This document shows positions 1 to 64,000 of a stretch of 64,000 nt of DNA, in pieces. The translations under genes and the position numbers were made by a program. Source of the stretch: Oscillospiraceae bacterium (GTDB taxonomy: Bacteria; Bacillota; Clostridia; Oscillospirales; CAG-272); NCBI GenBank assembly GCA_015064745.1, contig SVRR01000001.1:23330-87329 (forward strand), written 5' to 3'. The first letter of the stretch is position 1. Every line of letters begins with the position of its first letter. The notes beneath the pieces are model-generated. The model ran no database searches. It worked only from the letters and a program-made list of their open reading frames with translations, and had not been told where the DNA came from.

Positions 1-315
1 CACGACAAGTCTTTTTTTTGCAAGAAGACGGCATAAGAAAGCAGAAAGGCGTGTATGCGCGTGAATAACGTCGTATTTCCCCTTGCGAAAAATGCGCGAA
101 AGAGAAAAAAACAAGCGGGGAAGTGCGCGCTTACGAAAGCGAGGAAGAACAATGTGCTTCACACCCAAAAGCGTATGCACGAGCCGCCCGCCGCCCGATA
201 CGACGGTTACCTCGTGCCCCATCTCGGCAAGACGGACCGCAAGCGTTACGACGTGCGTTTCCGCACCGCCGAGATCCAAACTGTCGCAAACCATGCAAAT
301 ACGAAGCTTTTTCAA
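1..315 (-). CDS. Glycosyltransferase family 4 (GT-B fold), N-terminal ~105 codons; gene runs off the window start
   Basis: Absent from the ORF track because it is edge-truncated. Reverse translation (M)KKLRICMVCDSLDLGGAETHVVTLAVRLAEMGHEVTVVSGGGRLV...KYDVIHAHTRLSAF stays open to position 1. It shows the GGAE / GHEV / DVIHAH pattern of GT4 N-domains. Start is TTG 315 (GGGAG 9 nt upstream) or ATG 294. Confidence 0.6.
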   Translation of the reverse strand, partial: MKKLRICMVCDSLDLGGAETHVVTLAVRLAEMGHEVTVVSGGGRLVHTLLGVKHIVLPRFRKRALPRLFFSLSRIFRKGKYDVIHAHTRLSAFLCRLLAKKRLVV

Positions 316-352
316 AAAACAAGGCTCCCTTCTACGGTATGTAGAGGGAGCC
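314..352 (-). terminator. Intrinsic terminator after spoVG
   Basis: Reverse strand reads GGCTCCCTCTAC-ATACC-GTAGAAGGGAGCC, a 12-13 bp stem with one bulge, followed by TTGTTTTTTG. Confidence 0.7.
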
Positions 353-393
353 TGCTTGCGAACGGTAAATTTTCTTTGAAAACGGTGAGAAGC

Positions 394-702
394 TTAAACG
401 GGGATCTCCTCGCTTTCCGCCTCAAACGTCATTTCGTTTTGCATAGCGATAAGCTGTACGTGGTACGCGTCGATGACGGCGCTTTCGAGTGCACCGCGGA
501 ACTCCGCGTTGATGGGATGCACAATGTCGCGGTATGTGCCGTCGGCATTTTTGCGGCTGGGCATGACGATAAAATAACGGTCTCTCGCGTAAATGACCTT
601 AATGTCGTGTACGGCAAGCGCATCGTTAAAGGTTACGGACACTACCGCCTTCATGGGTCCTTCGTCAAAGAATTTTCTGATTTTGATATCTGTGATCTGC
701 AT
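394..702 (-). CDS. spoVG: Septation/sporulation regulator SpoVG
   Basis: 102-aa ORF MQITDIKIRKFFDEGPMKAVVSVTFNDALAVHDIKVIYARDRYFIVMPSRK... is a textbook SpoVG sequence. GGAGGA RBS lies 9 nt upstream of the ATG. Confidence 0.95.
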   Translation of the reverse strand: MQITDIKIRKFFDEGPMKAVVSVTFNDALAVHDIKVIYARDRYFIVMPSRKNADGTYRDIVHPINAEFRGALESAVIDAYHVQLIAMQNEMTFEAESEEIPV

Positions 703-874
703 TTGTGTTTTTCCTCCAAACGTATGGTCTTGTTGTTTTTCTTTGGGCGTTTACAAAGTTAGTATACCAGCCCATTGTGACGGTTATGCGTTGAGTTTTG
801 GTTTTTTTCCTAAAAATCCCACGAAAAAACGGACCGTCCTCCATTTTTTCAAAAACAGTGAAAGGATAAATCGT

Positions 875-2227
875 ATGAACATTTCAAAAGAGACACTTCC
901 TGCGTGGTTGCGTCCGGGAAGGGATGCGCTCTATTTTATCGGTATCGGGGGAAGCGGCATGTACGGTGCGGCACGCTTAGCGCTTGCAATGGGCTTTTCC
1001 ATTTCGGGCTGTGACGGACGCGAGTGTGCCAACACAGCGACGCTTCGTCAAATCGGCGTTTCGCTTTACGAAGAGAATTTTCCCTTGCCGACGGAGATTT
1101 CCGCCGTCGTTTACTCCTTAGCGGTCTCGCCCACACACCCGCGACTTAGAGAGGCGGAGGCGCGCGGTATCCGCACGCTGAATCGCGCCGCCTTTTTGGG
1201 GGCGATGATGCTTGCCTTTCCTAAGCGCGCGGCGGTTGCGGGATCGCACGGAAAAAGCAGTACCACAGCCATGTGCGCGGAGATCCTCGTCCGTGCGGGC
1301 ATGTCCCCCACCGTCGTCTCGGGGGCTTCTCTCGGCGTCGGAAGGGATAGCTTCAGGGAAGGCGAGGGAGAGATCCTGCTTTTAGAGGCATGCGAATATA
1401 AGGATGCCTTTCTTTCCTTCGCGCCGACTCATGCGCTTGTGCTTGACGTTTCTTGGGAGCATACCGATTATTTTCCCGATAGGGATGCTGTCATGCGCTC
1501 CTTTTCTGCCTTTTTGCGCTGTAAAAGCGTTGAACGCTCGGTCGCTCCCCAAGATGTTTTATCCGCAGATATTACCTTCGGTAAGGGGGGAGATTATACA
1601 GCAGAGGAGTGCGTTTTTACACGGGAGGGAAGCGCGTTTCTCCTTTGTCATCGCAAAGAGCCCTTAGGGAGAGTTACGTTATCGGCTCTTGGGGCTTATC
1701 AGGTGGAAAACGCGTTGGGAGCGGCGGCGCTTTGCGCGAGCTTGGGAGTGTCTGACGGTGATATTATACAAGGTCTTTGCGCGTTTCAGGGGATCTCGCG
1801 CCGCATGGAAAAGCGCGGTTATTTACGCGGGGTGCCCTTGTATCTCGACTTTGCGCACCATCCCAAGGAGCTTTTGTGCGCTTTGGAAACAGCGTCAGGC
1901 TTTGGTCGCCCTGTGGCTGTCGTCTTTGAGCCGCACACCTATTCACGCACCAAGTCCTTTTTTGAGGAATACGTACGCATTTTGCGTGTCGCGCATAGGG
2001 CGGGGGTTTTGCCGATCTATGCGGCAAGAGAAAAAGAGGACATTACCGTTTCCTCTCCGCTTCTTGCCCAAAGGTCGGGGATCACATACCTCGCCGATTA
2101 TACGAAGGCGGCGGCGTTTTTAACACGTGCCGCCGGGGAAGGATGCACCCTTCTTTTGGTTGGCGCGGGCGGTGTTGAGAGCGTGCTTTCTCATTTGCCG
2201 TGCTTGTACCCGTGTGAGAAAAATTAA
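875..2227 (+). CDS. murC: Mur ligase family protein, UDP-N-acetylmuramate--L-alanine ligase-like (divergent MurC)
   Basis: ATG 875 (MNISKETLPAWL...) is preferred over the ORF-track start at 593, which overlaps spoVG antisense. It has the YFIGIGGSGM N-domain, a GSHGKSSTT P-loop and the Mur ligase middle and C-terminal layout. The P-loop differs from the canonical GTHGKTTT. Confidence 0.7.
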   Translation: MNISKETLPAWLRPGRDALYFIGIGGSGMYGAARLALAMGFSISGCDGRECANTATLRQIGVSLYEENFPLPTEISAVVYSLAVSPTHPRLREAEARGIRTLNRAAFLGAMMLAFPKRAAVAGSHGKSSTTAMCAEILVRAGMSPTVVSGASLGVGRDSFREGEGEILLLEACEYKDAFLSFAPTHALVLDVSWEHTDYFPDRDAVMRSFSAFLRCKSVERSVAPQDVLSADITFGKGGDYTAEECVFTREGSAFLLCHRKEPLGRVTLSALGAYQVENALGAAALCASLGVSDGDIIQGLCAFQGISRRMEKRGYLRGVPLYLDFAHHPKELLCALETASGFGRPVAVVFEPHTYSRTKSFFEEYVRILRVAHRAGVLPIYAAREKEDITVSSPLLAQRSGITYLADYTKAAAFLTRAAGEGCTLLLVGAGGVESVLSHLPCLYPCEKN

Positions 2228-2529
2228 GGAGTATAGATGTCCTCGTAAACCGCGTGAAGAGAAAGCGGTGTGATGCCAAAGCGTTCCAGCATACTGCAAA
2301 AGCTTTCCGCGGTATCTCTGTCCTCAGAGAAGTCAGGCACCTCTCCCACCGTATGCCTTTCTGCATCCCGATACTCCGCATACACGGAATAGCGGTGCGG
2401 TTCGGCATCGGTAATGCTGACGACATAGCGGAAGACTGCCGATCCGTCCTCTCTCTGCATACATAAAACAGGATGTTCTCGCCTTTCCCGCATGCGTTTT
2501 TCGGGGGTGCTCGTTTCGTTCGTGTTCAT
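2224..2529 (-). CDS. Hypothetical small acidic protein (101 aa)
   Basis: ORF with an AAAGGAA RBS-like element upstream and no motif I recognise. Its stop overlaps the convergent murC-like stop (TTAA at 2224-2227). Confidence 0.5.
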   Translation of the reverse strand: MNTNETSTPEKRMRERREHPVLCMQREDGSAVFRYVVSITDAEPHRYSVYAEYRDAERHTVGEVPDFSEDRDTAESFCSMLERFGITPLSLHAVYEDIYTP

Positions 2530-2810
2530 GCTATTGTTCCTTTCGTTTTGCCGTCCGGCTTAGACCTTTGCGGCTTACTCAGTATAGCACAAACGGAACA
2601 TCGAAAATTGTTGCAAAAGGCGGGAATTTTCAGACGAAAAATGGGATATTGTGGGGATTGGTTTCCGAAAACGGCGTGATTTCGCAACAAAAGAAAAATA
2701 AAAGGCAAAACGGTCAAGCAAAATCGCGCTGTATGTATAAAAATACGAGATTTTTTGTCGAAACACGCGATTTGTCGGAGAAAAAATATTTTTTCATGTA
2801 TTAAAAGTGA

Positions 2811-2856
2811 ATAAAAAAGAAGGATCTTCTGATAAAGTGCACAGAAGATCCTTTTT
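2811..2856 (-). terminator. Bidirectional-type intrinsic terminator after the HAD hydrolase gene
   Basis: AGGATCTTCTG-loop-CAGAAGATCCT, an 11-bp stem flanked by an A-run (2813-2818) and a T-run (2852-2856). Confidence 0.7.
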
Positions 2857-2863
2857 CTCGTCT

Positions 2864-3667
2864 TTAATTTTTTAAGAATTCTCTCATTACGTCGCCGATG
2901 CCGTCCATGATGTAGGTTGGCTTTTTCTCGGATGCTTCGGCATCCTCTACCGTTCCTTCGCCGGAAAGGACAAGCACGGTATCCACGCCCGCGTTTACGC
3001 CCGATGCGATATCGGTATATACACGGTCTCCGATCATCAAGGCGTCCTCGGCAGCAAGCCCCGTCTTCTCTAAGGCGAGAAGCAGCATTTCGGGGTTGGG
3101 CTTGCCAATAAAACGCGGCTCTCTGCCCGTTGCCGTCTTCAAAATGCCCGCGATGGAACCGCAATCGGGCACGGAGCCGTACCAGGTAGGACAAACGTAG
3201 TCGGGGTTGGTCGCGATATAGTCTACACCTCGTCCAAGCAATATGCAGGCATCCTCCAGCTTCCCGAAGGTCAGCTCGGTGTCAAAGCCCATCACGAGAA
3301 CCTTGACGTCATCCGCAAGCTCGGTCACTGTACGGATCCCCGCGCTGTTTAGTTGATCGCGGAAGGAGGTTGTACCAAAAACGTACATTTTGGTGTCTTC
3401 GGGATAATGCGCCTTTAAATATACGATAGTGGCATCGGTCGAGGTCAAAAATTCGTCTTCCGTTGCGGCGATGCCCATTGCCGCAAGCTTTTCCACGTAT
3501 GCTTTGACACTCCTTGAGGAGTTATTGGTCAAATACAAATAGTGCGCGCCACGCTCCTTGACAGCGGTGAGAAAGGGGATGGTATCGGGAAATACGGTCT
3601 TATCAAGATAGATGGTACCGTCCATATCAAGAAAAAACAACTTTTTTTGAGAGATCGGTTTTTGCAT
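2864..3667 (-). CDS. HAD superfamily subfamily IIA hydrolase (NagD-like sugar phosphatase)
   Basis: 267 aa. FFLDMDGTIY carries the DxDGT nucleophile motif, with LTNNSS and GDRVYTDI motifs as well. Confidence 0.85.
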   Translation of the reverse strand: MQKPISQKKLFFLDMDGTIYLDKTVFPDTIPFLTAVKERGAHYLYLTNNSSRSVKAYVEKLAAMGIAATEDEFLTSTDATIVYLKAHYPEDTKMYVFGTTSFRDQLNSAGIRTVTELADDVKVLVMGFDTELTFGKLEDACILLGRGVDYIATNPDYVCPTWYGSVPDCGSIAGILKTATGREPRFIGKPNPEMLLLALEKTGLAAEDALMIGDRVYTDIASGVNAGVDTVLVLSGEGTVEDAEASEKKPTYIMDGIGDVMREFLKN

Positions 3668-3762
3668 ACATGCTCCTTAACAATTGTCTTTTATCCTATT
3701 TTAGCACAAAAATTGTCTTTTGGCAAGCGGAAAGAAAAAATAAAAGAATTTTGCCGCCAAAA

Positions 3763-3795
3763 TCGACAGAAAAGGCGAAAGGTAGGGGGTATAAT
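3763..3795 (+). promoter_or_regulatory. Putative Spo0A-dependent long-spacer promoter of spoIIGA-sigE
   Basis: TATAAT at 3790-3795. TCGACA (6/7 of the 0A box TTCGACA) sits 21 nt upstream where a normally spaced -35 would be. An upstream 11-bp direct repeat AATTGTCTTTT occurs at 3682-3692 and 3711-3721. The layout resembles the Bacillus spoIIG promoter. Confidence 0.35.
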
Positions 3796-3819
3796 GAAAC
3801 AAACGGAGGAGGTAGCTTT

Positions 3820-4713
3820 ATGTATATACAAATTCTTTACGCGGACACCCTTTTCCTCTCCAACTTCGTTATGAATCTTCTCGCGCTTTCCTTGACGGGA
3901 AGGGTCATGCACGTAAAATATAAGAAAAGGAGATTTTTTCTTTCCTCGGCGTTTGGGGGGATCTACGCTGTTTTGGCGGTTATCCTTGCTTTCCCCGGCG
4001 CATTACATATTACCGTAGGTATTCTTCTTTCCGCGCTTCTTGTGATGCTTTCCTTTGGTGGGATAGGGGGAAAAGGCTTTTTTTTACGTGCCTTTTTGCT
4101 ATTCTATTTTTCTTCCGTCTTGCTTGGCGGTGGGATTGAGGCGCTGTTCTCCTTGCTTGAACGTAGTTTCGGTATGCGAACCGATCCCTTCCTTCGTCCC
4201 GCAGACGCTGTGCTCGTTATCGGCTTTCTCGCCTATTTTCTCTTGAAAGGGATCACACAGCTTCTTGGAGGCGGCGCGCTTCCGCACAGCGTACGTGTGC
4301 GTATTAGGTACGGGGAACGCTCTGTGACGGTCCCTCTGCTTACGGATAGCGGGTGCAAGCTGACAGATCCCATTTCGGGAAAGGGGGCAATTCTTGTCTC
4401 CGCCGTTGCTTTGCGAACGGTGCTTCCAAAAGAGGTTTTGGATTCGGCGGAAGAAAGTAGGATATCCATACCCAAAAACCATTCCTTTGCGGGCAGGTGT
4501 CGACTTCTTCCGACGACAAGTGTGGGGGGAGCGCGCCTTTTGCTCGCCTTTCGTCCCGATGAGGTCACGCTTGCCGAGGATGGTGGAAGTCTTGACGTTT
4601 GGGTGGGGCTTTATACGGGAAGCACTGCGCGGTTCGGCGGCTGTCACGGGCTTTTCCCGAGTGCTTTGCTTTATGCGAGAGAAACGGCACAAAAAAAGAA
4701 AAACATACCGTAA
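3820..4713 (+). CDS. spoIIGA: Sigma-E processing peptidase SpoIIGA
   Basis: ATG 3820 with a GGAGGAGG RBS. The N-half is multi-TM (MYIQILYADTLFLSNFVMNLLALSL...), there is an LLTDSG aspartic-protease motif, and the gene lies immediately upstream of sigE. Confidence 0.85.
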   Translation: MYIQILYADTLFLSNFVMNLLALSLTGRVMHVKYKKRRFFLSSAFGGIYAVLAVILAFPGALHITVGILLSALLVMLSFGGIGGKGFFLRAFLLFYFSSVLLGGGIEALFSLLERSFGMRTDPFLRPADAVLVIGFLAYFLLKGITQLLGGGALPHSVRVRIRYGERSVTVPLLTDSGCKLTDPISGKGAILVSAVALRTVLPKEVLDSAEESRISIPKNHSFAGRCRLLPTTSVGGARLLLAFRPDEVTLAEDGGSLDVWVGLYTGSTARFGGCHGLFPSALLYARETAQKKKNIP

Positions 4714-4731
4714 AGAAAGGCTTTGCGCTTT

Positions 4732-5439
4732 ATGAAAAAACATGGGATTATCACACGGATTTTTAACCTTATGGGACGCTTGTTCCGTAAGAACGAGGTC
4801 TATTATATTGGCGGTGCCGACACTTTGCCTCGTCCGTTGAGCGCTGAGGAAGAGCAGGAGGCGCTTTTGCACCTTGAGGACGATCCGCACGCGCGAGATC
4901 TTCTTGTCGAGCACAATCTGCGGCTCGTCGCGTACATTGCCAAGCGCTTTGAAAGCACCGGGGCGGGGACAGAGGAGCTGATCTCTATCGGTACGTTGGG
5001 TCTTATGAAGGCGATAGCCACATTCCGCGCGGATAAGGGAATTAAGCTTGCTACCTATGCTTCGCGCTGTATTGAAAATGAAATTTTGATGTTTTTGCGC
5101 AAGGCAAGCGCAAGAAGGGGAGAGGTCTCCATCGACGAGCCACTTCATACCGACGGCGACGGTGGCGAGCTTTTACTTTCGGATGTTCTCGGAAGCGATG
5201 CCGATACGGTGGGAAGGGAGCTTGAAGAAGAGGAGGAGCGGACAATCGTGAGAAATATGGTTGCCGCCCTCACCGCGCGGGAGCGCGAGATCATAGAGCT
5301 GCGTTTTGGTCTTACGGGCGGGAGAGAACTCACGCAAAAGGAGGTTGCAGATCGCTTGCATATTTCCCAGTCCTACATATCGCGCTTAGAAAAGCGCATT
5401 ATGGCACAGTTGAAAGAAAAACTCAAAGCTTGTCTTTAG
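4732..5439 (+). CDS. sigE: Sporulation sigma factor SigE (pro-sigma-E)
   Basis: MKKHGIITRIFNLMGRLFRKNEVYYIGGADTLPRPLSAEEE...RLVAYIAKRF...ATYASRCIENEILMFLRK aligns by eye with B. subtilis pro-sigma-E, including the pro-sequence. ATG 4732 is preferred over TTG 4723. Confidence 0.9.
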   Translation: MKKHGIITRIFNLMGRLFRKNEVYYIGGADTLPRPLSAEEEQEALLHLEDDPHARDLLVEHNLRLVAYIAKRFESTGAGTEELISIGTLGLMKAIATFRADKGIKLATYASRCIENEILMFLRKASARRGEVSIDEPLHTDGDGGELLLSDVLGSDADTVGRELEEEEERTIVRNMVAALTAREREIIELRFGLTGGRELTQKEVADRLHISQSYISRLEKRIMAQLKEKLKACL

Positions 5440-5456
5440 TTTTTCTCCAAGGGGTA

Positions 5457-5485
5457 TTGACAACCTGTTTGCGGGGTAGTATAAT
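5457..5485 (+). promoter_or_regulatory. Consensus sigma-A promoter
   Basis: TTGACA (5457-5462), 17 nt spacer, TATAAT (5480-5485), upstream of the DUF1858-trmK-nif3 genes. Confidence 0.6.
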
Positions 5486-5519
5486 AGAAGCGTAATATCA
5501 AGAAAAGGACGGAAAAAAC

Positions 5520-5717
5520 ATGGTAACGAAAGCTTCTATCATCGGCGACGTTCTCGATCAGTATCCCGAGACCGCACAGTTCTTCTTTGAGATCGGGATG
5601 CACTGTCTGGGCTGCCCCTCCGCGAGAGGCGAAAGCATCGAGGCGGCTTGCTTAGTGCACGCGACCGACGCGGATGCGCTGATCAAGAAGATCAACGATT
5701 TCATCGCCGCAAAATAA
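5520..5717 (+). CDS. DUF1858-type small redox-disulfide domain protein
   Basis: 65 aa. The GMHCLGCP motif and the size match the hybrid-cluster-protein-associated DUF1858 family. Confidence 0.65.
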   Translation: MVTKASIIGDVLDQYPETAQFFFEIGMHCLGCPSARGESIEAACLVHATDADALIKKINDFIAAK

Positions 5718-5719
5718 GC

Positions 5720-6406
5720 ATGCGAGAGCCGGATCAGCGCCTGCGCGCGGCGGCAGAGCTCGTCAGGCAGGGAGCAGTGTTCGCCGATATCGGTACCGAT
5801 CATGCTCTCCTGCCTGTCTTTTTGTGTAAGATGGGACGGGTTTCGCGTGCCGTTGCCGCAGATATCAACATAGGCCCCTTAGCCGCCGCGCGTACGCAGG
5901 TGGAAAACGAGGGGCTTTCCCATATGGTAAAGCTCGTTTTGACCGACGGTCTTGCAGGGCTTGAACGAGAGGGACTCACCGATATCGCCGTTTGTGGCAT
6001 GGGCGGTGAGCTTATCGTCTCTATTCTTGATCGCGCCCCCTTTATAAAAAACGCAGGTATTCGTCTTATATTACAGCCCATGACCCATGCTTCAGACCTT
6101 CGGTACTATTTGGCGCGGACAGGTTTTCGCATCGTTGAAGAACGTACTGCTTTCGCCAAGGGCAAATGCTATTTTTGCCTTGCCGCCGAATACACGGGAG
6201 AATGCTACACGCTGACGCGGACTGAGGCTTCGTTTGGATGCCGTCATACGCGCAAACCGAGCGATGCCCTTCTTTCCCTCGTTCAGAAAGAAAAACGCGG
6301 TGTCGAAAAGAAATGTCGCGGTCTTCGCAAGGGTGGGAGACCCGATGAAGGCGAGGAAGAATATCTTTCCGATCTTTGCGCCTTGATAAAGGAGTTAGAA
6401 GTATGA
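5720..6406 (+). CDS. trmK: tRNA (adenine22-N1)-methyltransferase TrmK
   Basis: ATG 5720. RLRAAAELVRQGAVFADIGTDHALLP... fits the TrmK/YqfN pattern, and the gene is followed by nif3 as in the Bacillus yqfN-yqfO pair. Confidence 0.8.
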   Translation: MREPDQRLRAAAELVRQGAVFADIGTDHALLPVFLCKMGRVSRAVAADINIGPLAAARTQVENEGLSHMVKLVLTDGLAGLEREGLTDIAVCGMGGELIVSILDRAPFIKNAGIRLILQPMTHASDLRYYLARTGFRIVEERTAFAKGKCYFCLAAEYTGECYTLTRTEASFGCRHTRKPSDALLSLVQKEKRGVEKKCRGLRKGGRPDEGEEEYLSDLCALIKELEV

Positions 6407-7161
6407 CCGTACGAGAGCTTTATGATCTTCTTCATCTCAAAATTTCTCCGTCCTTGTCCGAAATTTGGGATAACGACGGGCTTATGTGTTGCCCCGATCC
6501 CGAAAGGGAGGTGCAACGCGTTCTTTTTGCGCTTGACGTTACGGACAAGGTCGTCGAGCAGGCACTTCGAACCGAGACGGATGTCATTATTTCGCATCAT
6601 CCTTTCGTTTTCGCGAAGCTTGGGTCGCTCACCACGGACACACCTGTGGGCAACAGGCTCGTGCGTCTTATAAAGGAAGGCGTGAGTGTCTTTTCGTTTC
6701 ATACCCGCTTCGACCGCGTGGAAGGTGGGGTGAATGATGTGTTGGCGGAGGCGCTTTCTCTTTCGGACGTTACCTGTCTTGGCGAAGGAGAAGCTTCGCT
6801 CGGTCGTATCGGGTCGCTTTCCTCTCCCGTGTCACTTGCCGAATTTGCACAGACGGTCAAGCATGCGCTTGGTACGCCTTTTGTGCAGGTGTGGGATGCG
6901 GAACGTCCCGTTTTCCGTGTAGCCGTCGTCGGCGGTGAAGGGAAGGATCTTATCGAAGCCGCGCGCGCGGCGGGCGCAGACACCTATCTTTCGGGCAGAC
7001 TTGGCTATCACGCCATGCAGGATGCGGCGCTTAACCTCATGGAAGCCGGGCATTATTTTACCGAGCGTCCTTCCGTATCGGCATTAGAGAGCCTTGTAAA
7101 AGCGTTGCTTCCCAAGGTGGAAACAGAAATTTATACCCCTAATCCCCTAACCGTCTATTGA
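6403..7161 (+). CDS. Nif3-like dinuclear metal centre protein (YqfO family)
   Basis: ATG 6403 overlaps the trmK stop (ATGA). It has the IISHHPFVF and EAGHYFTE motifs. Confidence 0.85.
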   Translation: MTVRELYDLLHLKISPSLSEIWDNDGLMCCPDPEREVQRVLFALDVTDKVVEQALRTETDVIISHHPFVFAKLGSLTTDTPVGNRLVRLIKEGVSVFSFHTRFDRVEGGVNDVLAEALSLSDVTCLGEGEASLGRIGSLSSPVSLAEFAQTVKHALGTPFVQVWDAERPVFRVAVVGGEGKDLIEAARAAGADTYLSGRLGYHAMQDAALNLMEAGHYFTERPSVSALESLVKALLPKVETEIYTPNPLTVY

Positions 7162-7186
7162 CTTTTTTGTAAAAAGACAGTATAAT
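7158..7186 (+). promoter_or_regulatory. Consensus sigma-A promoter of tyrS
   Basis: TTGACT (7158-7163), 17 nt spacer, TATAAT (7181-7186). Only about 41 nt separate the -10 from the tyrS ATG, so there is no room for a T-box leader. Confidence 0.6.
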
Positions 7187-7227
7187 ATACTCTATGAAAC
7201 GAATTCCCAAGAGGAAAGGACATAATC

Positions 7228-8448
7228 ATGCAGATTTACGAAGAGCTCGTTGCGCGCGGTCTTATCGCGCAGGTAACGGACGAAAATGAAATTAGAGAAA
7301 TGGTCAATGCGGGGAAAGCCACCTTCTATATCGGCTTTGACCCGACGGCGGATTCTCTGCACGTCGGTCACTTCATGGCACTTTGCCTCATGAAGAGACT
7401 GCAAATGGCAGGCAACCGTCCCGTCGTTTTGATCGGTGGCGGCACGGCGTATGTGGGTGACCCCTCCGGCAGAACGGATATGCGCAGCATGATGACCCCC
7501 GAAACCATTCAGCACAACTGCGACTGCTTCAAAAAGCAGATGGAGCGCTTTATCGAGTTCGGTGATGATAAGGCAATCATGGTCAACAATGCCGATTGGC
7601 TGCTTGGTCTCAATTACATTGAGCTTCTTCGCGAGGTAGGCGCTTGCTTCTCTGTGAACCGTATGCTTTCCGCAGAGTGCTATAAGCAAAGAATGGAGAA
7701 GGGGCTTTCCTTCCTCGAATTTAACTACATGATCATGCAGTCCTACGACTTCTATTACCTGTACCAAAAATACGGCTGTAATATGCAGTTTGGCGGCGAC
7801 GACCAATGGTCGAATATGCTGGGCGGTACCGAGCTTATCCGCCGTAAGCTTGGCAAGGACGCGCACGCCATGACCATCACGCTGCTTCTCAACTCCGAGG
7901 GTAAGAAGATGGGTAAAACGGCAAGTGGCGCCGTTTGGCTCGACCCGAATAAGACGTCCCCTTTTGATTTCTATCAGTATTGGCGCAACGTTGGCGACGC
8001 GGACGTGCTGAAATGCATTCGTATGCTCACCTTCTTGCCTCTTGATGAGATCAACGCTATGGACGCATGGGAGGGAAGCCGTCTCAACGAAGCAAAGGAT
8101 ATCCTTGCATATGAGTTAACCAAGCTTGTCCACGGCGAAGAGGAAGCCGAAAAGGCTCGTGCTTCTTCTCGCGCACTCTTTGGCGGTGGCGCGGGTGCCG
8201 ACGTTCCCACGGCAGAGATCACCGATGACGTGCTTCGCGACGGTGCGGCAGACATCCTCACCCTTCTTGTTTCGGCAGGACTCGTTCCCTCGCGCAGCGA
8301 GGCACGCCGTGCGGTAGAGCAGGGCGGTGTTACCGCAAACGATGAAAAGATCACCGATATCAAGGCAGTCTTTGATGCCGAAACGCTCCGCGCGGGTGTG
8401 ATGCTCCGCCGCGGTAAGAAGAGCTATAAGAAGATCGTTTTGGTATAA
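7228..8448 (+). CDS. tyrS: Tyrosine--tRNA ligase
   Basis: 406 aa with an HVGH (HIGH) motif, a KMGKT (KMSKS) motif and an S4-like C-terminus. Confidence 0.95.
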
Positions 8449-8463
8449 GACGAATAAGAAAAA

Positions 8464-8487
8464 GGCGGACCTTTCGTCCGCCTTTTT
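8464..8487 (+). terminator. Intrinsic terminator after tyrS
   Basis: GGCGGAC-CTTTC-GTCCGCC followed by TTTTT. Confidence 0.75.
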
Positions 8488-8619
8488 CTGAAATGCTTTT
8501 TGTTGGATAGATTTTGAGCAGAAATTTTCGTTTTCGAGCGTAAGGCGTATTTGCATACGTTGCGCCAAGAAAACGGGAAAAGCAAACAAAAAAAGCCCCA
8601 CACGATTGTGCGAAGCCTT

Positions 8620-8695
8620 TGGAGCTGGTAATCGGACTCGAACCGATGACCTGTTGATTACGAATCAACTGCTCTACCAACTGAGCCATACCAGC
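8620..8695 (-). tRNA. tRNA-Thr (anticodon CGU)
   Basis: Reverse strand reads GCTGGTATGGCTCAGTTGGTAGAGCAGTTGATTCGTAATCAACAGGTCATCGGTTCGAGTCCGATTACCAGCTCCA, 76 nt. The acceptor stem is 7 bp, the GTTCGAGTC T-loop is present, the anticodon loop is TTCGTAA and CCA is encoded. A wobble-rich hairpin plus U7 terminator lies at about 8586-8617. Confidence 0.9.
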
Positions 8696-8705
8696 AAGCC
8701 TAATT

Positions 8706-8734
8706 ATTATAACATCAAAAATCTCGTTTGTCAA
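8706..8734 (-). promoter_or_regulatory. Consensus sigma-A promoter of tRNA-Thr
   Basis: Reverse strand TTGACA (8734-8729), 17 nt spacer, TATAAT (8711-8706), about 10 nt before the tRNA 5-prime end. Confidence 0.55.
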
Positions 8735-8784
8735 GAGTAAAAATGAGGTTTTTTCAGAAAAAAACAGGAAAGGCGGCATTCTTT

Positions 8785-9642
8785 ATGGATCTTTGCAATC
8801 CATCTGTCATTAAAAGCCTTCTCGGTGACGAGGGTACCCATTTGCGTAAGGAATACGGACAGAATTTTCTCATACGCCGTGAGATCCCCGCGCGTATCGC
8901 AGAGGAGTGCACCGAAAGCGAAGAGAGCATGATCCTTGAGATCGGTCCCGGTATCGGCTGCTTAACCAAGGAGCTTGCCGAGCGATACGGTAAGGTCGTG
9001 TCTGTCGAAATCGACAGCCATCTGCTTCCCATCCTTGCAAAAACGCTTGCCGAGTACGATAACGTTACCGTCGTTAACCAAGACGTCATGAAGGTTGATC
9101 TTGCTGCCCTCGTTGCCGAGCACGCTGAGGGAAGAGAGGTCTCGGTTTGCGCCAACCTTCCGTATTATATCACCACCCCCATTTTAATGGCCCTCTTGGA
9201 GTCTGGCGTCCCCTTTCGTTCTATCACCGTTATGGTGCAGGCAGAGGTAGCCTCGCGTCTGTGCGCTAAGGCGGGAGAGGACACCTACGGTGCGATAACC
9301 GCAGTCCTCGGCTACTATGGCGAGACCCGCCGGCTCTTTACCGTCCCCGCATCGGCATTTCTCCCTGCCCCCAAGGTCAATTCCGCCGTCGTGCGGATAG
9401 ACCTCTACGACGAGCCACGCTACGCGCCGAAGGACAAAAAGCTCTTTTTTGGTCTCATTAAGGCGGCGTTTGAAATGCGCCGAAAGACCCTCGTCAATGC
9501 TATCTCGGCAAAGCTCTCCTACACCAAAGAGCAGGTTGCGAAAGCCCTCGTGTCCATAGGGCTTTCCGACAAGATCCGCGGCGAACGTCTCTCCACCGCC
9601 GACTTTTCCGCCCTCGCCGATGCGCTTTTTGAACGCAAATAA
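8785..9642 (+). CDS. rsmA: 16S rRNA (adenine1518/1519-N6)-dimethyltransferase RsmA/KsgA
   Basis: ATG 8785 (MDLCNPSVIKSLL...). It has the GQNFL motif and the EIGPGIG SAM-binding loop. Confidence 0.9.
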   Translation: MDLCNPSVIKSLLGDEGTHLRKEYGQNFLIRREIPARIAEECTESEESMILEIGPGIGCLTKELAERYGKVVSVEIDSHLLPILAKTLAEYDNVTVVNQDVMKVDLAALVAEHAEGREVSVCANLPYYITTPILMALLESGVPFRSITVMVQAEVASRLCAKAGEDTYGAITAVLGYYGETRRLFTVPASAFLPAPKVNSAVVRIDLYDEPRYAPKDKKLFFGLIKAAFEMRRKTLVNAISAKLSYTKEQVAKALVSIGLSDKIRGERLSTADFSALADALFERK

Positions 9643-9645
9643 GAA

Positions 9646-9679
9646 CAGCCCGCGTATGTTACGCGGGCTGCGTTTTTTT
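9646..9679. terminator. Shared terminator between convergent rsmA and the histidine phosphatase gene
   Basis: CAGCCCGCGT-loop-ACGCGGGCTG followed by T7. Confidence 0.7.
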
Positions 9680-10289
9680 AAAGCGCATCGTGTGCTTCGC
9701 TTGCGGTAAGAGGGAGCAATCCAAACTGCGTTAATATCCCCTTGCCGTTCTTGATTTCAACGGCGGCATAGGAGCAGTTGGGGAGCAGGGCGACCATGCT
9801 CGGCTCAATGCCTGTGAGTGCCCAAAGCATACAACGGATGGTGCCGCCGTGGGAAACGACAGCCACACATTCGCCGCCCCCCTCAACGACACGCTCCATT
9901 GCTCTTTTGGCGCGTTCCTTATGGGCTTCTGCCGTTTCTCCGCCGAAGGGAGAATAATCCCTGTTTTTTGATGCTTGCACGTACGTCTCACCGTATTTCT
10001 CTCGAATATCGGGAATGTATTGATCGGCAAGGCAACCGACGTCCACCTCGCGTAGGTCGTCGGAATATATTGCATCCGTCCGTGCGGGGAAAATCAGCGC
10101 AGCCGTCTCACGGGTGCGCTCTGCGGCACTGACGTACAGACGGTCAAAGGGAATATCGGAAAGCATCAAGGATGCTGCATGTGCCTGTTCCTTCCCCCTT
10201 TCCGTCAGATGCGATTCCACCCACATTCCTTGAAAACGGTGTGTGAGATTATAGTCCGTTTCACCGTGTCGAATTAAATAAATAAGCAT
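9678..10289 (-). CDS. Histidine phosphatase family protein (phosphoglycerate-mutase-like)
   Basis: 203 aa with the N-terminal LIRHGETDYN (RHG) motif. Its ATG overlaps the thrS stop (TGATG). Confidence 0.8.
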   Translation of the reverse strand: MLIYLIRHGETDYNLTHRFQGMWVESHLTERGKEQAHAASLMLSDIPFDRLYVSAAERTRETAALIFPARTDAIYSDDLREVDVGCLADQYIPDIREKYGETYVQASKNRDYSPFGGETAEAHKERAKRAMERVVEGGGECVAVVSHGGTIRCMLWALTGIEPSMVALLPNCSYAAVEIKNGKGILTQFGLLPLTASEAHDAL

Positions 10290-12226
10290 CAGTGTTTCCT
10301 TGTATTGACCTCGTTCACAAAACGGGCAATCATATCGTCAACCTTCATCGTACCGCCGTCGCCCTCCTTGCGAGCGCGGATGGAAACGGTACCCTCTTCC
10401 TGCTCGTTCGCACCGACGATGAGCATATAAGGCACCTTGGAGAGCTGTGCTTCGCGCACGCGATAACCGATCTTCTCATTGCGGCAGTCAAGCTCGACGC
10501 GCAGATCTGCGGCTTCCATTTTTGCCTTGATCTCCTTGGCATAGTCGTCAAAGTCGGGGTTGATAGGAAGAATGACAGCCTGAGTAGGTGCGATCCACAT
10601 GGGGAGTGCGCCCGCGTACTTTTCAAGGATCAAAGCGAGCGTTCTCTCATAGCAGCCGAGGGAGGTGCGGTGAATGATATAGGGCGTCTTGGGCTGGTTG
10701 TCGGAGCCCGTGTATTCCATGCCGAACTTCTTGGCAAGAAGCATATCGACTTGAATGGTAATAAGAGTATCCTCTTTGCCGAAGACGTTTTTGATCTGAA
10801 TGTCGAGCTTCGGACCGTAGAATGCCGCTTCGTCAATGCCGATGGAATAGTTGCCCTCGCCGAGGTTCTCATCGAGCAGCTGCTTCATAATGCCCTGTGC
10901 TTCGTCCCATTGCTCCGGTGTACCCTCGTATTTTGCCGTGTTGTTCGGATCCCATTGGGAGAAGCGGAAGGAACAATCCTCTCTGAGTCCTACGGCGTCA
11001 AGCATAAACATGGCGAGGTCAAGACAGCCCTTGAATTCCTCGGCAAGCTGATCGGGGCGAAGTACAAGGTGCCCTTCGGAAATGGTGAACTGACGCACGC
11101 GGATAAGACCGTGCATTTCACCCGATTCCTCGTTGCGGAAGAGAGTAGAGGTCTCGCCGAGACGCATGGGAAGGTCGCGGTAGGAGCGCTTGCGATTAAG
11201 ATAGACCTGATATTGGAAGGGGCAGGTCATGGGGCGGAGCGCGAAGCATTCTTTCGTCTCGTCATTCGGGTCGCCAAGAATAAACATACCGTCAAGATAG
11301 TGGTCCCAGTGACCGGAGATCTTATAAAGCTCGCGCTTTGCCATCAGCGGCGTCTTGGTGAGAAGATAGCCGCGGCGGCGCTCCTCATCCTCAACGAATC
11401 TTTGGAGCAGCTGAATGACGCGCGCACCCTTGGGAAGCATGATGGGAAGTCCCTGACCCACGACGTCCACCGTGGTGAAATATTCAAGCTCACGGCCGAT
11501 CTTGTTGTGGTCGCGCTTTTGTGCTTCCTCGCGTGCCGTAACGTATGCGTTCAGCGCATCCTTCGAGGGAAATGCCGTACCGTAGACACGCTTGAGCATC
11601 TTGTTGTCGGAGTTGCCTCTCCAATAGGCGCCCGTGGCGGAGAGAAGCTTAAACGACTTGACAGCACCCGTGGAGAACAGGTGAGGACCTGCGCAAAGGT
11701 CGGTAAACTCGCCCTGCGTGTAGAAGGAGATCTCGGCGTCTTCGGGAAGCTCGCGAATGAGCTCCTGCTTGTAGGGCTCATCCTTCATTTTCTCAAGAGC
11801 TTCCTCGCGAGATGCTACCGAGCGCTCAAGGATAAGGTTTTCCTTGACGATCTTCTTCATTTCGTCCTCGATCGCTTTAAGGATTTCGGCGGTAAAAGCA
11901 AACTCCGCATCGAAATCGTAGTAAAAGCCGTGTTCAATGGCAGGACCGATCGTCAGCTTTACTTCGGGGTAAAGACGTTTGACAGCCTGCGCGAGAATAT
12001 GAGACGCCGTGTGGTTGAATACGCGCTCGCCCTCTGCGTCGGCAAAGGTGAGAAGTGCCACCTCGGCATCCCCCGTAAGAGGTTGGGTAAGTGCAACGAC
12101 TGCATCCCCGATCTTCGCCGCGACGACGTCACGGGAATTAAGCTCTGCCGCGCGTGCGGCGTCATAGACGGTAGCGGGAAGTGCAACGTCTACTTCTTTT
12201 CCGTTTTGAAACTTGATGATTGCCAT
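10289..12226 (-). CDS. thrS: Threonine--tRNA ligase
   Basis: 645 aa with an N-terminal TGS-like domain, the editing domain, a class II core and an anticodon-binding domain pattern. It is preceded by a T-box. Confidence 0.95.
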   Translation of the reverse strand: MAIIKFQNGKEVDVALPATVYDAARAAELNSRDVVAAKIGDAVVALTQPLTGDAEVALLTFADAEGERVFNHTASHILAQAVKRLYPEVKLTIGPAIEHGFYYDFDAEFAFTAEILKAIEDEMKKIVKENLILERSVASREEALEKMKDEPYKQELIRELPEDAEISFYTQGEFTDLCAGPHLFSTGAVKSFKLLSATGAYWRGNSDNKMLKRVYGTAFPSKDALNAYVTAREEAQKRDHNKIGRELEYFTTVDVVGQGLPIMLPKGARVIQLLQRFVEDEERRRGYLLTKTPLMAKRELYKISGHWDHYLDGMFILGDPNDETKECFALRPMTCPFQYQVYLNRKRSYRDLPMRLGETSTLFRNEESGEMHGLIRVRQFTISEGHLVLRPDQLAEEFKGCLDLAMFMLDAVGLREDCSFRFSQWDPNNTAKYEGTPEQWDEAQGIMKQLLDENLGEGNYSIGIDEAAFYGPKLDIQIKNVFGKEDTLITIQVDMLLAKKFGMEYTGSDNQPKTPYIIHRTSLGCYERTLALILEKYAGALPMWIAPTQAVILPINPDFDDYAKEIKAKMEAADLRVELDCRNEKIGYRVREAQLSKVPYMLIVGANEQEEGTVSIRARKEGDGGTMKVDDMIARFVNEVNTRKH

Positions 12227-12239
12227 AATTTTCTTCCTT

Positions 12240-12466
12240 TCATCGTTTTGCGGCAGGGAAAATAAAAAACCCCTAAGCCGCCAAAAAATTGGTTGCTTCG
12301 GGGTGCATGAAAATGCACGGTTCCACCCGGAACTTTCACTTCATTGTTTATTCGGTTGGTATTGTAAAACAATACACGGATGGTATCTATCCCGTCTTTT
12401 CGCCCCGCTTTCAGCCTATGGCGGTGGCTCTCTGGAGAAAAGGTTGCCGAGACGGACGTGTTCCGA
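12240..12466 (-). promoter_or_regulatory. T-box riboswitch leader, specifier ACC (Thr)
   Basis: On the reverse strand I see the AGAGAG bulge motif and GAU-ACC-A in the specifier position (ACC at 12382-12384). The T-box sequence GGGTGGAACCGTG lies at about 12318-12335. A terminator CCCCGAAGC...GCTTAGGGG plus T6 lies at about 12262-12304. Confidence 0.75.
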
Positions 12467-12472
12467 CGCTTT

Positions 12473-12501
12473 ATTTTAACATAGAAAACGAGCGTTGTCA
12501 A
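12473..12501 (-). promoter_or_regulatory. Sigma-A promoter of the thrS leader
   Basis: Reverse strand TTGACA (12501-12496), 17 nt spacer, TAAAAT (12478-12473). Confidence 0.55.
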
Positions 12502-12549
12502 GGGGGCGGTGAAACTTTTTACGGGGAAACGCGAAAAGCTTGGCGGCAA

Positions 12550-13398
12550 TTAGCCGCGAAACGCCGCCAAGAGAGAAAGCCGTTTGGAAGCGTAGCGATA
12601 AGCCGCCTCGTAATTGTAAAGCTCCTTATGGCAGTTCTCAATGTCGCCGTAAAGACGAAACAGCACCAAAACGCTAAAACCGGGTGCGGATTTTTGCTCT
12701 TCGAGTGCCGTGAGTGCCGCAAGTGCGTCCTTGTATTTTCCTGCCGTCAAAAGTGCCTTTGCCGAGGCGTGGGCGGCAAAGTAGGGATCGAGAAAGGTAT
12801 AGCCGGCTGTTTTTTCCGTCAGATAACGGTACAGCTCCTCCCAAACGGTGTCGGCGGCAAGTGCCTCATAGGCGGAGCCTGTTAAAGCAAAGCGCGGCAT
12901 TTGAATGTTTTCTGCCGTTGCGGAAAGAAGCGTCATGAGTGCGTCGAGGCGTGCGTCCGCATAAATGGTTTTCTTCTTCATTTCTTTCGCCAGCGAAAGG
13001 TATTCGCCCACGGTTTTTAACGCGCCGTGATGAAGTGCCTCGCGCGCGCATTCCACAGCGCTGTTTGCCACGAGAAAGGCAAGCTCATCGTCCGCTTCGT
13101 CAAAGTCGCGGCGGAAAAGCCTTATCACCTCTCTGTAATTTCCGAGGGAATACCAGTGCTTTATTGAGGGCAAAAATTCTTCCTTTTTGTAGGTTAAAAG
13201 GGAAGCATTATCCGAGAGAAAATAGCCCGCAGGTACGCGCAAGCGCTCCGAAAGGTGAAGAAGTGTCGGGAGGGAGGGAAGCGCGTCGTCGCTTTCGATG
13301 CGGCTGAGCATGTTTCTCGTAATCTCGGTGCCTGCAAGCGCACTCTGCGTCATCTTTTTTTCTTTTCGCAAAGCGCGGATCTTTTGTCCTAACGTCAT
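12550..13398 (-). CDS. XRE-family HTH transcriptional regulator with a helical-repeat (TPR-like) C-terminal domain
   Basis: 282 aa. The N-terminus LGQKIRALRKEKKMTQSALAG...MLSRIESD is an XRE HTH, and the remainder looks alpha-helical and repeat-like. A TTGACA-17-TAGAAT promoter lies at 13429-13457 (reverse strand). Confidence 0.75.
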   Translation of the reverse strand: MTLGQKIRALRKEKKMTQSALAGTEITRNMLSRIESDDALPSLPTLLHLSERLRVPAGYFLSDNASLLTYKKEEFLPSIKHWYSLGNYREVIRLFRRDFDEADDELAFLVANSAVECAREALHHGALKTVGEYLSLAKEMKKKTIYADARLDALMTLLSATAENIQMPRFALTGSAYEALAADTVWEELYRYLTEKTAGYTFLDPYFAAHASAKALLTAGKYKDALAALTALEEQKSAPGFSVLVLFRLYGDIENCHKELYNYEAAYRYASKRLSLLAAFRG

Positions 13399-13481
13399 TT
13401 TATAAATCCTTTTTGTATTGATACCGCTATTCTAGCATATAACTTTTCGATTGTCAAGAAAAAAGTAAATAAAAGTTACTT

Positions 13482-14219
13482 TTAAGACAGAATATGTCCA
13501 AAATCGACGACGTCGTCGATCTCAAGCTCGCTGACATCGTCGGAAAGGCGATTGATTTGCGTTAAGGTATCGGGGACATCCCCCACGATCAACGTCTCCC
13601 CAACCGGGATGTTTACAGAAAAGGCAAGACTTTCTTTTCCCGTCGGAAGAAGGTAGGTCGCGGTAAAATCAAGGGAAAAGCCGATGGCATGGCGCGTTTG
13701 GTTGATGCCTGCCGCTGTGAAAGCAGTATGAAAGCGCGCGTGCATTCCCTCTGCTACGCGAGCCGTGACGTGTACGTCTTTGCCCATTCCCGAAAAGAAG
13801 AGAAGACCAAGCAGGTTGCCTATCGGAACGGCGACGGTGACGTCGGTCGTAGCGAGTGCCTCTAATACGGTAAGCGCAAGCGTATTCTTCAAAAGATTTA
13901 ATTTTACCGTATCGACCGATGCCGAGCGCACTGTGCCGTCCGCCCCATAGCTGAAATGAATGAAGTCGGTATATGCGTAATCACCCTCGCTTAAAACGGC
14001 GTACGCTTTTTGAGAGGCAAGTGCCTCCAAACGGTTTGAAACTCTCGTTTCGCACAGCGCGCGCACTTGCGGCAAAAGCACAGCTTGAAACCATATGACG
14101 AGAGCAAGAACTGTCAAAACAAGGATCAAAACTACTCTTTTTCGTTTTGTCCCCCTCTTTGTATAATGGCATCGCCTTTTTCCGCCGAGGTAATAATCTC
14201 CCTCCATACGATCCTCCAA
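13482..14219 (-). CDS. yunB: Sporulation protein YunB
   Basis: 245 aa with one N-terminal TM segment. The body (...TDFIHFSYGADGTVRSASVDTVKLNLLK...INQTRHAIGFS...) matches my memory of the YunB family. Confidence 0.65.
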   Translation of the reverse strand: MEDRMEGDYYLGGKRRCHYTKRGTKRKRVVLILVLTVLALVIWFQAVLLPQVRALCETRVSNRLEALASQKAYAVLSEGDYAYTDFIHFSYGADGTVRSASVDTVKLNLLKNTLALTVLEALATTDVTVAVPIGNLLGLLFFSGMGKDVHVTARVAEGMHARFHTAFTAAGINQTRHAIGFSLDFTATYLLPTGKESLAFSVNIPVGETLIVGDVPDTLTQINRLSDDVSELEIDDVVDFGHILS

Positions 14220-14270
14220 AAAAAGGAAGGACGTGTGAAACGTCCTTCCCGTGATATTATCAGTATATGC

Positions 14271-15320
14271 TCAAAGCTCATCATCCGTGTCGGAGGTGGG
14301 CTTTTTTTTCTTGATCTTGGCGGCGGCAAGGGGGTTCGCCGCAATGGCGCGCTCCATGCTTTCGTTGCTGACGTGAGTATAGATCTGGGTCGTGTTTAGC
14401 TGTGCATGTCCCAAAATGTCCTTTAAAACGCGCACGTCGACGTCGCCCGATTGATACATGAGCGTTGCCGCGGTGTGTCTTAGCTTATGCACCGAAAGTC
14501 CGCGTCCTCCAAGCCCTGCGGCATCGAGATATTTGCCGACCATCCACTGCACCGTTTTGTTGCTGATACGGTCGCCTCTGCGGCTTAAAAAGAGCGCCTT
14601 CGTTCGAATCGCCGAAACGTCCTCCTTTTTGCGCTCGTTTAGATAATCAACGATAGCACTCCGGCAGGCGTCGTTCAAATAGATCACACGCTCCTTGTTG
14701 CCTTTACCGATGACGCGCAGAGAGCGCAGATCGCGGTCAATGTCGGTGAGATTAATGCCCGTAAGCTCCGAAAGTCGCATGCCGCAGTTGAGAAAGAGGG
14801 TCACAATGGCAAAGTCGCGCACGACGGTTTTGGATGTGGGGTCATTTCGAACGGTTTCGAGAAGCAAAAGGCTTTCGTCCAAGGACAAAAATTTTGGCAG
14901 CGTCACACGGCGGCGAGGCGCACCGATATCCTCGGTAGGATCCTTTTCGAGCAGGTGCTTGTGAATATGCAAATACTTGAAAAAGACCTTGAGCGTTGAA
15001 AGCTTGCGCGATTTTGCAGACCATCCGTTGCCGCGTCCTTGTCCGGCATAGAGCATAAATTCGTAAACGTCACTGCCCGTAATGGCGGCAAGATAGGAAA
15101 TATCAATGTGAGAGAAGGGAAGTGCGCGAAACTCCTCACTTTCGGGGTCGACCCCCGTGCGCTTTGACTCCAAATATCGGAAAAACGTTCTTAAATCGGA
15201 GAGATACTCACAAACCGTCTTCTCGGTACACCCCTCAATGACAGATTTGTAAGAGGCAAATTCTCTGACAATGGGCGGAAACGCCTTGATTTCTTCACCC
15301 TTCAAGGTTAAAACTGCCAT
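14271..15320 (-). CDS. Tyrosine recombinase, XerC/XerD-like
   Basis: 349 aa with a SAM-like N-domain. The catalytic region reads ...GMRLSEL...HKLRHTAATLMY...LGHAQLNTTQIYTHV (R..HxxR..Y). The C-terminal tail is lysine-rich then acidic. Confidence 0.8.
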   Translation of the reverse strand: MAVLTLKGEEIKAFPPIVREFASYKSVIEGCTEKTVCEYLSDLRTFFRYLESKRTGVDPESEEFRALPFSHIDISYLAAITGSDVYEFMLYAGQGRGNGWSAKSRKLSTLKVFFKYLHIHKHLLEKDPTEDIGAPRRRVTLPKFLSLDESLLLLETVRNDPTSKTVVRDFAIVTLFLNCGMRLSELTGINLTDIDRDLRSLRVIGKGNKERVIYLNDACRSAIVDYLNERKKEDVSAIRTKALFLSRRGDRISNKTVQWMVGKYLDAAGLGGRGLSVHKLRHTAATLMYQSGDVDVRVLKDILGHAQLNTTQIYTHVSNESMERAIAANPLAAAKIKKKKPTSDTDDEL

Positions 15321-15490
15321 ACGATACCTCCTTTTCTACTTCTATTATACAAAACGCAAAAGCAAGTTTGTGTACGGAGCGTAAATATTTTGATAAACAT
15401 ATAATTATTCATCTTTTATTATCTTTTTTGTCGCTTCTTTCTGCTAAAATAATATAAAAATTGACTTTCACCATGATATAGAGGAGCAAA

Positions 15491-16084
15491 ATGAGCTACT
15501 TTCGTGAACATTCGAGGCTGATCTCCCGCCTTTTCATCAATCAGGTCGGCATGACGATTTTCGGTATGATACTGACGATGGCGGTCATACGATCCACGCA
15601 AAATAACGAGATGCTTACCATAGCGGTCGCCGTCTTTTCCATCGTCTTTTATCTTTCCCTCATTTATAACGTGATGTGGGAGGAGGGCGCGCGCAATATC
15701 ATTCGCGTGAAAGCGGGAAGAATGGAGAAAATTCCTTGCTTTTCTTTGAAAGCGTCCTTGTTTGCATCTGTTCCCAATTTCTTTTTGGCGGCACTTTTGT
15801 TTGTCAGCTACCTTTTGGCGTTTCCCTTCGGTGTGGAAGCCTTTAAGTCCGTTTACAGTGCGTTGCACATCATTATTGCCCTTTTTGAGGCGATGTACGT
15901 AGGACTGTTCGGTGCTATCCTTAATGCCTTTCCCGAAATTGCCACCCAAAGCCTTGTTTCCTGCATTTTGTATACGCTTTCCTCGCTTCCGATGATTGTA
16001 GTATCCGTGATTGCTTATCGCTTCGGTGAAAAAAATCTCTATATTTTCGGAAAATGCGCCCCCAAAAAGGGAAGCGATGATTGA
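15491..16084 (+). CDS. Hypothetical multi-pass membrane protein
   Basis: 197 aa with about 5 hydrophobic segments and a GAGGAG RBS. The overlapping antisense ORF 15419-16099 is K/R/G-rich junk. Confidence 0.6.
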   Translation: MSYFREHSRLISRLFINQVGMTIFGMILTMAVIRSTQNNEMLTIAVAVFSIVFYLSLIYNVMWEEGARNIIRVKAGRMEKIPCFSLKASLFASVPNFFLAALLFVSYLLAFPFGVEAFKSVYSALHIIIALFEAMYVGLFGAILNAFPEIATQSLVSCILYTLSSLPMIVVSVIAYRFGEKNLYIFGKCAPKKGSDD

Positions 16085-16142
16085 TTCATTTTTTGACATT
16101 TGCCCCCATAGAATGGTGTATCATTCTATGGGGGATTTTTTT

Positions 16143-16829
16143 ATGCGTTTTTCTCGCTGTTTTTCCGTCATTTTGTCCTTTTCCTTGTTGTTGCTGACCG
16201 TTTGCGGCTCTGGCTTTTTTTCCGTTTTACAGGCTTCTGTTTCCCAAACCGATCCTCTCGTTATCATTGATCCCGGGCACGGCGGTGCCGACGCGGGGGC
16301 TATCGGTACGCAAGGCTCACTCGAAAAGACGCTGAATATGGCGATTGCGGAGGAGCTCGCCTTACGCTTTAAGGAAGCGGGAATCCCCGTGCTTTTGACC
16401 AGAACAACAGATGCGCTTGTTTTGCATGAGGGAGAAGATATTAAGGGACAGCGTAAGCAAAAGGATCTTTATAATCGGGTCGCCCTCGCCAACGCATATC
16501 CGAACGCGACCCTCGTCAGTATTCATATGAATGCTTATCCTGTTTCCAAATATCGAGGTCTTCAGGTGTATTACAATCAAAAAAGTGCCGAGAGCGCACT
16601 TCTTGCGCGCCGCATCACCGATAAAGTGCGTTCAGAGCTTGATCCCGTATACACGCGTGTACCCAATTTTAGGGGGGACTCTCTCTATATTCTTGCAAAT
16701 GCTACGGGACGCGCCGTGCTCGTTGAATGCGGTTTTTTGTCCAACGCGGAGGAGGAAGCAAAACTTTTGGAGAAAGATTATCAAAAAAAGTTGTCTTTTT
16801 GCATTTTTTATGCTATCATGGAGGAGTAG
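16143..16829 (+). CDS. cwlD: N-acetylmuramoyl-L-alanine amidase, CwlD-like (germination-specific)
   Basis: ATG 16143 with a signal/anchor MRFSRCFSVILSFSLLLLTVCG. The Amidase_3 pattern is present: IIDPGHGGADAGA...NRVALAN...VSIHMNA...ECGFLSN. Confidence 0.75.
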   Translation: MRFSRCFSVILSFSLLLLTVCGSGFFSVLQASVSQTDPLVIIDPGHGGADAGAIGTQGSLEKTLNMAIAEELALRFKEAGIPVLLTRTTDALVLHEGEDIKGQRKQKDLYNRVALANAYPNATLVSIHMNAYPVSKYRGLQVYYNQKSAESALLARRITDKVRSELDPVYTRVPNFRGDSLYILANATGRAVLVECGFLSNAEEEAKLLEKDYQKKLSFCIFYAIMEE

Positions 16830-16855
16830 AAGTTTTTACGAAAGGATTTTATGCC

Positions 16856-18235
16856 GTGAAAAGCGCAAAAACCGTGTTTGTTTGCTCCGAGTGCGGTGCC
16901 GTTAGCCGTAAATGGGCAGGAAAGTGCCCCGAATGTGAGCGCTGGAACACTATGATTGAAGAGGAAGAGGTGCCGTCTGTCTCCACAAAAAACGGCTTTG
17001 CTTCGGGAAAGGAAGTCAAGGCAGAGAAGCTTTCCGAAACCGCCCTTCCGTCTTACATACGCAATGAAACGGGGATGGGCGAGCTCGACCGCGTTTTGGG
17101 CGGTGGACTTGTCAGCGGCTCTGTCGTTCTCCTTTCGGGCGAGCCCGGCATCGGAAAATCGACCCTCCTTTTGCAAATAAGCCACGAGCTTGCGCGTGGG
17201 CATAAGGTGCTCTACGTTTCGGGGGAGGAATCGCGCGGACAGCTTAAACTGCGCGCGGAGCGTCTCGGTGTTCTCGCGGGAGAGCTTTATATTTTAACCG
17301 AGACAAACCTTGATGCGATATCCCGCGAGTGTATGAGACTTTCGCCCGACGTGCTTATCGTAGACTCTATTCAAACCATTTACAGTGAACGCTTTACCTC
17401 GGTCGCGGGAAGCATCACGCAGGTGCGCGAATGTGCCATGGCGTTTATTTCCTTTGCGAAGGAGACGGGTTCTGCCGTTTTTCTTGTCGGTCACATTAAC
17501 AAGGAAGGCGGCATTTCGGGACCGAAGATCCTTGAGCACATGGTGGATGCCGTGCTTTATTTCGAGGGTGACCGACGTCAATCCTACCGTATTATCCGTG
17601 CTATTAAGAATCGCTACGGCTCGACCAACGAGATCGGCGTTTTTGAAATGAGTGACGAGGGGCTCAAAGAGGTGCCCAATCCCTCCGAGGCAATGCTTGA
17701 AGGCAGACCTCTTTCGGTCAGCGGAAGCGCCGCCTGCGTCGTCATGGAGGGAAGCCGTCCCTTGATTACGGAGATCCAAGCGCTCGTGGCGCCGACCGCT
17801 TTTCCAAGCCCACGCAGAACGGCAGACGGATTTGACTATAACCGCACGTGCCTTCTGCTAGCCGTCTTAGAGCGTCGCTTAAATTTGAAGTTTTCTTCCC
17901 ACGACGTTTATTTGAATATTGCGGGCGGTATGCGTCTTCTTGAACCTGCCGCCGATCTTGCGGTGGCTGTCTCTCTCATTTCTGCCATTACCGACACGGT
18001 AATACCGCCCGACCTTATCGTGTTCGGTGAGCTTGGTCTTGCCGGTGAGGTGCGCTCTGTACCGCATGCGGAATATCGCGTTAAGGAGGCATCGCGTCTT
18101 GGCTTTCGGCGCATAATTCTTCCAAAGAGTGCCGTTCCCACCGTTAAGGGGAAGACGGATGCCGTGCTTTACGGTATCGGCAGTATTTTTGAAATATTGC
18201 CGCTCCTCACGAAGGAAGGTAAGAGGGAAGAATGA
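16856..18235 (+). CDS. radA: DNA repair protein RadA
   Basis: GTG 16856 (VKSAKTVFVCSECG...). It has the zinc ribbon CSECG..CPEC, the Walker A GEPGIGKST, a KNRYG motif (canonical KNRFG) and a Lon-like C-domain. Confidence 0.9.
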   Translation: MKSAKTVFVCSECGAVSRKWAGKCPECERWNTMIEEEEVPSVSTKNGFASGKEVKAEKLSETALPSYIRNETGMGELDRVLGGGLVSGSVVLLSGEPGIGKSTLLLQISHELARGHKVLYVSGEESRGQLKLRAERLGVLAGELYILTETNLDAISRECMRLSPDVLIVDSIQTIYSERFTSVAGSITQVRECAMAFISFAKETGSAVFLVGHINKEGGISGPKILEHMVDAVLYFEGDRRQSYRIIRAIKNRYGSTNEIGVFEMSDEGLKEVPNPSEAMLEGRPLSVSGSAACVVMEGSRPLITEIQALVAPTAFPSPRRTADGFDYNRTCLLLAVLERRLNLKFSSHDVYLNIAGGMRLLEPAADLAVAVSLISAITDTVIPPDLIVFGELGLAGEVRSVPHAEYRVKEASRLGFRRIILPKSAVPTVKGKTDAVLYGIGSIFEILPLLTKEGKREE

Positions 18236-19215
18236 AGCGTATCACGGAAACAGCCCGAAATCCTTTTCCAAACAGCGACACCAATAAACGTTATTATACC
18301 TACGATTATTATTTGAGGAAGACGTATGGCGGAAAATGCGCCAAGGTCACCCTCGATGCCGGCTTTACCTGCCCCAACATCGATGGGACGCGCGGCTTGG
18401 GCGGTTGTATTTATTGCTCTTCTCGCGGAAGCGGAGATTTTGCGCCCGAAGCGGCGCTTTCCCTCAGAGAGCAATATGAAATACAAACGGAGCGCATCAA
18501 CCAAAAATGGGATACACCGCGCTTCATTCCTTATTTACAGGCGCACACCAATACTTATGGGGAGCTTTCGCGCTTGCGCGCGGTCTATCGAGAGGTTTTG
18601 ATGCTTCCCGGTGCCGTTGCGTTCCATATTGCCACGCGAGCGGACTGCTTGGGGGACGACGTACTTTCTCTCCTTGCTGAGACATCCGAGGTGCTTCCTC
18701 TGACGGTAGAGCTTGGATTACAAACCGTCTCGGACGAGGTCAGCGCGCGTATTGGGCGCGGTCATAGCTACGACGAGTTTTTAGACGGATATTTCCGCCT
18801 TCGCGCACGCGTGCCGCTCGCACGTGTTGCTGTGCATATCATCAACGGATTGCCAACCGAGACGCGGGAGGATATGCTGAGGACGGCAAGTACCGTAGCC
18901 TCTCTTTCTCCCCACGAGGTCAAAATACATCTTCTGCACGTTTTAAGGGGAACTGTGCTCGCTTCGCTTTATGAGCGTGGAGAGTATACCCCCATGAGAA
19001 GGGAAGACTACGTGGATACCGTCGTAGAGCAGCTGCGCCTTTTGCCCCCCGATACCGTCATCGGGCGCTTAACGGGAGACGGAAAGGCAGAGGATCTTTT
19101 AGCGCCCCTTTGGAGTTTAAAAAAACTTACCGTCATCAATGAAATTGATAAGAAAATGGCGTTACACGACTTTGTACAAGGGGATTTGTGCAATTTCAAC
19201 AAAAACATAATATAA
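18232..19215 (+). CDS. TIGR01212-family radical SAM protein
   Basis: 327 aa. The N-terminus ...YYTYDYYLRKTYGGKCAKVTLDAGFTCPNIDGTRGLGGCIYCS is typical of the YhcC/TIGR01212 family. Its start overlaps the radA stop. Confidence 0.8.
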   Translation: MKRITETARNPFPNSDTNKRYYTYDYYLRKTYGGKCAKVTLDAGFTCPNIDGTRGLGGCIYCSSRGSGDFAPEAALSLREQYEIQTERINQKWDTPRFIPYLQAHTNTYGELSRLRAVYREVLMLPGAVAFHIATRADCLGDDVLSLLAETSEVLPLTVELGLQTVSDEVSARIGRGHSYDEFLDGYFRLRARVPLARVAVHIINGLPTETREDMLRTASTVASLSPHEVKIHLLHVLRGTVLASLYERGEYTPMRREDYVDTVVEQLRLLPPDTVIGRLTGDGKAEDLLAPLWSLKKLTVINEIDKKMALHDFVQGDLCNFNKNII

Positions 19216-19253
19216 ATTTTGGCGTGTTATGTGAAAAAAGTTGATAAAAACCC

Positions 19254-19282
19254 TTGCATATCGAAAAAAAACATTGTATAAT
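19254..19282 (+). promoter_or_regulatory. Sigma-A promoter upstream of the EF-G paralog
   Basis: TTGCAT (19254-19259), 17 nt spacer, TATAAT (19277-19282). Confidence 0.5.
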
Positions 19283-19345
19283 AAAAGCAGGTAATTCGAA
19301 AACGGTTATCTGCTTATTTTTATTTTTGTAAAGGAGACCCTCGAG

Positions 19346-21412
19346 ATGGAAATGTTTGAAACCAAGAATATTCGTAACGTATGCCTGCTCGGTCACGGCG
19401 ACGCAGGTAAAACTTCCCTTGCGGAAGCAATGCTTTATATTGCCAAGGCGACTGATCGCTTAGGTAAGATCTCAGAGGGAAATACCGTTTGTGATTATGA
19501 CGCGGAGGAAATTAAGCGCAGCTGCTCCATTAACGCTACTGTGGCTCCGCTTGTATGGCAGGGAATTAAAGTCAACGTCTTAGATACTCCCGGCTATCCC
19601 GATTTTGAGGGTGACGTTTTGGAGTGCGCGCGCGTTGCGGATGCGGCTCTCATCGTGGTCGACGGTAAGGCAGGTGTTGAGGTAGGAACCGAAAGTGCCT
19701 TTGAGCTTGCGAAAAAAATGCTTTTGCCTATCTCCTTCTTTATCAACCGCTTTGACGATCCGGAAGCACGCTTTTATAAGGTATTCGACTCGCTTCGTGA
19801 GCACTTTGGTGTAGCTGTATGTCCCGTACAGATCCCGATGATCGACGGCGATAAGGTGACGGGCTTCCTCGATCTGCTTGATTTTGAAAGCTATATTTTT
19901 GATTCCGCGACGGGCGACTACTTAGAACTTGATATTCCCGAGCAGTTTATGTCCGTTGCTGAGGAATACCGTAATATGCTCTTTGAGTCGATCGCGCAGA
20001 CGGACGATGCGCTGATGGAAAAATTCTTTGCAGGTGAAGAGATCACGCGTGAAGAGTCGGTGGAGGCAATCCACAATGGCATTATTCGAGGCGAGATCAT
20101 CCCTGTTTTCTGCGGTGCCGCTACCAAGCTGTGGGGCGTTAAAACGCTGCTCGATACCATTGCGGATTCTTATCCCCGTCATACGGCGAAGAAAACCGAG
20201 CTTGACGCCTTGGGAGAGGACGTTGCAATTGATAAAGAAGGGGATATTTGCTCCCTGTTCATTTATAAAACGGTTGCCGATCCCTTTGTCGGTAAAATGT
20301 CCTTCTTTAAGGTCATGAACGGAACTGTGAAAAAGGATATGGTACTCACCAATACCCGTACGGGTCTTTCCGAGCGCCTCGGACGCATCTATATCGTTCG
20401 CGGTAAAAAGCAAGAGGAGGTAGACGCCCTTGCTTGCGGCGATATCGGTATGGTAGCGAAATTAAGCGATACCGCTTCCTCCGACACCTTGACGAACGGA
20501 AACGCAGACCTGCATTATTATCCCGTAGAATACCCCAAGGCGTACACTACGAAGGGGGTTGTCGCTCTCGGTAAGGGCGACGAGGACAAAATATCCTCCG
20601 GCATTGCTAAACTGCTTGATGAGGATAAGACCATCTCCTTCCGTGTCAGCAAGGAGAGCAAGCAGATGCTCTTGACGGGTGTCGGCGACACACATCTTGA
20701 CGTTGTTGCCGCAAAGTTAAAGAACCGCTTTGGCATATCCATCGGGTTTGTGCCCGAAAAGCTGGCGTACCGTGAAACCATCCGCAAGCGCGCGGATGCC
20801 GAAGGAAAGCATAAGAAGCAGTCGGGCGGTAGTGGACAGTACGGTCACGTTAAGATGACCTTTATGCCCGGTGAGGAAGAAGGGCTGACCTTTACCGAAA
20901 CCGTTTTTGGCGGTGAAGTGCCCAAAAACTTTTTCCCGGCAGTACAAAAGGGTATTGAAGAGGCCATGCAGCAGGGCGTGCTTGCGGGTTATCCGATGGT
21001 AGGGCTTGCCGCCAACCTTTCGGGCGGCTCGTACCACGACGTCGACAGCAATGAAATTTCCTTTAAGCTTGCCGCTGTATTAGCCTACAAGGACGGTATT
21101 CCGAAAGCCTCCCCCGTCCTTTTGGAACCGATCGGAACGCTCGCCGTTACAGCGCCCGATTCGTACGTGGGTGATATTATGGGCGACCTCAACCGCCGTC
21201 GCGGCAGAGTGCTCGGTATTTCTCCCGCGCCTAAGGCAGGCTCGCAGATCGTAGAGGCAGAGGTCCCCTATGCTGAAATGACCGATTACGTGGTTGCACT
21301 TCGTGCTATGACCCAAGGTCGCGCGCGCTTCGATTTTGAAACGGTGCGTTACGAGGAGGTTCCCGCGAACGTTGCGCAGAAGATCATCGATGAGGCAAAG
21401 AAAAACGCATAA
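19346..21412 (+). CDS. Elongation factor G family GTPase (EF-G paralog)
   Basis: 688 aa. G1 is GHGDAGKT and G3 is DTPGYPDF, with EF-G domains II-V in pattern. The G1 motif differs from the canonical AHIDAGKT of the primary fusA. Confidence 0.85.
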   Translation: MEMFETKNIRNVCLLGHGDAGKTSLAEAMLYIAKATDRLGKISEGNTVCDYDAEEIKRSCSINATVAPLVWQGIKVNVLDTPGYPDFEGDVLECARVADAALIVVDGKAGVEVGTESAFELAKKMLLPISFFINRFDDPEARFYKVFDSLREHFGVAVCPVQIPMIDGDKVTGFLDLLDFESYIFDSATGDYLELDIPEQFMSVAEEYRNMLFESIAQTDDALMEKFFAGEEITREESVEAIHNGIIRGEIIPVFCGAATKLWGVKTLLDTIADSYPRHTAKKTELDALGEDVAIDKEGDICSLFIYKTVADPFVGKMSFFKVMNGTVKKDMVLTNTRTGLSERLGRIYIVRGKKQEEVDALACGDIGMVAKLSDTASSDTLTNGNADLHYYPVEYPKAYTTKGVVALGKGDEDKISSGIAKLLDEDKTISFRVSKESKQMLLTGVGDTHLDVVAAKLKNRFGISIGFVPEKLAYRETIRKRADAEGKHKKQSGGSGQYGHVKMTFMPGEEEGLTFTETVFGGEVPKNFFPAVQKGIEEAMQQGVLAGYPMVGLAANLSGGSYHDVDSNEISFKLAAVLAYKDGIPKASPVLLEPIGTLAVTAPDSYVGDIMGDLNRRRGRVLGISPAPKAGSQIVEAEVPYAEMTDYVVALRAMTQGRARFDFETVRYEEVPANVAQKIIDEAKKNA

Positions 21413-21423
21413 CAAATAAAAAA

Positions 21424-21480
21424 GAACGGCTCGAACGAGCCGTTCTGAAAAAAACGAGCAACCGAGGTTGCTCGTTTTTT
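21424..21480. terminator. Two tandem hairpin terminators between convergent genes
   Basis: GAACGGCTC-GAAC-GAGCCGTTC, then A7-CGAGCAACC-GA-GGTTGCTCG-T6, which is bidirectional. Confidence 0.75.
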
Positions 21481-21490
21481 CTCTTGTTCA

Positions 21491-22888
21491 TTAAATCGGA
21501 TGCACAGGGAATGCTTTTGAGGCGGCAAAATCAAGATGATATTTTTGGCGTTTGCGTTCCTCAAAGTAGTGCTTAGCGACGTCTTCAAACATGGCAAGCG
21601 TGAGAAAGTCCTCATCCTGTTCCGCGTAAGGTGCGACAAGATTTCTGTATTTTTCCACAGCACCGAGAAGCTTATCGGCAGGACGGTAGGAAATAGGAAG
21701 CTCGTCGCCTAAGATCTGCTTAACGAAAATTGGTTCAGCAGGTGCGGGAAGGCGGCCGTAGCTTCCGCCGATCAACGCGCGGAAATCAGGGGTGACCGTT
21801 TTGTAGCGTTCGCCGTCAAGGACGTTGCGAAGCGCCTGCGTGCCAATGACCTGTGCTATGGGGGTCACGAGGGATGCGTATCCCGCGTCTGCCCGCACGC
21901 GGCAAATCTCCTCGTAGATCTCGGGTAGACGGTCGGTGGCATCCATGCGGCACACCTGCTCGAAAAGCTGGGAGTAGGTGCCTGTTGGCATTTGGTGCAC
22001 GCAAACCTCAGGATTTGCGCGGAGAATGTCGGGGGAAATCAGCCCCTCTTTGATGTAACGGGTGCGAATCTGTGAGAAATAAAGAGCCGCTTCTTCCAAA
22101 GCCGTGCCGTCTAAGGTGGGAGCGTAGGGGGTGTTGGCAAAGGCGGATGTCATGGCTTCGGTGGCAGGCAGAGAAGAACCCTCGGCGAAGGGAGAAAGCG
22201 CGGTATCAACGTATTCCACGCCGATTTCGACCGCCTTCAAAACCGTCATTGCGGCAAGTCCTGCCGTTGTGTGGGTGTGGAGCTGGAGCTGGACGGAGGG
22301 AAGCTCCGCGCGAAGCGCTTTTACCAGCTGGTATGCTTCGTACGGACGAAGAATACCGGACGCATCCTTGATACAGATAGCGTCTGCGCCCAGATTTATG
22401 TACTCCTTTGCGACGTTTACAAAATATTCCGTTGTATGCACGGGGCTTTCCGTATAGCAAATGGCGGCACTGACAGTGAGCCGCTCACGCTTTGCCGTTG
22501 CAATGGCAGTTTCGAGATTGCGATAATCATTCAGCGCATCGTAAACTCGCATGATGTCAATGCCACCCGCCGCCGCGCGCTGGACGGTGCTTTGCACGAT
22601 GTCATCGGGATAATGACGGTATCCGAAGGCGCTTTGCCCTCGAAACAGCATCTGAAGCTGTGAAGAAGGAAGATTTGCGCGAAGCACACGCAGGCGATGC
22701 CAAGGGTCTTCGTTGAGGTAACGCAGACAAACGTCAAAGGTAGCGCCGCCGAAGACCTCGAGGGAGTGGTATCCCACACGGTCAAGTGTTGGGAGAATAG
22801 GAACCATTTCTTCTGTGGTCATACGAGTCATTGCTAAGGACTGCTGACCGTCACGCAGAATGGTTTCCGTGAGCTTTAGCTTAGGCAT
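21491..22888 (-). CDS. Carboxyltransferase 5S-type subunit (oxaloacetate decarboxylase alpha / pyruvate carboxylase B-like), no biotinyl domain
   Basis: 465 aa. The N-terminus LTETILRDGQQSLAMTRMTTEEM... is HMGL-like TIM barrel. The protein ends without an AMKM biotin motif. Confidence 0.8.
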   Translation of the reverse strand: MPKLKLTETILRDGQQSLAMTRMTTEEMVPILPTLDRVGYHSLEVFGGATFDVCLRYLNEDPWHRLRVLRANLPSSQLQMLFRGQSAFGYRHYPDDIVQSTVQRAAAGGIDIMRVYDALNDYRNLETAIATAKRERLTVSAAICYTESPVHTTEYFVNVAKEYINLGADAICIKDASGILRPYEAYQLVKALRAELPSVQLQLHTHTTAGLAAMTVLKAVEIGVEYVDTALSPFAEGSSLPATEAMTSAFANTPYAPTLDGTALEEAALYFSQIRTRYIKEGLISPDILRANPEVCVHQMPTGTYSQLFEQVCRMDATDRLPEIYEEICRVRADAGYASLVTPIAQVIGTQALRNVLDGERYKTVTPDFRALIGGSYGRLPAPAEPIFVKQILGDELPISYRPADKLLGAVEKYRNLVAPYAEQDEDFLTLAMFEDVAKHYFEERKRQKYHLDFAASKAFPVHPI

Positions 22889-22900
22889 ACGACCACCTCG

Positions 22901-23257
22901 TTAGTCAATGATGAACATGGGGGCACCCGTTGAAACGGTATCGCCCTTGCGCACGAGGATCTCACGTACTTTTCCGTCCTTAGGGGCGGGAATAACGTTT
23001 TGCATCTTCATCGCTTCGAGCGTGAGAAGGGGAGTGCCGGCACCCACCTCCGCGCCAACTGAGGTGGTAATTTCGATCACGGTACCGCACATAGGGGCGG
23101 AAACGGTAACTGCGGTATTTCTCTCCACAGGGGCAACGGGAACGGAGGGGGGGATGATATGCTCTGCGTAAGCGGACGGCTCGTTCGTTACCTCACCCAT
23201 ATCCTCCACAAGTACCTCGTAGGATTTACCGAGAACGGTGATAATTAGCTTTTTCAT
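22901..23257 (-). CDS. Biotin carboxyl carrier (1.3S-like) protein
   Basis: 118 aa with the biotinyl-lysine motif LEAMKMQN. Confidence 0.85.
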   Translation of the reverse strand: MKKLIITVLGKSYEVLVEDMGEVTNEPSAYAEHIIPPSVPVAPVERNTAVTVSAPMCGTVIEITTSVGAEVGAGTPLLTLEAMKMQNVIPAPKDGKVREILVRKGDTVSTGAPMFIID

Positions 23258-23300
23258 AATTTCTAATTCCTCTTTTCTTGCATTTCAGGCTTTCCTTACC

Positions 23301-23606
23301 TTAAATACGGCGGAAGGAAACGACGCGGAAACGCTTTGTATCAATACCACCCAACGCTTCTGCCGCGGCGGCTGTGATAAGAACGATCAGCTCCTCCTCG
23401 GAAATTTCATTTTCCGTGGGAGCTTCATTAACAGCGGTAGGACTTTTCATTCTTTCGCGTCGCGAAAGACCTCTTTTGCGCCAAAGCAGACGAAAGCCGA
23501 ACAACTGCAGAACAAACAGGAAAATCGCAAGCGCGACGAGTGCTAACATCATACCGAGGAGTGCAGAAGGTATGACATAACTCCAATCAAGTAGCAGAAA
23601 AAACAT
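23301..23606 (-). CDS. OadG-family small membrane subunit (sodium-pump decarboxylase gamma/delta-like)
   Basis: ATG 23606 with an AGGAGG RBS. There is one N-terminal TM helix. The C-terminus ...EEELIVLITAAAAEALG...FRVVSFRRI is typical of OadG/MmdD/GcdD. Confidence 0.65.
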   Translation of the reverse strand: MFFLLLDWSYVIPSALLGMMLALVALAIFLFVLQLFGFRLLWRKRGLSRRERMKSPTAVNEAPTENEISEEELIVLITAAAAEALGGIDTKRFRVVSFRRI

Positions 23607-23622
23607 GAGCTGCCTCCTGCTG

Positions 23623-25122
23623 TTAAAGCGGTAAAATGGGATGCCGACGGGCACCGCAAACGCCCTTGCCGGCCAGCATGTACAGAGATGAAAGTATCTT
23701 TTGGCGCATCTCGTCTACCGTAATAACATCGTCGATCTCACCGCGGCAGGCGGCGGCAACAGGAGAAGCGAGAGACGCGCGCCAATGCGCTTCAAGCGAC
23801 GCACGGTTGGTGTCGATGGGAGGGAGGTTTCGCGTATCCTCGAGTTCTTCCCCCTCGGGAAGGCGGGAGGCGTCATTGAGGGCCACGCGGTTGTTCCAAG
23901 CGAAGGCAACAGCCGCGTTCGCGGGAAGCGCGCCGATCTCAGCAGTTTCGAGAGCGTAAACAACGTCTGCTCCCATTGCCTTTGAAGCAAGCACGGTGAA
24001 CGCGCCGCCAATCGCGGAGCCTAAGACGATGGCGATCTTAGGGACGACCGAGCTACCGTAGGCAAATGCAAGCGTCGCAAGATCGGAGGCGTAAGAGGTT
24101 ACGCCGTGTGCGCCAACGTCCGCAAAGCCCTCGGAATCCACAAAGGTTACAATGGGGAGAGAGAATGCGTCGCAGAAGGAGACAAAGCGCGCCGCTTTTC
24201 TGGCGGCTGACGCATCTATTTTGTGATGCTCGCCAACAAAGCGGTTGCCGAGAATACCGCACCGAATGCCGCCGAGAAATGCAAAGGCGGTAAGGATCTC
24301 GGGACAAAAGTCACAGGTGATCTCTTGCATAACGCCGTTGTCCGCAACCGCGCGCACAAGGCGGGAGAGATCCCCTTCAAAATCCACCCTGCCGAGCATA
24401 CGGTTGATGCTGTCGGCGGTCGCCGTCTGCATGATGCTGTCGGAGGCACGGGAGGGAAGATAGGCAAGCAAAACGCGGGTGTCTCTTGCGGCATCCGCAA
24501 TGTCTTTGGCAAGAAACGCGGATGCTTCCACGTTGCCTTCCGTGCCGTTTTTGTCGTGCACGTAAAAGGGAACGCCCTGCACCGTGACGGTGAAATCAAA
24601 CATAGAGGCGAGGAGCGCCGATGAGCCTGTACAAGGACCCGTTATGAGGGCGATTTGAGGAATTCTGCCCGAGGCCTCCGCTACCTTTCGCATAACATGT
24701 CCGTAAGCGGCGAGTGCCGAAACACCCTCGTATACGTCAGCACCCGCGCTGTTAAAGACCCCGACGATGGGGGCACCGTTTTTTAGCGCCATATCGTATA
24801 GATCGACGATCTTCTTTGCGTGCTTTTCATCCATCGCGCCGTCCATACGGCTGATATCCTGACCGAAAGCATATACAAGACGTCCGTCAACGGCACCGTA
24901 GCCGCAAATCACCCCTTCGGGAGAAAGCGTTTCCTCTGAGACGGTATATTCGGAAAAATGGCGCATGGTATAAACGCCAAGCTCCGAAAAGGTGCCGTCA
25001 TCGAAAAGAGTGGCGATCAGCTTTCTTGTACCCGATCCATCCGAAGCACTGAGGAGAGAGCGAAGCTCTTCCACGGTGGGAAGAGGCGAAAGCAGCGTGT
25101 CGTCTCTTTGGGTAAGCTTCAT
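23623..25122 (-). CDS. Acyl-CoA carboxyltransferase (12S / methylmalonyl-CoA decarboxylase alpha-like)
   Basis: ATG 25122 (MKLTQRDDTLLSP...), about 499 aa, with a two-lobed carboxyl-transferase pattern (...GVICGYGAVDGRLVYAFGQD...GPCTGSSALL...). The ORF-track start at 25356 adds an implausible N-terminus. Confidence 0.8.
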   Translation of the reverse strand: MKLTQRDDTLLSPLPTVEELRSLLSASDGSGTRKLIATLFDDGTFSELGVYTMRHFSEYTVSEETLSPEGVICGYGAVDGRLVYAFGQDISRMDGAMDEKHAKKIVDLYDMALKNGAPIVGVFNSAGADVYEGVSALAAYGHVMRKVAEASGRIPQIALITGPCTGSSALLASMFDFTVTVQGVPFYVHDKNGTEGNVEASAFLAKDIADAARDTRVLLAYLPSRASDSIMQTATADSINRMLGRVDFEGDLSRLVRAVADNGVMQEITCDFCPEILTAFAFLGGIRCGILGNRFVGEHHKIDASAARKAARFVSFCDAFSLPIVTFVDSEGFADVGAHGVTSYASDLATLAFAYGSSVVPKIAIVLGSAIGGAFTVLASKAMGADVVYALETAEIGALPANAAVAFAWNNRVALNDASRLPEGEELEDTRNLPPIDTNRASLEAHWRASLASPVAAACRGEIDDVITVDEMRQKILSSLYMLAGKGVCGARRHPILPL

Positions 25123-25191
25123 ATCTTTCAAGGCTTTAAGTCCTTTCCTTTGATAACTTCTCAAAACTAAAGTGATACTTTTCTTTAATAT

Positions 25192-25220
25192 ATAATACCA
25201 TGATTTTTCGTGCTTGTCAA
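25192..25220 (-). promoter_or_regulatory. Sigma-A promoter of the carboxyltransferase operon
   Basis: Reverse strand TTGACA (25220-25215), 17 nt spacer, TATTAT (25197-25192). Confidence 0.5.
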
Positions 25221-25356
25221 GCAAATGAGAAGATTTTGTTTCGATCGCCCTTAAAAAGAAAGGAGAAATTTGTCCCCTTGGGGCAAAAACGACGCTTTCT
25301 CTTGCTTTTGCGACAAGAGTGTGGTAAAATAGATAAAAACCGACGAAGGAGAGCAT

Positions 25357-26265
25357 ATGTCATCTGCCTTTGAAAAATACAAAATGTGCACACTGTGCCC
25401 ACGTGCTTGCGGTGTCGATCGCACGGAGGGGGCGCTTGGACGTTGCCGTTCGGGCGAGATCCCCCGTATTGCGCATGTTATGCTTCATCATTGGGAAGAG
25501 CCTTGCATCTCGGGCACGAGAGGTTCGGGAACCGTCTTTTTTTCGGGGTGCCCGCTCGGTTGCGTTTACTGTCAAAACCATCAAATTTCAAGGGGATATA
25601 TCGGAGCAGAACACAACGCGGATTCGCTTTCGGAGCTCTTCCTTTCGTTAGAGAAGAAAGGCGCGCACAACGTAAATCTTGTGACGGCGACGCATTACAT
25701 TCCGCACGTTGCCGAGGCAATCTCCAAAGCCCGAGAAGCGGGTCTGTCTATTCCTGTCGTTTATAATACGTCGGGCTATGAGACGGAAGAGGCACTTTCG
25801 CTTTTAGAAGGTCTTGTCGATATTTATCTCACGGATGTACGTTATCACAACACCCAAACGGCGTCCTTGTATTCGGCGGCACCCGACTATCCTCACGTTG
25901 CTACGGCGGCACTTTCCGCCATGCAAAAGCAGGTCGGTGCTCCTGTTTTAGACGGCGAAGGCTTGATGAAAAAGGGGGTTATCGTGCGCTTGCTTTTGCT
26001 CCCCGGACATCTTATTGAGGCGAAGCAAATTTTAAAAGACGTCTATCGCGCTCACGGAGATGGCGTTTACATCAGCCTTATGTCACAATACACGCCGTCG
26101 CCTACCGTTGCCGAAAAATATCCTGCCCTTTCGCGTACGGTAACGCCGTACGAATACGCCTCTTTGGTCGAGTACGCGCGTTCTTTGGGGGTGACGCGTG
26201 CGTTCACCCAAGAGGGAAGCTCTGCTTCGGAGAGCTTTATTCCTCCGTTTTTGGCGGAAAATTGA
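25357..26265 (+). CDS. Radical SAM protein, PflX-like (pyruvate formate-lyase activase homolog)
   Basis: 302 aa. The N-terminal CTLCPRACGV cluster is followed by the radical SAM CPLGCVYCQN motif. Confidence 0.7.
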   Translation: MSSAFEKYKMCTLCPRACGVDRTEGALGRCRSGEIPRIAHVMLHHWEEPCISGTRGSGTVFFSGCPLGCVYCQNHQISRGYIGAEHNADSLSELFLSLEKKGAHNVNLVTATHYIPHVAEAISKAREAGLSIPVVYNTSGYETEEALSLLEGLVDIYLTDVRYHNTQTASLYSAAPDYPHVATAALSAMQKQVGAPVLDGEGLMKKGVIVRLLLLPGHLIEAKQILKDVYRAHGDGVYISLMSQYTPSPTVAEKYPALSRTVTPYEYASLVEYARSLGVTRAFTQEGSSASESFIPPFLAEN

Positions 26266-26295
26266 GAAAAATCACCTTTATTTTCCGTAAAGCCC

Positions 26296-26324
26296 TTTAC
26301 AAAGTCCCAAAACAATGCTATAAT
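26296..26324 (+). promoter_or_regulatory. Sigma-A promoter of mtaB-glyQS
   Basis: TTTACA (26296-26301), 17 nt spacer, TATAAT (26319-26324). Confidence 0.5.
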
Positions 26325-26353
26325 TATATGAAATGTTGTTAAGGAGGCAGACG

Positions 26354-27670
26354 GTGAAGACGGTTGCGCTATATACCTTGGGCTGCAAGGTCTCGCAGTA
26401 TGAGACCGAGGCAATCGCCGAGGGCTTCGAGGCTCGCTCCTTCCGTGTTGTTTCCTTTGCGGAGAAGGCAGACGTTTATGTTATAAACACCTGTACCGTA
26501 ACGGCTGAATCCGATCGAAAATCACGGCAGATCATCCGTCGCGCGTATAAAGCAAATCCCGATGCCGTCATTATGGTAACGGGGTGTTACTCTCAGGTTT
26601 CCCCCAACGAGGTGTCGCGGCTTCCCGGCGTCCTTTACGTCGGAGGTACGGACAGAAAGATGAAATTACCTGAAGCGGCAGAAAAGCTTCTTGCGGAGAT
26701 GGAACACGGCATTCGCCCATCCTTGGTTTGCGACAGGGCTTCTCTGATCGATACCGTGTTTGAGGGAATGACGGTGAAGCATGCGCCGCGCACCCGCGCC
26801 TATGTTAAGATCGAGGACGGATGCGAGTGCCGATGCGCTTACTGCGCGATCCCGGGGGCGCGAGGAAACGTGCGCTCCAAAATGCCTGAGGACGTTTTGC
26901 GTGAGGTATGCGCGCTTGTTGCGGGCGGAACGAAGGAAATTGTGCTCACGGGCATAGAAATTGCTTCCTACGGCGCGGATTTTGACGGCTTTCGCCTGAT
27001 CGATCTTTTAGAGCTGTTGGATAAAGAGTGTACGGGTGTTCGCTTCCGTCTCGGTTCTATTACACCGGAAATTATGCGGGAGGATTTCGTTTTCCGCCTT
27101 GCAAGGCTGAAAAGCGTTGTTCCGCATTTCCATATTTCGATGCAAAGCGGCTCGGATGCCGTGCTCCGCGCGATGAAGCGTAGGTATACGGCAGATATGG
27201 CTCTTGCCGCCCTTGCGCGTCTTCGTGCTGCCATAGAGGGCGTTCGCTTCACTACGGATATGATGACAGGCTTTCCGGGGGAAGGGGAAAAGGAGTTTTC
27301 CGAAACCCTGGCTTTTACGGAAAAAGCCGGATTTTTGGATATGCACGTCTTTGCTTATTCGAAACGCAAGAACACACCTGCCGCAGACTATCCCGACCAG
27401 GTGGAGGAAAGCGTTAAAAAAGAGAGAAGCGCTAAGCTTATCGCGCTCGCAGAGCGCTTGCGTGACCAAAATCTTGACGATATGATCGCAAAAAGCGTTC
27501 CTCTTTCCGTGTTGTTTGAGACACGTGACGGTGACGAAATGCATGGGCATTCGGCAGAATTTGCCGAGGTGCGGGTCAAAACGGATGAGGATTTGCACGG
27601 TGCGCTGCGACGCGTGCTTCCGAAACGCAAAGAAAACGGTATCCTCTACGGTGAGTTAATTAACGCTTAA
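26354..27670 (+). CDS. mtaB: tRNA t6A37 methylthiotransferase MtaB
   Basis: GTG 26354 lies 6 nt after AAGGAGG. It has the UPF0004 N-domain (TLGCKVSQYETE), the radical SAM CRCAYCAIP motif and a TRAM-like C-terminus. Confidence 0.85.
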   Translation: MKTVALYTLGCKVSQYETEAIAEGFEARSFRVVSFAEKADVYVINTCTVTAESDRKSRQIIRRAYKANPDAVIMVTGCYSQVSPNEVSRLPGVLYVGGTDRKMKLPEAAEKLLAEMEHGIRPSLVCDRASLIDTVFEGMTVKHAPRTRAYVKIEDGCECRCAYCAIPGARGNVRSKMPEDVLREVCALVAGGTKEIVLTGIEIASYGADFDGFRLIDLLELLDKECTGVRFRLGSITPEIMREDFVFRLARLKSVVPHFHISMQSGSDAVLRAMKRRYTADMALAALARLRAAIEGVRFTTDMMTGFPGEGEKEFSETLAFTEKAGFLDMHVFAYSKRKNTPAADYPDQVEESVKKERSAKLIALAERLRDQNLDDMIAKSVPLSVLFETRDGDEMHGHSAEFAEVRVKTDEDLHGALRRVLPKRKENGILYGELINA

Positions 27671-27700
27671 AAATAAAACAAGATATAATGGAGAACAACA

Positions 27701-29116
27701 ATGGACAACAAACTAAAAACGATGGATAAGATCGTAGCCCTGTGCAAGAACCGCGGCTTCATTTTCCCCGGCTCCGAGATTTACGGCGGTCTCGCCAATT
27801 CTTGGGATTACGGTCCTCTTGGCGTTGAATTCAAGAACAACGTCAAGCGCGCATGGTGGAAGAAATTCGTGCAGGAGTCCCGCTACAACGTGGGGCTTGA
27901 CAGCGCTATCATTATGAATCCCCAGGCATGGGTGGCATCCGGTCACGTGGGAGGCTTTTCCGATCCTCTTATGGACTGCAAGGGCTGTCACGCACGTCAC
28001 CGTGCGGACAAGCTAATCGAGGAATATGCCTTTGAGCACGGTACAAACGACAATCCCGCCGGCTGGTCGTTCGAGGAAATGGCTGCCTTTATCGCCGATA
28101 AGGGAATCGTCTGCCCCGATTGCGGCGGTAAGGATTTTACCGACATCAAGAAGTTTAATTTGATGTTTAAGACCTTCATCGGCGTTACCGAGGATTCGAC
28201 CAATACCGTATATCTGCGCCCCGAAACGGCACAGGGTATCTTCGTGAATTTCCCCGCCGTACAGCGCTCCGCCCGTAAAAAGCTCCCCTTCGGTGTATGC
28301 CAGATCGGTAAATCCTTCCGTAACGAGATCACCCCCGGTAACTTCACCTTCCGTACCCGTGAGTTTGAGCAGATGGAGCTTGAATTTTTCTGCAAGCCCG
28401 GCACCGACCTTGAATGGTTTGCTTATTGGAAGGACTATTGCCACAAGTGGCTGCTTGATCTCGGCATGAGAGATGAAAATCTCCGTCTGCGTGACCACGA
28501 TCCCGAGGAGCTTTCCTTCTACTCCAAGGCAACCACCGACTTCGAGTTCCTCTTTCCGTTCGGCTGGGGCGAGCTTTGGGGCATCGCCGACAGAACCGAT
28601 TACGACCTCGGTCAGCACGAGACCCATTCGGGCAAGGATATGAAGTACTTCGACCCCGAAACGAACGAGCATTATACCCCCTACGTCGTTGAGCCCTCCC
28701 TGGGTGCTGACCGCGTAGCGCTTGCCTTCCTCGTGGATGCCTACGACGAGGAGGTGCTGGATGCCGAAAAGAACGACGTCCGTGTCGTCCTTCACCTGCA
28801 TCCCGCGCTTGCTCCCTACAAGGCGGCGATCCTTCCTCTTTCCAAGAAGCTTGGCGATAAGGCAGGCGAGATCTACGACGAGCTTTCGAAGTATTTCCCC
28901 GTGGACTACGACGAGACCGGCTCTATCGGTAAGAGATATCGCCGTGAGGATGAGATCGGTACGCCCTTCTGCATTACCGTGGACTTCGCTACCGTTGGCG
29001 ACGAGAACACCCCTGCGGACAACTGCGTTACCGTGCGCGACCGCGACACCATGGAGCAGGTGCGTATCCCCGTTTCCGAGGTTCGCAAGTATATTGAAGA
29101 TCGCATCGCGTTCTAA
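27701..29116 (+). CDS. glyQS: Glycine--tRNA ligase (dimeric class II, GlyQS type)
   Basis: 471 aa. [24 protein letters not shown] is the characteristic N-terminus. The gene sits only 30 nt after mtaB, so there is no T-box. Confidence 0.95.
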
Positions 29117-29143
29117 AATTTTTCCCAAAAGATATTCTTTTTA

Positions 29144-29174
29144 AGAGCAAGCACGCACCGTGCTTGCTCTTTTT
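29144..29174 (+). terminator. Intrinsic terminator after glyQS
   Basis: AGAGCAAGCAC-GCACC-GTGCTTGCTCT followed by TTTT. Confidence 0.75.
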
Positions 29175-29196
29175 CCTCGCTTTTTTGGAAAGAGAC

Positions 29197-29225
29197 TTGA
29201 CATCTTCCTTAAATAATAGTAAAAT
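29197..29225 (+). promoter_or_regulatory. Sigma-A promoter of the ABC exporter pair
   Basis: TTGACA (29197-29202), 17 nt spacer, TAAAAT (29220-29225). Confidence 0.5.
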
Positions 29226-29256
29226 ATTAAAGAAAAATAAAAGATGAGGAGACATT

Positions 29257-30981
29257 ATGCGATATCTGCTCCCCTATATCAAAAAATACAGAAAAGAAGC
29301 GGTCCTAGCCCCTCTTTTTAAAATGCTCGAAGCGTGCTTCGACCTTCTTGTTCCGCTGATCGTTGCGGATATCATTGATAACGGTATCGGGCGCGAGGAT
29401 AACACCTATATCCTTATCCGCTTCGGGTGGCTTGTGGGAATGGCTGTCCTTGGGCTCTCTTGCACCGTGGTCGCGCAATATTTTTCCGCACGCGCCGCCA
29501 TCGGCACTGCAACAGGGCTCAGGCACAGCTTGATAGCGAAAATTCAAACGCTTGGCTTCACGGAGCTTGATACCATCGGCACGTCCACGCTCGTCACGCG
29601 CATGACAAGCGACGTTAACCAAGTGCAAAACGGCGTTAATTTGTTTTTGCGTCTCTTTTTACGTAGCCCCTTTATCGTTTTCGGCTCTATGATCATGGCG
29701 TTTTTGATTGACGCTAAAATCGCCCTCGTTTTTGTTGCCGCTATTGCTATTCTTTTCGTTATCGTGTTTGGCATGATGGCACTCACTAAGCCACGCTATG
29801 GACGCGTACAAAATGCGCTTGACAGTGTGACGGAGGAGGTGCGCGAAAACCTCGGCGGCGTGCGTGTCATTCGCGCCTTTGGCAGGGAAGAATTGCAAGA
29901 GGAAGAGTTTCGCACGGCAAACACCTTGCTTTACCGCGCACAAATGCGTGTCGGGCGCCTTGTCGCACTCTTAAATCCCTTGACCTATCTCGTTGTAAAT
30001 ACGGCGATCATCCTTGTTCTTTGGTTGGGCGCGGGAAAGGTAAACGACGGTACGCTTCTTTCGGGCGATATCATTGCCCTCATCAATTACGTTTCTCAGA
30101 TCCTCGTAGAGCTTGTAAAGCTTGCCAACACCATTGTAGCTTTGGGTAAAGCATTGGCGGGTGTTTCACGTATTGGCGAGGTGTTAGACACCGAAAGCAG
30201 TATTCGATACGGAAATGAGAGCGCCGACGCGGAAAGTGCCGAGGCCGTTCGCTTCGAAAACGTTTCGCTTCGGTATCACGGCGCGGGCGATGCCTCGCTC
30301 TCGAACGTCACGTTCCGTGCGATGCGCGGTGAAACGGTCGGTATTATTGGCGGTACGGGCAGCGGAAAGAGCTCTCTCGTACACTTGATTCCCCGTTTTT
30401 ATGATGCTACGTCGGGCGAGGTCTTTCTTTCGGGAAAACCGATCCGCGCGCTTTCCAAGGAAGCACTCCTTTCTTCGGTAGCTATTGTTGATCAACGTCC
30501 AAGACTGTTTTCGGGCACCGTGCGTGAAAATCTGCTGTGGGGCAAGGGAGACGCCACCGACGAGGAGCTTTGGGAGGCACTTGAAATTGCGCAGGCGGCT
30601 GACTTTATAAGAGAAAAGCCAAAAGGGCTTGACGAGCCTGTCACGGCAGGCGGCAGCAACTTTTCCGGCGGTCAAAGACAACGCTTGACCATAGCACGTG
30701 CCGTCGTTTCTCACGCCGATATTCTTATCCTTGACGACAGCACCTCGGCACTTGATTATGCGACCGATGCGGCGCTTCGCCGCGCCTTGCGGACGCTTCC
30801 TTCTCATATGACCGTCTTTATCGTCAGTCAGCGCACGGGCTCCATTGCTTATGCAGACCGTATCTTGGTGCTTGAAGACGGTGAGCTCGTCGGTGAAGGA
30901 AAGCACGAGTCGCTTCTCGCGACTTCTTCCGTATACCGTGAAATTTACGAGAGCCAATTTAAGGGGGAGACGAAGGCATGA
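29257..30981 (+). CDS. ABC exporter, fused permease/ATPase (heterodimer partner 1)
   Basis: 574 aa with a 6-TM exporter domain, Walker A GGTGSGKSS, the signature FSGGQRQR and Walker B ILILDD. Confidence 0.85.
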   Translation: MRYLLPYIKKYRKEAVLAPLFKMLEACFDLLVPLIVADIIDNGIGREDNTYILIRFGWLVGMAVLGLSCTVVAQYFSARAAIGTATGLRHSLIAKIQTLGFTELDTIGTSTLVTRMTSDVNQVQNGVNLFLRLFLRSPFIVFGSMIMAFLIDAKIALVFVAAIAILFVIVFGMMALTKPRYGRVQNALDSVTEEVRENLGGVRVIRAFGREELQEEEFRTANTLLYRAQMRVGRLVALLNPLTYLVVNTAIILVLWLGAGKVNDGTLLSGDIIALINYVSQILVELVKLANTIVALGKALAGVSRIGEVLDTESSIRYGNESADAESAEAVRFENVSLRYHGAGDASLSNVTFRAMRGETVGIIGGTGSGKSSLVHLIPRFYDATSGEVFLSGKPIRALSKEALLSSVAIVDQRPRLFSGTVRENLLWGKGDATDEELWEALEIAQAADFIREKPKGLDEPVTAGGSNFSGGQRQRLTIARAVVSHADILILDDSTSALDYATDAALRRALRTLPSHMTVFIVSQRTGSIAYADRILVLEDGELVGEGKHESLLATSSVYREIYESQFKGETKA

Positions 30982-32711
30982 AAAAGAAAACACTTCGCCG
31001 AATTCTTTCCTTTACTAAGCCGTACCGTGGCTTCGTGCTTTGCAATTTGCTCACCGCCGCCGTTACGGTTGCGGCAGGACTTCTTATTCCCATTTTTTGC
31101 GGTAACGCCATTGACGCTATGATTGGCGCGGGCAAGGTGGAGCTATCCCTCGTGACGCAAGCGGTCGTGCTCGTTGCCTTGGTTACGGTCGTAAGCGCCG
31201 TCGCCCAGAAGCTGATGGCACTCTCGGGCAACCGCATCACGTATTCCGTTTGCCGTGACCTGCGTAATAAGGTCAGCGCTAAAATGCACAAGCTTCCCGT
31301 TTCCTATGCGGATACCCATTCGGTAGGGGATACCGTCAGTCGTACCGTTACGGACGTAGACACCTTTGCCGACGGATTGCTGATGGGCTTTACCCAGCTT
31401 TTCAGCGCTCTTCTAACCATTGGCGCCGTGCTGGGAGTCATGCTTTATTTAAATCCCGTAATTGCCCTTGCCGTGGTCGTTTTGACCCCTCTTTCCATTT
31501 TGGTTGCTCGCTTTATCGCTACTCGTACCCATCGCCATTTTCTTGCCCAAGCAACGGTGCGCGGGGAAGAGACGGGGCTTGCCAATGAGCTTATTGAAGG
31601 CGCGCGTGTGGTCAAGGCGTTCGGGCACGAGGACGAAAGTCTCGCTGCCTTCGATGAGGTCAACGGAAGGCTGGAATCCGCTTCTATGAAGGCGACCTTC
31701 TTTTCCAGCCTCGTCAATCCCTCTACCCGCGTTGTCAACAATCTCGTTTACGCCGTCGTGGCGCTCATTTGCGCGCTTTATGCGGGCACGGGTGCGATCA
31801 CCATCGGTGCGCTCAGCATTTTTTTGAGCTACGCTTCCCAGTACGCCAAGCCCTTTAATGAAATCAGCAGCGTGATTACGGAATTGCAAAATGCAGTCAG
31901 CTGTGCGACACGCGTTTTTGAATTTTTGGATGCCGAGGAAGAAGTGCCTGACCCGACGGCGCCCTCGTCACCTGAGGAAAGAGGTGCTGTTGCGCTTAAA
32001 AACGTTTCCTTCCGTTATACCCCCGACCGCCCCCTGATAGAGGGCTTGTGCCTCGAAGTTTCCCAAGGACAGCGCGTTGCTATCGTAGGTCCTACGGGTT
32101 GCGGAAAGACCACTCTTATCAATCTCTTGATGCGCTTTTACGACGTGACGGGCGGAGAGATCTCGGTCGACGGCGCGGATATCCGTAAAATGACACGCAA
32201 GGAGCTTCGTTCCCGCTACGGCATGGTGCTTCAAGACACGTGGTTAAAGGCCGGTACCGTGCGCGACAATATTGCCTATGGCAGACCCGACGCCACGGAA
32301 GAGGAAATCGTTGCCGCCACAAAGCAGGCGCACGCGCACTCCTTTATCCGCAGACTGCCTCAAGGCTATGATACGAAAATCGTCGAAAACGGAAGTAATT
32401 TTTCGGCAGGACAAAGACAGCTTCTGTGTATTGCCCGTGCGATGCTGGCGCTTCCTCCTATCTTGATCCTTGATGAGGCGACCTCGTCCATCGATACCAG
32501 AACCGAGCTTAAAATTCAAGACGCCTTTGCTACCATGATGAAGGGGCGCACCTCCTTTATCGTCGCGCATCGCCTTTCCACCATCAAGGAGGCGGACGTC
32601 ATTCTCGTGATGAAGGACGGCAAGGTCATAGAGCAGGGAACACACGAGACGCTTTTGCGTGCGAACGGTTTTTACGCAACGCTCTATAACAGCCAGTTTG
32701 CCGTGATTTAA
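30978..32711 (+). CDS. ABC exporter, fused permease/ATPase (heterodimer partner 2)
   Basis: 577 aa with Walker A GPTGCGKTT, the signature FSAGQRQL and Walker B ILILDEATS. Its start overlaps the upstream stop (ATGA). Confidence 0.85.
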   Translation: MKKKTLRRILSFTKPYRGFVLCNLLTAAVTVAAGLLIPIFCGNAIDAMIGAGKVELSLVTQAVVLVALVTVVSAVAQKLMALSGNRITYSVCRDLRNKVSAKMHKLPVSYADTHSVGDTVSRTVTDVDTFADGLLMGFTQLFSALLTIGAVLGVMLYLNPVIALAVVVLTPLSILVARFIATRTHRHFLAQATVRGEETGLANELIEGARVVKAFGHEDESLAAFDEVNGRLESASMKATFFSSLVNPSTRVVNNLVYAVVALICALYAGTGAITIGALSIFLSYASQYAKPFNEISSVITELQNAVSCATRVFEFLDAEEEVPDPTAPSSPEERGAVALKNVSFRYTPDRPLIEGLCLEVSQGQRVAIVGPTGCGKTTLINLLMRFYDVTGGEISVDGADIRKMTRKELRSRYGMVLQDTWLKAGTVRDNIAYGRPDATEEEIVAATKQAHAHSFIRRLPQGYDTKIVENGSNFSAGQRQLLCIARAMLALPPILILDEATSSIDTRTELKIQDAFATMMKGRTSFIVAHRLSTIKEADVILVMKDGKVIEQGTHETLLRANGFYATLYNSQFAVI

Positions 32712-32756
32712 ACTGCCTTTTTTCGTAGATTTTTCGATGTTTTTTGACACTTTCTA

Positions 32757-32801
32757 TTGACTTTATCTTATGAAATTGATAAAATAATAATATTATTATT
32801 T
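32757..32801 (+). promoter_or_regulatory. Promoter with an overlapping 20-bp perfect palindrome (candidate operator)
   Basis: TTGACT (32757-32762), 17 nt spacer, TAAAAT (32780-32785). The palindrome AAATAATAAT|ATTATTATTT at 32782-32801 covers the -10 and the expected start site. Confidence 0.45.
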
Positions 32802-32851
32802 GCGTTCCCTCCGTCCGTGTGCGGAAGGCAATATCCGAAAGGAATTTTGTT

Positions 32852-34489
32852 ATGCCAATTACCGAGCTTCTTGAAAGAAATTCGTCGCTCTATCCCGACG
32901 ACGTTGCACTTGTGGAGATCAATCCCGGTGTTGACGATCACAAGGGACATACGTGGCGTGAGTTTGCTCTGATCCAGTCCACAGGTAACAGCTACCGCCG
33001 TGAGATGACCTGGCGCGAGTTCGATATCAAAGCCAATCGCTTTGCCAATCTTTTGCTTTCTCGCGGTGTTACGCGCGGCATGAAGGTCTCTATCCTTCTG
33101 ATGAATGGCATCGAGTGGCTTCCCATCTATTTCGGTATTTTGAAGGCGGGCGCTATCGCTGTGCCTCTCAATTATCGCTATACAGCGGAGGAGATCCGTT
33201 ATTGCCTTGAAAAATCCGATTCCGAAATTCTCGTGTTCGGTCCTGAGTTCGTGGGTCGTGTGGAGGAGATCGTTTCCCGTACGCCCAAAATTAAGATGTG
33301 GATCTACGATGGGCGCGATTGTCCCTACTTTGCGGAAAGCTATGAAAAAATTTCCGCGCCTATGGCGGGGATCAAGCCCGATGTTATGCTTTCTGAGGAG
33401 GATGATGCCGCAATCTATTTTTCCAGCGGCACGACAGGCTTCCCCAAGGCGATTTTACACGCGCACGCCAGCCTTACCCATTCGGCAAAGGTGGAGCAAG
33501 CGCACCATGGTCAAACCAAGAACGACGTTTTCCTTTGCATTCCGCCGCTTTATCACACGGGCGCAAAGATGCATTGGTTCGGCAGCCTCTCTTCCGGCGG
33601 ACGCGCGGTTCTCCTAAAGGGTACGTCTCCCGAGCTTATCATGCAGACCGCGTCGGATGAGAAGTGCTCTATTGTATGGCTTCTCGTGCCGTGGGCGCAG
33701 GATATCCTTGATGCCATTGACCGCGGTGATATTAAGCTCGACGAGCTTGACCTTTCAGCGTGGAGACTGATGCACATTGGCGCGCAGCCGGTGCCCCCCA
33801 GCCTAATCAAGCGTTGGAAAAAGATTTTCCCCATGCACGACTACGATACAAACTACGGACTCAGTGAGTCCATCGGTCCCGGATGCGTGCATCTCGGTGT
33901 TGAGAATGTCGACCACGTGGGCGCCATCGGTAAGGCAGGCTACGGTTGGCAGTTGAAGATCGTCGACGAAAACAAGCAAGAGGTCAAGCGCGGGGAGGTC
34001 GGTGAGCTTGCCGTTTTCGGCCCCGGTGTCATGAAGTGCTACTATAAGGACGAGGCAGCCACAAAAGAGGTGCTTGCCGACGGATGGCTTTATACGGGCG
34101 ATATGGCAGAGGAGGACGAGGAAGGCTTTATCTGGCTCGTAGACCGCAAAAAGGACGTTATCATTACGGGCGGTGAAAACCTTTATCCCGTGCAGATCGA
34201 AAACTTCTTGCGCAAGAACGATAAAATCAAGGACGCCGCCGTTATCGGGCTTCCCGACAGCCGTCTCGGTGAGATCGCCGCCGCCATCATTGAGTTGAAG
34301 GAGGGCGAGACGATGACCGAGGAGGAGGTAAACCTTTTCTGTGCGGAGCTTCCGCGCTATAAGCGTCCTCGCAAAATTATTTTTGCGGATATTCCGAGAA
34401 ATCCCACGGGTAAGATCGAAAAGCCCGTCCTTCGCCGTCGCTACGGTGCAGGAAACCTCATTGCCGAGGAAAACGAAATCAAACGATAA
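32852..34489 (+). CDS. AMP-forming acyl-CoA synthetase (fatty-acid/aromatic-acid--CoA ligase family)
   Basis: ATG 32852, about 545 aa. It has the AMP-binding motif YFSSGTTGFPKA and a C-terminal GKIEKPVLRRRY. Confidence 0.8.
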   Translation: MPITELLERNSSLYPDDVALVEINPGVDDHKGHTWREFALIQSTGNSYRREMTWREFDIKANRFANLLLSRGVTRGMKVSILLMNGIEWLPIYFGILKAGAIAVPLNYRYTAEEIRYCLEKSDSEILVFGPEFVGRVEEIVSRTPKIKMWIYDGRDCPYFAESYEKISAPMAGIKPDVMLSEEDDAAIYFSSGTTGFPKAILHAHASLTHSAKVEQAHHGQTKNDVFLCIPPLYHTGAKMHWFGSLSSGGRAVLLKGTSPELIMQTASDEKCSIVWLLVPWAQDILDAIDRGDIKLDELDLSAWRLMHIGAQPVPPSLIKRWKKIFPMHDYDTNYGLSESIGPGCVHLGVENVDHVGAIGKAGYGWQLKIVDENKQEVKRGEVGELAVFGPGVMKCYYKDEAATKEVLADGWLYTGDMAEEDEEGFIWLVDRKKDVIITGGENLYPVQIENFLRKNDKIKDAAVIGLPDSRLGEIAAAIIELKEGETMTEEEVNLFCAELPRYKRPRKIIFADIPRNPTGKIEKPVLRRRYGAGNLIAEENEIKR

Positions 34490-34508
34490 CGAAAGGGAAC
34501 GTACATAC

Positions 34509-36242
34509 ATGAAGAAGCTGTTGCTTGGAAATGCCGCAGTTGCCCGCGGCGCGTACGAGGCTGGTGTCAAGGTGGTGTCCTCTTATCCCGGAACACCCAG
34601 CACCGAGATTACCGAAAACATGGTGCAGTATGAAAATCTGCACGTAGAATGGGCACCCAATGAAAAGGTCGCGGCGGAGGTTGCCATCGGTGCTTCCATT
34701 CGCGGCGCACGCGCGATGTCCTGCATGAAGCACGTAGGTCTTAATGTGATGGCTGACCCCATCTTCACCGTCAGCTATATCGGCGCAACGGGCGGTCTCG
34801 TTTTTTGCGTCGCTGACGACCCCGGAATGCACTCCTCTCAAAACGAGCAGGATTCCCGTCATTATGCGAAAGCGGCAAAGATTCCTATGCTTGAACCCTC
34901 GGATTCGGCGGAATGCAAGGAGTTTACCAAGATGGCGTTTGCCATCAGCGAAGAGTACGATACGCCCGTCTTTATCCGCCTTTCGACCCGTGTCTCGCAC
35001 TCGCAGTCGCTCGTTGAGCTTTGTGAGCCCGAAGAGGTCTCCTTGAAGCCCTACGAGAAGAACATTCCCAAGCACGTTATGATGCCCGCAATGGCAAAGG
35101 GCAGACACGTCGTTGTCGAGGAGAGAACGAAGAAGCTTTTGGCGCTTGCGGAGACCGACACCTTTAACAAGATTGAAAACAACGGAAGCCGCATCGGTGT
35201 TATCACCTCGGGCGTTTCCTACGAGTATGCCAAGGAGGCTCTCGGTGATTCCGTGAATTACCTCAAGCTCGGTATGGTCTATCCGCTTCCCGAAAAGCTC
35301 ATTCTTGACTTCGCAAAGAACGTCGACACCCTTTGGTGCATTGAGGAGCTTGACCCCGTGTTCGAGGAGCATATCCGCGCGCTCGGCGTTGCCGTTAAGG
35401 GCAAGGAATATTTCACCCTGCTCGGTGAATACTCGCAGAATATGATCCGCGAGGCTGTTGCGGGTGTTAAATTACCCTCTATCGCTCCTGCGGATATTCC
35501 CGCGCGTCCTCCCGTAATGTGTGCGGGCTGTCCTCACAGAGGTACCTTCTACGTTCTCAAAAAGCTTGGAGTTACCGTATCGGGTGATATCGGTTGCTAC
35601 ACCCTCGGTGCGGTTGCCCCCTTGCAGGCGGTAGATACCACCATTTGTATGGGTGCCTCCGTCAGCGCCGCACACGGCATGAGCTGTGCAGGTGGGGAAG
35701 AAACCAACAAAAAGCTCGTTTCCGTCATCGGTGACTCTACCTTTATCCATTCGGGTATTACGGGTCTTATCGATATCGTATATAACAAGGGAAACAACAC
35801 CGTCATTATCCTTGATAACTCCATCACGGGTATGACGGGACATCAGGATAACCCCACCACGGGCAAGACCATTCGCGGAGAAGCGACTAAGCAGGTCAAC
35901 CTTCTTGCGCTTTGCCGTGCCGTCGGTGTCGAGCGTGTCCGCGTGGAGGATCCCTTTGACCTTGTCGGCTTTGAAAAGGCGGTCAAGGAGGAGCTTGCCG
36001 CAGACGAGCCCTCGGTTATTATCGCTCAGCGCCCCTGTGCGCTTCTTAAAGGCGTGAAATATTCCGGCTATTGTGCCGTGGATAGCGATGCTTGCCGCGG
36101 TTGCAAAATGTGCATGAAGCTCGGTTGCCCTGCTATATCCTTTAAGGACGGCAAGGCAGTCATTGATAGAAATCAGTGTAACGGATGCTCCCTTTGTACC
36201 TCGGTTTGTCACTTTGGCGCCATTCGTAAGGAGGAGAAGTAA
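34509..36242 (+). CDS. iorA: Indolepyruvate:ferredoxin oxidoreductase alpha subunit
   Basis: ATG 34509 (MKKLLLGNAAVARGAYEAGVKVVSSYPGTPSTEI...). It has a TPP-binding region and a C-terminal 2x[4Fe-4S] motif CRGCKMCMKLGCP...CNGCSLCTSVC. Confidence 0.85.
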   Translation: MKKLLLGNAAVARGAYEAGVKVVSSYPGTPSTEITENMVQYENLHVEWAPNEKVAAEVAIGASIRGARAMSCMKHVGLNVMADPIFTVSYIGATGGLVFCVADDPGMHSSQNEQDSRHYAKAAKIPMLEPSDSAECKEFTKMAFAISEEYDTPVFIRLSTRVSHSQSLVELCEPEEVSLKPYEKNIPKHVMMPAMAKGRHVVVEERTKKLLALAETDTFNKIENNGSRIGVITSGVSYEYAKEALGDSVNYLKLGMVYPLPEKLILDFAKNVDTLWCIEELDPVFEEHIRALGVAVKGKEYFTLLGEYSQNMIREAVAGVKLPSIAPADIPARPPVMCAGCPHRGTFYVLKKLGVTVSGDIGCYTLGAVAPLQAVDTTICMGASVSAAHGMSCAGGEETNKKLVSVIGDSTFIHSGITGLIDIVYNKGNNTVIILDNSITGMTGHQDNPTTGKTIRGEATKQVNLLALCRAVGVERVRVEDPFDLVGFEKAVKEELAADEPSVIIAQRPCALLKGVKYSGYCAVDSDACRGCKMCMKLGCPAISFKDGKAVIDRNQCNGCSLCTSVCHFGAIRKEEK

Positions 36243-36243
36243 G

Positions 36244-36810
36244 ATGCAGAAGAATATTATGATCGTCGGTGTCGGCGGACAGGGAACTCTGCTTGCCAGC
36301 CGTATTCTCGGCAATCTGCTCACGTCCCGCGGATATGACGTTAAGGTCTCCGAGGTGCACGGTATGAGCCAGCGCGGCGGAAGCGTCGTCACCTACGTAA
36401 AGTACGGCGACAAGATCTATTCTCCCATCATTGATAAGGGAGAGGCGGATATTATTCTCGCTTTTGAGCGTCTTGAAGCGCTCCGTGCACTTCCTTACCT
36501 CAAGGAGGGCGGTGTAATGATCGTAAACGACCGTGCGGTCGATCCCATGCCCGTGATCACGGGTGCGGCAGTTTATCCCGAAGGGATCCTTGAAGAGCTT
36601 GCAAAGCACGCAAAGCTCACCGCTCTTGATGCCTTGGCTCTTGCCGAGGGTGTGGGAAGCGGAAAGGCGGTCAACGTGGTGCTTATCGGCGTGCTTGCCA
36701 AGAATACCGATATCCCCAAGGAGGAATGGGAGAAGACCATCCGCGAGACGGTGCCGCCCAAATTCCTTGAGATCAACCTCGCTGCTTTCGAGAAGGGCTA
36801 CGCCCAGTAA
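36244..36810 (+). CDS. iorB: Indolepyruvate oxidoreductase beta subunit
   Basis: ATG 36244 (MQKNIMIVGVGGQGTLLASRILG...), 188 aa, immediately after iorA. Confidence 0.8.
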   Translation: MQKNIMIVGVGGQGTLLASRILGNLLTSRGYDVKVSEVHGMSQRGGSVVTYVKYGDKIYSPIIDKGEADIILAFERLEALRALPYLKEGGVMIVNDRAVDPMPVITGAAVYPEGILEELAKHAKLTALDALALAEGVGSGKAVNVVLIGVLAKNTDIPKEEWEKTIRETVPPKFLEINLAAFEKGYAQ

Positions 36811-36835
36811 ACCTAAAACACGGAGATAAATTCCA

Positions 36836-38143
36836 ATGGCTATGTTGCAAGAAAGGGAAGAAACGCTTTCCCGAGAAGAACTTGAAAAATTACAAAGCGA
36901 ACGCCTTGTTTGGCAGGTAAAACGCATGTACGAGCGCGTAGAGTGCTTTCGTAACCGTATGGATGAAGCAGGCTTGACGCCTGACGATATCCACGGCATC
37001 GAAGATCTTTCAAAGCTCCCCTTCTCCTATAAGAAGGACTTGCGTGATTACTACCCTTATGGGCTGTTTGCGGAGCCACTCAAAAACATTCGCCGCATCC
37101 ACGCATCCAGCGGTACAACCGGAAAGCGTATCGTTGTCGGCTATACCGAAAACGATCTTAAAATGTGGTCGGATTGCTTTGCGCGAATGCTTGCCGCTAT
37201 TGGTGTGACGGACGAGGATATCGTGCAGGTTTCCTACGGTTACGGTCTCTTTACGGGCGGTCTCGGCGCGCACGACGGTGCCTCGCGCATCGGTGCCACG
37301 GTCGTTCCGATGTCATCGGGCAACACTCCCCTTCAAATTCAGAATTTGATCGACTTCGGTGCGACGGTCATTTGTTGCACGCCCTCCTACGCTCTTTATA
37401 TCGGTGAGGAGATCGAGCGCGCGGGTCTTAAAGATCAGCTGAAGCTTAAGGCGGGCATCTTCGGTGCCGAGCCTTGGACGGAGGAAATGCGCCATACCAT
37501 TGAAGAGAAGCTCGGTATTAAGGCATACGATATCTACGGCCTTTCCGAAATTTTAGGTCCGGGTGTCGGCTGTGAATGCGAATGCCAAGCGGGTATGCAC
37601 GTTTGGGAGGATCACTTTATTCCGGAGATTATTGATCCCGATACCTGTAAGGTGCTTCCGAAGGGTGCGACGGGTGAGCTTGTTTTCACCACCATCACGA
37701 AGGAAGGCTTTCCTGTTATCCGTTACCGCACACGCGACATTTGCTCGCTGGATTATACTCCCTGCAAGTGTGGCAGAACGCACGTACGCATGAAGAAGCC
37801 GACGGGCAGAAGCGACGATATGCTTATTATCCGCGGTGTTAACGTGTTCCCCTCGCAAATTGAGGAGGTGCTCCTCTCTATCGGCGGCGGTGAGATAACG
37901 CCCAATTACTTTATTACGGTCGACCGCGTGGATAACAACGACACCTTTGACCTTGATGTCGAGATGAGCGAGGCGCTCTTCTCGGATGACGTTAAATCTA
38001 TTGCAACGATTGAGAAGCAAATAGCAGAGAAGCTTCGCTCCGCGCTCGGGCTTGGCGTGAGAGTACACCTTGTCAATCCCAAGACCATCGCGCGTAGCGA
38101 GGGAAAAGCAAAGCGCGTGCTTGATAAGCGTAAGCTTTCTTAA
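36836..38143 (+). CDS. paaK: Phenylacetate--CoA ligase family protein
   Basis: 435 aa. [17 protein letters not shown]...[17 protein letters not shown] fits the PaaK pattern. Confidence 0.85.
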
Positions 38144-38171
38144 ACGCAAGCCAGTCGAAAGGAGAGAAACC

Positions 38172-38603
38172 ATGATTGTTAATCAGCTTTCCGCATTCAT
38201 AGAAAACAAAGCGGGGCGTCTTGCCGAGATCGCGGAGACGCTCGCAGAAAACAATATTGATTTGAGCGCGGTGTCTCTTGCCGATTCCGCCGATTACGGT
38301 GTCATTCGTATGCTCGTCAACGACCCTGAGCGTGCCGCGCGTGTTTTGAAGGAGTCGGGTGTCATCTGCAAGATCACTAAGGTGCTCGCGGTTGCCATGG
38401 AGGATGCACCGGGCGGATTTGCGCGCGTTTTGCACCTGCTCAAAAACCAAAGCCACGAGATCAAGTATATGTACGCTTGTATCAGCCGCCACGAGGGCAA
38501 GGCGCTTATGGTTTTTAGCGTCGAGGACGTAGAAGCAGCGGAAGCGCTGATTAAAGGCACCTCGGCAGGCGACGTTCACCCCGCGGATATTTACAGAATT
38601 TAA
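38172..38603 (+). CDS. ACT domain-containing protein
   Basis: ATG 38172, 143 aa with a tandem ACT-like layout (MIVNQLSAFIENKAGRLAEIAETLAENNIDL...). It is the usual last gene of iorAB-paaK clusters. Confidence 0.7.
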   Translation: MIVNQLSAFIENKAGRLAEIAETLAENNIDLSAVSLADSADYGVIRMLVNDPERAARVLKESGVICKITKVLAVAMEDAPGGFARVLHLLKNQSHEIKYMYACISRHEGKALMVFSVEDVEAAEALIKGTSAGDVHPADIYRI

Positions 38604-38613
38604 ACCCAAACAA

Positions 38614-38646
38614 AAAAGGCTTTTCGCAATTGCGAAAAGCCTTTTT
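38614..38646 (+). repeat. Direct repeat copy 1: 33-nt palindromic terminator hairpin
   Basis: AAAAGGCTTTTCGCAATTGCGAAAAGCCTTTTT is identical to 40038-40070. The stem GGCTTTTCGC / GCGAAAAGCC has an AATT loop and is flanked by an A-run and a T-run. It lies 10 nt after the ACT gene stop. Confidence 0.9.
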
Positions 38647-40037
38647 TCGGTTCGGCGCAGATTCCTTCGAGAACGGCACGTGGGAAAGAGACCTTATTCA
38701 CGAGTATACTCATTTTGAGGAAGGCACGGACGAATACGAGAAGCTTGGCGTCTTCTTGGCGGACAAGAGTCTCACCGTCGACACGAAGAATGGCAAGCGC
38801 TCACTCGCTGAAGTCGCGGCAGAGACCGTCTTCCGTAAGGGCTACGGATTTACCGTCGAAGAGATGAATGATATCACCGAAAGGAAGAACGCGAAGAAAC
38901 CGCTGACCGCGGCGGAAGAGGCTGCGTATTCCGTCTTCAACGACGAGCTCGTGGCACACTCCGCGGAGTATCTGCTTGGCAACGAGGCGTTTATTGATAA
39001 GCTCGTCGCCAAGGATGCGCCGCTTGCGCGCAAAGTCTTCGACAAGCTCGTAGACGTCTGCAAGACGATCGGCGGCAAGGGCGCAAGCAAAACGCTGAAG
39101 ACCGCGCAGAAGCTGTACATCAAAGCCGCCGAGAAGAGTGGCAACACCCGTCTTGCAAAGTACATTCTCTCCCACGCACCTGAACTTGAAGAGGAAGAAA
39201 GCCTTGACAGCGAGGAGAAGGTGCAGTATAATAGAAAAGGATTATACAAACAGATTCCGAAGAAAGAATACGCTATTATTAGTAGCCGTATTATGGAAGA
39301 TAATTCGAGATATATGGCTCATAATCAAGAACTTCCGAGATACGGAAAAGCAAGAAGCGCCGACTACTTCTATGTGTACGAAAATTTTGCACCGGGCAAC
39401 TTTGGAGTCTTGAAGCAAATAAAAATCACGGACGCAAACAGAGAATATATCGCTTCTATTGAAGCGAAAATAGGAGAAAACAATGGCGAACAAACTATCG
39501 GAAGCACAAGCGAACTTAATCGAGTGCTTGAAGTTCTTAAAACTAGAACAAGACGCAATCGTGGTAATAATGCTCTTGATTCCGAAGGACGAGCAAATAG
39601 CGGAAATGGCGGAGTATCTTCTGGAGAATCCGCAAGCGACGGAATCGGACATTCTCAAAAAAGCAACGGAAATCTCCGAAATGTAAAATTCTCCCGCAAA
39701 GCCCAGCGTCCCGATGGCGCAACCTATCAGATTTCGGACGGACAGGTCAAACGCTTGATCTCAGGTCTTGCGAAAGGCAAAAAATATTCTAAGGCGGATG
39801 CGGACGAGGCGATCCACGAGATCCTTTTGAATAGTCTGTATTCCGACGACGAGCGTGTGATGTTACGCGGTAAAGCGCGGAAAGATGTCGTCAGCATGAT
39901 CCTGCAAAGCCTCAACACGGAAGACTTTACAAAACGCGACGCCACAGCGCGGAAGGTCGCGGACTACATCGTAGAGCACGCGGTGTTGGAAGGCTCCCTT
40001 GAGGATATCAATGTACAGATCGAATTTTTTTCAAACG
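38647..40037 (+). pseudogene. Internal fragment of a phage or conjugative-element-type multidomain (polyvalent-like) protein with a zincin HExxH motif
   Basis: The frame is open across the whole insert, but the only start is a TTG inside the hairpin and the C-terminus runs into the second hairpin. The sequence includes ...GTWERDLIHEYTHFEEGTDEY..., ...KFSRKAQRPDGATYQISDGQVKRL... and ...ATARKVADYIVEHAVLEG.... There is no RBS or promoter. The family assignment is from memory only. Confidence 0.4.
39483..39686 (+). CDS. Small hypothetical helical protein (67 aa) nested in an alternate frame
   Basis: AGGAG (39472-39476), 6 nt, then ATG. MANKLSEAQANLIECLKFLKLEQDAIVVIMLLIPKDEQIAEMAEYLLENPQATESDILKKATEISEM looks like an ordinary amphipathic-helix protein. 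The long frame over the same bases is a G/S/N/R-rich low-complexity stretch. Confidence 0.45.
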   Translation: MANKLSEAQANLIECLKFLKLEQDAIVVIMLLIPKDEQIAEMAEYLLENPQATESDILKKATEISEM

Positions 40038-40070
40038 AAAAGGCTTTTCGCAATTGCGAAAAGCCTTTTT
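40038..40070 (+). repeat. Direct repeat copy 2: 33-nt palindromic terminator hairpin
   Basis: Identical to 38614-38646. It lies 7 nt from the stop of the convergent crp/fnr gene. The left edge shares an imperfect CAAAC extension with copy 1. Confidence 0.9.
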
Positions 40071-40077
40071 ATTGTTT

Positions 40078-40740
40078 TCATAGATATTTACGAAGCTTTG
40101 TTTTATCGAGAATGCGAATGTCCCCTCTGCCGCTTTCGAGGATCCCCTCATAAGAGAAGGTGCGGAGCATTCGAGTGACGACCTCTCGCGCCGAGCCCAT
40201 ATATTTGGCAATTTGCTCGTGTGTAAGCTTAAGAGTATCGCTATGCCTTCTTGCTGTTTCGTCAAGCAAGAAAATAGCAAGGCGTTTTTCAATGCTCATA
40301 AAGAGGATCTGCTCAAACGACCACATGGTTTCGGAAAAATGACTTGCTGTTAGCTCCAAGGCGTAGTTTTTGACGTATATACTTTCCTCGACCAGCTTTC
40401 CGAGCGTGCGGCTTCCGATCAGAAGACATTCGCTGTCGGAATCTGCTTCCACCATCACGTCAAAGGTAATGGCACGAAGCACGCATGTGGCGGAAAGAAT
40501 ACAAATATCTCCCGCATAAAGACGGAACAAGGTGACCTCCTTGCCGTCCTCGGAGAGAAAATATGTGCGAAGTCCGCCGGAGCGCACGACTATAGCGCCC
40601 GTACATTCGTTGGGATCGTGCACCACGTGTCCTTTGCGGTAGGTGATCTCGGTCGTGTCATCGCATAGGGCTTTCCTTTGCGTGGTTGTCAGCTTGTCCC
40701 AAAAAGGGAAGTATTCGGCAAAAAAGCTTTCGTAGTTCAT
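40078..40740 (-). CDS. Crp/Fnr family transcriptional regulator
   Basis: 220 aa with a cNMP-binding beta-barrel pattern (RKGHVVHDP...GAIVVRSGGLRTYF) and a C-terminal HTH (LTHEQIAKYMGSAREVVTRMLR). Confidence 0.8.
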   Translation of the reverse strand: MNYESFFAEYFPFWDKLTTTQRKALCDDTTEITYRKGHVVHDPNECTGAIVVRSGGLRTYFLSEDGKEVTLFRLYAGDICILSATCVLRAITFDVMVEADSDSECLLIGSRTLGKLVEESIYVKNYALELTASHFSETMWSFEQILFMSIEKRLAIFLLDETARRHSDTLKLTHEQIAKYMGSAREVVTRMLRTFSYEGILESGRGDIRILDKTKLRKYL

Positions 40741-40769
40741 TCTTTTCTCCTAATGGCTTGCTTGTCTGC

Positions 40770-42095
40770 TCATTCTTTATTTTTTACAACGGAAACCTCT
40801 TCTATGCCGTAATAGAGAAATGCCTTTACCGTGTCCGCTTCAATGCGCTCACCGCATACGGCGATAGGAACAGCAGGGGGGCAGGAGGCGGCGATCTCGG
40901 CGTAGATACGACCCTCAGCATCCTTTACGGGGATGCGTTCCTTCTTCGCGAACAGTGCGTCGCGGATAGAGAGAAGGGGCGTGCCAAGGCGTGGCGGTGG
41001 CGGTTGCGAAACGGCATCGGCTTGCTTGCCAAATGCAAACAAGGCTGTCTTTAAAATGTCAAAATCCGATGGATCGTTTTCGGCAGAAGTCATAAATACA
41101 AGGTGCGTTTTGTCGCAAAACTCGCACTCGATTCCATGCTCTCGCACCACTTCCGCAAGTGCTTCGGCATGCGGTGAAAGCAGTACGATCTTAAGCGGCT
41201 CTGATGGCAAAACGGTAAATCCTGCTTGCGAAAGTGCCGTCTTCGTATCCTCGGTGAGCGACACTGCTTTTTTAAGTCGTTCTCCGTATCCCTCGGCAAG
41301 CACTCGGTTAGCAAGGTCAAGCGAAGATAGCGTCAGGTAGGAGGGGCTGGTAGAGGAGAAGAGGGAAACAGCATCCTTGACATCCGAAAACTCGTCCTCA
41401 TACCCTTTGGCAATATGTAAATATGCGCCGCCCGTCAGCACAGGAAGCGTCTTGTGCGCGGAATCGGCACACATGGCGGCACCTAAATGGATAGGGTGCA
41501 TCGACGGATTGAGAAAAGCAAAATACGCGCCGTGCGCGTTGTCGACAAGGAGCGGAACGCCATGCTTTTTACATACGGCGGCAATGCCCGCGATATCCCA
41601 GATTTCGCCAAGATAGCTCGGAGAGGTGATATAAACGGCAAAGGGGGCATTAGCCTCAATGGCACGCGCTACGTCGTTTGGTGTCATCACGCCGCTATAC
41701 ACCGTTTCGGCATTGTCGGGCAGCATAAAGGTGACAGGGATATCTAGGAGCGCTACGCCGTGCAAAAAGGCGCGATGTGCATTTCTGGAAGCAAGAAGGT
41801 TAGGTCTTTCCGGCGTGCGGTAGCGTGTCGATGCCAGTGCCAGCATTGCTTCGATGGCAGCGGTAGAGCCGCCTGTCAAATAGACGGTACGCCCTGTCTG
41901 AAAAAGAAGGGAAGCGTTTCTCTCGCTTTCTCCAATGATTCCATACGCTTCGCTTAAAACGTCAGCCCCCTTGACCTCGGTGATGTCAAGCGCTTCTATA
42001 CCCAAGGGTCCTTTTCCTTTGTGACCGGGCATGTGAAAACGTACACCGTTCTTTTCGGCATAGCCTTTTACGAAATCGTAGATGGGAGTATTCAT
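40770..42095 (-). CDS. PLP-dependent Orn/Lys/Arg decarboxylase family protein
   Basis: ATG 42095 overlaps the scfB stop (ATGA). MNTPIYDFVKGYAEKNGVRFHMPGHKGKG... is typical of the YaaO/SpeA-like fold-I decarboxylases. SAHKTLP is the putative PLP-lysine motif. Confidence 0.75.
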   Translation of the reverse strand: MNTPIYDFVKGYAEKNGVRFHMPGHKGKGPLGIEALDITEVKGADVLSEAYGIIGESERNASLLFQTGRTVYLTGGSTAAIEAMLALASTRYRTPERPNLLASRNAHRAFLHGVALLDIPVTFMLPDNAETVYSGVMTPNDVARAIEANAPFAVYITSPSYLGEIWDIAGIAAVCKKHGVPLLVDNAHGAYFAFLNPSMHPIHLGAAMCADSAHKTLPVLTGGAYLHIAKGYEDEFSDVKDAVSLFSSTSPSYLTLSSLDLANRVLAEGYGERLKKAVSLTEDTKTALSQAGFTVLPSEPLKIVLLSPHAEALAEVVREHGIECEFCDKTHLVFMTSAENDPSDFDILKTALFAFGKQADAVSQPPPPRLGTPLLSIRDALFAKKERIPVKDAEGRIYAEIAASCPPAVPIAVCGERIEADTVKAFLYYGIEEVSVVKNKE

Positions 42096-43468
42096 GCGTC
42101 CTCGGATTCGGCAACGCCCATCATAACGGCGCATTCAATACGCTTTTTGAAAAGCTCACAGCCATACTTGTAAACGCCGCCGACGCTTCCTGTCGCATGA
42201 TAGGCGTTTGCGGCACAGCCGCCGGAGCAGTAAAGCTTCGCCCAGCAATCACGGCATTCCTCGCGTGCGTAGGCGTTACAGGAACGAAATTCGTCCTGAC
42301 GCTCAGGATGGGTAACACCGTCCCAAACGTTACCGAGACTATATGTTTGATCACCGACGAATTGATGGCAGGGGAAAAGCTCACCCCAGGGAGTGACCGA
42401 CATATACTCCGTGCCGGAGCCGCATCCCGTAATGCGCTTGTAGATGCAAGGCCCGTTTTTGAGGTCTAGCATGTAGTGATAGAAGGTAAAGGGACGCCCT
42501 TCGCGACGGCGCTTGATCATTTCCTTTGCCAAAATCTCATATTGCTCGAAAAGAATGGGAAGATCTGCTTCGGTCAAAGCGCAAGGGTCGTCGGGAGCGC
42601 AAACCACGGGCTCCATGCTGAGCTCGGTAAAGCCGAGGTCTGCCATGTGCAAAATGTCGTTGGTAAAATCGGTGTTGTGATGGGTGTAAGTACCGCGCAT
42701 ATAGTAGCCCTTCCCGCCGCGCATTTCGACAAAGCGCTTGAACTTGGGAAGGATGAGGTCATAGCTGCCTCGTCCCATATAGTCGCGGCGGAAGCGATCG
42801 TGTACCTCGGGGCGTCCGTCGAGACTTAAAACCACATTACTCATCTCGCGGTTGAGAAACTCTGTCGTCTCATCGTCAAGAAGCACCCCGTTGGTGGTGA
42901 GGGTAAAGCGGAAGTTTTTGTTGTGCTCTTTTTCGATGCTTCGCGCATAAGCGACGAGCTCTTTTACCACGTCAAGATTCATCAAGGGCTCACCGCCGAA
43001 GAAGTCTACCTCAAGGTTGCGGCGCGTGCCGGAATTCGCGATCAAAAAGTCAAACGCCTGCTTTCCGACCTCAAAGGACATTAAGGCTCGCTCGCCTTGG
43101 TACTTTCCTTGGCTTGCAAAGCAATAGGAGCAGTTGAGGTTACAGGTGTGTGCCACGTGAAGGCAAAGCGCCTTTACAACGTTGGTTTTTGCCTTATAGT
43201 CGTAGGCAAGAGACTCGTATTTATCCTCGGAGAAAAGCTTGCCCGCTTTTTCAAGCGCGCGGATATCCTCTATGCAGTCAAGGATCTCCGCTTTTGTGAC
43301 CGTTTCGTCCGAAGGGTATTTTGTGAGGATGTCCGCGACGATCTCATCGGGAGATTTGTCTTTGTATAAGGCAATAATATCATAGGCGACCTCGTCTACC
43401 GCGTGTACCGAGCCTGACGCCGTATCAAGAACGATGTTGTAGCCGTTAAGCTTGTATTGATGTACCAT
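42092..43468 (-). CDS. scfB: Radical SAM/SPASM thioether-forming SCIFF peptide maturase
   Basis: 458 aa with CNLNCSYCF (CxxxCxxC) and a C-terminal SPASM cysteine cluster (CGSG...CHQF...CRDCWAKLYCSGGCAANA). It sits directly downstream of a SCIFF precursor. Confidence 0.9.
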   Translation of the reverse strand: MVHQYKLNGYNIVLDTASGSVHAVDEVAYDIIALYKDKSPDEIVADILTKYPSDETVTKAEILDCIEDIRALEKAGKLFSEDKYESLAYDYKAKTNVVKALCLHVAHTCNLNCSYCFASQGKYQGERALMSFEVGKQAFDFLIANSGTRRNLEVDFFGGEPLMNLDVVKELVAYARSIEKEHNKNFRFTLTTNGVLLDDETTEFLNREMSNVVLSLDGRPEVHDRFRRDYMGRGSYDLILPKFKRFVEMRGGKGYYMRGTYTHHNTDFTNDILHMADLGFTELSMEPVVCAPDDPCALTEADLPILFEQYEILAKEMIKRRREGRPFTFYHYMLDLKNGPCIYKRITGCGSGTEYMSVTPWGELFPCHQFVGDQTYSLGNVWDGVTHPERQDEFRSCNAYAREECRDCWAKLYCSGGCAANAYHATGSVGGVYKYGCELFKKRIECAVMMGVAESEDA

Positions 43469-43488
43469 GAAAGTTCCTTTCGGTGTAA

Positions 43489-43533
43489 ATTATAAAAAGG
43501 GAAGGGGCTGTCGCAATTTTTTGCGACAGCCCC
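43489..43533 (-). terminator. Strong hairpin / partial terminator between the SCIFF precursor and the maturase
   Basis: GGGGCTGTCGCAA-loop-TTGCGACAGCCCC, a 13-bp stem. On the coding strand it is followed by TTCCCTTTTTATA. Confidence 0.6.
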
Positions 43534-43546
43534 AAGCAGCCGAAAC

Positions 43547-43699
43547 TCAGTTATCCTTCTTTGCGTTTTCGCACTGCTGATTGGCAACGCCGCAGGAAGT
43601 CTTGCAAGCGGACTGGCAGGAGGTCTGGCACTCGCCGCAACCGCCGTTCTTAACCGACTTGCTCATATCTCTGGTTTCGATGGTCTTGATTCTTTTCAT
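43547..43699 (-). CDS. scfA: SCIFF (six-cysteines-in-forty-five) ribosomal peptide precursor
   Basis: Not in the ORF track because it is 50 aa. The translation is MKRIKTIETRDMSKSVKNGGCGECQTSCQSACKTSCGVANQQCENAKKDN. GAGGAG RBS lies 7 nt upstream. The GGCGECQTSCQSACKTSC core is the SCIFF signature. Confidence 0.9.
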   Translation of the reverse strand: MKRIKTIETRDMSKSVKNGGCGECQTSCQSACKTSCGVANQQCENAKKDN

Positions 43700-43734
43700 G
43701 ATGAATACTCCTCATTTGATTTTCATACAAGAAC

Positions 43735-43763
43735 ATTTTAACACATTCTTTGAGAAAAGTCAA
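43735..43763 (-). promoter_or_regulatory. Sigma-A promoter of the SCIFF operon
   Basis: Reverse strand TTGACT (43763-43758), 17 nt spacer, TAAAAT (43740-43735). Confidence 0.5.
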
Positions 43764-43803
43764 CCGATTACCGAAAAGAAAACATATTTTTTTTGAAAAT
43801 ATA

Positions 43804-45399
43804 TTAGCTTTTGGCTTCCTCGGCAGAGTGCAGAGCATCCGTTGCGTTTACGAGCACCTTTCTCTCGTAGCAAGAAAAAATAGCATCGACCTCTTGCGCG
43901 TCCTGCTTCTTTGTAAAGAGACTGATGACAGGAGTAAGGATAAGTCCGCCAAGCATGGCAAAAACGCCGGAGTAGAGAGAGTTTTGGAAAACAAAATGGA
44001 GAAAGCCGCTTTCGGGAAGGACGAGGATATTCATCATAAACAAAAGCTGTACAAGCTCAAGCCCCACGCCGTATACAAAGCAAACGACAACCGCCGCACG
44101 TGTGGTTTTTTTGCTGTAAAGACCGTAGAGAAAAGGCGCGAGAAACGCACCGGCAAGCGCGCCCCAAGAAACGCCCATCATTTGTGCGATAAAGGTAAAG
44201 TTTGGGAACATATCCTTCAAGATAGCGATCACAGCAGAGACGGCGATAAAGAAGACGATGAAAAGACGCATGATAAAGAGCGACTTCTTTTGCGATGCCT
44301 TTCCCTTCATGCAGTACGGCACGATAACGTCAAGTGTTAAGGTGGATGCCGAGGTAAGCACGAGCGAGGAGAGGGTCGACATAGACGCGGCAAGCACCAG
44401 CATAATGACGATGGCGATTATGATGTCGGGAAGGGTAGAAAGAATGGTGGGGATGATGGAATCAAAGCCAAAATTTTCGGGAAGCAGGTGAGAGTAGAGC
44501 CTGCCAAAGCCGCCGAGAAAGTAGCATCCGCCTGCCACCACGATGGCAAAGATCGTGGAGATGATGGTGCCTTTTCTCACGGCGTCTTCATTGGTGATGG
44601 AGTAGAATTTGCCGATCATTTGAGGGAGCCCCCACGTGCCGAGCGAGGTCAACAGTACGACGATAAGAAGCGCTAAGGGATCGGGACCCAGGAAGGAGGT
44701 GTATGCGCCCTCAAAGGCAGTTCCGCTATCTACTTGAGAAAGCTTTTCAACTGCCGCAGTCAGACCGCCGTTTGCGTTTAGGGCAGACGCGATAACGGCA
44801 ACAATACCGACAAGCATAATAATGCCTTGGATAAAATCGTTAATCGCGGTTGCCATGTAGCCACCGAAGATAACGTAAATACCCGTGAGGACTGCCATTG
44901 CGAGAATACACGCCCAATAGGGAACGGAAAAGGCAATATTAAAGAGGCTGGAAAGCCCGTTGTAGAGTGAGGCAGTGTAGGGGATCAAGAAAACAAAAAC
45001 GATGAAAGATGCCGCTATCTTTAGCTTTTCTGAGCCGAAGCGCTTTGAGAAGAAGTCCGGCATGGTTTTGCTGCCGATGTGCTGCGTCATAAGGCGGGTG
45101 CGTCTGCCCAGCACGGACCATGCGAGAAGGGAGCCGATAAAGGCGTTTCCAAGTCCTATCCATGTGGAGGCAAGACCAAAGTTCCAGCCGAACTGTCCCG
45201 CGTAACCGACGAAGATAACGGCAGAGAAATAAGAGGTACCGAAAGCGAAAGCGGTAAGCCAAGGGCCAACGCTTCTTCCGCCGAGGACGAAGCTGTTGAC
45301 GTCTGTCGCGCTTTTGCGGCAATAGATGCCAACGCCGATCATAAGACCGAAAAAGAGCACGAGTAAAGCTGCGGTGAGAATGATTGCTGATGTTGCCAT
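43804..45399 (-). CDS. Sodium:solute symporter (SSS) family transporter
   Basis: ATG 45399 (MATSAIILTAALLVLFFGLMIGVGIYCRK...), about 531 aa and about 13 TM segments, resembling PutP/PanF. The ORF-track start at 45504 lies inside the T-box terminator. Confidence 0.8.
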   Translation of the reverse strand: MATSAIILTAALLVLFFGLMIGVGIYCRKSATDVNSFVLGGRSVGPWLTAFAFGTSYFSAVIFVGYAGQFGWNFGLASTWIGLGNAFIGSLLAWSVLGRRTRLMTQHIGSKTMPDFFSKRFGSEKLKIAASFIVFVFLIPYTASLYNGLSSLFNIAFSVPYWACILAMAVLTGIYVIFGGYMATAINDFIQGIIMLVGIVAVIASALNANGGLTAAVEKLSQVDSGTAFEGAYTSFLGPDPLALLIVVLLTSLGTWGLPQMIGKFYSITNEDAVRKGTIISTIFAIVVAGGCYFLGGFGRLYSHLLPENFGFDSIIPTILSTLPDIIIAIVIMLVLAASMSTLSSLVLTSASTLTLDVIVPYCMKGKASQKKSLFIMRLFIVFFIAVSAVIAILKDMFPNFTFIAQMMGVSWGALAGAFLAPFLYGLYSKKTTRAAVVVCFVYGVGLELVQLLFMMNILVLPESGFLHFVFQNSLYSGVFAMLGGLILTPVISLFTKKQDAQEVDAIFSCYERKVLVNATDALHSAEEAKS

Positions 45400-45722
45400 G
45401 ATACGTGTTTCCTTTCTGAATTTTTGTAGGGCAAGGAGCGGACATGGCAAACAAAAATCCGTCCCCTGCAAAAACAGAGGACGGATGCAAATCCGTGGTA
45501 CCACCTCATTTTATCGCACCCTCACGGATACGACCTTTCAGGATACTGACATATCCCTGCGCGCTCACGGGCGCTCCCGTACGTACCTGACACGAAAAAT
45601 CGTGTTTTCGGCAGTCAGCTCGCGAAATGTATTCATCGTCATACACCTCACCGTCTCGCAGCGACCGACGGCTCTCTGTAAAGGTATTGTATGGGACTAC
45701 TTGTTTTCGTTCATCGCTTTAT
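45400..45722 (-). promoter_or_regulatory. T-box riboswitch leader, specifier UAC (Tyr)
   Basis: On the reverse strand, Stem I reads GCGATGAACGAAAACAAGTAG...AGAGAG...GGTGAGG...GATGAA-TAC-A-TTTCGC, with TAC at 45629-45631. The T-box sequence AAATGAGGTGGTACCACGG lies around 45494-45505. A terminator ATCCGTCCCCTG...GAGGACGGAT plus T5 lies at 45452-45487. Confidence 0.75.
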
Positions 45723-45728
45723 GGTATG

Positions 45729-45757
45729 ATAATAGCACGCTTTCTTGAATTTGTCAA
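45729..45757 (-). promoter_or_regulatory. Sigma-A promoter of the T-box/SSS transporter unit
   Basis: Reverse strand TTGACA (45757-45752), 17 nt spacer, TATTAT (45734-45729). Confidence 0.55.
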
Positions 45758-45848
45758 GACAGTTTTCCGAAAAAAATTAAAAAATATTTTTCCCCCTGTT
45801 TTGGCGGACGGAAATTTTGGACAAAGTGAAAAAAGTTATCAAATCCCC

Positions 45849-45877
45849 TTGCGCTTCTAAAAATAATCGTTTATAAT
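45849..45877 (+). promoter_or_regulatory. Sigma-A promoter of htpG
   Basis: TTGCGC (45849-45854), 17 nt spacer, TATAAT (45872-45877). A 12-bp palindrome AGTATTAATACT lies at 45883-45894, just downstream. Confidence 0.45.
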
Positions 45878-45926
45878 ATTATAGTATTAATACTTAGTAG
45901 TAATGCCTTAAAGGATGGTAAACAAA

Positions 45927-47765
45927 ATGGAAGAAAAGAAAAAGGGCGGAATTTCCGTCGAAACAGAGCATATATTTCCCATTATCAAGAAATGGCTTTA
46001 TTCGGAAAAGGAGATCTTTTTGCGTGAGATCGTATCCAACGCCTCCGATGCCGTAACCAAGCTTCGCCGTCTTGCGTCTCTCGGTAAGTACGAATCACAC
46101 GGCACGCCGTACCGTATTGATGTCAGCTTTAGTAAATCCTTAAAAACCTTGACGGTCACCGATAACGGTATCGGTATGACCGAGGAGGAGCTTGAAAGAT
46201 ATATTTGCAACATGGCGCTTTCGGGCGCTTTGGAGTTTATCGAGAAATACGAGGGAGAAAAGGAGACTGAGGGAAGCGGAATCATCGGTCACTTTGGTCT
46301 TGGGTTCTATTCCTCGTTCATGGTGGCGGATACGGTAGAGGTCATTACGGCATCCTACGAGGGCACGCCTGCCGTTCATTTTACCTGCTCCGAAGACGGA
46401 AGCTACGAGATCGAGGGCGGTGTCGAGCATGCGCGCGGCACTTCTGTCATCATGCATATCAACGAGGACAGCGAGGAATATCTTGATGAAGCCAAGCTTC
46501 GTGATATCCTTGAAAAATATTGCGCCTTTATGCCTGTCGAAATCTATTTGACTGATGAGGATAAGGAAGAGGAAACGCCAAAGGAAGGGGAAGAGAAAAA
46601 AGAGCCTACCCCTATTAACGACGTAACCCCTCTTTGGCAAAAGAAGGCGGCGGACATCACCGATGAAGAGTATAACGACTTCTATACTAAGGTCTTCCGT
46701 GAGTATAATGAGCCCCTTTTTCATATCCATTTAAATGCGGATTATCCGCTTTGCTTCAAGGGTATCCTCTATTTCCCCAAATTGAAGGAGAACTATGAGA
46801 GCCTTGAAGGCAAGGTGAAGCTGTTTTACAATCAGGTCTTTGTGGCAGAGAATATCAAGGAGGTTCTCCCCGAATATCTCCTTATGCTTCGCGGTGTGCT
46901 TGATTGTCCCGAGCTTCCCCTCAACGTGTCTCGCAGTTACCTGCAAAACAGCTCTTACGTTGCCAAGCTTTCCCGCTATATTGCCAAAAAGGTGGCAGAT
47001 AAGCTTGCCAAAATGTGCAAAAACGAGCGCGAGAAATACGAAGGGTTGTGGAAGGATGTCAAAACCTTCGCGGAATATGCTTCCGTATGCGAAAGAAGCT
47101 TCTATGACGGTGCGAAGGACGGCTTGCTTTTAACCCTTTCTGATGGGAAAAAGCTTACCGTTTCCGAGGCTGTGGAGACGATAGGCGAGAAAAAGACGCT
47201 TTACTACACCACAGACGCCGTTTTGCAAGCGCAATATATCTCCTTGTACACGGCGCGCGATATCAAGGTCTTTGTTTCTGATACGTTGCTTGACGAGCGA
47301 TTTTTCCAAATGCTGGAGCAGTATGAAGGTGTAAAATTCGTTCGTGTGGATGCAGGTACCGATGCTTTGCGGGAGGGGGGCGAGGACGCGGAAAGCGACG
47401 AACGTCTTGCTTCGCTTTTCACCGCCATTGAAAAGGATGGCAAACCCCTTACTGTGAAGCAGGAACGCTTTGTTGATGCGTCCGTTCCCGCCGTTTTAAC
47501 GGTTTCCGAGGAAAGCCGCCGCATGGAGGAAATGATGCGCATGTACGCACCCGATATGCCTGCTATGCCTTCGGAGGTGACGCTGATTTTGAACTTGGCG
47601 TCTCCTATCGTTACGGGGCTTGCCGAGGGGCGCTTCGGGGATAAATCGGAGCAGGTAGCGAAATATATTTATTCCTTGGCACTTCTTTCGCACCGTTCAC
47701 TGAGTGCGGATGAAATGAAGGCGTTCCTTTCGGACTCTTACGAGATCCTTTCGGGACTTTTATGA
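45927..47765 (+). CDS. htpG: Molecular chaperone HtpG (Hsp90 family)
   Basis: ATG 45927 is favoured by the AAGGA spacing, with 45915 as an alternative. It has FPIIKKWLYSEKEIFLREIVSNASDA (GHKL ATPase N-box) and the Hsp90 middle and C-terminal layout. Confidence 0.9.
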   Translation: MEEKKKGGISVETEHIFPIIKKWLYSEKEIFLREIVSNASDAVTKLRRLASLGKYESHGTPYRIDVSFSKSLKTLTVTDNGIGMTEEELERYICNMALSGALEFIEKYEGEKETEGSGIIGHFGLGFYSSFMVADTVEVITASYEGTPAVHFTCSEDGSYEIEGGVEHARGTSVIMHINEDSEEYLDEAKLRDILEKYCAFMPVEIYLTDEDKEEETPKEGEEKKEPTPINDVTPLWQKKAADITDEEYNDFYTKVFREYNEPLFHIHLNADYPLCFKGILYFPKLKENYESLEGKVKLFYNQVFVAENIKEVLPEYLLMLRGVLDCPELPLNVSRSYLQNSSYVAKLSRYIAKKVADKLAKMCKNEREKYEGLWKDVKTFAEYASVCERSFYDGAKDGLLLTLSDGKKLTVSEAVETIGEKKTLYYTTDAVLQAQYISLYTARDIKVFVSDTLLDERFFQMLEQYEGVKFVRVDAGTDALREGGEDAESDERLASLFTAIEKDGKPLTVKQERFVDASVPAVLTVSEESRRMEEMMRMYAPDMPAMPSEVTLILNLASPIVTGLAEGRFGDKSEQVAKYIYSLALLSHRSLSADEMKAFLSDSYEILSGLL

Positions 47766-48670
47766 TGCCTCTTGATACGGTAAGGCAAAACCTTTCCGCT
47801 TTAGCGGAGGCGGAAGCGCGTATATCGGAAAAAAAGCTATACGAGCTTTCGGAACTTTCTTTCTTGTTCTACGAACGCGTTAAAGACGATTTGCACGGAG
47901 AAGAGGATGCATCTCTTTTTCACCGTAGCATCATGGATTGCTTCCTCTTCGAAGAGCTTGAGAAAAAGGATATACCGGCGGAATACGTTTCGCCTTTAAA
48001 AGAAAAACTTCATCTTTGTACCGCGACAGAGATTGCGGCGTTTGCGCTATTTCTTTCGGAACGCATACGTGAAGGCGAAGGTGCGTATTTTCCTTTTAAA
48101 GAAACGCCGACTGCGAGAGTGCGGATCTCCTACGTTCCTGCAGGCAAGGCGGAACGGGCGTACTTCGCTTTAGCGGAAGCGAGACCGGGTGCATCTGTTC
48201 ATTATGCGGACAGTGCAGCAGATGCGGTGGCGGCACTTCTTGCGCACCGCGCCGATTTTGCATTGCTCCCCTTTGTTTCCGCAAAGGGCGAATCGCTTCC
48301 CGGTATCCATCGTCTTTGGATGCAAAACGACCTTTTGCTAAGCGCACTTGTAATCGTTAGCGAGGGAGAGGAAAAGCTTGTATATGCGCTGTTTTCTTCA
48401 GACCTTTCGCCTTACGTTGAAAATGACCGCATGGCGGTTACGTTTAAGATCACCGTAGATTCCTACGCCCATCTTGGTCGTCTTTTGGCAAGTTTACCTA
48501 TCTTTGGATATACGCAGACATCGCTTTCCACCGAAGGTGAGGAATATGGGCGCGTTTGTGTACGTCTGTCGCTTGTCGGAGACGGTGACGTGAAGGCGCT
48601 TTGGATCTACTTGTCGCTTTACGCTGTCAGTGCTTCTTTGCTCGGCAGATATCCCATAATAGAAAACTGA
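47762..48670 (+). CDS. Hypothetical protein whose C-terminal two-thirds resemble a prephenate dehydratase + ACT layout without catalytic motifs
   Basis: 302 aa. Its ATG overlaps the htpG stop (ATGA). RISYVPAGKAERAY...ADFALLPFVSAKGESLPG...MAVTFKITVDSYAHLGRLLASL loosely follows the PDT/ACT order. The ENS and TRF/ESRP signatures are absent. Confidence 0.4.
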   Translation: MMPLDTVRQNLSALAEAEARISEKKLYELSELSFLFYERVKDDLHGEEDASLFHRSIMDCFLFEELEKKDIPAEYVSPLKEKLHLCTATEIAAFALFLSERIREGEGAYFPFKETPTARVRISYVPAGKAERAYFALAEARPGASVHYADSAADAVAALLAHRADFALLPFVSAKGESLPGIHRLWMQNDLLLSALVIVSEGEEKLVYALFSSDLSPYVENDRMAVTFKITVDSYAHLGRLLASLPIFGYTQTSLSTEGEEYGRVCVRLSLVGDGDVKALWIYLSLYAVSASLLGRYPIIEN

Positions 48671-48690
48671 AATTAAGAGAGGTTAAAAGT

Positions 48691-48960
48691 ATGAAACAAT
48701 CTATTGATTACATTCCCCACGGCACCTGTTCCCGCATGATTCATGTGGTGTTGGAGAACGGGATCGTTGAAAGTGTCCGCTTTGAATCCGGTTGTGCGGG
48801 CAATACCAAAGGAGTTGCGGCTCTTGCGGTCGGTATGAAGGCTGAGGATGCCATTGCCCGTCTTTCCGGTATTCGTTGCGGCTTTAAGAATACGTCTTGT
48901 CCCGATCAGCTCGCAAAGGCAATTACCCTTTGCCTCGCGGAGAAGCCCTCCGATTTCTAA
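48691..48960 (+). CDS. TSCPD domain-containing protein (TIGR03905-like)
   Basis: ATG 48691, 89 aa, containing the literal TSCPDQLAKAI motif and GCAGNTKGVAAL. Confidence 0.8.
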   Translation: MKQSIDYIPHGTCSRMIHVVLENGIVESVRFESGCAGNTKGVAALAVGMKAEDAIARLSGIRCGFKNTSCPDQLAKAITLCLAEKPSDF

Positions 48961-48978
48961 GAAAACGAAAGGAATAAA

Positions 48979-50718
48979 ATGTCAGATCAAGCATTCGCGC
49001 AAGCGGAATACGAAAGATGGTGCGCCTATCCCAAACTGGATGAGGCTACCCGACAAGAATTGCTTACCATACAAGGGGATGGGAATGCCATCCTTATGCG
49101 TTTCGGCACTTCTATGAGCTTTGGCACGGCAGGGCTTCGCTCTACCATGTGCGCGGGGACGGCATGTATGAATAATTACACCGTTGCACAGGCAACGCAA
49201 GGGATCGCGGTACTTATAAAGCGCGAGGGCGGATGCGAACGCGGTGTTGCCGTTGCGTACGATAGCCGTAACAATTCCAAGCGCTTTGCGCAGGTTGCGG
49301 CGGAGGTGCTTGCCGGAAACGGTATCCGCGTTTATCTCTTTGACAGTGTTCGCCCCACCCCCGAGCTTTCCTTTGCCGTGCGCGAGTGCGGTTGCATGGC
49401 GGGTATCAATATCACCGCTTCGCACAATCCCAAGGAATATAACGGCTATAAAGCATATTGGGAGGATGGCGCACAGCTTTCCCCCGAGCACAGCCGCGTC
49501 GTTGCTGATGCTATTGCTGAGGTCGACGTTTTGGGCGGCGCACAGCGTATGCCGCTGGATAAGGCGCGCGAAGAGGGACTTCTCACCCTTCTTGATGAGA
49601 GCTTCGATGAAGTTTATCTGAACGCGGTCATGGAGACTGCCATCGCGCCCGAGGAAATAAAGAAGGTTAGCGAGGAGCTTAAAATCGTATATACACCTCT
49701 GCACGGTGCAGGCTACCGTCTCGTTCCCGAGATCCTTCGCCGCATGGGGATGAAGCATTTATATACCGTTCCCGAGCAAATGGTGCTTGACGGCAATTTC
49801 CCAACGGTGAAAAAGCCAAACCCCGAGTATGCAAACGTTTTTGCGCTCGGCGTTGCCATCGCGGAGCGAGAGGGAAGCGATCTTATCATCGCTACCGATC
49901 CCGATGCCGACCGCGTGGGCGTGATGAGTCGCACGGCAAACGGCGATTTTGCAACCATCACCGGCAACCAAATGGGCGCCTTGCTGCTTGATTACGTTAT
50001 TCGCGCACGCCGTGCGTGCGGAAAGCTTTCTTGCGGCTCTTACGCAGTGAAATCCATCGTGTCTACCGCTTTGGCAGAGAAGATCGCCTTGGCAAATGGT
50101 GTAAAGCTTTACGACGTGTTCACGGGCTTTAAGTTCATCGGAGAGGTTATTAAAAATTACGAAAAAAGCGGCAAGGAGGGTGACTTCCTTTTAGGCTTTG
50201 AAGAAAGCTACGGCTATCTCTTCGGCACCTACGCCAGGGATAAGGATGCCGTTGGCGCTACCATGATGATCGTTGAAATGACGGCGTACTACCGCAGCCG
50301 CGGCATGACACTCTCCGACGCGCTTGAAAATCTTTACAAGGAATATGGCTTGTATAAGGAGGGTGTTCTTGACCTCTATATGGAGGGTGTTCACGGACCC
50401 GAGCGTCTCAGACGCACGATGGATAGCTTGCGCTCCTCGCCTCTTACGCATTTTGCCGAAGTGCCTATTGCGTTTTTGACCGATCATAGCCAAAGGTATA
50501 CCCTCAACCTAAAAACGGGCGAGAGGACACCGACCGGTATGGAAGCATCCAATGTTCTTTACTATACGTTGGAAAATGGTGATAAGATCATTGTGCGTCC
50601 CTCGGGAACCGAACCGAAGATAAAGTTTTATTTTCTTTGCGTGGGAGAGGATGCGACAGCCCTTGATGCAAAAATTCAAGAATATCAAAAGGCGGCAGAG
50701 GCACTTACCGCGGTGTAA
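48979..50718 (+). CDS. Phospho-sugar mutase (alpha-D-phosphohexomutase family, PgcA-like)
   Basis: 579 aa with the active-site loop ITASHNPKEYNGYK and the metal loop DPDADR. Confidence 0.85.
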   Translation: MSDQAFAQAEYERWCAYPKLDEATRQELLTIQGDGNAILMRFGTSMSFGTAGLRSTMCAGTACMNNYTVAQATQGIAVLIKREGGCERGVAVAYDSRNNSKRFAQVAAEVLAGNGIRVYLFDSVRPTPELSFAVRECGCMAGINITASHNPKEYNGYKAYWEDGAQLSPEHSRVVADAIAEVDVLGGAQRMPLDKAREEGLLTLLDESFDEVYLNAVMETAIAPEEIKKVSEELKIVYTPLHGAGYRLVPEILRRMGMKHLYTVPEQMVLDGNFPTVKKPNPEYANVFALGVAIAEREGSDLIIATDPDADRVGVMSRTANGDFATITGNQMGALLLDYVIRARRACGKLSCGSYAVKSIVSTALAEKIALANGVKLYDVFTGFKFIGEVIKNYEKSGKEGDFLLGFEESYGYLFGTYARDKDAVGATMMIVEMTAYYRSRGMTLSDALENLYKEYGLYKEGVLDLYMEGVHGPERLRRTMDSLRSSPLTHFAEVPIAFLTDHSQRYTLNLKTGERTPTGMEASNVLYYTLENGDKIIVRPSGTEPKIKFYFLCVGEDATALDAKIQEYQKAAEALTAV

Positions 50719-50741
50719 GCTCTGCATGAAAGGAATCCAAA

Positions 50742-52550
50742 GTGACCGATAAGCAACAAAGGACCAGAAACTTTTCTATTATCGCACACATTGACCATGG
50801 AAAAAGCACGCTAGCCGACCGTATTCTCGAAGCCACACAGGCGGTGGCAAAGCGAGATATGGAGCAAAGGCTTCTTGACAATATGGATCTGGAAAAGGAG
50901 CGCGGCATTACCATTAAAGCGCGTGCTGTGCGCCTTGTGTACAGGAACAGTGAGGGCGAATATTATCTCAATCTCATAGATACCCCGGGCCATGTGGACT
51001 TTGGGTATGAGGTCTCGCGTTCCCTCAGCGCGTGTGAGGGGGCTTTGCTCGTTGTGGATGCAACGCAGGGAGTAGAGGCACAGACATTGGCAAATGCCTA
51101 CCTTGCCATCGATAACGATCTTGAGATCTTGCCCGTTATCAACAAAATAGATCTTCCTTCGGCTGACCCCGAAAACTGCCGACACGAAATCGAGGACATT
51201 ATCGGTATTCCTGCCGAGGATTGTCCTGCCGTTTCTGCGAAAACCGGTCAAAATATCGGGGATGTGCTTGAAAAGATCGTCAGTGATATTCCCGCACCGA
51301 AGGGGGATTGCAAAGCACCGCTCAAATGTCTTATCTTTGACTCTTACTATGACAGTTATCTTGGTGTCGTTGTTAACGTGCGTGTCGTAGACGGTACGCT
51401 TCGTGCGGGGGAAAAGATACTTCTTATGAGCACAGGGGCGACCTTTGACGTGACCGAGGTTGGTACGATGGAGCCCTTCGGCTTGCAAAAATGCGAGGAG
51501 CTTGCCGCGGGCGACGTCGGTTATATCACTGCCAGCATTAAGACGGTCAGCGAGACCCGTGTCGGTGATACGGTAACCCACGCCGAACGCCCGACAGCGG
51601 AGGCGCTTCCCGGATTTCGTCGTGCACAGCCTATGGTGTATGCGGGCATTTATACGCCTGACGGCGCGAAATATCCCGATCTCCGTGATGCTTTGGAAAA
51701 ACTTCAATTAAACGATGCGTCTCTCAGCTACGAGCCGGAAACCTCTGCAGCCTTGGGCTTTGGCTTCCGTTGCGGATTCTTGGGACTTTTGCACATGGAG
51801 ATCATCGAGGAACGCCTTGAAAGAGAGTTCGGTCTTGACCTTATCACAACGGCGCCCAGTGTTATTTATAAGATCGAAAAGCGAGGTGGGGACGTCGTTT
51901 ACGTCGATAACCCCTCCAACTATCCCTCGCCGGACGAAATAGATACGGCGTATGAGCCCTTTGTTAAAGCGAGCATCATTACCCCTTCCGATTATCTTGG
52001 CGGTATTATGGACCTTTGCAAGGAGCGCCGCGGCGTCTTCATTGATATGAAGTACATTGATACGACGCGTGTGGAGCTGCACTACGTTTTGCCGCTGAAC
52101 GAAATTATTTATGATTTCTTCGATGCTTTGAAGAGCCGTAGCAAGGGCTATGCCTCGCTGGACTATGAGTTTGATGAATACAGACCGAGCAAGCTTGTAA
52201 AGCTTGACTTTTTGCTCAACGGTGAGCAGGTGGACGCTCTCTCCTTTATCGTCTTTGAGGAGAATGCTTATGCGCGTGCGCGGAAGATCACAGAGCGCTT
52301 AAAGGAAAATATACCGCGGCAAATGTTTGAGATCCCCATTCAGGCTGCTATCGGTACCAAGGTCATCGCCCGAGAAACGGTAAAGGCAATGCGTAAGGAC
52401 GTGCTTGCTAAGTGCTATGGCGGTGATATTACCCGTAAGAAAAAGCTTCTTGAGAAGCAAAAGGAAGGCAAAAAGAAGATGCGCAAGCTCGGTAGCGTAG
52501 AGGTTTCCCCCGAAGCGTTTATGGCAGTTTTAAAGCTTGACGATGAGTAA
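50742..52550 (+). CDS. lepA: Translation elongation factor 4 (LepA)
   Basis: GTG start. [20 protein letters not shown] and DTPGHVDF are present, and the LepA-specific C-terminal domain ends ...[17 protein letters not shown]. Confidence 0.95.
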
Positions 52551-53682
52551 AGCAGGTCTTTATTTTCACATTCCTTTTTGCCTAAGAAAGTGTGAGTATT
52601 GCGATTTTTGTTCTTTTACGGGAAAGGGCGAAGCACAGATGCGTGCGTATGCGGACGCTCTTATAAGAGAGATGACGCATTATGCGCCACGCGCAAGAGA
52701 TACTGTTTTTGACACCGTATTTTTTGGCGGCGGAACTCCCTCACTTTTACCGACGGATGAGGTAGAGCGCATCCTTCTTAGTGCAAACGAGCTTTTTCAA
52801 ATCGAAAAGGATTCAGAAATTACTTTGGAGGCCAATCCCGCAACGGCAGACGAGGAAAAGCTTGCGAAATTTAGACGCATGGGCGTAAATCGTTTAAGTG
52901 TGGGGGTGCAAAGTCTTTCGGACAAAGAGCTTTCTTATCTTGGACGTCTGCATACCTCCCGCGAGGCACTTGATTTTTTAAATACTGCACGGCGCGTGGG
53001 CTTTGATAATATTAATGTCGATCTCATGTACGGAATTCCTGCCCAAACACCGGCGAGTGCGAAAGAAACCTTGCTTTCTGTTGTCGATTTTGCACCTGCC
53101 CACATTTCGGCATACAGCTTGATGTTAGAAGATGGAACACCGCTTTACGAAAGAAGGGCGCAGCTTCCACTTCCCTCAGAGGAAGAGGAGGACACCATCA
53201 ACACGATCGTTTCTCGCACGCTTGAAAAGCACGGATACCGCCACTATGAAATCAGTAATTATGCAAAACAAGGAATGCCTTCGAGGCACAATTTGCATTA
53301 TTGGCACAGTGACCCTTATCTTGGCTTCGGTGTCTCCGCGTATTCCTTTTTTGATGGCGTGAGGTACGGAAACGCAAGCGATTTTTCCGCGTATCTTTTC
53401 GACCCGACGGCTTGCTTAGCGGAGAGAGAGAGCATCACCGAAGCTTCTCTTGCTTACGAGTGGATCATGCTTCGCTTGCGGCTTGCGGAGGGACTCTCAC
53501 TCTCCGAATATCGTGCGCGATTTGGGGTAGACTTACTGTGTGCGCATGAAAAAACGATAAAGGTATTTGTGGAAAGAGGGCTCATGCAAGTCGCAGACGG
53601 ACGGCTCTCTCTTACGGAAAGAGGATTTCGTCTCTCTAATTCGATTTTGATTTCCTTCATGCCCGATGAAAAAAACAGTTGA
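52543..53682 (+). CDS. hemW: Radical SAM heme chaperone HemW (HemN-like)
   Basis: ATG 52543 overlaps the lepA end. It has [17 protein letters not shown] and GGGTPS. The lepA-hemW pairing is the classical arrangement. Confidence 0.85.
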
Positions 53683-53707
53683 CAAACGTATGAAAATTTG
53701 CTACAAT
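53679..53707 (+). promoter_or_regulatory. Sigma-A promoter of the DUF1292 gene plus downstream RNA
   Basis: TTGACA (53679-53684), 17 nt spacer, TACAAT (53702-53707). Confidence 0.55.
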
Positions 53708-53744
53708 AGACCTAGAATATAACTATCAACGAAAGGAATTTACC

Positions 53745-54056
53745 ATGGCTGATATTGTAAAAGAAAACGGCGCTCCCGAAGAGGAGCTTGAAGAGGTTGA
53801 TGTTGTCACTTTGACCGACGAAAACGGCGAAGAGCTTGATTTCGTGGTGCTTGGGGAGGCGGAGATCGAGGGAAGTGTATACATGGCGCTTGAACCCGTG
53901 GAAAACCCCGAGGGTGAATACGTGGTCCTCAAAAAGGTAGAAGCAGAGAATGGCGAGATCGATCTGATCACCATTGATGATGACGACGAATTTGAGCGCG
54001 TCTCCGATTTCTTCGAGGATGAGTTGTTCGGTGAGGTTGATTACGACGCCGAGTAA
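53745..54056 (+). CDS. DUF1292 domain-containing protein
   Basis: 103 aa and very acidic. VTLTDENGEELDFVVLGEAEIEGSVYMALEPV...YVVLKKV matches the DUF1292 pattern. Confidence 0.8.
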   Translation: MADIVKENGAPEEELEEVDVVTLTDENGEELDFVVLGEAEIEGSVYMALEPVENPEGEYVVLKKVEAENGEIDLITIDDDDEFERVSDFFEDELFGEVDYDAE

Positions 54057-54069
54057 TTCTTAACAAGTG

Positions 54070-54307
54070 AATTTCATCCTGCCTTGTGCGTGATTAAGGC
54101 ATATTTGGGCCTACACGCAGTTAAATGGAGTCCATATTCTATTTCGGGGCGCAGACCTCCCGCGCGCAGCCTGCCTTTGTGCCGCCGCGTAGCGGATGCT
54201 GGGAGCGACAAAGAAAAGAGCGGACACCACCCTGGACATTCAGGGCTAAAACTTGCCTTACACGGCATGGCGGGAGTTGAGCAGCCGCAATTTTGCGGCT
54301 GCTTTTT
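54070..54307 (+). ncRNA. Candidate structured RNA (class unknown), either a 3-prime-UTR element or a stand-alone sRNA, ending in its own intrinsic terminator
   Basis: About 240 nt with no credible ORF in any frame, visibly GC-rich compared with other intergenic DNA here. Possible helices are 54080-54088 with 54258-54267, 54157-54163 with 54270-54276, hairpin 54087-54119 and hairpin 54230-54245. The terminator is GCAGCCGCA-loop-TGCGGCTGC plus T5 at 54281-54307. Confidence 0.4.
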
Positions 54308-54319
54308 CCATGAAAACCT

Positions 54320-54355
54320 AAAAAAGACCTTGCCCCGAAGGGCAAGGTCTTTTTG
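54320..54355. terminator. Bidirectional terminator
   Basis: A6-GACCTTGCCC-CGAA-GGGCAAGGTC-T5, adjacent to the stop of the reverse-strand peptidase gene. Confidence 0.75.
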
Positions 54356-54356
54356 T

Positions 54357-55570
54357 TTAAGAACGAAGAATGAGAAGAGCCAGTATTTTGACGAAGGAAA
54401 GAAGTATTTCGCAGTCAATATGCTCGTTTGGCTGATGTGCGCCGCCACCTTCCTTTGAACCGCGCGGGATGCCGAAATTAAAGCTGTTTTTCGTTCCATA
54501 GCGCAAGAGAAGAGAAAGGTCGGAAAGGCAGGTGTCCTTCGTGTCGGGTGCGACACCGTTTTGCTCTTCCAGCAGGGAAGAGAGAACTTGTACTTCGCGA
54601 CTTTCCTTATCTGTTTCCCCATAAATGAAGAATCTCGTGCGAAGCACAAAGCCGTCGGTGGCAAGGGAAAGCGCGTCAAAGCGAGGCTTGAGTCGTTCAC
54701 AGATCTCGGCAAAGCAAGCCACCGTTTCGTCCTTCGTCATATCGGTGTAGATGGCAAAGGCAAGCTTGCCCGATTTCGTTCCGTTCGTTCCCGCGGTAAC
54801 GGTAGAAAGACGGATAGTGTTCTTGCCTACACCGTGGAGCGCTTCAAGCTCCTCTTTAATCAGATTAAGGCCGGTGAAAACGTCCATGATGGAAGCGATC
54901 GCCTTTTCGTTTTGCGTAGAGCGAACGGAAATATCAAAGCAACCGCCGCCGAGTGCTTCCGTTTCAAAGCCCGACGCGTCAAGATTAAAGATAGAATCTA
55001 CAGGGTGCTTCAAAGCAAGACCCAAGGCACCGCCACCGCCGCCGCCCTCCTCATCAATGTAAGAGCCAATGAGAAGATTGCGCCCGGGAGAGATGCCCGT
55101 TTCTTGGAATGCTTTGATGAGATAATATCCTGTGGCGAGTCCAAACTTGTCGTCGCCTGAGCCACGACCGTAAATTTTACCGTCGCGTATCTCGCCGGAG
55201 AGAGGATCGCCGTTCCAAGCATTGAGATCGCCGATTAGGACGGTGTCCATATGCGCGGCAAGCATGGTGCTCTTGGTCGTACCGGGAACACGATAAGTGG
55301 CAACGAGATTTTCACGTGCGTCAGTGCCGCGCCCCTGCATATAGTCAGCAGACGCAGTCAAACCCTCCACAGTGTCGGGCGCAAAGCGATCGATTTCCAG
55401 ACCGAGCTCTCGACACAGTTCCTCTAAACGGTCTTGTCCCGCATTTTCATTTCCGTGCGAATAGAAGTTCTGGGTACGAGAGAGGAAAGCGTTTCAAACA
55501 GCGTTTCCTTATGTTTATCAAGATACGCGAGCAGGGTGCGCTCGTTTTCGTTTTTTGGTGTAATGCTCAT
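54357..55570 (-). pseudogene. M20-family metallopeptidase (ArgE/DapE/CPG2-like), frameshifted
   Basis: The N-terminal 48 codons (MSITPKNENERTLLAYLDKHKETLFETLSSLV..., ATG 55570, stop at 55424-55426) are in one frame. The rest (...NFYSHGNENAGQDRLEELCRELG...AAHMDTV...GRGSGDDK...EEGGG) is in another frame. The shift lies at about 55427-55480. Confidence 0.6.
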
Positions 55571-55571
55571 T

Positions 55572-56776
55572 TTAAAATTTCGCTATTCTCGAAATCAAAT
55601 TTCCACTTTCTTCATCTGCAAAGGGGGAAAGGAAATCGTTTTCGTATTTGAGCCTGTCCTCTTCCTTGGTGAAATCGGGAATATCGTATGCAAGCCCTCC
55701 GTTTAATACGCTGCGCCAACCGAGAATAGCGGCGGCGGAAAGGGCGGTGGCTCTGTACACGTTGAAGAAGGGCTCGTATTCACCCTGGATGTAGTGGATA
55801 AAGTTACGGAGCATCCGGAAATCGATACCGCCGTGGCAAAGACGCATCTGCTCCTCGGTGTAGCTCTCGAATTCTTCCTTGGGAGCCATGTTAAGCTCCT
55901 CGTACTTCGGGTTGTAGACCTCGATTTCGGGAATAGGCTCGTCGGGGTAGAAATGCTTGTCAGAGAAAACGAAGTGTACCTCAGTCTCATCGTAGCGCTT
56001 GGTTTCGATAACACCCTTTTCGCCGAAGATGCGGAACCATTTGCTGGTCGGTCCATAGTAAGCGCAACCCGTTACGTCAAACATAGCACCGTTGTCCATT
56101 TCGCAAAGCACCTTTGCGCCGTCATGGTCAATAAGACGGTTCATACGCTGTGCAGCACCCGGCACGCGAACGACGGACGCCGTCACGCGCTTCGCATGGT
56201 CTCGGTAACGTACATGAGAGAACTGAGGGTATGCATGTTGTAGTAGGTACCGGGCATCAAGTGGCGCCAATGCATGTCATCGTCGGCGTACGGCTTGCTG
56301 TTCGGAGACCAGTGCAGATACTCTGCTTCGGCATAAAACGGGGTTCCGAGCTTGCCGTTTCTGATTTCCTTTCGGATAAACTGCAACGCTCTTTTGTAAG
56401 GTCCGTTTGCACCCAACATATATTTTGCGGTGGAGCGCTCGACGGCACGGCAGAGTGCTACGCAGTCGCCGAGCGTGGGAGCCGCGGTAGTATCGCTGAT
56501 GACGTGAATGCCTTTGTCAGGTGCCTTGATGGCAAAGGCAGCGTGCTCGTGGAAAAAGTTGCAAAGTACGACGGCGTTGATGCCGCAATCCAGAAACTCG
56601 TCGTAGTCGTCAAAAATGCGGGCTCCCGAGGGGATTTCTTGCATTGTCGCTTCGGCACGCTTGGCGTCCGTTTCACAAACAGCATACAAACAAACGTCGT
56701 CCCCGAATGCTTGGGCAAGCTTGATGAATGTGATGCCTCGCACGGTACCTACGACACCAAATTTAATTTTTTTCAT
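55572..56776 (-). pseudogene. Gfo/Idh/MocA-family oxidoreductase, frameshifted
   Basis: The Rossmann N-half (MKKIKFGVVGTVRG..., ATG 56776, AGAGGA RBS) ends at stop 56183. The C-half continues in another frame from about 56200 (…KRVTASVVRVPGAAQ…). The two ORFs overlap at 56183-56270. Confidence 0.65.
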
Positions 56777-56945
56777 TGTACGTGTTCCTCTGCTGATGGA
56801 CTGCTTTTTTATTTCCTTCAAGAACCTTCTAAGTTTATTATAGCATAACATTTACCGGGTGTAAAGTAAAAATACCATAATTCTAAGTGCAATTTTCGTG
56901 TTGTTTTGCAAGAAAATTGACCGAGTTCTTGCCTCTTTTAAAAAA

Positions 56946-57950
56946 TTACTGATAGAAGGCTTCTTTTGCTTCCTTCAAGAAACGGAAGGATTCTTCCCAA
57001 AATTGCAAGCTTTCATTCGTAGGCAATGTGGATACCCAGGGGGCTGTCATGTAGCCGAGGATCTGCTCGTCAGGGCAGAGGTTCTTGAAGTATTCCACAA
57101 GATCGTAGGTATTCCAATCGCAACGGTTGAACACCGAGGCGCAGGGGATAAATTTATAGCCTGCCTTGATCGCGTCGGGCGTCACGTTGCGGAAATCGAC
57201 GAGATAAGGGTCCTCCTCCACAAACTTAATGCCGAGATCCTTATATCTGTCTTGGTTATAATACGCTACGTACTCGGTGCGCGATTCGACGGGTGTCCAG
57301 TGCTCGGGGTTGAAGGCGTTATAGTACCAAGGAGAGAGTACGGCGTCGTTAGGACCAAAGTGCTTGCCGTAGTCCTCTGTATGCCTGTAAAGAGGACAAG
57401 ACCAGACCCATGGAGTAGCGCCCGTATCGTCAACGCAGTCGTAAAGGAAGTTTAAGTCGTGCCAGAAGAGATCCTTCTGACGATAAACTGCATATTGGAA
57501 ATGCGCTACGTGGCGCGCGTCCTCCTCGTCATAGCCGAGGTGAATGTATTCGGGCTTTTCAAAAAGGTTATAGACCTCTTTGATAAGGTCGTTGGCGAGA
57601 CGGTAGAAGGTGTTGGTGGAAAGCATGCGGCGATATTCGCCCAACCACTTGTTGTGCGGTGTCGCAAAGTTAAGCTTGGGGATCAGCGTAATGCCCGCGT
57701 CGCGACAGCGGCGGATTTCCTCGCGCACACGGCGCCGCGTCCACGCGCCCTTCATAGCGATCTCGGGGTGAGAACCGAATTCGATACCGTCACCGATATC
57801 GAGAACGATCATGTTAACCCCCGATTTTTCAGAGCTGCGGATGATGTCTTCCCACATCTTGTCATCGAAGGGAAGGGTGTCGTATTCCTTCTCCCACATG
57901 TGCATGCTGAGGTGTACGAGAATTGACCAAATTTTTTCCTTTTTTACCAT
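56946..57950 (-). CDS. Hypothetical TIM-barrel glycoside-hydrolase-like protein (GH20-like HxGxDE motif)
   Basis: 334-aa intact ORF. IHLGYDEE resembles the GH20 H-x-G-G-D-E catalytic motif. The function call is weak. Confidence 0.5.
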   Translation of the reverse strand: MVKKEKIWSILVHLSMHMWEKEYDTLPFDDKMWEDIIRSSEKSGVNMIVLDIGDGIEFGSHPEIAMKGAWTRRRVREEIRRCRDAGITLIPKLNFATPHNKWLGEYRRMLSTNTFYRLANDLIKEVYNLFEKPEYIHLGYDEEDARHVAHFQYAVYRQKDLFWHDLNFLYDCVDDTGATPWVWSCPLYRHTEDYGKHFGPNDAVLSPWYYNAFNPEHWTPVESRTEYVAYYNQDRYKDLGIKFVEEDPYLVDFRNVTPDAIKAGYKFIPCASVFNRCDWNTYDLVEYFKNLCPDEQILGYMTAPWVSTLPTNESLQFWEESFRFLKEAKEAFYQ

Positions 57951-58037
57951 GACAAATGAAACTCCTTTTGCGTTTTTTTTGGATGCTTTTATTATAGCAC
58001 GGTGTTGAGAGAAAGTAAAGCATTAGTTCTAGTACCG

Positions 58038-58562
58038 TCACCATAACGTTGAAGTTATGGTAGGGAGAAAAGAAAACCGAGTCGCAGACTCAGTTGAGGT
58101 GTTATGTGCTTGAAAAATTTTTTGCACCGCTGTTAATTGTTCTATGAATAGCCGTGTCGCCTTGGAGGTGTATTTTTCTCTGTCCGCGTTTACTTGATGA
58201 TCAATGATGAAGGCGATGTTTTTGTATTTTTCGCAAAAGGCTTTGATTGCGTGGTTCACGATATGGCGGTTTGTTTCGACCAGAATGCGAATGGTACCGC
58301 TGATCTCTTCGTCGCGGATCTTTCTTTTGGCATCGTCCAGCATGGACAGCGCGGATTTGGCATTCCTGTAAAGAATGCGTCCGCGTTCATTTAACTTGAC
58401 GCCGTTGGCACTACGGTCGAAGAGGGAGGCGCCAATCTCATATTCAAGACGCTTAACGGTTTGAGAAATGCTTGCCGCGGGGACATTATACTCCCTTGCG
58501 GTCTTTGCGAAGCTCTCTGTTTCTGCGGCGTGACAAAAATATAAAAGCTGTAACAGTTCCAT
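58038..58562 (-). pseudogene. LysR-family regulator, truncated (about 174 aa versus about 300 typical)
   Basis: The HTH is intact (MELLQLLYFCHAAETESFAKTAREYNVPAASISQTVKRLE), as are the linker and the start of the effector domain (GTIRILVE...). Most of the effector domain is missing. Confidence 0.5.
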
Positions 58563-58565
58563 GGC

Positions 58566-58940
58566 TTACTCTTGCTTTAAATTTTCAACGAATCGCTTCA
58601 CAGCGTCGAAGGAAGTGTCGCTGATGGCATGCTCAAGGCGGCAGGCATCGTCGCTTGCCGTTGCTTCATCTACACCGAGCGCAACGAGAAATCCCGTGAG
58701 AAGGGTGTGACGCTCGTATATCTTTTCGGCAACGGAGCGACCCTCCTCGGTGAGCGTAATATGACCGCCGGCGTCTACTGTAACGTAACCGCCGCTTTTT
58801 AAAAGGCCGACGGCACGGCTGACACTGGGCTTGGAATATCCCATGTGATCACAGATGTCAACGGCGCGTACAGCGGCTTTTGTTTTCGAAAGACGGAGAA
58901 TTGTTTCAAGATACATTTCTCCCGATTCTTGAATTTGCAT
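58566..58940 (-). CDS. mntR: DtxR/MntR-family metal-dependent transcriptional regulator
   Basis: ATG 58940 with an AAGGAG RBS. MQIQESGEMYLETILRL...ICDHMGYSKPSVSRAV...ERHTLLTGFL fits the family pattern. Confidence 0.8.
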   Translation of the reverse strand: MQIQESGEMYLETILRLSKTKAAVRAVDICDHMGYSKPSVSRAVGLLKSGGYVTVDAGGHITLTEEGRSVAEKIYERHTLLTGFLVALGVDEATASDDACRLEHAISDTSFDAVKRFVENLKQE

Positions 58941-58983
58941 ACGGGATCTCCTTTGCTTCGTCATCGAGAAGTCTCGGTTTGGT

Positions 58984-59015
58984 AAAAGAAAGCACCCAAA
59001 TGGGTTGGGTGCTTT
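58984..59015 (-). terminator. Intrinsic terminator after ftsZ
   Basis: AAAGCACCCA-loop-TGGGTGCTTT, a 10-bp stem. On the coding strand it is followed by CTTTTACC. Confidence 0.55.
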
Positions 59016-59022
59016 CGAAAAA

Positions 59023-60282
59023 TCACTTTTTCTTAGAGCGATTCAGGATATCCATGATGAGACCGAAATCGTCATCCGAAACGTGACCGATATCGGGGGT
59101 GGGCTCCTTTACAGCAGGCTCCGCCGGCTTTTGGGGCTCTGCGGTAGGTTGGGTAAAGGAGGGAATAGGGCGTGAGGTGGGTTGTACGGGTGCGGTATCC
59201 GGCGTTGCGTTATGCAACCCACCTGCCATCGAATAAGAGTTCGTTGCAAAATTGGTGTGCGAGGGCATAGGGGTGGGTTTTTGCGGGATGGCGGGACGGT
59301 CTCCCTCAGAGGGCTCTGCGTGCTTTGCGCTTTCAAATCCGGTGGCAATGATGGTGATGCGCATTTCGTCCTCCAAGGTAGGATCAAAGGAGGCACCGAA
59401 GATGATGTTTGCATCGGGATGTGCCTCGTCTGCTACCATAGCGCAGGCGATGTCAACGTCCTCCAACGTAAGGTTGGGGTCGCCCGTAACGTTCAAAAGA
59501 ATACCCGTTGCGCCCGCGATAGAGGTTTCAAGCAGGGGAGAGGAGATGGCTGCCATAGCGGCAAGCTGAGCCTTGTCCGTGCCCTGTGCACTGCCGACAC
59601 CCATATGTGCGTAGCCTGCGTTCTTCATAACAGAGGTCACGTCCGCAAAGTCGAGGTTGATGTAGCCGGGAACGTTGATAAGGTCGGACACGCTTTGTAC
59701 ACCGCGGCGCAGAACGTCGTCTGCCACCTCAAAGGCGTTGGTCATGGTAATGCGAGTGTCGGAAACCTGCTTTAAACGCTCGTTGGGAATGATGATGAGG
59801 GAGTCCACGTATTGCTTTAAATTCTTGATGCCCTCTTCCGCTTGGATCATTCTGCGGCGTCCCTCAAAGTTAAAGGGCTTGGTTACGATACCTACGGTAA
59901 GAATGCCCATCTCGTGCGCTGCCTGCGCGATAACGGGAGTAGCACCTGTACCGGTGCCGCCGCCCATACCTGTTGTGATAAACACCATGTCGGTGTCTTC
60001 AAGCATCTTTTTGATCTCCTCGATGCTTTCCTCCGCAGAGCGCTTGCCGTTTTCGGGGTTCGCGCCGGCACCGAAGCCGCGCGTAACCTTTTCACCGATG
60101 ATCAGCTTTTGAGACGCGCTGGAGGTGATCAACGCTTGAATATCTGTGTTAACAGTAACAAATTCTACGCCGCGGATGTCGGATGAGATCATGCGGTTTA
60201 CCGCGTTTCCGCCGCCGCCACCGACACCGATGACCTTAATGCGTACGCCGCAGGTAGAGTTTGGTTGTTGCTCGAATGCCAT
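59023..60282 (-). CDS. ftsZ: Cell division protein FtsZ
   Basis: ATG 60282 with a [26 protein letters not shown] and the tubulin signature GGGTGTGA are present, followed by a long P/T-rich linker and a C-terminal [11 protein letters not shown] peptide. Confidence 0.95.
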
Positions 60283-60493
60283 AAAATATCCTCCGTTTTC
60301 TAAATCCTTCATTCGAAAAAAACGCGAATATCACGTTTATATTTTTTCTTATATTATAATCTTATCTTAAATCCTTTGGATTTGCAAGTCTTTTTTCTAA
60401 ACTTCATAAAGAGTTAACATTTTTATAGAAATATAGGAAATATTCAAAGGCAGAAGTTTGGCTTTGCAAGAAATAAGACGTACAAAGGAAAGG

Positions 60494-60525
60494 AAGCGCC
60501 GCATCCGACAAGGGATGCGGCGCTT
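60494..60525 (-). terminator. GC-rich hairpin downstream of murG
   Basis: AAGCGCCGCATCC-GACAA-GGGATGCGGCGCTT. TTTT follows on the plus strand and a pyrimidine tract (CCTTTCCTTTG) follows on the minus strand, so the direction of action is ambiguous. Confidence 0.45.
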
Positions 60526-60582
60526 TTATAAAAAATGAGATGAAAAATCGACATATTAATTGCTTATTTTCAGGCAGAAGCT

Positions 60583-61668
60583 TTATAACAAGCTTTTTAT
60601 AGCAGTTAAAAAGCAGGTCTCCGTATCGTTGCTTCCGATTGCGGCGGCGTTTCGCTCCATGCGAGAAAGAAGTTGGGGGTTTTGCTTCAAAAACAAAATC
60701 CTCTCTATTAAGCTTTCTGACGAAAGCGCGTCCTCACACAGCATAAGCGCGCCTCCTTTTTTTTCGTATAGACGGGCATTTTTTTCTTGGTGATTTTCCG
60801 CTACGTAAGGAGACGGTATCAGGATAGAAGCACGGCCGATTTTCGAAAGCTCAGCCAAAGTGATGGCACCTGCACGGCAAACGATAACGTTTGCTGCCGC
60901 CATGTACGAGGACATATCGTCTATATATGGCAAGAGCCTTTCCTCTGTCGCTTCGTTGGGATAGCGCACCTTTAAAGCATCAAAAAGACGTTTTCCCGTG
61001 GCGTGGATCAGGGTGATGCCTTGTGCTTTCAAGGGCGCAAAGCTTTCCGTCGCCGCGGCGCTAATGCATTCCGCGCCAAGGCTTCCGCCGAAGCATAAGA
61101 CAATAAAGTCTTTATGGGGAAGACCCAGGCGCGCGCGCGCTTCACTTCTCGTTATACCGGAAAAGCCGGAGCGCAAGGGCGCACCGATAACGCGTGTCTT
61201 TTCCCTGTACTTCAAATGGGCGGCACAGGCGTCAAATTGTAAAAGGATGATATCCGCATGCTTTTCCGTCAGTCGTACACTGAGTCCGGGAACGGCATTC
61301 GGTTCATATAAAACAGTGGGGATGCCCAGCTTTTTTGCCGCGGGTATGATAGGATAGGAAACGTATCCTCCCGTACCGATCACAAGCGAGGGCTGAAATT
61401 CCGTTAAAATTTGTCTGCTTCTTGCGGGTGCTTTGGCGGCAAGAAAAAAGGTGCGGAGGTTGCGAAAGCTTAACGAGCGGTGCAGCCCTTGAATTTTGAT
61501 TGGAAAGAAGGGGTATCCGCCCTCTTGCGCTATGCGTCGTTCCATCCCGTTCTCATTGCCGACAAAGGCGCATTCCGTTCCCTCAAAATTTTTTTGTAGA
61601 ATTTCCGCCATGGCGACGGCGGGCGTGATATGTCCTCCGCTTCCGCCGCAGGCAAATAGAATTTTCAT
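60583..61668 (-). CDS. murG: Undecaprenyldiphospho-muramoylpentapeptide beta-N-acetylglucosaminyltransferase
   Basis: 361 aa. MKILFACGGSGGHITPAVAMAE has the GGTGGH-type motif, within a GT28 layout. Confidence 0.9.
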   Translation of the reverse strand: MKILFACGGSGGHITPAVAMAEILQKNFEGTECAFVGNENGMERRIAQEGGYPFFPIKIQGLHRSLSFRNLRTFFLAAKAPARSRQILTEFQPSLVIGTGGYVSYPIIPAAKKLGIPTVLYEPNAVPGLSVRLTEKHADIILLQFDACAAHLKYREKTRVIGAPLRSGFSGITRSEARARLGLPHKDFIVLCFGGSLGAECISAAATESFAPLKAQGITLIHATGKRLFDALKVRYPNEATEERLLPYIDDMSSYMAAANVIVCRAGAITLAELSKIGRASILIPSPYVAENHQEKNARLYEKKGGALMLCEDALSSESLIERILFLKQNPQLLSRMERNAAAIGSNDTETCFLTAIKSLL

Positions 61669-61677
61669 AAAACCTCC

Positions 61678-62835
61678 TTAACGTCGGATATGTGCTTCTC
61701 TTGATAGAGAAAGAAGGATTCCCATTTCCGCAAAAAGCATAACGAGCGATGAACCGCCGTAACTGAAAAAGGGAAGCGATATTCCTGTATTGGGCAAGGC
61801 ATTTGTGATGACCGCTATGTTCAAAAGCACTTGAATGGCGAGTTTGGCGGTAAGTCCCATGCCAAGGAGTGAAGAAAACCGGTCGCTTATGCTTCCGCCC
61901 ACAACAAAGCCACGTATCACGAGAAGGGCAAAAAGAGATAAGATGAGCGTTGCGCCAACAAGACCGAGCTCCTCACACACGATGGTAAAAATGAAATCGT
62001 TTTGAGGCTCGGAAACGTACATATGCTTCAAACGGCTATTCCCGAGCCCTAAGCCGAAAAGCCCGCCAGAGCCGATTGCCATCAGTCCTTGGAGCGTTTG
62101 CCAACCACCGTCACGCGGATAAAGCGCGGGGTTTCTCCAAATGGTTATACGGCGGCGCGTGTATTCCACAGATAGTGCAAAAACGGTCACCGCTGCACCG
62201 CCGCCGAAGCACATCGTTCCCAAAACACGCCCGTTTCCGCCCGCCAAAAAAATCATACAGACGGTGATACAGCCGAGAATGATAATACAGGAGAGGTGCT
62301 TTTCCAAGAGGACGAGCAGTGTGACGGACAAAAACAGAAGAATCGGGTAAACGATACCGTAAAGAACGTTTCTTTTTCCTCGCTTTGCCATGGCGTCTTG
62401 TACGGATGGGGCGGCGAAATAGCGAGCAAGAAGAAGGATGAGAGCCGTTTTTGAAAGCTCAGATGGCTGAAAGGTAAAGGGCCCGAGCGCAAGCCACCGT
62501 TTGGCGCCGCCTGCCTCGCTTCCGAGAAACGGTACGAGCGCAAGAAGAAAGACGGCGGATAAAAAGATGGGTAATGCGTAGCGTGAGAAGCGCGTAGGCG
62601 AAATACGGCAAACAAGGAGCATCGTAATAAGACCGAGGATCAACCAAACGGATTGGCGCTTAATAAAGTAGTACGCATCCCCAAAACGCGTTTCGGCATA
62701 TGCCGTGCTCGCGCTGAATATCATAAGCGATCCAATGAGGGAAAGGGCGAGCAAAAGAAAGAGAAGCTTGACGTCAACGGGAGGGCGGACAGGGAAGATT
62801 CCTTCCTTGGCAAAGTGTTTTATTTTTGACTTCAT
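61678..62835 (-). CDS. FtsW/RodA/SpoVE-family peptidoglycan glycosyltransferase
   Basis: 385 aa and about 10 TM segments. The SEDS pattern is present: ...QPSELSKTALIL...DFIFTIVCEELG...LPNTGISLPFFSYGGSS. Confidence 0.85.
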   Translation of the reverse strand: MKSKIKHFAKEGIFPVRPPVDVKLLFLLLALSLIGSLMIFSASTAYAETRFGDAYYFIKRQSVWLILGLITMLLVCRISPTRFSRYALPIFLSAVFLLALVPFLGSEAGGAKRWLALGPFTFQPSELSKTALILLLARYFAAPSVQDAMAKRGKRNVLYGIVYPILLFLSVTLLVLLEKHLSCIIILGCITVCMIFLAGGNGRVLGTMCFGGGAAVTVFALSVEYTRRRITIWRNPALYPRDGGWQTLQGLMAIGSGGLFGLGLGNSRLKHMYVSEPQNDFIFTIVCEELGLVGATLILSLFALLVIRGFVVGGSISDRFSSLLGMGLTAKLAIQVLLNIAVITNALPNTGISLPFFSYGGSSLVMLFAEMGILLSLSREAHIRR

Positions 62836-62847
62836 ACAGCTCCTTTC

Positions 62848-63819
62848 TTATAGTAGAGCAAAATGCGCGAACAGACAGGAAAGCAGGGTGATAAAGGAAA
62901 AGATAAGCACGATCTTGTTTTCGCTGAATCCGCATTTTTCGAGGTGATGATGCAAGGGCGCCATGCGAAAAAGTCTTTTACCCGTACGCTTGAAAACGAG
63001 CACCTGCAGAATTACAGAACCGCCCTCAATTAAAAATAGGAAAGTATAGATGGGTAAAACGGCAGGGTTATTTGTCAAAAACGCCGCCCCCACAGTAAGC
63101 GCTCCCAAAAACAAAGAGCCTGTATCTCCCATGAAGATCTTCGCGGGGTGATGGTTGAAAAACAAAAATCCAAGCATGGTTCCGCAAAGAGAGATCCCGA
63201 GTGCTGTAAGAGCGCCTTCGCGGTAGATTGCTCCCTCCCATATGAAAAAAAGACCGATGACAAGAGCGGATGATGCTGTCAGTCCGTCAACACCGTCGCT
63301 GAGGTTAGCGCTGTTTAAAATACCGAGAGACGCAATGAAAAAGACAAACAAAAGCGGAAGTCCCCAGGGAATATAAAAGCGAACGTAGGGGAGAAAGACA
63401 CTGTAGCTTTTTTCTCCGAAGCATAGCAAAAAATAGAAAAACGCGCCAACGAACAAAGATTGCAAAAACAATTTCTGCCAAGGAAGAAGACCTTGGTTTT
63501 TGTGGTTCTTGAATTTTGTCGCATCATCCAAAAGACCGATAAATCCATTTGCCAAGGCGAAAAGAAGAACGAAGAGCAATGTTGGCGAAAGGGCTCCGGT
63601 TAAAAGGACCGTGCCGACGATGGCGAAGAGAGGGACAGTGAGCAGAAATACGCTTCCCCCCATCGTAGGGGTGCCCTCCTTCGGCTTGTGCCACGCGGGA
63701 CCGATTTCAAGGATACATTGTCCAAGGCGCCGTTTTTGCAGAAGCGCGATAAGTGGGCGCAATAAAAGCACGGAAAAAAGAAGGGTTACAAAAAAAAGGC
63801 ATAAGCATTCCCAAAACAA
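62848..63819 (-). CDS. mraY: Phospho-N-acetylmuramoyl-pentapeptide transferase
   Basis: 323 aa with a TTG start (AGGTGA RBS). KEGTPTMGG, NLSDGVDGL and FMGDTGSL motifs are present. Confidence 0.95.
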   Translation of the reverse strand: MFWECLCLFFVTLLFSVLLLRPLIALLQKRRLGQCILEIGPAWHKPKEGTPTMGGSVFLLTVPLFAIVGTVLLTGALSPTLLFVLLFALANGFIGLLDDATKFKNHKNQGLLPWQKLFLQSLFVGAFFYFLLCFGEKSYSVFLPYVRFYIPWGLPLLFVFFIASLGILNSANLSDGVDGLTASSALVIGLFFIWEGAIYREGALTALGISLCGTMLGFLFFNHHPAKIFMGDTGSLFLGALTVGAAFLTNNPAVLPIYTFLFLIEGGSVILQVLVFKRTGKRLFRMAPLHHHLEKCGFSENKIVLIFSFITLLSCLFAHFALL

Positions 63820-63836
63820 GGAGCATCACCTACCGT

Positions 63837-64000
63837 TCAAAGAATCTGTTTTTTTATCAGCTCAATCATTTTTTCCACCTGCAAAGCGCGCGAGGCCTTG
63901 AAAAGCACCGCGTCCCCCGCCAAAAGTGAGACGGCGATCTTTTTCGCGTTTTCTTCTTTCTCACCCTCCAAAACTGAAAAGACGCATCCTCCATGGCATG
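63837..64000 (-). CDS. murF: UDP-MurNAc-tripeptide--D-Ala-D-Ala ligase (MurF), C-terminal end only; gene starts beyond the window
   Basis: Not in the ORF track because it is edge-truncated. The reverse translation ...GDAVLFKASRALQVEKMIELIKKQIL* resembles a MurF C-terminus, and the position upstream of mraY fits. Confidence 0.55.
   Translation of the reverse strand, partial: CHGGCVFSVLEGEKEENAKKIAVSLLAGDAVLFKASRALQVEKMIELIKKQIL

Follow-up and report, generated by a model that had tools for sequence, protein, structure and literature searches.

A phage-derived gene fragment between two copies of a host terminator in the ACT-crp interval of an Oscillospiraceae metagenome-assembled genome

A 1391-bp block of phage-derived DNA lies between two copies of a hairpin in the interval that separates an ACT-domain gene from a convergent crp/fnr-family gene in the stretch of DNA analyzed here (64,000 nt, hereafter the window), whose source is a Ruminococcaceae/Oscillospiraceae metagenome-assembled genome (MAG). 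The block is foreign, the site is empty in relatives, the duplication of the hairpin is real, and a related fragment occupies the same site in another species. The insert belongs to a familiar type, cryptic phage remnants flanked by direct repeats beside a terminator, and is an unusually reduced example. What appears as a suspicious structure in a MAG is a real insertion polymorphism of phage origin, neither an artefact nor a new class of mobile element. Regarding its history, we give about an even chance to a strongly reduced prophage-type remnant with an att-like duplication of the terminator, in which an integrase-mediated origin and later deletions are the parts that we infer. The parts worth following are an internal promoter, an overprinted small gene and an apparent live exchange with a phage. 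The coordinates of the features are collected in Table 1.

Table 1. Features of the ACT-crp interval, in positions of the window.
Feature	Position	Strand	Remarks
ACT-domain gene, last of the ior/paaK operon	38172..38603	+	Pfam ACT_8, 9.8e-26; 143-aa gene call in JGI and ENA contigs
Repeat copy 1: CAAAC and perfect 36-nt palindrome (38612-38647)	38607..38647	.	Intrinsic terminator now serving ACT
Filler CGGT (4 nt) at the left junction	38648..38651	+	Neither host nor phage; three-way alignment with L178, with phage homology from 38652
Region A of the polyvalent gene	38652..39238	+	Starts 16 codons before the HExxH helix; N-terminal part of the zincin domain missing
Sigma-70-type consensus promoter TTGACA-N17-TATAAT	39204..39232	+	12/12 match; falls within the codons for the linker LDSEEKVQYN
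Module B, low GC (39%)	39226..39673	+	89% DNA identity to the L167 fragment; flanks far more diverged
Intact 67-aa ORF	39483..39686	+	RBS GGAG at 39473-39476; lies inside the polyvalent ORF, out of frame with it
Region C of the polyvalent gene	39687..40025	+	Truncated; L081 reads on for about 85 more codons to a natural stop
Repeat copy 2: spacer-like TTTTTCAAACG and hairpin	40026..40070	.	Now acts as terminator for crp and for the internal promoter
crp/fnr-family regulator, convergent with ACT	40078..40740	-	Pfam HTH_Crp_2, Crp, cNMP_binding

The duplicated sequence is centered on the 33-mer AAAAGGCTTTTCGCAATTGCGAAAAGCCTTTTT, which occurs exactly twice (38614-38646 and 40038-40070, spaced 1424 nt apart, with 0 matches expected in shuffles) and nowhere else in the 64-kb window. 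Copy 1 is embedded in a perfect 36-nt palindrome (A6...T6), and copy 2 is slightly shorter (A4...T5). Both copies fold on either strand at -21 to -29 kcal/mol (z approximately -6), and both are picked up by a terminator scan. The ACT stop (38601-38603) is 8 nt from the palindrome, and the crp stop (40078-40080) is 7 nt from copy 2. A CAAAC extension is present to the left of each copy, at 38607-38611 and 40032-40036. The positions of the two copies and the 7-nt distance to the crp stop agree with those given by an earlier first-pass annotation, which had also noted the CAAAC extension. Beyond the 33 nt, the repeat continues to 39/40 nt with one mismatch and one indel, and both copies align over approximately 45 nt with the single-hairpin empty site of a related species, L007 (2042-2087). 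Judged by these alignments, the duplicated target is 33 nt in its exact part and about 45 nt in total. In addition, the 27 nt to the left of copy 2 are similar to the ACT 3' end and spacer of two relatives, L081 (p ~0.0008) and L007 (p ~0.017), and show no resemblance to the spacer of the window itself (p 0.22); in L081, the ACT-end similarity to the left of the second hairpin is not significant. It is suggestive only that the similarity to the ACT 3' end may reach left of copy 2 to ~40010.

The arrangement is reproduced in independent contigs. Exact-protein look-ups with Crp and ACT yielded 13 metagenome contigs of the source species from approximately 10 JGI and ENA samples and two assemblers, and all 13 carry the insert. 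Both junctions are spanned by four of them (L001, L002, L003 and L193) and one junction by nine, and the contigs with the window-type allele are 100% identical to the window across the junctions. Among them are MEGAHIT k141 contigs, built from k-mers that greatly exceed the repeat in length. Because 13 independent contigs, among them the MEGAHIT k141 contigs, reproduce the junctions, the assembly chimera that the first-pass annotation had listed as one of three possible origins is excluded. The idea of such a chimera at a repeated terminator, or else of a native gene with its own start, draws on the metagenomic source of the assembly and on the NCBI annotation, which places a 507-aa ORF over the insert. 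We give it almost no credence, since the junctions recur across samples and assemblers, the annotated start of the 507-aa ORF is a TTG within the hairpin loop, the ORF ends inside antisense crp, and the corresponding sites of relatives are empty.

Relatives were located through PaaK and Crp. Their protein identity to the window is 88-96% with a dS of approximately 0.8-1.5, and they are therefore different species. Among these relatives and the window, the ACT-crp interval adopts three states. In L007, L173 and L174, it holds one hairpin only, which is the empty site that the first-pass annotation had proposed to look for; the hairpin of L174 is the window variant, GGCTTTTCGC-ATT-GCGAAAAGCC, and copy 1 of the window is homologous to the single hairpin of L007 and L174. 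In L087 and L175-177, the interval holds an unrelated lipoprotein/SGNH-like gene with its own terminators. In the third state, found in the window and L081, it holds a fragment of a polyvalent-protein gene; the homologous fragment of L081 is 2.9 kb long, has the same site and orientation as that of the window, and is flanked by two hairpin copies, one perfect and one degenerate. The sites examined in relatives were empty or held the unrelated gene or a fragment, and none held an intact prophage. The hairpin has the properties of an intrinsic bidirectional terminator, that is, a stable, GC-containing stem-loop with an A-run and a T-run just after convergent stops. Since the sites of L007, L173 and L174 are empty, the single hairpin is, on this comparative evidence, the ancestral terminator common to ACT and crp, as had been supposed for a single copy.

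Several other explanations for the paired palindrome were considered. It is very improbable that the 33-mer spread by itself, whether as a mobile or high-copy palindrome of the REP type or as one end of an element that uses hairpins (IS200/IS605, attC or a group IIC intron target). A perfect palindrome present twice within 1.4 kb would fit this idea; however, there are just two copies in 64 kb, all copies in 199 fetched loci sit at the ACT-crp locus, searches of genome, metagenome and viral collections gave no match, relatives keep the orthologous hairpin as a conserved terminator in single copy, and no TnpA, IntI or intron RNA was found. The high-copy element that would have overturned the first-pass interpretation was thus seen neither in the window nor in the 199 loci and three collections. 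The IS200/IS605 and group IIC intron readings were rejected from sequence alone, and Rfam searches of the region gave sub-threshold hairpin hits only. An attC site is imperfect, with R''/R' GTTRRRY cores, extrahelical bases and an integron integrase nearby. An integron cassette was rejected, the palindrome being perfect with no GTTRRRY and no recombinase found. A CRISPR array has at least three regularly spaced repeats, 25-50-nt spacers and cas genes; a CRISPR unit was rejected, as the two copies lie 1424 nt from each other and the window contains no array. Target-site duplications of transposons are short, up to ~15 bp. A transposon or IS with such a duplication was also rejected, because no transposase domain was found, the sole inverted repeat is the hairpin pair, and the duplication is 33-45 nt long. 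The earlier statements that the duplication is too long for a transposon and that integrase, transposase and terminal inverted repeats are lacking are in line with these domain and repeat searches of the window.

The sequence between the copies is open in one frame over its 1391 bp, and the predicted IHEYTHF motif is present, with HEYTH at 38699-38713. The GC content is 39% in the central stretch and approximately 55% in the flanks. Region A shows a nucleotide identity of 78.7% to L178, a phage contig from IMG/VR, and 74.7% to the L081 insert, and the ORF of L178 runs 536 aa further upstream than the insert. Region C shows 58% amino acid identity to L081 4291-4608, and L081 continues to a stop at 4881. 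In L178, a sigma-like regulator, terminase, portal, major head and virion protein genes precede the full-length polyvalent ORF; in L190, capsid and holin genes lie upstream of the polyvalent gene; and in L188-L190, the prophage ends with the polyvalent gene, after which host genes follow. Homologs of the insert, at 43-76% identity, contain ART-PolyVal, LPD3 and PBECR5 domains (PF18760, PF18798, PF18814). These domains define the polyvalent proteins of phages and conjugative elements described by Iyer, Burroughs, Anand, de Souza and Aravind (2017, PMC5512222). As judged from this homology, the insert is a foreign internal piece, cut at both ends, of the gene for a tailed-phage virion "polyvalent" protein. 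This bears out the earlier view of a truncated large phage-type protein, with L178 extending it upstream and L081 downstream.

The homology to PolyVal-domain proteins and the phage-encoded relative place the insert in the polyvalent class; the zincin-like MPTase domain, which when complete comprises an N-terminal helix, a three-stranded sheet, the HExxH helix and a Glu helix, is not intact, as HEYTH is preceded by no more than 16-17 residues. A start codon and an RBS are both lacking in region A. The fragment has no stops despite a host dS of approximately 1.2. Pfam and PHROGs, profile searches of the kind proposed in the first-pass annotation, gave no match for the insert fragment itself. A tblastn search with the insert found nothing among the GenBank phages or the PLSDB plasmids, and no phage-like DNA was found in the 64-kb window outside 38645-40042. 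Similar to the proteins treated in PMC5512222, the homologs join zincin-like MPTase, ART-PolyVal, LPD3 and PBECR5 domains, with modules shuffled between relatives. Unlike them, the window copy is cut at both ends and is itself without a Pfam match. An internal consensus promoter and a nested small ORF are not described in the available text of that study.

Cryptic prophage remnants carry attL/attR direct repeats, as in the cryptic prophages of E. coli K-12. Like these, the insert lies at a gene 3' end and terminator, its direct repeats correspond to one empty-site copy, and its presence varies among relatives. Unlike these, it is only 1.4 kb long, consists of an internal piece of one gene and has no integrase; there is no att arm common with L081, and both junctions are flush and look illegitimate. 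These two sets of features are at the center of the question of origin. In the favored prophage-type reading, a temperate phage or derivative would integrate at the gene 3' end and dyad-symmetric terminator, which would yield att-type direct repeats from the ACT/crp terminator. Nearly all of the prophage would then be lost, and a piece of the polyvalent gene, the last gene beside the host junction in prophages of this kind (L188-L190), would remain. The terminator was duplicated on arrival, and each convergent gene therefore kept its own. This reading accords with a direct repeat at each end where relatives have one copy at the empty site, with repeats composed of a gene 3' flank and a dyad-symmetric hairpin, and with the use of the site in two species. 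In addition, a related fragment in L167 forms an island between ~48-nt imperfect repeats (p ~0.001) that consist of the last 12 nt of tRNA-Ser and a downstream hairpin, and tRNA-derived flanking repeats beside a tRNA gene are the classical integrase signature. On the other hand, the locus has no integrase or other phage genes and no intact prophage in relatives; there is no integrase in the 64-kb window, and none was found on the related, partial phage contigs, in which only an RVT_1 gene was seen (L184 and L171). The hairpin core, exact or degenerate, was not found in the three collections, nor on any phage contig, although the related phage contigs are partial. The left junction also falls within an ORF that runs on without a break in the phage, and it is flush with the repeat in the window and L081 alike; under the att model, the deletion endpoints must therefore have stopped exactly at the repeat. 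The window requires a second flush deletion on the right, and the phage-side sequences beside copy 2 differ between the window and L081. The left junction of L081, TTTTTTATC|TTCCACG, looks illegitimate, as does the CGGT filler of the window. Around a 390-nt fragment in L187, flank duplication was not significant (p 0.5).

These junctions are better accommodated by a one-step illegitimate capture, which we regard as the main rival, though rather unlikely overall. Here, a break or stalled fork at the 36-nt palindrome would be repaired onto phage DNA by end joining or template switching; the break could arise by cruciform or hairpin cleavage or by staggered nicks to either side of the hairpin, and the fill-in of staggered ends would duplicate the palindrome. 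Such an event explains the flush repeat-insert-repeat architecture, and the filler, the microhomology of at most 1-2 nt at the junctions, the lack of a phage-side arm common to the window and L081, the failure to find an integrase in the window or in related phage contigs, and the perfect and very stable palindrome all agree with it. However, it needs independent hits at the same site, in the same orientation and in the same region of the phage gene in two species; the third fragment, in L167, has a similar 5' end and adjoins a tRNA gene with tRNA-derived repeats; and pure cruciform resolution does not account for the left flank within the repeat (CAAAC and spacer), which is not palindromic. 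We also know of no bacterial mechanism that produces 40-60-nt duplications. Accordingly, with the chimera dismissed, the two other origins that had been offered, decayed att sites and illegitimate capture, are both still alive, and we lean to the att type.

The remnant is not devoid of signals. The statement that the insert has no promoter and no RBS proved incorrect, as it contains a consensus promoter and an RBS-led small ORF (Table 1). The promoter is the sole site of its type in 38000-40800. The pattern TTGAC-N17-TATAAT occurs at the same position in all six homologous loci (window, L081, L178, L167, L170 and L171) with a 17-nt spacer that varies, and many alternative codons would serve for the residues of the protein linker over it. 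One of three by-products of this analysis that may matter more than the insertion itself is this perfectly conserved sigma-70-type promoter, concealed within a linker of phage polyvalent-protein genes. Module B is absent from L081, L178 and a same-species variant, L194; its similarity to L167, with diverged flanks, fits an exchange of modules.

The 67-aa ORF starts approximately 250 nt downstream of the promoter. It is conserved in L167, L171, L170 and L187 and falls within 39 clusters of 66-67-aa proteins, and in L191, it is free-standing, with tandem copies in an island of the chromosome flanked by gdh and purE. L081 has neither module B nor the small ORF. In the 198-nt overlap, omega is 0.18-0.34 in the small-ORF frame versus 1.1-5.3 in the polyvalent frame, and the polyvalent frame never gains a stop. 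This contrast between the frames indicates that the small ORF is a constrained gene overprinted on a linker of the polyprotein, and its substitution pattern places it under purifying selection. The AlphaFold (AF2) model of the 67-aa product is confident and has four helices (pLDDT 91.5); Foldseek of this model against the PDB gave no match at E<=0.001, and Pfam and PHROGs gave nothing for the small ORF. A gene overprinted in the second frame of polyvalent genes and also free-standing in bacterial chromosomes is a further by-product. Nested, out-of-frame phage genes are known from lambda Rz/Rz1. Like that pair, the 67-aa ORF lies wholly within another open frame and bears selective constraint; unlike in Rz/Rz1, the enclosing frame is a linker in a polyvalent polyprotein. 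The terminator of copy 2 is approximately 350 nt downstream of the ORF and would halt promoter-driven transcription before antisense entry into crp. With a conserved promoter and an intact small ORF reading toward copy 2, the remnant seems not to be inert. The morons described by Hendrix and colleagues are promoter-gene-terminator cassettes in phage genomes. The insert resembles them in its strong promoter, small ORF and downstream intrinsic terminator, self-contained in phage-derived DNA, and differs from them in that its promoter and ORF overlap a larger frame and its terminator is a copy of a host terminator.

The fragments of different species do not have a simple common history. The left junctions of the window and L081 are 12 codons apart. 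In quartet tests with three outgroups, a (window, L081) pairing receives 0.1-1.6% bootstrap support, and phage L178 is placed within the group. Omega is 0.12-0.27, including over the 104 codons beside the left junction, and there are no stops. A single ancestral fragment evolving neutrally was rejected by the omega values, the lack of stops and the position of L178 inside the quartet group. The low quartet support, the omega values and the open frame together mean that the fragments are not the simple decay of one ancestral copy; they were either acquired separately or are overwritten by recombination with phages.

Two alleles of the same species point to such recombination. L194 is of the window type to 39035 and is then 100% identical to L178 for 786 nt, to the end of the L178 contig, and in L197, a patch at 39130-39219 is of the L178 type. 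At the L194/L197 crossovers, exact matching extends over only 16, 64 and 19 nt; since these stretches are short, real recombination is favored over assembly error. At the level of metagenome contigs, this suggests ongoing homologous recombination between the chromosomal fragment and the co-occurring phage L178. De Paepe and co-workers (in 2014) reportedly described recombination of infecting phages with defective prophages. The L194 and L197 alleles, as mosaics of the chromosomal fragment and L178, are similar to that case; they differ from it in that the resident homology is one gene fragment and the exchange is deduced here from metagenome contigs alone. This contig-level evidence that a 1.4-kb chromosomal remnant suffices for sequence exchange with a co-occurring phage is another by-product.

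The promoter, the small ORF and the exchange with L178 also bear on the question of whether the insert is maintained. It is quite unlikely, in our judgement, that the insert is a functional cassette whose promoter, small ORF and two terminators are kept by selection, either as a moron-like gene or as a homology pad for phage-chromosome exchange or integration, refreshed from phages. The conserved consensus promoter, the intact small ORF under purifying selection, the stop-free frame in the face of host divergence, the same-species mosaics with L178 and the fixed presence in the contigs of the species (13/13) are all compatible with a cassette. Against it, the L081 fragment does without module B and the small ORF, region A lacks a start codon and RBS, three related species lost the insert or never had it, and Pfam, PHROGs and the fold search gave no function. 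Moreover, a cassette leaves the arrival of the block unexplained.

A related and bolder proposal, which we consider unlikely, is that the order terminator, 5'-cut polyvalent piece, terminator is not random debris but a unit that recurs and is both specifically generated and maintained. If true, such a unit might act as a homology pad on the chromosome, through which phages integrate without an integrase or exchange modules, or alternatively as a host-kept decoy/immunity cassette that expresses the nested small protein. If the clustering of the 5' ends reflects a mechanism, it would be an undescribed way of fixing phage DNA beside terminators. No promoter, hairpin or other DNA feature was found at the clustered 5' ends, and an RNA/cDNA origin, in which a phage promoter would have fixed the 5' end, was rejected because there is no promoter upstream of the boundary in L178. 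The proposal is based on the conserved internal promoter in each fragment, on the recombination with a co-occurring phage in this species, and on 5' ends that cluster just before the HExxH helix in fragments from different phage lineages at the ACT terminator and tRNA-Ser sites. In L081, the window and L167, these ends correspond to aa 524, 536 and ~546 of a >950-aa phage protein and thus fall within 22 codons of one another.

Phage polyvalent-protein genes harbour a conserved gene for a 67-aa protein, nested out of frame within them and present in the chromosomal fragment and in homologous loci. The omega value is about 0.2 in the frame of this ORF, whereas it exceeds 1 in the enclosing polyvalent frame, and the selective constraint thus sits on the 67-aa ORF rather than on the frame around it. 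An island in a bacterial chromosome (L191) also carries the ORF in tandem, as free-standing genes. Its product is predicted to adopt a four-helix fold and has no relative among Pfam, PHROG or PDB. In addition, the polyvalent genes carry within the (L/I)D...YN(R/K)K linker a TTGAC(A)-N17-TATAAT motif, perfect or nearly so; it is kept while its spacer varies, and it looks like an internal promoter concealed within the polyvalent coding sequence. Downstream of this element, the fragment in L081, a relative at the same ACT-crp site, has an ART-PolyVal ADP-ribosyltransferase domain preserved in full (68 bits, ORF residues 377-500), a potentially toxic enzyme retained in the chromosome.

Three chromosomal polyvalent fragments (window, L081 and L167) stem from different phage lineages and lie at different host sites, and their 5' ends fall within 22 codons of one another, just upstream of the HExxH helix (aa 524-546 on the full-length polyvalent ORF of the tailed-phage contig L178). 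In L167, the fragment and a 101-aa membrane ORF form a 2.85-kb island flanked by imperfect direct repeats of about 48 nt, which consist of the 3' end of tRNA-Ser(GGA) and the hairpin downstream of the tRNA, an arrangement that resembles an att signature.

Same-species alleles from two metagenomes, L194 (JGI 3300024270) and L197 (JGI 3300018495), were compared with the chromosomal fragment and L178, and both are mosaics of the fragment and this co-occurring phage. Past window position 39035, L194 is 100% identical to L178, and L197 carries a phage-type patch of 90 nt.

Coordinates of the features described, in the window and in related contigs
Feature	Window	Related contigs
Mosaic comparison	39035-39239	L178 19070-19855
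Fragment 5' junction	38652	L081 2083; L167 about 5930
67-aa ORF	39483-39686	L167 6767-6964; L171 6557-6754; L170 6365-6562; L187 about 203-406
67-aa ORF, free-standing		L191 6386-6586 and 7001-7204
TTGAC(A)-N17-TATAAT	39204-39232	L081 2669-2697; L178 19152-19180; also L167, L170, L171
ART-PolyVal domain		L081 about 3210-3585
Island repeats		L167 5769-5812 and 8655-8702
PaaK	36836-38143	L081 289-1587
Lipoprotein/SGNH-like gene		L087 2420-3640; L175 1-800
Genes 3' of crp	40770-43468 onward	L001 genes
RVT_1 gene		L184 10774-11814; L171 left end
53-nt segments	19231-19283 and 45826-45878	

The PaaK-ACT-Crp neighbourhood is mosaic. Between L081 and the window, PaaK identity is only 76%, compared with 94% for the adjacent ACT and 91% for Crp, and dS between the window and the relative L087 is unequal in neighbouring genes (PaaK 0.35, Crp 0.81). 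Another allele of the ACT-crp intergenic site is present in two non-sister lineages: a lipoprotein/SGNH-like gene that is complete and has a start and terminators of its own. The genes 3' of crp, encoding an Orn/Lys/Arg decarboxylase-family protein, a radical-SAM SCIFF maturase and the SCIFF peptide, form a neighbourhood kept in relatives.

A reverse transcriptase gene (RVT_1, about 350 aa), possibly derived from a diversity-generating retroelement, lies near the polyvalent gene in phages of this group. Elsewhere in the window, two promoter-like 53-nt segments (GTGAAAAAAGTT...TTGTATAATA), 74% identical, are separated by 26.6 kb.
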